From assembly GCA_040754495.1 (NCBI GenBank), contig JBFMCO010000064.1, positions 1 to 21,602 on the forward strand: a DNA stretch of 21,602 nucleotides, given 5' to 3'. Position numbers and translations under genes: made by a program. The notes under the pieces were generated by a model. The model worked only from the letters and a program-made list of their open reading frames with translations. It was not told the origin of the DNA and made no database searches. Source of the stretch: Candidatus Micrarchaeota archaeon. Its GTDB lineage: Archaea; Micrarchaeota; Micrarchaeia; Anstonellales; Bilamarchaeaceae. This document shows, in pieces, positions 1 through 21,602 of this stretch (within the stretch, counting starts at the first letter, position 1; every line of letters starts with the position of its first letter).

Positions 1-1
1 G

Positions 2-739
2 AAAGGGGCTGAACTTGCAGCCAGATACGCCTACCCTCCGAACAGCTGCGGCTACTGCGGCAACAAGTCGTTCCGGGGCGTTCTCAAAAGGAACCTGCAG
101 GGAGCAGCGAACAGCGCCGCGCTGGAAAAGGAGCTCGCTGGATTCCGCGCGCACCATCTCTACCTCTCGCTCATCGCGAGGGAGAATGAAATGGAGCCAT
201 TCGACATGGAGGTCGTACGCGCACTCTGGACCGGCAACCGGCTCCTTGAAAACGTCCCCGCCCGGGCGCTGCGGGACTTCATGGAGCGCGAACTGTTCCC
301 TCCTGCGAAAGCCGGGCGGGCAAGGGCGCTTGCGGACGCCCTGCCCCGCGGGCTCCTGCCGCACCACAGCTTCAACGTGCTCTACGTGAATTTCGTGACG
401 GACGCGGCCGAGCGCTCGATGGCGAGCTACGACTCCTGCTGCGTGACGAGTGCCAAGGTCCTCTCGGTGTCCGGAAGGTTCGCGGACGTCCTGCGCCGGT
501 CCATATCTTTTGACCGCGGATTTTCCTTCAGGCCCAGGCTGGAAGTCGTGGAGGTAGAGCGGAAGGGAATCAGGCTTGCCGGGGAATTGGCCGAGGGCGA
601 TTCGGTTGCCGTCCATTGGGGCATGGTCGTGGAGCGGCTCGGCCGCGCCGAAGCGGCCGCGCTCGAAAAATACACTCGCATCAACATGGAGGCGCTGAAC
701 CGGGCCGGCACCGCCCCGCGCATCAGCCGACCGCGTTGA
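2..739 (+). CDS. DUF6390-family protein (5' end at window edge)
   Basis: The frame is open from base 2 (KGAELAARYAYPPNSCGYCG...), so the gene extends upstream of the track's 191 start; base 1 'g' may be the end of the ATG. Motifs ARYAYPPN-xGYCG, EPFDxxVVxAxWxGNxLL, PHHSFxVL, CCV and C-terminal VAVHWG match my recollection of DUF6390. Confidence 0.75.
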   Translation, partial: KGAELAARYAYPPNSCGYCGNKSFRGVLKRNLQGAANSAALEKELAGFRAHHLYLSLIARENEMEPFDMEVVRALWTGNRLLENVPARALRDFMERELFPPAKAGRARALADALPRGLLPHHSFNVLYVNFVTDAAERSMASYDSCCVTSAKVLSVSGRFADVLRRSISFDRGFSFRPRLEVVEVERKGIRLAGELAEGDSVAVHWGMVVERLGRAEAAALEKYTRINMEALNRAGTAPRISRPR

Positions 740-1670
740 ACATCAGGCCCACCGCCACGAAACAGATGAAGAGCACGAGCGCGAAAACCCCTATGAGCTT
801 CGGCTTCAGCACCCTCCGGAGGATTATCATCTCAGGCAGCGACAGTGCGGTGATGCTCATCATGAATGCGAGCGCGGTTCCCATCGCCATCCCCTTGCCC
901 ATCAGCGCCTCCACGATTGGTATGGTCCCTGCTGCATTGGAGTAGAGCGGGATGCCTATCAGGACCGCTATCGGGACGGCGAGCGGCTGGCCCGGCCCTG
1001 CCAGCTCTGCAAGAAACGAGACAGGGACGAAGCCGTGGATGATGCTGCCAAGGCCAATGCCAAGCACGATGAAGGGGAGCGTCTTGCGCAGGATTCTCAG
1101 GGTTTCGAAACGGGCGAAGGAGAGCCTCTCGGCCCACGTTCTTCTCTCCTTCGCTTTCACGGCTTTCGTACCCGAGGCGATGTCCTCGACCTCGCCCTCC
1201 AGCCCCATGCGGCCGATGATGATCCCCGCAAGGACCGCAACCGCAAGGCCGCTCGATATGTACAGCAGCGTCATCTGCCATCCCACGAGGCCGAGAAGGA
1301 GCGCCACCGCGACCTCGTTCACCATCGGAGATGCTATCAAAAACGAGAACGTCACCCCGAGCGGCACCCCCGCCTCCATCATCCCCATGAAGATTGGGAC
1401 TGCCGAGCATGAGCAGAACGGTGTGGGCACTCCGAGCAGGGCTGCAAGGACGTTCCCCGTCCCCTCCCTGCTTCCGCCCAGGAGACCCCTTATCCTGGCC
1501 GGCGTTATGAACGTCCTGACTATGGCCACTACGAACATGATGGCCGCGAGCAGTATCGTCACCTTGATGGTGTCGTAGATGAAGAACTCCGCAGCTTCGG
1601 CGAGGTGGCCCTCCATGCGGAGAAGGCCGTATGCAACGAACGCCGCGAAATCCCCGAGAGGGTCGCTCAT
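723..1670 (-). CDS. ArsP/DUF318-type permease
   Basis: Multi-TM protein with TPFCSCSAVP, FLIASPMVNE and GIPLYSNAAG motifs. Start moved to ATG 1670 (MSDPLG), which overlaps the arsR stop (ATGA coupling). Confidence 0.9.
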   Translation of the reverse strand: MSDPLGDFAAFVAYGLLRMEGHLAEAAEFFIYDTIKVTILLAAIMFVVAIVRTFITPARIRGLLGGSREGTGNVLAALLGVPTPFCSCSAVPIFMGMMEAGVPLGVTFSFLIASPMVNEVAVALLLGLVGWQMTLLYISSGLAVAVLAGIIIGRMGLEGEVEDIASGTKAVKAKERRTWAERLSFARFETLRILRKTLPFIVLGIGLGSIIHGFVPVSFLAELAGPGQPLAVPIAVLIGIPLYSNAAGTIPIVEALMGKGMAMGTALAFMMSITALSLPEMIILRRVLKPKLIGVFALVLFICFVAVGLMFNAVG

Positions 1671-1915
1671 CCGACCGCCTCGAGCAGCCTCGCCACCTTC
1701 GGGTTCGAGACGCGGTAGATGACCTTCTTGCCGTCCCTGCGGAAAGAGAGCACCCCGTCTTCCACGAGCTTCTTGAGCTGGAGCGAGACAGTCGGCTGGG
1801 CCTTCCCGACCAGAGCCGGCAGCTCGCATGCGCACCTCTCGCCCCTGAGCAGTATCATTACCATCTTGAGCCTCGTGGGGTCTGAGAGGGCCTTGAATAA
1901 GAGCGTCTTGTCCAT
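1667..1915 (-). CDS. arsR: ArsR/SmtB-family transcriptional regulator
   Basis: FKALSDPTRLxM, CACEL (alpha3 Cys pair), QPTVSxQLKKL HTH and RRDGKKVIY wing. Confidence 0.92.
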   Translation of the reverse strand: MDKTLLFKALSDPTRLKMVMILLRGERCACELPALVGKAQPTVSLQLKKLVEDGVLSFRRDGKKVIYRVSNPKVARLLEAVG

Positions 1916-1918
1916 AAC

Positions 1919-1938
1919 ATATTTATGTATGTAAATAT
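1919..1938. promoter_or_regulatory. Inverted repeat ATATTTA-N6-TAAATAT, probable ArsR autoregulatory operator between TATA and leaderless start
   Basis: Perfect 7-bp arms 4 nt upstream of the arsR ATG. A minus-strand TTATAAAT lies ~20-25 nt upstream of the ATG. Confidence 0.55.
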
Positions 1939-2062
1939 TTATAATCCTCTATATGTCCCGGGCAGGATGCTCTGGTTTAAATACTGTTTGGTGGGAAATC
2001 AACAATGATAACGCTTTACTATATATAATTTCACACAAAAGTTGTCGGATTCTAACAAAAAC

Positions 2063-2077
2063 CGAAAGGTTTATAAC
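2063..2077 (+). promoter_or_regulatory. Archaeal BRE+TATA promoter (CGAAAG-G-TTTATAAC)
   Basis: Canonical BRE/TATA spacing. The predicted TSS at ~2100 coincides with the 5' end of the structured element. Confidence 0.65.
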
Positions 2078-2100
2078 TTTTTCTTGTTATATATCTTATC

Positions 2101-2383
2101 CTGATGCCCTCGATTGGGGCATTTCGGTTGTCCTGAAAAGGATGCGACCGTAGCAGCCTCTGACAAGCAATCGGCCATAAATACGGTGGCTGGGCTATAC
2201 CCGCGACGTCCCGACATATGGGACGGAACGGGGACCAAAACTCACCGTATGGAACCTGTGGCTTGTTAAGCTCGTATTGGCGCGAAGGAGATCACCTTTA
2301 AAGCGGGCGTGGTTGGGTTAAGATCGAAACCCGTGTCCTGTTTAAGGAACTCCCTCACCGAGCCCAGAACCCTGGGGCATCAG
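2101..2383 (+). ncRNA. Unidentified ~285-nt structured RNA (free ncRNA or 5' leader)
   Basis: Terminal helix CTGATGCCC 2101-2109 / GGGCATCAG 2375-2383; GAAA-tetraloop hairpin 2125-2150; nested helices 2161-2168/2261-2268, 2181-2188/2243-2250 and 2207-2212/2220-2225; helix 2270-2274/2359-2363; hairpin 2315-2332. Folded by eye only. Confidence 0.55.
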
Positions 2384-2397
2384 CTAATGGTGATATT

Positions 2398-2556
2398 ATG
2401 GCCAAATCGGCCCAGAAGAAAAAAGGTTCCAAATCTTCAAAGAGCCGGGCAAAGTCCCGCGGCGGCAGGGGCCCCAGCGGAAAGGGCAAAACTTCGAAAG
2501 TGAGAAAGCTCAAGAGGATGGCAAGACAGGAAAAGGCCGGCTCGAGCTACGCGTGA
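2398..2556 (+). CDS. Small highly basic protein, 52 aa (MAKSAQKKKGSKSSKSRAKSRGGRGPSGKGKTSKVRKLKRMARQEKAGSSYA); not in ORF track
   Basis: GGTGAT SD at 2389-2394, ATG 2398, TGA 2554-2556; 19 K/R versus 1 acidic residue. Confidence 0.7.
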   Translation: MAKSAQKKKGSKSSKSRAKSRGGRGPSGKGKTSKVRKLKRMARQEKAGSSYA

Positions 2557-2670
2557 GCCCACCCCCTTCTATGTTTATCTATACGTACAGCCTCAGCCAT
2601 CCAGCAAACTCCGCTTCTTTAACCTGATGTCGCATGCCATCTATCCTGGGTTTTTGGCTGACTTACGCCC

Positions 2671-2686
2671 GGTAGGTGAACCTTAA
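2671..2686. promoter_or_regulatory. Candidate DtxR-family operator GGTAGG-TGAA-CCTTAA upstream of the regulator gene
   Basis: Same 6-4-6 architecture as the boxes at 13251 and 13841; overlaps the TATA-like TTAAAAAG. Confidence 0.45.
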
Positions 2687-2743
2687 AAAGCTATGCACCT
2701 ATAGTTAATTGAAAAAAAATTCACTCCAAAAAGGTGGGGACTA

Positions 2744-3151
2744 ATGTCTTCGTTGTCCAGGATATCGGAAAATTACCTACGAGTTGTGTATGAGATTACC
2801 GAGAAAAAAGGCTATGCGCGGCCAAAGGACATAGCAACGACGCTCTGCGTCTCTTCTGCCAGCGTGACCGAGATGGTCCAGAAGCTCGCGAGGGGCGGGT
2901 ACGTGAACTACGAGAAGCGCGGTGCGATAACACTCACGGATGAGGGCAAGAAGAAGGCGTCTTCCATAAAAATGCGCTACCAGGTCTTCCTCAGGCTCTT
3001 CGAGATGGCCGGCGTCTCGCCCCAGACCGCGTACATGGACGCATGCTACATAGAGCACCACCTCAGCGAGGAGACGGTGTCGAAGCTCGTGGAGCTTGTC
3101 GGGCGCCTTGAGCGGGACGACTCGCTCCGGGGAGACCAGCCGCGGGTCTGA
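2744..3151 (+). CDS. DtxR/MntR-family metal-dependent repressor (two-domain, no FeoA/SH3 domain)
   Basis: SENYLRVVY, VSSASVTEMVQKL HTH, ITLTDEG and DACYIEHHLSEET dimerisation/metal motif. Confidence 0.92.
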   Translation: MSSLSRISENYLRVVYEITEKKGYARPKDIATTLCVSSASVTEMVQKLARGGYVNYEKRGAITLTDEGKKKASSIKMRYQVFLRLFEMAGVSPQTAYMDACYIEHHLSEETVSKLVELVGRLERDDSLRGDQPRV

Positions 3152-3234
3152 GTTCTGTATTTTAGGTTTTTTATTAGTTTCCTACTTGTTTTCGGTCACT
3201 ATATATATTCGTCTAATTCCCATGAACTCTGCTG

Positions 3235-4044
3235 ATGCTGGCAGAATTCATAGTCATGTTCCGGGAAAGCCTTGAGGTCGCCTTCGTGATAGGCATCATC
3301 CTGGCCTACCTGCACAAGACCAAAAACGAGGAATACGAGAAGCACGTCTGGCTGGGAGCCGCGGCCGGCATGGTGCTTTCGCTCGCCCTCGCAACCGCGT
3401 TCCAGTACGTGAAGGGCGGCTTCGAGGCGAACGAAGAGCTTTTCGAGGGCGCGACGCTCATCATAACGAGCGCGCTCGTGAGCTGGCTGATACTGTGGAT
3501 GGTGAAGCAGAAGGAGGTCGTGAAATCCCTCCAGGAGGACGTGCAGGTCAGGCTTGAGCGCGGCGAGGCGCTCGGCCTCTTCCTTCTCGCTCTCAGCGCG
3601 GTCCTGCGCGAGTCGGTCGAGGCCGTCCTGTTCATGTACGGCATCTATATCAACACGGGCGCCCTTTCGCTTCTTTCCGGCTTCTTCGGAGTCGCGGCCG
3701 CGGTCGTATTGGGCATCCTCATGTTCGAATACGCGGTGAAAGTGAATATCGGCTCGTTCTTCAGGGCGACGACCATCATCCTCACTCTGCTCGCCGCGGG
3801 CCTTTTCTCTCAGGGGCTCCACGAGCTTCAGGAGGCATCCATCCTCCCGGTGTGGGTGGAGCACGTCTATGACGTCAATCCCCCCCAGGCGCCTGACGGC
3901 AGCTACCCCCTGCTCCATGAGAAAGGTGCCATCGGCTCGCTGCTCAAGGGCCTTCTGGGCTATGACGGGAATCCGAGCGACCTGCAGGTGGCCGGATATG
4001 TCCTATACGTGGCGGCGGTTTACGTCGCATATAAAAAACGCTGA
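3235..4044 (+). CDS. FTR1-family iron permease
   Basis: Two RExxE motifs (FRESLE, LRESVE), ~7 TM helices and the C-terminal GSLLKGLLGYDGNPS signature. Confidence 0.92.
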   Translation: MLAEFIVMFRESLEVAFVIGIILAYLHKTKNEEYEKHVWLGAAAGMVLSLALATAFQYVKGGFEANEELFEGATLIITSALVSWLILWMVKQKEVVKSLQEDVQVRLERGEALGLFLLALSAVLRESVEAVLFMYGIYINTGALSLLSGFFGVAAAVVLGILMFEYAVKVNIGSFFRATTIILTLLAAGLFSQGLHELQEASILPVWVEHVYDVNPPQAPDGSYPLLHEKGAIGSLLKGLLGYDGNPSDLQVAGYVLYVAAVYVAYKKR

Positions 4045-4054
4045 GGTGCTGCGA

Positions 4055-4387
4055 ATGGGCATTTTCTCCAGGAAAAAAACTTCTCTGACCGGGTCCGATG
4101 TCCTCCAGAGGCAATCATGCAGCGGCTGCTCGGGCTGCTTTTCAAAGCCGATCGAATCCCTCCCGCCCCTGGTGCAGGAAAAGCTTGAGGGGGTCCGAGC
4201 GAAGCTCATCGAAGCAAGGCGGCTGTACCTGGATGCGAAAAAGCCCGCTGCCGCGGAGACGGCGAAGGAAGCCAAGGCGCTCATCGCCCAACTCTCCTCT
4301 TCGGGCGATTTCCGCTCTTCTATAGACAGCATGTTCGCGGCGCATGTTCCAGAGGCCGAAATCCAGCTCTTCATAGCGAGGTCATGA
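4055..4387 (+). CDS. Hypothetical protein with CSGCSGC motif, 110 aa
   Basis: GAGGTG SD at 4043-4048 before ATG 4055 (MGIFSRKK...); tightly packed between FTR1 and the next gene. Confidence 0.65.
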   Translation: MGIFSRKKTSLTGSDVLQRQSCSGCSGCFSKPIESLPPLVQEKLEGVRAKLIEARRLYLDAKKPAAAETAKEAKALIAQLSSSGDFRSSIDSMFAAHVPEAEIQLFIARS

Positions 4388-4388
4388 C

Positions 4389-5714
4389 ATGCCCCGCGAC
4401 CAGCTTGAGCGGACCAGGATGCAACGGCTCAGGGAGAGCCTTGGGGCGAACCTCTCGGATGCCCGCAACCAGGTCAACCGGTTCTTCGGGGCGAAGCTAT
4501 GCGGCGCGTGCGAAGGCTGCAGCGGCGGAAGCTGCGACAAGTGCAAGGGAATGCCTGCCGTGAGCCTGTGGGACGCCGCCACATCCGCCCCCGCGATCGA
4601 GGCGCTGGCACTTCCCGCGACCGAGAAGCCCGTTGCGGAAGCCACGGCATGCAAGCCGGCCGACGGATGCAAGCTTAATCAAGCGCCTGTTGTCTCTCTC
4701 CGCCCGGTGCAGTCTCCCGCCCAGCAGAATAGCCCCAGCGAGGATGTCCGCCTTATACATATATCGGGCCAGAAGCATGCCTCGGCCGTACTGCGCTTCA
4801 GCGCCGAATCCCCCATCCGGGCGGGATTGGTTATTGAAGAAACCCGCCCGCCTCCTATATCCGGTGCTGGAAGCGAGGTCTTGGCCATAGCGCCGCAGGC
4901 TAAGAGCGCCAGGGAAGAGACCCGGTATGCTCCGGTGGAATTGATGAATAGCCGCGGAGCCGGGGAGCAGGCCTCGGTTTTAATGCAAATCCCGGATTCA
5001 TATGCGCCTGCGGGGCCTAAGCCTGAGAAAAGCCCGTTCGAATCGCAAATCCCTGGGGAAGAATCGAAAATCCTAATTGAGCCAGCTGCGGTTCCGGTGC
5101 CGCCCGGTGTCGATGGGAAGAGCATGAATCTGCAGCCCGCCCGGCAGCCGCAGGAAGCCGCAGCCGCCGGCACTGCAGGCGTCATTTCGGAAAATCCCTG
5201 CATGGAGGCCATACTCCGGATGAAATATCCCAAGCCGGCAAACGCGCTCTTGCAGATAAAATCCCCGGCCCCGCAGCGCCCGCAGCAGGGTTTCATGGCG
5301 CTCCGCTTCGAGACCGGCGCAAAGCGGCATGATGGCCGTTCTCTTCCGCCACCCCCCGGAGGCGCGGCAGCGAAAGTAATCCGGCATGCGGCACCTGGGA
5401 CAAGGTTCGAACCTCGGGCTCAGAAGCAGGCACCATATAATACAAAAACAGAATCGCCGAAGCCGGCTCCGCGTGAAAGGCGCATCAGGGGCGGCTCCCC
5501 GGGAACTGAAGCTGAAAAAAAGGCCAAGGTCATGGCATCAGAATTGCCGGAAAAGCCAAAGGCGGCAACAAGACCGCCTAAAAAAACAAGCCCTCCCCGG
5601 CTACTGCCGCACGCAGCCATCCAGAAGAAAAAACGCGGCCGTGCGGCTGAAATCCTGAGGCTGCTTCTTATGCCCCGGCTGCCGTTAAAAAGAAGAAGAC
5701 GCAAGAGGATTTAG
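4389..5714 (+). CDS. Hypothetical protein: N-terminal Cys cluster, long Pro/Ala-rich disordered region, basic C-tail
   Basis: 441-aa ORF starting 1 nt after the previous stop; CGACEGCSGGSCDKC motif; ends LKRRRRKRI. Confidence 0.6.
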   Translation: MPRDQLERTRMQRLRESLGANLSDARNQVNRFFGAKLCGACEGCSGGSCDKCKGMPAVSLWDAATSAPAIEALALPATEKPVAEATACKPADGCKLNQAPVVSLRPVQSPAQQNSPSEDVRLIHISGQKHASAVLRFSAESPIRAGLVIEETRPPPISGAGSEVLAIAPQAKSAREETRYAPVELMNSRGAGEQASVLMQIPDSYAPAGPKPEKSPFESQIPGEESKILIEPAAVPVPPGVDGKSMNLQPARQPQEAAAAGTAGVISENPCMEAILRMKYPKPANALLQIKSPAPQRPQQGFMALRFETGAKRHDGRSLPPPPGGAAAKVIRHAAPGTRFEPRAQKQAPYNTKTESPKPAPRERRIRGGSPGTEAEKKAKVMASELPEKPKAATRPPKKTSPPRLLPHAAIQKKKRGRAAEILRLLLMPRLPLKRRRRKRI

Positions 5715-5774
5715 GCACCTTCTCCGAAACCTCAGCTAATTAGGAAAATCCTCATCTTTTTAAACATTATATAC

Positions 5775-8195
5775 GTGAGTGTGAGCGGTGGGATATTGTA
5801 TCTGAAGCTTTCCGTCCTGGCCGTTCTAGCAGTCCTGTTCATAGCCGGTTGTATCACTCCCGGAATCGCGGGAAATCAGACAAATGCCACAAACGGCACG
5901 GTCAAGCCGCTCGTGAAGCAGAATATCACCTGCGCCGACAACACGTTCAAGGTCGCTAACGGCTCTGTGAACGCATTCAATTCCTCTGCAATAAACTGCC
6001 GGAACGACTGCTCCCGCATCTCGCCCAACGCGACGTGCGACCCGCTGACATGCCTATGCAAGACAGAAAACCGCTCGTGCATAAAAAACAGCTTCGATGC
6101 CGCCGTTGGAAACAACACATTCAACGCTGCTACCATGCTCTGCAAGGACGACTGCGCGTCCCTGGACCCGGACAGCATATGCAGCCCCAAAACCTGCACC
6201 TGCGTGCAAAACGTAACGAAGAAAGAAGACGTGTTCTGCATCAACAACACCATAGAGACCTCGCTCACCGGGACGAACCCATTCGACAACGACACCATGC
6301 TCTGCAAGGACGACTGCGCCCGCCTCGGGGCTGATTTCGCCTGCGACAAGAACTGCACATGCAAGCAGGTGGTGCCCCCCAAAATCGACATGAACTGCGG
6401 CGCGAACACGATAATAGCGCCGCTTTTCGGGAACTTCTTCAACCCCGCGACGATGCTCTGCAGGGACGACTGCGCGGCGACTTTCGGCGCGGGCTGGAAG
6501 TGCGACGGCGTGAGCTGCACGTGCAGCAAGCCGCCGCCTCCGGATAAATTCTCCTGCGCGGGCAACTCCTTCGGCGTCGCATTCGGCCTGCCAAACGAGT
6601 TCGACCCGGCCAAGAACAAATGCGAGGACGACTGCAAGGATTTCGGGCCCGGATGGGTCTGCGACGGCAAGACCTGCCTTTGCGAGAAAAAGCCCAAGGA
6701 CGAGACGGTCAGCTGCGCTTTCAACGCGTTCGATGTGGTTGTGCTCGGGGCGGACAACAATTTCAACCCCGCGAAGATGAAATGCGAGGACGACTGCGAA
6801 GAGGTCGGCCTGGACTGGTACTGTGACGCAGCATCCTGCACGTGCAAGGAAAAGCCCGGCGAGAACGAGACCCAGAGTTGCAAGAGCAACACCTGGGTGG
6901 TGAACGTGCCCAAGGGCCAGGTGGCCGCCGGCGTGCAGTGCAAGGACGACTGCAAGGAGCTCGGCTCCACATACGTCTGCGATCCGGAGGGCTGCTTCTG
7001 CAAGGAAACGCGGACCGTCACGCCGCGCTGCGGGGACGGATATGTCTCCGGCCCGGACACGCCGGGCGGAGGCTTCGAGGAGTGCGACGTCGGCTACGGC
7101 TTCTACCAGCCGAAGGACGCGGCAGGCAACCCCTACAATACGCCTGATACCTGCCCGCCGCCCACGGTCTGCGACGCCCCGACGTGCAAGTGCGTCGAGC
7201 CGGTCACGGAATCGTTCTGCGGCGACGGCGAGATAACCGGCGCCGAGCAGTGCGATTACGCCAGCGCAAGCACGAACAAATGCTCGTCCGGCTCATACTG
7301 CACAAACAGCTGCGCGTGCAAGATACTCGAGACCTCACCCAGGTGCGGCGACGGCAAGATATCCATTGAGTCCGGGGAGCAGTGCGACGGCGGCAGCGTG
7401 AACACCAATATCTGCCAGCCGGGCTACAAGTGCTACACCCCCGAATGCCAGTGCATACTTGTTGAGGGCTCGGGCCAATGCGGCGATGGGACAGTTACGC
7501 CGCCCGAGGAATGCGACCACGGCAACAGCTTCACCGCCCAGTGCTCATCCGGGCTCACCTGCCACAACTGCGAGTGCACGTCGTACTCGGAGCTGACGCA
7601 CCTGGAATGCGACTACCAGCTCCAGAGGTGCGTGGAGGTCTCCGGAGCAGGTGATGACGGATGCTCGAGCGACTCGCAGTGCAAGAGCGTTACCGAGGCG
7701 TTCTGCGGCAACAACGACCGCGAGGGGTCCGAGGAATGCGACGGCAGCGACGACTCCGCCTGCGCCTCGGACGAATACTGCAGCCAAAACTGCCAGTGCG
7801 TGCAATCCGTGACTACGCCCCAGTACCACACGGAGTGCGACTTCGCCCACGGCGCATGCGTCCAGGTCGAAGGCGCAGGCCAGAATGAATGCTCCTCGGA
7901 TTCGCAGTGCGTGCCTCCAGTCGTGGACTGCCCGGCATATTGCGCTGGCCAGGGCTACAGCCAGGTCGTCCAGGGAAGCTATTCGAGCGCATCGCAGTGC
8001 CAGGCCGCTGCTGCGGAGTCGGCGCAGACGTGCACGACCAAATGCGTCTACTCGAAGTTCTACTCGACTTCGAACCAGGCCGGGACCACCACCTGCTGCT
8101 GCAAGCAGGTCGAGGTGTTCCAGTGCTCCGACTGCCCAGGGGAGAATCCGCAATGCCCGGACCCGAATGTCGTGTGCCCGGCCAACCAGCCCTGA
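5775..8195 (+). CDS. Large secreted/lipid-anchored cysteine-rich repeat surface protein
   Basis: Signal peptide ending LFIAGC, many N-x-S/T sequons and three repeat classes. The true start may be TTG 5796 behind GGTGGG. Confidence 0.85.
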   Translation: MSVSGGILYLKLSVLAVLAVLFIAGCITPGIAGNQTNATNGTVKPLVKQNITCADNTFKVANGSVNAFNSSAINCRNDCSRISPNATCDPLTCLCKTENRSCIKNSFDAAVGNNTFNAATMLCKDDCASLDPDSICSPKTCTCVQNVTKKEDVFCINNTIETSLTGTNPFDNDTMLCKDDCARLGADFACDKNCTCKQVVPPKIDMNCGANTIIAPLFGNFFNPATMLCRDDCAATFGAGWKCDGVSCTCSKPPPPDKFSCAGNSFGVAFGLPNEFDPAKNKCEDDCKDFGPGWVCDGKTCLCEKKPKDETVSCAFNAFDVVVLGADNNFNPAKMKCEDDCEEVGLDWYCDAASCTCKEKPGENETQSCKSNTWVVNVPKGQVAAGVQCKDDCKELGSTYVCDPEGCFCKETRTVTPRCGDGYVSGPDTPGGGFEECDVGYGFYQPKDAAGNPYNTPDTCPPPTVCDAPTCKCVEPVTESFCGDGEITGAEQCDYASASTNKCSSGSYCTNSCACKILETSPRCGDGKISIESGEQCDGGSVNTNICQPGYKCYTPECQCILVEGSGQCGDGTVTPPEECDHGNSFTAQCSSGLTCHNCECTSYSELTHLECDYQLQRCVEVSGAGDDGCSSDSQCKSVTEAFCGNNDREGSEECDGSDDSACASDEYCSQNCQCVQSVTTPQYHTECDFAHGACVQVEGAGQNECSSDSQCVPPVVDCPAYCAGQGYSQVVQGSYSSASQCQAAAAESAQTCTTKCVYSKFYSTSNQAGTTTCCCKQVEVFQCSDCPGENPQCPDPNVVCPANQP
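5931..7001 (+). repeat. Seven tandem ~50-55-aa six-Cys repeats (CxxN...CxDDC...C...CxC)
   Basis: Visible in translation: CRNDC, CKDDC, CKDDC, CRDDC, CEDDC, CEDDC, CKDDC. Confidence 0.9.
7029..7799 (+). repeat. Five CGDG/CGN...E(E/Q)CD repeats (Myxococcus Cys-rich/DUF4215-like)
   Basis: CGDGYV..EECD, CGDGEI..EQCD, CGDGKI..EQCD, CGDGTV..EECD, CGNND..EECD. Confidence 0.8.
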
Positions 8196-8231
8196 TTTTA
8201 AACCCTTTTTCATTTATTTCCCCTGATTCTT

Positions 8232-8537
8232 ATGGGAAAATGCTGCGGGGAGAAGGAGGACTGCGAAAAGGAATGCGAAGGGGAGGGCGGGGGCTGCTGC
8301 GGCGGATGCGGCTCGCATGAGGAGATAGACGTTTCCGCGCTCGGGCCGGAAGCGGTCGAGCTTGCGAAAAAATTCGACCAGGTCAATGACAGCCTCATCA
8401 GCGCACTCAAGGCGAGGAAGGAGATCCTCGAGATGCTGCATGAGAAGGCGGCACATTCGCCAGAGATGAAGGAGAAGATGGACAAGGTAATCTCCTCAAG
8501 GCATCCGGTGCTGATCCAGTTCGTATTCGGCCAGTGA
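8232..8537 (+). CDS. Small protein with Cys/acidic N-terminus and helical C-terminus
   Basis: MGKCCGEKEDCEKECEGEGGGCCGGCGSHEE followed by a heptad-like helix; AT-rich upstream region. Confidence 0.8.
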   Translation: MGKCCGEKEDCEKECEGEGGGCCGGCGSHEEIDVSALGPEAVELAKKFDQVNDSLISALKARKEILEMLHEKAAHSPEMKEKMDKVISSRHPVLIQFVFGQ

Positions 8538-8690
8538 AAGGGGCTCTTCTGCTATTCCACGGCGTCCCTTACCATAACCCCACCTGAGCCTTGGCTAAGG
8601 ACGGTGTTTATAGTTTGATGACCGACTTGAGCGAAGCCCTCCAGCGTCATTGAAATCGTCTGTACGGAGTCTATACGGATGATGTTTGAT

Positions 8691-8973
8691 GAAACTTTGA
8701 CCGGAGAATTTTCGGAGAAAAGTTTCAGAGTGGGAGGCGGGAGGCGCAGTCGCCTGCGCCCCTCCGGCCCCATGAGCGGTTTTCAGTCTCCGGTTCCCGG
8801 TTTTGGTCGCATCTCCAAAACCGGACCAGGAGAAATGCCGGGCATTTCTCTGGTCCATTGAACGAAGCGTCGTTCAATTGGAAACTGGAAACCCAAAACA
8901 GGATTAGGCCGGAGCAGCTCTCTCACCGGCGGAACCCTCCACCTCTGAGAGCGCCAGCTCCCACTGCTCCGGC
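8691..8973. other. Array of six consecutive strong hairpins
   Basis: Stems 8691-8726, 8743-8760, 8797-8824, 8823-8856, 8857-8878 and 8908-8973, read directly from the sequence. Confidence 0.6.
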
Positions 8974-9012
8974 AGACTCCTCCCAATAACCGAAAATGGC
9001 GACCATCCCATG

Positions 9013-9177
9013 TCAGCACCCCTGGACACCTATTCCCGCGCGGCAGTCGATTGCCGTCGCGACCTCGTTGGCATAGCCCATAAGGATATCGAACAATTCC
9101 CTTTCGCTCTCGTCCAGGGCGTCCCTGTACTGCATGAGCGAGCCGATTTTTTCCTGAATCCTTCCCTCAAATTCCAT
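9013..9177 (-). CDS. Small helical ORF (54 aa, MEFEGRIQEKIGSLMQYRDALDESERELFDILMGYA...), possibly truncated or pseudogenised
   Basis: GGGGTG SD upstream of ATG 9177; the amphipathic helical sequence looks protein-like; the frame stays open for ~29 codons past the TGA. Confidence 0.45.
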   Translation of the reverse strand: MEFEGRIQEKIGSLMQYRDALDESERELFDILMGYANEVATAIDCRAGIGVQGC

Positions 9178-9473
9178 CCCAACACCCCGGGGAAAGCCCC
9201 CGTGAATATGATGAGACCCTTGCGGGTCCCCACCCATTTCGACCGGGGAAACGTCCCCGACTTGAACAAATTGGCTGCGGAATCCTTCTTTATAAACAAA
9301 AACCGGCACACCCCATTTCCGCGGAAAATGCGAGCATTCTCCGGACCCCAAATGCACTTTTCGGCCGGCAAAACGGCGAATCGTTTTGTAGTCCGCAGAA
9401 GGGGCCGTCGTTCTGCCGGACGTTTATCAGGGCAGCGGAAGCGAAGTGCCCGGTCTTTATCAAAAGGCATAAA

Positions 9474-10547
9474 ATGCTGCGTCAAAAATATTCCCTCATG
9501 CGATTGCCGGTTATTCTGCTTTTGGGAATAATCCTTCTTGTTGGTTGCACGCAGGCACCCAGAGAGGCTACGCCTCAGAAGCCCTCTCAGCCATCGCCTT
9601 CGCCTCCGGCAGAGCCGCCATCGCAATCCCCAACCCGCCCCGCTGCCCCCCCGGGGTTGCAGAAAGGCGTGAGCCTCTCGCCGAAAAGTTTCCAGCCCGC
9701 TGATTTCACCGATTTTTTCGAAAAAGCGAACCGGGCGGGAAGCGTTGTCACATGGGCAGGCGACTGGAATGAGCTCGGAAGTGAAAACGGCGGGCCGAAA
9801 GTGGTTGCCGGACTCGCTTCAACGTATAACTACACGCCGGTTGTCATCGTGACTTTCTTCACGCAGTCGGATGGAAAGTTGCTGAGACCCCTGGATGAGG
9901 ACACGAAGAGGAAATACAAGGAGGGTGCGGTCGCGTACGCCGAAAAATACAAACCGGAATATCTTGGTCTCGGAATCGAAGTGAACATGCTTTACGAGAA
10001 GTCTCCGGAAGATTTCGACAGCTTTGCACAGTTTTACAGCGAGGTTTACGATGCCGTGAAAGAAAAGTCTCCAGGGACAAAAGTCTTTACCGTGTTCCAG
10101 CTTGAGAAGATCAAAGGCCTCGGCGGCGGCCTCTTCGGCGGGGCGAGCGACCCATCGAAATCGGAGTGGGGCCTTCTGGACCGTTTTCCCGACTCTGACC
10201 TCGTCGCCTTCACGACATACCCCGGCCTGGTATACAAAGAGCCGTCAGAACTCCCTCCGGACTATTATTCCGAAATAAAAGGGCACACCACAAAACCGGT
10301 AGCATTCACAGAAATCGGCTGGCATAGCAGCGCTGTTCCTGAAGGGTGGGAGAGCAGCGACGGAGAGCAGGCGGAATTCGTCGCAACGTTCTTCAACCGT
10401 ACCGCGGATCTGCATCCCGAACTGGCGGTATGGAGTTTCCTCTACGACCAGGGCACTTCCGAACCCTTTGACAGCATGGGCCTTATCCGCGCCGATGGCG
10501 TCGCCCGGCCTGCATTTGATGCGTGGGTCAGCAACGCTACGCAATGA
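9474..10547 (+). CDS. Lipoprotein with clan GH-A-like TIM-barrel glycoside hydrolase domain
   Basis: Lipobox LVGC, Pro-rich linker, GIEVN (putative acid/base) and AFTEIGW (putative nucleophile). The start may be the internal Met (MRLPVILL). Confidence 0.7.
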   Translation: MLRQKYSLMRLPVILLLGIILLVGCTQAPREATPQKPSQPSPSPPAEPPSQSPTRPAAPPGLQKGVSLSPKSFQPADFTDFFEKANRAGSVVTWAGDWNELGSENGGPKVVAGLASTYNYTPVVIVTFFTQSDGKLLRPLDEDTKRKYKEGAVAYAEKYKPEYLGLGIEVNMLYEKSPEDFDSFAQFYSEVYDAVKEKSPGTKVFTVFQLEKIKGLGGGLFGGASDPSKSEWGLLDRFPDSDLVAFTTYPGLVYKEPSELPPDYYSEIKGHTTKPVAFTEIGWHSSAVPEGWESSDGEQAEFVATFFNRTADLHPELAVWSFLYDQGTSEPFDSMGLIRADGVARPAFDAWVSNATQ

Positions 10548-10571
10548 ATTAAAGCCTTCCCCGCGAATGGA

Positions 10572-10829
10572 ATGCGCATGGCGATATACATCGAGCTCGG
10601 GGCGCTCCTGTTCGCGCTTTTCATCCTTTACATGGTCTACCAGTTCCTGAAGAACCCGCTTCTGGTAATCGCCAACTCCATCCTGGGGCTAATCGTGCTC
10701 TTGGCCCTCAATTCGGCGTTCCACATGGGGATAGTCATAAACATCTGGACGCTGGCCATCGTGGGCTTCGGGGGCATAGGCGGCCTCGTGCTCGTCGTGG
10801 TCCTGCATCTCCTCGGCCTGGGTTTCTGA
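10572..10829 (+). CDS. BofA-family small membrane protein
   Basis: NSILGLIVLLxxN...INxxTxAIxGxGGxxG pattern; 3 TM helices. Confidence 0.75.
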   Translation: MRMAIYIELGALLFALFILYMVYQFLKNPLLVIANSILGLIVLLALNSAFHMGIVINIWTLAIVGFGGIGGLVLVVVLHLLGLGF

Positions 10830-10858
10830 GCAGAACCCGCCCAGGCGACTTTATAAAC

Positions 10859-11785
10859 ATGAGGGGAAAATCAGGATACATGAGACAATACCTTCTCCTT
10901 TTGATGGTCCTCTCGGGCCTGGCTTTTTCAGTAAACGATGCCCTCCCGGACATGATGGACGCCCGCTACGATTACGCGGCGTGCGACGTGGATTATGCAG
11001 GGAAGTGGCTGGAGATGCGCGAGGGCTGCGCCGCTGACGAAGGCGTCCCCGTCTTCGACTCGGACCCGTACATGGAAGACCTTGAAGACGACCTTGCGGA
11101 CCTCAGGGAAGCCACGGACGAGGCGGACAGGCTGGAATTCGGCCTGGCTTCGGCCCAGCTCGGGGCGGACTCGCTCAAGCTGATAGGGGCTATCGTCAAG
11201 GATGCGTTCACCAACAAGACGCTCTCGTTCTTCGCCTGCGTGAGGGAGGACGAGAAGCCCCTCATGGAGGACCGCGACACATGCAGGGACGCCGCGCTCC
11301 AGAAGGAGAAGTCGGCTGCCAAATCATACGTGGAAAACGAGATAGGGACCGCGGAAGCCGAGGTCGATTACCTGGACGCGCTCGGGGCGGACACCTCGGG
11401 CATGGAAACGGTCGTGACGCAGGGCGGGGAGCTCGTAGACGATATCGACGCTGCTTACGATTCCGGCAACATAACCGAAGTCCGGGCGCTCTACCTCCGG
11501 CACTCGCGCCTCGTGCTCCTCTTCAGGGCGGAGCAGATGCTGGCCGTGATAAACTACGCCGAACCCATAATAGAAGCGAGCGACAACGACAACAAGGATG
11601 AGATACTCGGGCGGGGGCGGGCGCTGAGAGGAGACGTCGAATCCATGCTCGATGAATGCGAATACTCGGAAGACGTAGAAGACAACTTCGAATACGGCAG
11701 GCAGAACCTGGAATGCTGGGACGACGGCCTCGACCTGCTCGATGAGTTCAATTCCATAAGGCTTCTGATACTGGAGGGTGCTTGA
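10859..11785 (+). CDS. Secreted acidic alpha-helical hypothetical protein
   Basis: Signal peptide (MRQYLLLLMVLSGLAFS), very D/E-rich, several Cys; coding-like GC3. Confidence 0.75.
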   Translation: MRGKSGYMRQYLLLLMVLSGLAFSVNDALPDMMDARYDYAACDVDYAGKWLEMREGCAADEGVPVFDSDPYMEDLEDDLADLREATDEADRLEFGLASAQLGADSLKLIGAIVKDAFTNKTLSFFACVREDEKPLMEDRDTCRDAALQKEKSAAKSYVENEIGTAEAEVDYLDALGADTSGMETVVTQGGELVDDIDAAYDSGNITEVRALYLRHSRLVLLFRAEQMLAVINYAEPIIEASDNDNKDEILGRGRALRGDVESMLDECEYSEDVEDNFEYGRQNLECWDDGLDLLDEFNSIRLLILEGA

Positions 11786-11787
11786 AC

Positions 11788-12120
11788 ATGGAACCCAAGA
11801 TACTTGTGCTGCTCGTCCTGGCTTCCACCCTGCTTATTGCAGGGTGCGCAAAAAAAGGGCCGTCAGGGAACGCAACCGGGGAGATAACTGCTCCTGCAGG
11901 AACGCTCCAGCCGTCGAATGGCGCTTCGCAGCCGGAGCCGAACAAGACAGTCCAGCCCCCGGCCGCCGGCAACGCGGGCGGAACGGCTCCGGTCAATGCG
12001 ACAACGTCAGAGCCTCAGGCAGACACGCAGGGCCTTGCCGACTTATTCAACATCACGACCGAGAAGCCCCTCGCGGATGAGGGTCTTGAAACCGGCACGC
12101 CGAGCTCGGCAAACAAATAA
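11788..12120 (+). CDS. Small low-complexity lipoprotein
   Basis: MEPKILVLLVLASTLLIAGC lipobox followed by a P/A/T/G-rich body; GGAGGGTG SD upstream. Confidence 0.7.
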   Translation: MEPKILVLLVLASTLLIAGCAKKGPSGNATGEITAPAGTLQPSNGASQPEPNKTVQPPAAGNAGGTAPVNATTSEPQADTQGLADLFNITTEKPLADEGLETGTPSSANK

Positions 12121-12158
12121 AATCCCGCGCCCGCAAATGGAATCCGTTGGTGATTCTG

Positions 12159-12320
12159 ATGGCCGAAGACAAGAAGTGCGTGATTTGCGGGACTACCAAA
12201 GCCAAGAAATGGATAGAGCGGGAGAACATCGCCGGTGAGAAGGCGTATTTCTGCAGCCCCCAGCATTATGACGACTACAAGAAGAAGGGCGAGGAGAGCG
12301 GGACCTGCGAATTCTGCTAG
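12159..12320 (+). CDS. TRASH/YHS-like zinc-finger microprotein, 53 aa; not in ORF track
   Basis: GGTGAT SD at 12149-12154; MAEDKKCVICGTTKAKKWIERENIAGEKAYFCSPQHYDDYKKKGEESGTCEFC; TAG 12318-12320. Confidence 0.8.
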   Translation: MAEDKKCVICGTTKAKKWIERENIAGEKAYFCSPQHYDDYKKKGEESGTCEFC

Positions 12321-12458
12321 CCATCTCCCGTTTTTCTTCTCAAGCACAGGTTTTCTTTCATTCTTCTGTTCTCTGAGTCCCGGAGCGGACAAGGTATCGG
12401 CTCAGGCCCGCTCCGGGGGCAGATTACGAAACTGGGCACGCCCGGGGCATTCCCCTCC

Positions 12459-13199
12459 TCATACGCCGAGCGTCTTTATCACAAACCACATGATAAGTAT
12501 CCCCGCGAGCAGCGCTATAAGCTGGACCACCGTCTTTGCCTTCTTCTCTTCCTTGTGCATTTCGGGCAAAAGGTCAGTTCCGGCTATGTAGAGGAAGATT
12601 CCAGCGGTGAAGGCGAGGCCGTAGAACTCCAGGCCTTCCACCACATCAGTCAGGTACAGGAAGGACAACGCGCCCGCCACGGCCGCAAGCGCGCTCAGGA
12701 TATTCGCGGCGAGGGCCTTCTCCCTGGAGAATCCGGCATAGAGCAGCAGCGTGAAGTCGCTCAGTTCCTGCGGTATCTCGTGCAGCACTATGGCTATTGT
12801 GGTGGTCAGGCCGAGCTCGAATGAAGTCAGGAAGCTTGCGGCTATCGCGACGCCGTCGAAGAAGTTGTGTATCCCGTCGCCAAGAAGAACCATGTAGGCC
12901 ACTGGCTTCTCGTGCTTGAGGTGGTCGTGGTGCTCGTGGTGCCAGTGTATTATGCGCTCCAGGACGAACAGCGTCACTATCCCGGCAAGAGCCCACGCGA
13001 ACACGATGTCCGTCTCGAGCCCTTCCATCGCTTCCGGGAAGAGGTCGAAGAAGGCCGCCGCGAAAAGCGAACCGGTCGCGAAGCTGACTATGATGAACAC
13101 GACCTGCTCCACCCTCTTCTTTCCAAGAGGGAGGAGCACTACCCCTATGAGCGAGAGAAGGCTCACGAGCACGGTTGCGGCGAGTATCTCGATTATCAT
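12459..13199 (-). CDS. ZIP-family divalent metal transporter
   Basis: His-rich loop HWHHEHHDHLKHEK, TM4 GDGIHNFFDG and TM5 HEIPQELSDF. Confidence 0.93.
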   Translation of the reverse strand: MIIEILAATVLVSLLSLIGVVLLPLGKKRVEQVVFIIVSFATGSLFAAAFFDLFPEAMEGLETDIVFAWALAGIVTLFVLERIIHWHHEHHDHLKHEKPVAYMVLLGDGIHNFFDGVAIAASFLTSFELGLTTTIAIVLHEIPQELSDFTLLLYAGFSREKALAANILSALAAVAGALSFLYLTDVVEGLEFYGLAFTAGIFLYIAGTDLLPEMHKEEKKAKTVVQLIALLAGILIMWFVIKTLGV

Positions 13200-13250
13200 G
13201 TTTTCTGTTCGGAGCGGAACTGTTAATAAATATTGCTATCCATATTATTA

Positions 13251-13266
13251 AGTAGGCAAGCCTAAT
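13251..13266. promoter_or_regulatory. Candidate DtxR-family operator AGTAGG-CAAG-CCTAAT in the ZIP / nikR divergent region
   Basis: Core TAGGC-AA-GCCTA has perfect 5-bp inverted arms. Confidence 0.6.
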
Positions 13267-13292
13267 AAGGCCGGACTTAATAAGTTGGTGTG

Positions 13293-13442
13293 ATGAAGCG
13301 GGAAAACCTCATCAAAAAAGGGAACGAGAGCATAGCAATCGGCGCTCTCTGGGGTGTCGGCTCGGTCGTCCACCCCTGCCCATTGTGCGTGCTCACGACC
13401 TTCGGATTCATAGCGAACGGCATACGGGAGAAGCTTTCTTGA
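13293..13442 (+). CDS. Small membrane protein with HPCPLC motif, 49 aa; not in ORF track
   Basis: GGTG SD, ATG 13293, MKRENLIKKGNESIAIGALWGVGSVVHPCPLCVLTTFGFIANGIREKLS, TGA 9 nt before the nikR start. Confidence 0.7.
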   Translation: MKRENLIKKGNESIAIGALWGVGSVVHPCPLCVLTTFGFIANGIREKLS

Positions 13443-13451
13443 GGCGGTCCG

Positions 13452-13832
13452 TTGGAGATAATCAGCATCTCGCTCGACAAGGAAACGCTCGATGAGCTGG
13501 ACAAGATACAGGGCAACCTGGGCTTCAAGAGCCGCTCCAAGCTGCTCCGTGCGACCATCGGCTCGCTCCTGAACGAGTATCGCGTCATGGAGACGCTGAA
13601 AGGCCACCTGGACAGCGTCCTCGTAGTCACCTACAAGGAGAACGAGAAGCACCGCGTCTCCGACATCCTGCACCGGTTCGAGGATTGCATAAAGACGGTC
13701 GTGCACCAGCACCATACCGGCATCTGCCTCGAGGTCCTCATCCTGTGCGCAGACGCAGAGCGCATCCGCGAGCTCTTCGGCCTTCTCAAGAAGGACAAGG
13801 GCGTTCGGTCCGTGAGCTGTTCTGTTCTCTGA
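13452..13832 (+). CDS. nikR: NikR-family ribbon-helix-helix metal-responsive regulator
   Basis: IISISLD...SRSKLLR RHH domain; ACT-like domain with H...HxH...C ligand pattern (LHRF...VHQHHTGICLEV); TTG start behind GAGGCGG. Confidence 0.8.
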   Translation: MEIISISLDKETLDELDKIQGNLGFKSRSKLLRATIGSLLNEYRVMETLKGHLDSVLVVTYKENEKHRVSDILHRFEDCIKTVVHQHHTGICLEVLILCADAERIRELFGLLKKDKGVRSVSCSVL

Positions 13833-13840
13833 GTTTTTCT

Positions 13841-13856
13841 TTTAGGCACACCTAAA
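13841..13856. promoter_or_regulatory. Candidate DtxR-family operator TTTAGG-CACA-CCTAAA
   Basis: Perfect 6-bp arms directly upstream of TATA-like ATTAAATA and the 13890 gene. Confidence 0.65.
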
Positions 13857-13889
13857 CCATTAAATATTTACCTTGTTTTCCTAAGCACG

Positions 13890-15503
13890 GTGATGTTGAT
13901 GCGTGGTATCCTTTACCTACTATTGGCCTCGCTCCTGCTTGCAGGATGCTACTCGCCTCCGGCAGCCCAGAGCGGCGGGACGGGCAGGGTCGTTTTCACG
14001 ATAGCGGATGCGGCGGCGGACATGGGGGCGGTGAGCAGCATCAAGGTGACCGTCGACAGCGTCAGCGTGCACAGCGCATCCAAAGGCTGGGTGACCGTAT
14101 CGTCGACGCCAAAGACGTACGACCTAATGGAACTGAGGGCGTCCGCGGAGCGGTCGCTCCTTGCCGACGCGCAGCTCGATTCAGGCGAGTACCAGCAGAT
14201 GAGGCTGCAGATTTCGAAAGTTCTGGTGGCAGACGCCAGCGGGACTCATGAAGCCAAGCTGCCCTCTGGCGAGATGAAAATAACGGGCGGGTTTAACGTC
14301 ACGCCTGATTCGACCTCCACTGCGACATTCGATATCTCGGCAGACGAATCGCTCCATGTTACCGGCGACGGCCAGTACATCCTGGCGCCCGTGATAACTG
14401 TGGAGACCAGGGAGAACGCAAGCGCGGTTGTGGAGAGCGATGTCCGCGTGAAGATAAGCGGAGGCAGCGTGCGCACAAGCACAAGGGTCGGGATGGACGA
14501 GAAGGGCAACGTAGGCCCGGGTCTCAAGATACCTGCCGGCGCTTCGGTGTCAATCTCTGGCGGCGTCATAAGCATCACCCCGCCCGGCATTAACGTAACG
14601 GGCAAAGGGAAAATCGTAGTCGGCATAACAGACGCTGCCGCCAACATGAGCGCGGTGGAAAAGATAAAGGTCACCGTGGATAATGTGATGGTCCAGGACT
14701 CAGGCGGCGGCTGGGTTACTGTCTCTTCAGAGCCAAAGACGTTCGACCTGCTGGAGTTGCGGGACGAGGGCGCGACCGAGCTTTATGCCGAGGCCGAAAT
14801 CCCGGAGGGCGATTACAACCAGATACGGCTGGACATCTCGAACGTAGTCGTCACGGATTCCTCGGGCGACCACGAGGCCATGCTGCCATCCGGCGAGCTG
14901 AAGGTCATCGGCGACCTGAGCGTGAAGGAGGGCGAAACCTCCACCGCGACGTTTGACTTCATCGCGGACGAATCCCTCCATACGACCGGCAATGGCACGT
15001 ACGTCCTCGCTCCGGTCGTGAAGGTGGAGACGAGGGATGATGCGGCCGTAGAGGAAGAGGCCGGCGCAAGAATCAAGGTGAAGGGCGGAAAAATCAAGAC
15101 GAACGTCACCGTCGGCATGGACGCGGGCGGCAATGTGGGCGTCGGGCTCAGGATTCCGGCCAGCGCGGCGGTCTCCATAAGCGGGGGCGTCATCGTCGTG
15201 ACGCCGCCGAAAGGCGACGGTACCATAATAGACGTGGGCGGCGTGGTCGGAGGGGGCTCTTCGCCTTCGGTGACCATACAGGATTTCGCTTTCAGCCCTG
15301 CGGACCTGACTGTGAGCAAGGGCACGACCGTAACCTGGACGAACCAGGACAACGCGCCGCACAGCGTGATATTCGGAGACGGAATAGTCTCGCCGACGCT
15401 GGGCAAGGGGCAAAGCTATAGCCGCACTTTCGATGAGGAAGGGGAGTTCTCCTACTCGTGCGGCATCCACACCTCGATGAGCGGCAGGATAGAGGTCTCT
15501 TAG
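13890..15503 (+). CDS. Lipoprotein: two DUF4382-like domains plus C-terminal cupredoxin (plastocyanin-like) domain
   Basis: Lipobox LLAGC; duplicated TD/ADAAA..V..V.V...TFDLxEL...Y.QxRL.I...LPSGExK...FD..ADESLH.TG.G.YxLAPV; type-1 Cu ligands PH...CGIHTSM. Confidence 0.85.
   Translation: MMLMRGILYLLLASLLLAGCYSPPAAQSGGTGRVVFTIADAAADMGAVSSIKVTVDSVSVHSASKGWVTVSSTPKTYDLMELRASAERSLLADAQLDSGEYQQMRLQISKVLVADASGTHEAKLPSGEMKITGGFNVTPDSTSTATFDISADESLHVTGDGQYILAPVITVETRENASAVVESDVRVKISGGSVRTSTRVGMDEKGNVGPGLKIPAGASVSISGGVISITPPGINVTGKGKIVVGITDAAANMSAVEKIKVTVDNVMVQDSGGGWVTVSSEPKTFDLLELRDEGATELYAEAEIPEGDYNQIRLDISNVVVTDSSGDHEAMLPSGELKVIGDLSVKEGETSTATFDFIADESLHTTGNGTYVLAPVVKVETRDDAAVEEEAGARIKVKGGKIKTNVTVGMDAGGNVGVGLRIPASAAVSISGGVIVVTPPKGDGTIIDVGGVVGGGSSPSVTIQDFAFSPADLTVSKGTTVTWTNQDNAPHSVIFGDGIVSPTLGKGQSYSRTFDEEGEFSYSCGIHTSMSGRIEVS
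13983..15200 (+). repeat. Internal tandem duplication (~205-aa units, ~13983-14580 and ~14607-15200)
   Basis: Collinear protein similarity between the two halves; boundaries are approximate. Confidence 0.8.
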
Positions 15504-15546
15504 CCGCATGCCGTTTTCCTTTCTTTTTTCCCCGTAAGGGCGGAAT

Positions 15547-15561
15547 GAAAACCTTTTAAAT
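15547..15561 (+). promoter_or_regulatory. BRE+TATA promoter of the rpl7ae operon
   Basis: GAAAA-CC-TTTTAAAT ~100 nt upstream of ATG 15663. Confidence 0.55.
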
Positions 15562-15634
15562 CCGCCCAATCTAATTCTTCCTTACACTTTTTAGGAGTCA
15601 ATGCAGCCGAGCGCCATGCGCGAGGCGGGTTGAC

Positions 15635-15657
15635 CACCGATGAGAGAAATCGAGGTG
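15635..15657 (+). promoter_or_regulatory. K-turn in rpl7ae 5' UTR overlapping the SD
   Basis: CACC-GAU-GA-GA-GAAA-UC-GA-GGUG: C-stem, 3-nt bulge ending in U, tandem G.A/A.G pairs and a GAAA-capped NC stem. Confidence 0.8.
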
Positions 15658-15662
15658 TAAGC

Positions 15663-16022
15663 ATGGGTTACGTAAATCTAGAGATACCGGCAGAACTGGT
15701 TCCGCAGATAATCGAGATGCTCTCCGTCGCCAAAGACGGCGGGAAGGTCAAGAAGGGCGTCAACGAGACCACTAAGGCCATCGAGCGCAAGAGCGCGCAG
15801 TTCGTGGTGGTCGCAGGCGACGTCACCCCCGAGGAGGTCGTGGTCCACATCCCGATGCTCTGCAAGGAGAGCGGCATCCCGTATGCATTCGTCCCGACGA
15901 AGAAGGACCTCGGGAGGGCTGTCGGCATCGAGGTAGGCACGTCCGCGGTCGCGGTGGAGAACGCCGGCGGGGCCGCAGAGAAGCTCCAGGACATAATCAA
16001 GAAGCTCCCGAAACCGAAGTGA
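15663..16022 (+). CDS. rpl7ae: Ribosomal protein L7Ae (eL8)
   Basis: [13 protein letters not shown]...[18 protein letters not shown] signature; start at ATG 15663 behind GAGGTG. Confidence 0.97.
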
Positions 16023-16026
16023 TGAA

Positions 16027-16233
16027 ATGCCAGAAGGTTACCCGGCTGAGATTGTCGAAATCCGCGCCAAGACAGGCGTGTATGGGGAGATTTACCAGGT
16101 CCTCTGCAAGGTCCTCGAAGGCCCGGACGCGGGCAGGGTCATCCTGCGCAACGTCAAGGGGCCTGTGAAGAAAGGCATGGTCATCGTCCTGCTCGAGACC
16201 GACAGGGAGGCCAAGGAAATAAAGGCAAGGTGA
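16027..16233 (+). CDS. rps28e: Ribosomal protein S28e
   Basis: AEIVEI...TGVYGE..QV.CKVLEG...[12 protein letters not shown]. Confidence 0.96.
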
Positions 16234-16237
16234 AATC

Positions 16238-16462
16238 ATGCCAAACTGTTCGTTCTGCGACGGGCCCATCCTGAAAGGGACCGGCCTCATATACGTGAAG
16301 AAGGACGGCACGATCTACAACTTCTGCTCCAGCAAGTGCAGGAAGAACAATCTGGACCTCGGGCGCGAGGGCCGGAGGCAGAAGTGGACGCCGGCCGCGA
16401 GGAAGTTCCTTGAGCGCGAGGCCGCAAAGAAGGCTGAAGCGAAGGCGTCGAAGAAGGCGTGA
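16238..16462 (+). CDS. rpl24e: Ribosomal protein L24e
   Basis: CSFC...GTGLIYVKKDG..YNFCSSKC.KN...R..R..KWT. Confidence 0.96.
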   Translation: MPNCSFCDGPILKGTGLIYVKKDGTIYNFCSSKCRKNNLDLGREGRRQKWTPAARKFLEREAAKKAEAKASKKA

Positions 16463-16467
16463 TGATT

Positions 16468-16929
16468 ATGAAAGAGAGGACGCTCCTTCTCATCAAGCCG
16501 GACGCCATACAACGCGGCTTCGTCGGGGAAATAATCGCCCGTTTCGAGCGCAAGGGATTCAGGCTCGTAGGCATGAAGATGCTCCAGATGAGCAAGGAGC
16601 TTGCGAAGGAGCACTATTCGCACCTTGTGAGCAAGCCCTTCTATCCGGACCTTGAGAAATTCGTCACGACGCACCCGCTCGTGGCCGTCGTCATCGAGGG
16701 CAAGGAGGCGGTCGAGGTGACGCGGCTGATAGTCGGCCCCACGAACGCGTCCAAGGCCCCTGGAGGGACCATACGCGGCGATTTCTCGAACAGCACGTCG
16801 AGGAACGTGATACACGCTTCCGACTCGAAGGAGACCGCCGAAAAGGAAGTGCACCGCTTCTTCAAGCCGGCCGAGCTCTTCGACTACAAAGTGAGCAGCG
16901 GGCACTTCCTCTGCGCGCCGGACGAATGA
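16468..16929 (+). CDS. ndk: Nucleoside diphosphate kinase
   Basis: ERTLLLIKPDAIQRG, PGGTIRGDF and NVIHASDS active-site His; alternative starts at 16459/16462. Confidence 0.96.
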   Translation: MKERTLLLIKPDAIQRGFVGEIIARFERKGFRLVGMKMLQMSKELAKEHYSHLVSKPFYPDLEKFVTTHPLVAVVIEGKEAVEVTRLIVGPTNASKAPGGTIRGDFSNSTSRNVIHASDSKETAEKEVHRFFKPAELFDYKVSSGHFLCAPDE

Positions 16930-17337
16930 CTAATCCTTTCTTTTGACTTCCACAGAGGCCGAGCCCTGCCCTTCCACGACCCTTATGTCGAGGGGGACTT
17001 TGTTCCGCCCGCGCACGACAGATGCCTCGCCCGGAACGGCGAGCGTGAGCGTGCAGCTCTCCTGGAACCTTTTGCTGCCGCACGGCATGCTCAGATTGAC
17101 GCTCCTGACCGATTCGCCCTCGCAGTTCGCCTTGGCCCTGACGCTCACGCCACCGACCTGCATCGTGTCCTCGCGCAGGCCCCCGGCCTGGCAGGACAAT
17201 TCCGCCTTCTCCTGCGTCACTGCCGTTTGAGGCGTGCAAGCCATGAGCGGCGCCACAAGCAGGAATCCTGAAATCGCGGCAGCCCTTGCGCCTTTGCCCC
17301 CTGCGCTCCCCCTGTCCTCTAAAACAAGCCTCTTCAT
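16930..17337 (-). CDS. Hypothetical membrane-anchored/lipoprotein, beta-rich
   Basis: GAGGTG SD upstream; hydrophobic segment ending LMAC; paired Cys residues. Confidence 0.55.
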   Translation of the reverse strand: MKRLVLEDRGSAGGKGARAAAISGFLLVAPLMACTPQTAVTQEKAELSCQAGGLREDTMQVGGVSVRAKANCEGESVRSVNLSMPCGSKRFQESCTLTLAVPGEASVVRGRNKVPLDIRVVEGQGSASVEVKRKD

Positions 17338-17408
17338 GCTACCCCCCACCTCTGTTTGTTATAATAGGGTATTGTGGGGTCGGCTTATTAAATCCCGGCC
17401 CCCGGCGC

Positions 17409-18707
17409 TCAGGGATAGCATCTCGTTATGGTTCGCGGGAACGGTATCGCATCCCTGATGTGGTCGAGGTTGAGCATCCATTTCACGAAACGCTCCACTC
17501 CCAACCCAAAACCGGAATGGGGCACGCTCCCGTACCTGCGCAAATCCACGTACCACTGGTAGTCCTGCATGGCCTTGTCGAGGTTCTGCTCCTTCATCCT
17601 GGCAATCAGCTCCTCGTAATCCCAGATGCGCTCGCTCCCGCCAATGATTTCGCCGTGGCCCGCAGGCGCGAGGAGGTCCGCGTTCAGCACGGTCCCGGGC
17701 TTTTTCGGGTCCTCCCTCATGTAGAACGCCTTTATGTCCTTAGGGAAGTTGTGGACGAACATCGGCTTCACGGCCTCCTTCGTGAGGATCGCCTCCTCGT
17801 CGGCTCCGAAGTCCTGCCCCAACTCCATCTTCCCGCCAAGCTCGTTCACCCTGGCGACAGCCAACTCGTAGTCCAGCCTGTCGAATGGCACCTTCACCTT
17901 CTCCAAATCCAGCGGGTCCCTGCCGCAGGCCTTGAGGAGCTCCGGATGCTTCTTCACCATGCTGTCTACTGCGTACTGCACCATCCTCTCCTGCAGCTCC
18001 ATGTTCATCTTCTGGTCGAACCAGGCCATCTCGGGCTCAAGGTGCCAGTACTCGGCGAGGTGCCTGACGGTGCGCGATTTTTCGGCCCTGAAAGACGGCG
18101 CGAGCACATACACCTTGCCCAGGGAGAATACGAAGACCTCCGCGTACATCTGGGAACTCTGCGTGAGATACGCTTTGTCGCCGAAATAATCCATGCAGAA
18201 GAGCGTGCTCCCGCCCTCGCACCCGGATTTGGTGATGATGGGCGGCGCGATTTCGTAGAATCCCTCGTTGTCGAAGAACTCGCGAAGGTAGTTGACTATG
18301 AGGTGGCGGGCCTTCATGATGAAGGTCATCTTCTGCGACCGGACCCACAGGTGCCTTATGTCGAGGAGGTATTCCTCTGAGAGGTCCTTCGCTATGGGGA
18401 ACGGCTCGCCACGGAAAACAAGCTCGAATCCTGACGCCTGGAGTTCGAATCCGCCCGGCGCCCTCTCGTCCTTCCTCACGATGCCCCTGACGACAAGGGA
18501 GCTCTCGACATAAGCGTCGTTCGCGGCCTTCCAGTCCTTTTCAGGGACCTTGTCCTTCTTGATTGCCACCTGTATTATCCCGCTCTGGTCCCTCACGACC
18601 GCGAAGACCATGTTGCCGCTCGAGCGGTGGCGGTAAACCCAGCCCCTTACAGTGACCTCCGCGCCTTCCTTCCTCTCGGTGAAGATTGAGCTGATATCAG
18701 AAATCAT
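17409..18707 (-). CDS. asnS: Asparagine--tRNA ligase
   Basis: OB-fold GWVYRHRSSG, LLDIRHLWVR, YLTQSSQ, motif 2 FRAEKSRTVRHLAEYW and motif 3 PHSGFGLGVER. Confidence 0.93.
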   Translation of the reverse strand: MISDISSIFTERKEGAEVTVRGWVYRHRSSGNMVFAVVRDQSGIIQVAIKKDKVPEKDWKAANDAYVESSLVVRGIVRKDERAPGGFELQASGFELVFRGEPFPIAKDLSEEYLLDIRHLWVRSQKMTFIMKARHLIVNYLREFFDNEGFYEIAPPIITKSGCEGGSTLFCMDYFGDKAYLTQSSQMYAEVFVFSLGKVYVLAPSFRAEKSRTVRHLAEYWHLEPEMAWFDQKMNMELQERMVQYAVDSMVKKHPELLKACGRDPLDLEKVKVPFDRLDYELAVARVNELGGKMELGQDFGADEEAILTKEAVKPMFVHNFPKDIKAFYMREDPKKPGTVLNADLLAPAGHGEIIGGSERIWDYEELIARMKEQNLDKAMQDYQWYVDLRRYGSVPHSGFGLGVERFVKWMLNLDHIRDAIPFPRTITRCYP

Positions 18708-18751
18708 GGAAAATGTTAGCCACTAAAGGAATAAAAATAAATGTAAAACGC

Positions 18752-19156
18752 CTATCTGGGCAGGCCGCGGGTAACCTCTGCGGCCGCATCCCTTCTCACG
18801 GAAAGCTCCTCGAGTATGGCCCTCCGTCCGGACTCGTCGCACCGGCCGGCCATCTCGCGCGCGTCGCCCTCCCTTCCGAGCCGGGCGAACTTGAGGCCTG
18901 CCTCCCTGAACCTTCCCTCGCGCCTGTCAGTCTCGGCCTCGCTCAGGAGGTGCGCCCTGTCCCCGTCGCTGCTGCAGTCCCCTACTGCCCTGAAGCGGTC
19001 CGGGCATGCCTTGAGGCTCTCCACGAGCGTGCTGACGCTCCTGCGGTGGGCCTCCTGCCTCTGAATGTCCTTGTACGTGCCGTGGGCGACGAAAGCGCCA
19101 GCCCCCAGGCAGGCGGTTACCCCTCCGATTAGCAGCCAGTTGTGCTTCTTGACCAT
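18752..19156 (-). CDS. Hypothetical protein with N-terminal TM anchor and helical domain
   Basis: 134-aa ORF filling the asnS-tuf gap; AT-rich TATA-like stretch upstream. Confidence 0.6.
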   Translation of the reverse strand: MVKKHNWLLIGGVTACLGAGAFVAHGTYKDIQRQEAHRRSVSTLVESLKACPDRFRAVGDCSSDGDRAHLLSEAETDRREGRFREAGLKFARLGREGDAREMAGRCDESGRRAILEELSVRRDAAAEVTRGLPR

Positions 19157-19279
19157 AACGCTCCCGTTATATATGTCGCTGGAAGTGTTTAAAAATATAA
19201 CTAAATGGTCGTCCTCGCGGATGCTGGCCGCTCATGGAGAAGGGGAACGAAGAAAGATGAAAATAAGATTAAGAGAAAG

Positions 19280-20548
19280 TTACTGGACCTTCGGCTTGAC
19301 GTCGAGTACGACGCCGGCCGCGACCGTCTGGCCCATGTCGCGCAGCGCGAAGCGGCCGAGGGGCGGGAAGTCCTGGAACTTCTCTATGACCATGGGCTTG
19401 AGCGGCTGGACCTTGACCACCGCGACATCGCCGGTCTTGATGAAGTCAGGCTTGCCCATCGACTGGCCGGATTTCGGGTCCTTCTTCTCGACAAGCTCGG
19501 TTATCTTGCCGGCAAACTGCGCCGTGTGTATGTGGAACACGGGCGTGTAGCCTATCGAGATGGCAGTCGGGTGGTTGAGCACCACTATCTGGGCTGTGAA
19601 CTCCTCTGCCACGGTGGGCGGTGCGGACGCGGGGCCGATTACGTCGCCCCTCTTGATGTCCTTCTTGTCCACGCCCTTGAGGTTGAAGCCGACGTTGTCG
19701 CCGGGCTGGGCCTCAGGGAGCTCCTGGTGGTGCATCTCTATCTTCTTGACCTCGCCCTTCACGCCTGCGGGCATGACCACCACGTTGTCGCCGGGCTTGA
19801 GCTTGCCGGTCTCGACCCTGCCGACAGGCACTGTGCCGTGGCCGGTTATCGTGAAGACGTCCTGGACCGGCAGCCTGAGCGCCTTGTCCACGGGCTTCGG
19901 CGGGATCTTGAACGTGTCTACGACCTCTATGATTGTCGGGCCGTTGTACCAGGGCATGTTGGGGGATTTCTTCACGAGGTTGTCGCCGACGTAACCTGAG
20001 CAGGGAACGAACTGTATCTGCTCGGTCTTGTAGCCGATGCCCTTGAGAAGCTTCTCGACCTCTGCCCTCACCTTGTCGTACTCCTCCTTCTTGTAGCCGA
20101 CCGCGTCCATCTTGTTCATGTTGACCGCGAGCTGGCTGATGCCGAGCACCTTCGCAAGGAACGCGTGCTCCTTTGTCTGGGGCTGGATGCCGTCCTTGAC
20201 CGATACCTGGAGGACCGCAGCGTCGGCCTGGCTGGCACCCGTAATCATGTTCTTCACGAAGTCCCTGTGGCCAGGGGCGTCTATGATGGTGCAGTAGTAC
20301 TTGGGCGTCTCGAACTCCCTGTGCGCGATGTCTATCGTGACTCCGCGTTCACGCTCCTCCTTCAGCGCGTCCATGACGAACGCGAACTCGAAGGTGGCCT
20401 TGCCCACCTTGGCGGCCTCGTCCTTGAGCTTGTTGAGCGTCTGCTCGGATATGGCCCCGGTCTCGTACAGGATCCTACCAACACTGGTCGACTTACCAGA
20501 GTCGACATGCCCTATGAACACTAGGTTCAGGTGTTCTTTCTTCGCCAT
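19280..20548 (-). CDS. tuf: Translation elongation factor EF-1alpha
   Basis: [42 protein letters not shown] and [16 protein letters not shown]; start MAKKEHL at 20548 (alternative 20554). Confidence 0.98.
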
Positions 20549-20662
20549 CTTCATAACCTCCTATTTACCATTAATTTTCTCTCTGACTGACCAACCTTTT
20601 AGAAAAAGGCATTTCTCATTTGGGGCGAGATGTTTTTAAATATTTCTCTGAGGCGGTTAGGC

Positions 20663-21016
20663 ATGCTGAAAATAAAGCGCGTATACGAGCTGGCCGGCCC
20701 GGGGGACGGCCTCCGCGTCCTTGTGGACCGCCTCTGGCCGCGCGGGCTCTCAAGGGACAAGGCGCAGATAGGGCTCTGGATGAAGGAAATCGCCCCTAGC
20801 GACGCCCTCCGAAAATGGTTCGGCCACGACCCTGTCCGCTGGGAGGGGTTCAGGAAGCGGTACCGGCTGGAGCTGGAGGGCAAGAAGGAAATGGCGCGGA
20901 TGCTCGCCCAAAAAGCCGCAGCAGGCAACGTAACGTTGCTTTTCGGGGCGAAGGATGCGGAGCGCAACCAGGCCGTAGTGCTGAACGAATTCATCGCGAA
21001 GATGATGAAAAAATAG
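20663..21016 (+). CDS. DUF488-family (YeaO-like) protein
   Basis: IKRVYE...DGLRVLVDRLWPRG...APSDALRKWFGHDP.RW..F..RY..EL; start at 20663 behind GAGGCGG. Confidence 0.9.
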   Translation: MLKIKRVYELAGPGDGLRVLVDRLWPRGLSRDKAQIGLWMKEIAPSDALRKWFGHDPVRWEGFRKRYRLELEGKKEMARMLAQKAAAGNVTLLFGAKDAERNQAVVLNEFIAKMMKK

Positions 21017-21215
21017 ACGAAGGGGGATGGTACACCCGAAGGCTCCATCCCGCCTCCCACTCAATTGAGGCTCCGCATCGCGGAGCGGAATTTCTGTTTG
21101 AAGCCACATATTTAAATTCCTGAATTTTCTCGCCTTGGAATCAAAACCACAAAAATTTCTTTTTGACCAAACCACCGATGGCTCGGTTTTAATAATTTGC
21201 CTTCTCATATCCCGC

Positions 21216-21602
21216 ATGGCCCAGTGGAAGAAAAGCGGAGCTGAAGACGGTAGGAACACCATTCTCATGATAGGCGTCCTCCTGGTCCTCATCGTCCTGG
21301 TCGGCGGAGGGCTTCTTTACATAATCACGCAGAAAGGCGGGACGGTCGAGCCCCCGCCGGTGCAGAACGAAACGCGGAAGCCCCCGCAGAACCTTTCAAA
21401 CCTCACGAATCTCACGAACGTCACCCCGCAATGCGACGATTCATGCATGCTCTCCCGGGCCGTGTCGGCCGGTAACGTCAGCGGATGCGGCCAGATATCA
21501 TCCGAAGCGCTCCGGCAGGACTGCTATGGACAGCTGTCCGGCGCTTATCTTGATGCCTGCAAGCTCGTGGGGGCCGAGGCGATGCGTGAATCGTGCATAA
21601 CG
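21216..21602 (+). CDS. Membrane-anchored Cys-repeat surface protein (runs off the 3' edge); not in ORF track
   Basis: TATA-like TTTTAATA ~25 nt upstream; MAQWKKSG...IGVLLVLIVLVGGGLLYII TM, N-sequon linker, then C..I.....RQDCY..L...C......RESC repeats. Confidence 0.8.
   Translation, partial: MAQWKKSGAEDGRNTILMIGVLLVLIVLVGGGLLYIITQKGGTVEPPPVQNETRKPPQNLSNLTNLTNVTPQCDDSCMLSRAVSAGNVSGCGQISSEALRQDCYGQLSGAYLDACKLVGAEAMRESCIT

Follow-up and report, generated by a model that had tools for sequence, protein, structure and literature searches.

What is the RNA that an archaeal promoter appears to drive between positions 2101 and 2383 of the window, the whole 21,602-nucleotide stretch of Micrarchaeota DNA analysed here? 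The earlier note on this DNA had described a promoter-led structured RNA on the + strand, either a new archaeal noncoding RNA or a large cis-regulatory leader. Its position and strand are borne out by the promoter and by helices recovered through comparison of relatives: 2101–2383 (+) is confirmed as a structured RNA, the Micrarchaeota copy of an uncatalogued, DPANN-wide RNA of about 250–285 nt. This RNA family is absent from Rfam 15 and from the literature searched.

Promoter and strand

The promoter is the following element, recognised in the sequence:

2062–2076 (+): BRE/TATA-like archaeal promoter (CCGAAAGG + TTTATAA)

It lies about 25 nt upstream of the 5′ strand of the terminal helix P1, and relatives carry GAAA-N-TTAA/TTTATA boxes at a comparable distance (about 25–30 nt 5′ of P1). 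A canonical BRE/TATA had been said to place the transcription start at about 2100, where the terminal helix begins; the promoter stands, and from its position the start is predicted at about 2099–2102. The + strand is assigned because of this promoter, the open reading frame (ORF) downstream and the many conserved G-U pairs. Folding energy, one of the checks that had been proposed, is only moderately unusual on the + strand (z −3.3) and does not choose between the strands (z −4.2 on the − strand).

Known RNA families

The RNA is similar to archaeal SRP RNA in size and in having paired ends, as had been remarked, but this is a resemblance only: the SRP models (RF01857 / clan CL00003) have no match in the window, and the genome has its genuine SRP RNA on contig C66 (72.4 bits, GUCAGG-CCGGAAGG-AGCAGC). 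The window is likewise without a match to the archaeal RNase P RNA model (RF00373), of which the genome has its own copy on contig C61 (71.4 bits, E 7e-19), and its 5S rRNA (RF00001) is on C62 (77 bits). Against Rfam as a whole, nothing in the window reaches a gathering score, and what appears when the limit is relaxed to E 10 is at chance level; no group I intron or other Rfam ribozyme matches at that same limit, and the RNA has its own promoter and sits between genes. The judgement by eye that this is not SRP RNA, RNase P RNA or a group I intron is thus upheld by the Rfam negatives. Neither a tRNA nor a tmRNA is detected in the window by ARAGORN. A detached or mimicked piece of rRNA was also considered: 23S rRNA covers model positions 1–2987 in four relatives, and the words that the RNA shares with it are at most 9 nt long, with no extended similarity.

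There remains the reading as a very divergent member of a known family (SRP RNA, RNase P RNA, 5S rRNA, group I intron, tmRNA or a detached rRNA piece), for which one can cite the similar size and paired ends, and short words shared with rRNA (GGUUAAG, AGCAGCC and GAUCACCU). Set against the Rfam negatives even at E 10, the presence of SRP RNA, RNase P RNA and 5S rRNA elsewhere in the same genome, the full-length 23S rRNA of relatives and the ARAGORN result, this reading is close to refuted, and we give it hardly any credence. Two smaller motifs were also set aside. Hammerhead-like CUGANGA...GAAA words are present in some relatives and are not conserved, and the P9/P10 loop and the insert described below do not appear to fit the kink-turn consensus.

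Secondary structure and long-range contacts

In the structure derived from comparison of copies, a terminal rod (P1, P2 and P3) opens into a four-way junction with a GNRA hairpin (P4) and two arms (P5–P8 and P9–P11), and three long-range helices (PK1, PK2 and PK3) tie these together. The features in the window are:

2101–2110 (+): P1, 5′ strand; pairs with 2374–2383 (10 bp including U2110–G2374)
2117–2120 (+): P2, 5′ strand (GGGC); pairs with 2362–2365 (4 bp) and competes with PK1
2121–2123 (+): bulge AUU between P2 and P3, 3 nt, from comparison of copies
2124–2128 (+): P3, 5′ strand (UCGGU); pairs with 2357–2361, nearly invariant, 98.8% of cells paired
2130–2143 (+): P4 hairpin with a GAAA (GNRA) tetraloop at 2135–2138, from covariation
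2144–2283 (+): 5′ arm of the four-way junction, from mutual information (MIp) and pair counts mapped to the window
2144–2152/2277–2283 (+): P5, from MIp and pair counts
2156–2162/2267–2271 (+): P6, from MIp and pair counts
2164–2170/2258–2265 (+): P7, from MIp and pair counts
2171–2174 (+): PK3, 5′ strand (UCGG); pairs with UCGA 2324–2327 in the P11 loop
2182–2188/2243–2249 (+): P8, from MIp and pair counts
2190–2195 (+): PK1, 5′ strand (CUGGGC) in the P8 loop; pairs with GCCCAG 2362–2367
2199–2238 (+): insert of 40 nt in the P8 loop that no other aligned copy has
2253–2257 (+): PK2, 5′ strand (AACCU); pairs with GGGUU 2315–2319 of the GGGUUAAG motif
2284–2356 (+): 3′ arm, P9–P11, with the module GAGAUCACCUUUAAAG (2288–2303)
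2284–2290/2350–2356 (+): P9, from comparative analysis
2296–2307/2338–2346 (+): P10, from comparative analysis
2309–2311/2332–2334 (+): P11, from comparative analysis
2357–2361 (+): P3, 3′ strand (ACCGA), followed by GCCCAG 2362–2367
2362–2367 (+): GCCCAG, common to P2 (2362–2365) and PK1 (2362–2367)
2374–2383 (+): P1, 3′ strand (GGGGCAUCAG), from sequence, fold and relatives

The check for conservation and covariation found the element kept in relatives with abundant compensatory changes. Among 101 distinct sequences, 58 of the 69 pairs show two-sided changes, and 93.2% of cells are paired against 81.4% in shuffled controls (0 of 500 shuffles reach the observed value); sliding the pairing partners lowers paired cells to 30–40%. 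Conservation reaches at least 95% at 43 of 208 positions, 11 of them unpaired. The strict search pattern fixes 23 bases outright (leaving all others free), so that invariance at those positions is partly built into the sequences gathered with it. The Micrarchaeota set was gathered with a covariance model and is free of this bias. That model spans only P2 to CCAG; P1, which was examined by script, stays paired in every relative inspected though its sequence differs.

The terminal helix had been drawn as 9 bp with 2375–2383 and is now 10 bp with one G-U pair. The 5′ strand of P2 is always 4 nt long, its third base R and its fourth Y, as fits pairing with GUCC/GCCC, and the bulge that follows is invariant in length in 112 copies with distinct flanks (114 were tallied for its sequence). 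P4 has the strongest covariation of the whole RNA (UA 64 / CG 32 / GC 4); of the GAAA hairpin formerly placed at 2125–2150, the upper part stands as 2130–2134/2139–2143, but comparative analysis does not support the lower part, since 2124–2128 pairs instead with 2357–2361 (P3) and 2144–2152 with 2277–2283 (P5). Two other proposed helices, 2161–68/2261–68 and 2181–88/2243–50, correspond in the comparison to P7 and P8. A third, 2207–12/2220–25, also forms, but within the 40-nt insert seen in no other copy collected; the insert folds as a hairpin whose 3 × 3 internal loop is able to form tandem G-A pairs. The pairing 2270–74/2359–63, thought to close a second domain, finds no support, and it is P9 that closes the 3′ domain. 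Separately, 29-mers similar to the insert were found beside rRNA genes.

The three long-range helices were missing from the description in the earlier note. PK1 (CUGGAC/GUCCAG) is invariant in 100 of the 101 sequences; the window alone differs, by an A to G change with U to C on the other side that keeps the pair. PK2 and PK3 were detected by mutual information, and neither is in the model used for aligning. PK2 is 95% paired and has a covarying pair (UA 61 / CG 26 / UG 8), and PK3 is 80% paired, with a varying central pair (AU 31 / GC 23 / GU 15).

Distribution

Of the 40 genomes of the genus, 23 have one full-length copy by the covariance model (E 1e-26 to 1e-59); for the order the figure is 47 of 151. 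A Pacearchaeota-type order has the RNA in 26 of 101 genomes. At least 120 loci match the strict pattern, from Micrarchaeota, Nano-/Woese-/Pacearchaeota, Aenigmatarchaeota and Iainarchaeota, with sequence titles from five DPANN groups. The distribution is patchy (no copy in about 16 of the 40 genus genomes and in about three quarters of the Pacearchaeota-type order, with a first-look filter in the genome search that may overlook divergent copies), so the RNA is not essential. Multiple copies per genome are seen in some cases, as are tandem arrangements.

Neighbouring genes differ between loci, any one of them being shared by at most 8 of the 120, and no mobile-element genes are among the neighbours shared across these loci. 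A collection of 2.9 million viral contigs contains no genuine copy; its single pattern match is due to chance and has no model match.

A mini-protein gene downstream

Immediately downstream of the RNA in the window are:

2389–2394 (+): Shine-Dalgarno-like GGUGAU, 3 nt 5′ of the start codon, from sequence
2398–2556 (+): gene for a 52-amino-acid hyperbasic mini-protein with the motif GRxPSxKxKxSKVxKL(I/K)(K/R)LAK

Most copies of the RNA have a hyperbasic mini-ORF about 10–25 nt downstream, and GGUGA-type boxes precede the ORF in relatives. A basic ORF lies within 200 nt in 104 of 122 copies and carries the family motif in 82 of those 104. Between P1 and the start codon the median distance is about 10 nt. 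Of 88 loci, about 14 have the start codon within P1 itself, and only 11 have a run of five or more T's separating RNA and ORF.

Within the genus the RNA is present in 23 genomes and the protein in 13, and in 12 the protein gene is directly 3′ of the RNA; in the thirteenth (G016) the RNA is a contig-end fragment and the protein match is on another contig. Eleven genus genomes have the RNA without the protein, including stand-alone copies that end in T-runs: in the three RNA-only genomes whose downstream region was inspected (G002, G001 and G014) a T-run ends the RNA and the next gene is on the opposite strand. No complete locus was found with the protein but without the RNA just upstream. The P9–P10 module GAGAU(A/C)ACCU.UAAA is kept in nearly all of the 71 ORF-bearing copies scored, three departing from it in part, and is lost in 13 copies, every one of them without the ORF. 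A second subfamily has a different, Cys-containing mini-ORF behind the same RNA core.

The mini-protein has no Pfam match at E up to 1 (30 members searched). Its profile finds only three matches in the PDB, all of them eukaryotic eL29 chains and weak (E 1.3–9.4), and the eL29 domain (PF01779) is absent from all 120 mini-protein relatives listed, so identification with ribosomal protein eL29 was rejected. Just one of those 120 has any Pfam domain (PF00924), and the source names given are all "hypothetical protein"; a protein atlas places the mini-protein in an unnamed archaeal cluster.

Function of the RNA

The explanation we favour, to which we give about an even chance, is that the structured RNA is the working part, and that the mini-protein is its partner from the same transcript. 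A further part of it, which we hold to be less likely than not, is that the RNA undergoes a maturation resembling that of bulge-helix-bulge (BHB) substrates. The RNA's own archaeal promoter would yield one transcript with the RNA first and the 52-amino-acid mini-protein gene after it; the RNA itself would be a functional product, as its distribution suggests, and the mini-protein, tied to the P9–P10 module, would most likely join it in a putative small RNA-protein particle. The RNA occurs without the protein, and the protein gene is always beside an RNA locus; the RNA is therefore likely the primary component, and this pattern guides which part is expected to do the work.

The proposal that this is a new archaeal noncoding RNA or a cis-regulatory leader has proved partly true in each half. 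The RNA forms the leading section of the transcript that carries the mini-ORF, given the short gap between P1 and the start codon and the few T-runs between them, yet a stand-alone, terminator-ended RNA gene persists in relatives without the ORF. A leader that controls the mini-protein gene and does nothing else could have the protein bind it, as in bacterial ribosomal-protein operators, or could have the GAUCACCU/AAGG module and P1 mask the Shine-Dalgarno box and start codon. Such a role would suit the single transcript, a start codon about 10 nt past P1 or within it, and the alternative local pairing in the window of the P1 5′ strand with 2116–2123. The sequence GAUCACCU is identical to the 3′ end of 16S rRNA, so the link between module and ORF could equally reflect a cis-acting anti-Shine-Dalgarno element, kept in nearly every ORF-bearing copy. 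We nevertheless consider a pure leader unlikely. The 11 genus genomes noted above keep the RNA under structural selection without such an ORF, in G002, G001 and G014 it ends in a T-run before a gene on the other strand, and in the second subfamily a different mini-ORF follows the same core; moreover, a core of about 200 nt with eleven helices and three tertiary helices, conserved across phyla, is far beyond the needs of known protein operators.

The same locus structure might be read as an addiction-type or selfish module, in which the free polycationic mini-protein is harmful, the upstream RNA neutralises it, and orphan RNAs are leftover antidotes. The order of promoter, RNA, sometimes a T-run, and small ORF is that of type III toxin-antitoxin systems; RNA without protein is found and complete protein loci without upstream RNA are not; and the patchiness within lineages, the several and tandem copies of some genomes, the varying neighbours and the different mini-proteins behind one core all fit. 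However, both RNA and protein are conserved across phyla unusually strongly for modules of this kind, the RNA has no repeats, the protein is too small for an enzyme, and the survey above gave neither mobile-element genes nearby nor a genuine viral copy. This reading seems to us quite improbable.

A ribozyme in the 5′ leader that cuts or modifies the transcript it belongs to, as the glmS and lariat-capping ribozymes do, or that works on other RNAs, overlaps with our favoured explanation rather than excluding it. The size and complexity of the RNA (four-way junction, GNRA loop, three tertiary helices), the 11 unpaired bases among its 43 most conserved positions, and its place directly 5′ of an ORF invite the idea; no Rfam ribozyme family matches, and the comparison defines no candidate cleavage site, so the likelihood we assign to it is low.

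Possible bulge-helix-bulge maturation

Returning to the favoured explanation, its maturation step would start from the terminal rod. P1, the 4-bp P2, the 3-nt bulge AUU, the opposite A-G-N bulge and P3 are the BHB-like parts, and the suggestion is that they imitate the BHB substrate of the archaeal splicing endonuclease and are cut there; going by this geometry, we think it somewhat less likely than not. The cuts are predicted between 2122 and 2123 and between 2367 and 2368. tRNA introns are found at 37/38. The predicted 5′ position follows from BHB geometry, that described for Haloferax (PMC7714728) and that of tRNA introns. Cutting would release 2123–2367, linear or circularised by RtcB; what is left would be a short mRNA for the mini-protein, headed by a hairpin. 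With the competitor strand GGGC gone, GCCCAG could pair with the P8 loop (PK1).

Several observations bear on this idea. P2, in the place of the 4-bp BHB central helix, is always 4 bp (GGRY/GUCC; GGGC/GCCC in the window). In nearly all copies the 3′ side of the motif has 2–3 unpaired bases more than the 5′ side, most often as 0x3, 0x2 or 1x3; the geometry varies and is strictly 0x3 in about 16% of copies. The window itself has a 6 × 8-nt internal loop between P2 and P1, so only the inner half (P2, bulge and P3) is canonical there. Bases just inside the predicted cuts (U7, A207 and G208 in model numbering) are conserved and those just outside (N6 and N209) are variable. The genome encodes an endonuclease of 391 amino acids, in which an N-terminal and a catalytic domain are accompanied by additional C-terminal length, and it also encodes RtcB. 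There is precedent in Haloferax, where a BHB-flanked segment is excised from an mRNA 5′ UTR and circularised (PMC7714728). On the other hand, a plain rod, or service as the PK1 strand, would account for P2 and the invariant A-G with no need of cleavage. A circle-junction scan of metagenome contigs gave one chance match in a G+C-rich coding region; as the collection probably holds only DNA, this weighs neither for nor against the idea. Two look-ups for spliced cDNA-like contigs returned ordinary genomic contigs.

In its fullest form, which we consider rather unlikely, the tRNA-splicing endonuclease would excise the core and RtcB would join its ends to give a circle of about 200–245 nt; the junction loop of this circle would kiss the P8 loop, and the circle would form a DPANN-specific, possibly catalytic particle with the mini-protein made from the spliced message. 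If true, this would make the circular core a functional RNA of a new, BHB-matured class.

Comparison with known systems

To our knowledge, few large RNAs combine many conserved bases with several pseudoknots, and the ones that are understood do central jobs, such as those in translation, protein targeting, RNA processing and gene control. Another class of this kind, spread across several DPANN phyla and coupled to a mini-protein of its own, points to RNA-based biochemistry that is not yet known in hosts that have tiny genomes and are mostly not yet cultivable. The three tertiary helices and the competition between P2 and PK1 supply a structural model, and the BHB idea gives a sharp prediction.

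The terminal rod resembles the BHB-flanked archaeal RNAs (pre-16S/23S rRNA, tRNA introns and the 46-nt BHB-flanked intron in the 5′ UTR of Haloferax HVO_1309; PMC7714728) in having an outer helix, a 4-bp helix and an inner helix, in bulges that lie on opposite strands, each 3′ of a strand of the central helix (3 nt throughout for the 5′ bulge, of varying size for the 3′ one), and in a host genome with the endonuclease and RtcB; with the HVO_1309 intron it also shares its position in an mRNA 5′ leader. It differs in that the DPANN segment is a conserved RNA of about 200–245 nt with a tertiary fold rather than a spacer or rRNA, and its 3′ bulge is often relaxed (the 6 × 8 loop in the window).

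Like bacterial RNase P RNA with RnpA (and the archaeal RF00373 RNA), the DPANN RNA is large and pseudoknotted, has a small, very basic protein and is seemingly the primary component; it has no sequence or model similarity to RNase P RNA, a normal copy of which is also in the genome, is patchy rather than universal, and has its protein of about 50 amino acids encoded on the same transcript. Ribosomal-protein operon leaders, such as the pseudoknotted S4 and L20 operators, similarly place a structured leader before the gene of a small basic protein of RNA-binding type, with a module that co-occurs with the gene, whereas the DPANN RNA persists without the gene, is much larger and is conserved across phyla, and its mini-protein is not a recognised ribosomal protein. 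Type III toxin-antitoxin systems of the ToxIN type have the same order of promoter, RNA, optional terminator and protein, with the protein tied to the RNA locus, but in place of short repeats the DPANN RNA has a single complex fold, and in place of an endoribonuclease a 50-amino-acid polycation. Finally, the bacterial orphan noncoding RNAs (the raiA motif, PMC10861870; OLE; ROOL) are similarly wide but patchy in distribution, with many conserved bases, pseudoknots and their own promoter; the DPANN RNA is archaeal, DPANN-restricted and without homology to them, and it shares one transcript with a dedicated mini-protein gene.

The RNA locus and its promoter

The RNA studied here (2101-2383, plus strand) lies in a 560-nt gap, which holds an A+T-rich promoter region followed by 285 nt without a long ORF. 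Its helices are called P1 to P11 and its long-range helices PK1 to PK3; the features of the locus are as follows.

723-1835, minus strand: ArsP-type permease gene, divergent, on the upstream side of the gap
2062-2076, plus strand: archaeal BRE/TATA, CCGAAAGG-TTTATAA, a good match by sequence
2101-2110 and 2374-2383, plus strand: P1, CUGAUGCCCU paired with GGGGCAUCAG, about 25 nt downstream of the TATA
2199-2238, plus strand: 40-nt insert in the P8 loop, directly behind the PK1 strand, with a hairpin of its own that has a 3x3 loop
2288-2303 and 2341-2349, plus strand: P9-P10 module with GAUCACCU, which pairs in P10 with AAGG
2389-2394, plus strand: GGUGAU, the actual Shine-Dalgarno-like box of the mini-ORF
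2744-3151: DtxR-family gene, on the downstream side of the gap

The promoter-led structured RNA that the earlier note had proposed is found where it was placed, with its BRE/TATA and terminal pairing. Its folding energy is only moderately better than that of shuffled sequences (z -3.3), the other strand folds just as well (z -4.2), and thermodynamics alone would have decided nothing. The plus strand is fixed because many of the conserved pairs are G-U. Genes for the DtxR-family repressor and an FTR1-type iron permease lie just downstream (2744-4044); in relatives these have no link to the RNA.

Relation to known RNAs

No match to Rfam 15 was found in the whole window at curated thresholds, and a search of 1900-2650 with E values up to 10 gave chance-level matches only, in agreement with the first reading that the RNA has no recognisable family; that it is a divergent member of a known family is highly improbable. 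ARAGORN found no tRNA or tmRNA. The genome of the window (G000; 80% complete, 72 contigs) has its genuine SRP RNA (C66:5182-5433; 72.4 bits against Bacteria_large_SRP, classical helix 8 loops), RNase P RNA (71.4 bits, E 7e-19) and 5S rRNA (77 bits) on contigs other than that of the window, and these three identities were rejected; the view that this is a new archaeal noncoding RNA or leader, and not SRP or RNase P RNA, is supported. The SRP RNA scores above threshold with the bacterial large model and only 46.8 bits, far under the cut-off of 96.5, with the archaeal one. Full-length 23S rRNA is present in four relatives, and the words it has in common with the RNA are at most 9 nt long, so the RNA is not a detached piece of rRNA.

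Occurrence in DPANN archaea

A BLAST-type search of 41 related genomes gave partial matches of 69-85% identity, and a covariance model of the RNA core (R1, 208 positions) was built from 11 of these. By R1, 23 of the 40 genomes of the genus have one full-length copy each and no more, and 47 of the 151 genomes of the order have a full-length copy, a few of them having two. When one genome per prokaryote species was scanned with a strict three-block pattern, in which 23 bases are fixed, at least 120 loci were located; the titles of the matches listed include Micrarchaeota, Nanoarchaeota, Woesearchaeota, Pacearchaeota, Nanoarchaeia, Aenigmatarchaeota and Iainarchaeum. Constancy of the pattern loci at the 23 fixed bases is partly built in by this selection; the Micrarchaeota set collected with the model displays the same conserved blocks, with a few natural variants. 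In the Pacearchaeota-type order the RNA is present in 26 of 101 genomes, and even with a looser pattern no copy was found in about 16 of the genus's 40 genomes, among which several are 90-94% complete. The family, spread across DPANN groups and missing from these genomes, is therefore DPANN-wide but patchy.

No integrase or transposase was found near the RNA loci, no larger gene is a conserved neighbor, and no genuine copy was found on viral contigs. Dispersed copies, two or three per bin, occur in several Nanoarchaeota bins, and tandem duplicates (L086 3896-4328 and L141 5361-5899) have 19-130 nt between copies and the mini-ORF behind the second. Public MAG records labelled Saccharibacteria or Methanosarcinales (L134, L102, L113, L116 and others) contain bona fide copies together with the mini-ORF; the binning or the labelling of these records is probably in error.

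Covariation and fold

RNAalifold with 11 sequences displays compensatory changes in 28 of 52 pairs. APC-corrected mutual information on a 102-sequence alignment (A6) puts almost only Watson-Crick pairs in the top ranks; these define P3, P4 (a GNRA hairpin), P5-P8 and P9-P11, plus two helices outside the model used for alignment, PK2 (AACCU with AGGUU of the GGGUUAAG motif) and PK3 (UCGG with UCGA, in the P11 loop like the PK2 partner). In the resulting model PK2 and PK3 attach the P11 loop to the two strands of the P7-P8 internal loop. In a formal count of the full model, 93.2% of cells are paired versus 81.4% in shuffles, 58 of 69 pairs have two-sided changes, none of 500 shuffles reaches as high, and sliding the partners leaves 30-40% paired. 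PK1 (CUGGAC of the P8 loop with GUCCAG after P3) is invariant except in the window copy, where A>G at 2194 occurs together with U>C at 2363. The observation made from the single sequence is confirmed; the comparative analysis corrected two helices and added the three long-range ones.

The 40-nt insert of the window copy was found in none of the other copies collected. It carries a hairpin (CGUCCC...GGGACG, with CGA/GAA flanks), and near-identical 29-mers stand about 20 nt from the 23S rRNA 3' end on another contig of the same genome (L030 1500-1532, C41) and, in a relative, within the 16S leader at a distance of about 130 nt from 16S (L029 540-568); the insert may be a small hairpin for protein binding or processing that can be reused. 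The window copy also has a 6x8-nt internal loop between P1 and P2 and no T-run behind P1; in close relatives this loop is 1x3, and a T6 run often follows P1.

The adjacent mini-protein gene

An ORF with more than 30% Lys+Arg lies on the same strand at most 200 nt downstream in 104 of the 122 pattern-found copies listed, and 82 of these ORFs contain the motif GRxPSxKxKxSKVxKLIKLAK. The window ORF (2398-2556, 52 aa) is a member of this family (E 8.7e-12). The start codon follows the end of P1 at a median of about 10 nt; in about 14 of 88 cases it falls within the 3' strand of P1 itself, and in only 11 of 88 does a run of at least five T separate the RNA from the ORF. The short gap and scarcity of T-runs indicate that the two form one transcription unit in most lineages.

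The mini-protein occurs in 13 genomes of the genus, and its gene is directly behind the RNA in 12; in the thirteenth (G016) just a fragment of the RNA stands at the end of a contig, and a different contig holds the protein match. The RNA occurs without the mini-protein in 11 genomes, and no complete locus in the genus has the protein without the RNA. Of the 71 ORF-bearing copies scored, nearly all have the P9-P10 module, GAGAU(A/C)ACCU.UAAA, with three departing from it in part; in 13 copies, none of which has the ORF, unrelated sequence takes its place. The module thus tracks the ORF and is a putative protein docking site or cis element for it. Its GAUCACCU is identical to the 16S rRNA 3' end, and the AAGG opposite resembles a Shine-Dalgarno box. 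A cis element would suit a pure cis-leader, which we think unlikely; in RNA-only copies (for example those of G002, G001 and G014) the RNA ends in T-runs, that strand lacks an ORF, and compensatory changes among these copies persist. The most likely reading, which we hold with moderate confidence, is that the RNA is functional and has a partner in the mini-protein encoded next to it; an addiction-type module is improbable.

The mini-protein matches no Pfam family, its neighbor in the protein atlas is an unnamed archaeal cluster, and its profile finds only three chains in the PDB, all eukaryotic ribosomal protein eL29 (E 1.3-9.4). Its pattern of MAK..., R-x-PS-x-K-G and then a basic helix resembles eL29; none of the 120 relatives listed, for which any name that a source gives is "hypothetical protein" of DPANN archaea, has an eL29 domain, and the sequence likeness is a lead, not membership. 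A second RNA subfamily with a diverged 3' arm (L133, L168, L196, L121, L125, L140, L185) has, where the SKVKKLIKLAK protein is otherwise encoded, a Cys-containing basic mini-ORF; it is 50-72 aa long and reads MVC.KL..G.C.I....C..Y..KM....C..., followed by a tail of basic residues.

Possible bulge-helix-bulge maturation

The outer part of the RNA resembles a bulge-helix-bulge (BHB). From the outside, its 5' strand reads P1, GGRY (4 nt), a 3-nt bulge and P3, and its 3' strand P3, GUCC, A-G-N and P1, a polarity that matches pre-tRNA introns at 37/38 and the anticodon-intron pair at position 32. P2 has 4 bp and the 5' bulge 3 nt in 112 of 112 copies with distinct flanks, and in nearly all of them the 3' side carries 2-3 extra unpaired bases (most commonly 0x3, 0x2 and 1x3). 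If each bulge were cut behind its second base, the segment set free would run from U7 to G208 of the model (2123-2367), which is exactly the conserved block; just inside the predicted cuts the bases are conserved, and just outside they vary. Excision would also account for the competition of two identical GGAC strands, one in P2 and one in the P8 loop, for a single GUCC: the precursor would use P2 and the mature RNA PK1. If circularised, GUCCAG-U would become a loop of 7 nt on P3 and make a kissing contact with the P8 loop. Against this step, the 3' bulge geometry is loose, and the outer side of the window's own copy is poor. From this geometry we regard BHB-type excision as possible and propose it tentatively; a leader ribozyme, which would overlap with the functional-RNA reading, seems quite unlikely.

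The window's genome encodes RtcB, a splicing endonuclease of 391 aa (contig C14; L228 889-2061), whose N-terminal domain is followed by a catalytic domain (residues 205-290) and another 100 residues or so, and a second, shorter endonuclease-domain ORF (contig C31). As described in PMC7714728 and PMC5829648, the three-unit endonuclease of ultrasmall archaea tolerates relaxed motifs; the 391-aa enzyme resembles this type in its extra length beyond the catalytic domain, and the two ORFs are consistent with such multi-unit enzymes. In Haloferax, as PMC7714728 describes, a BHB intron in an mRNA 5' UTR is excised and circularised.
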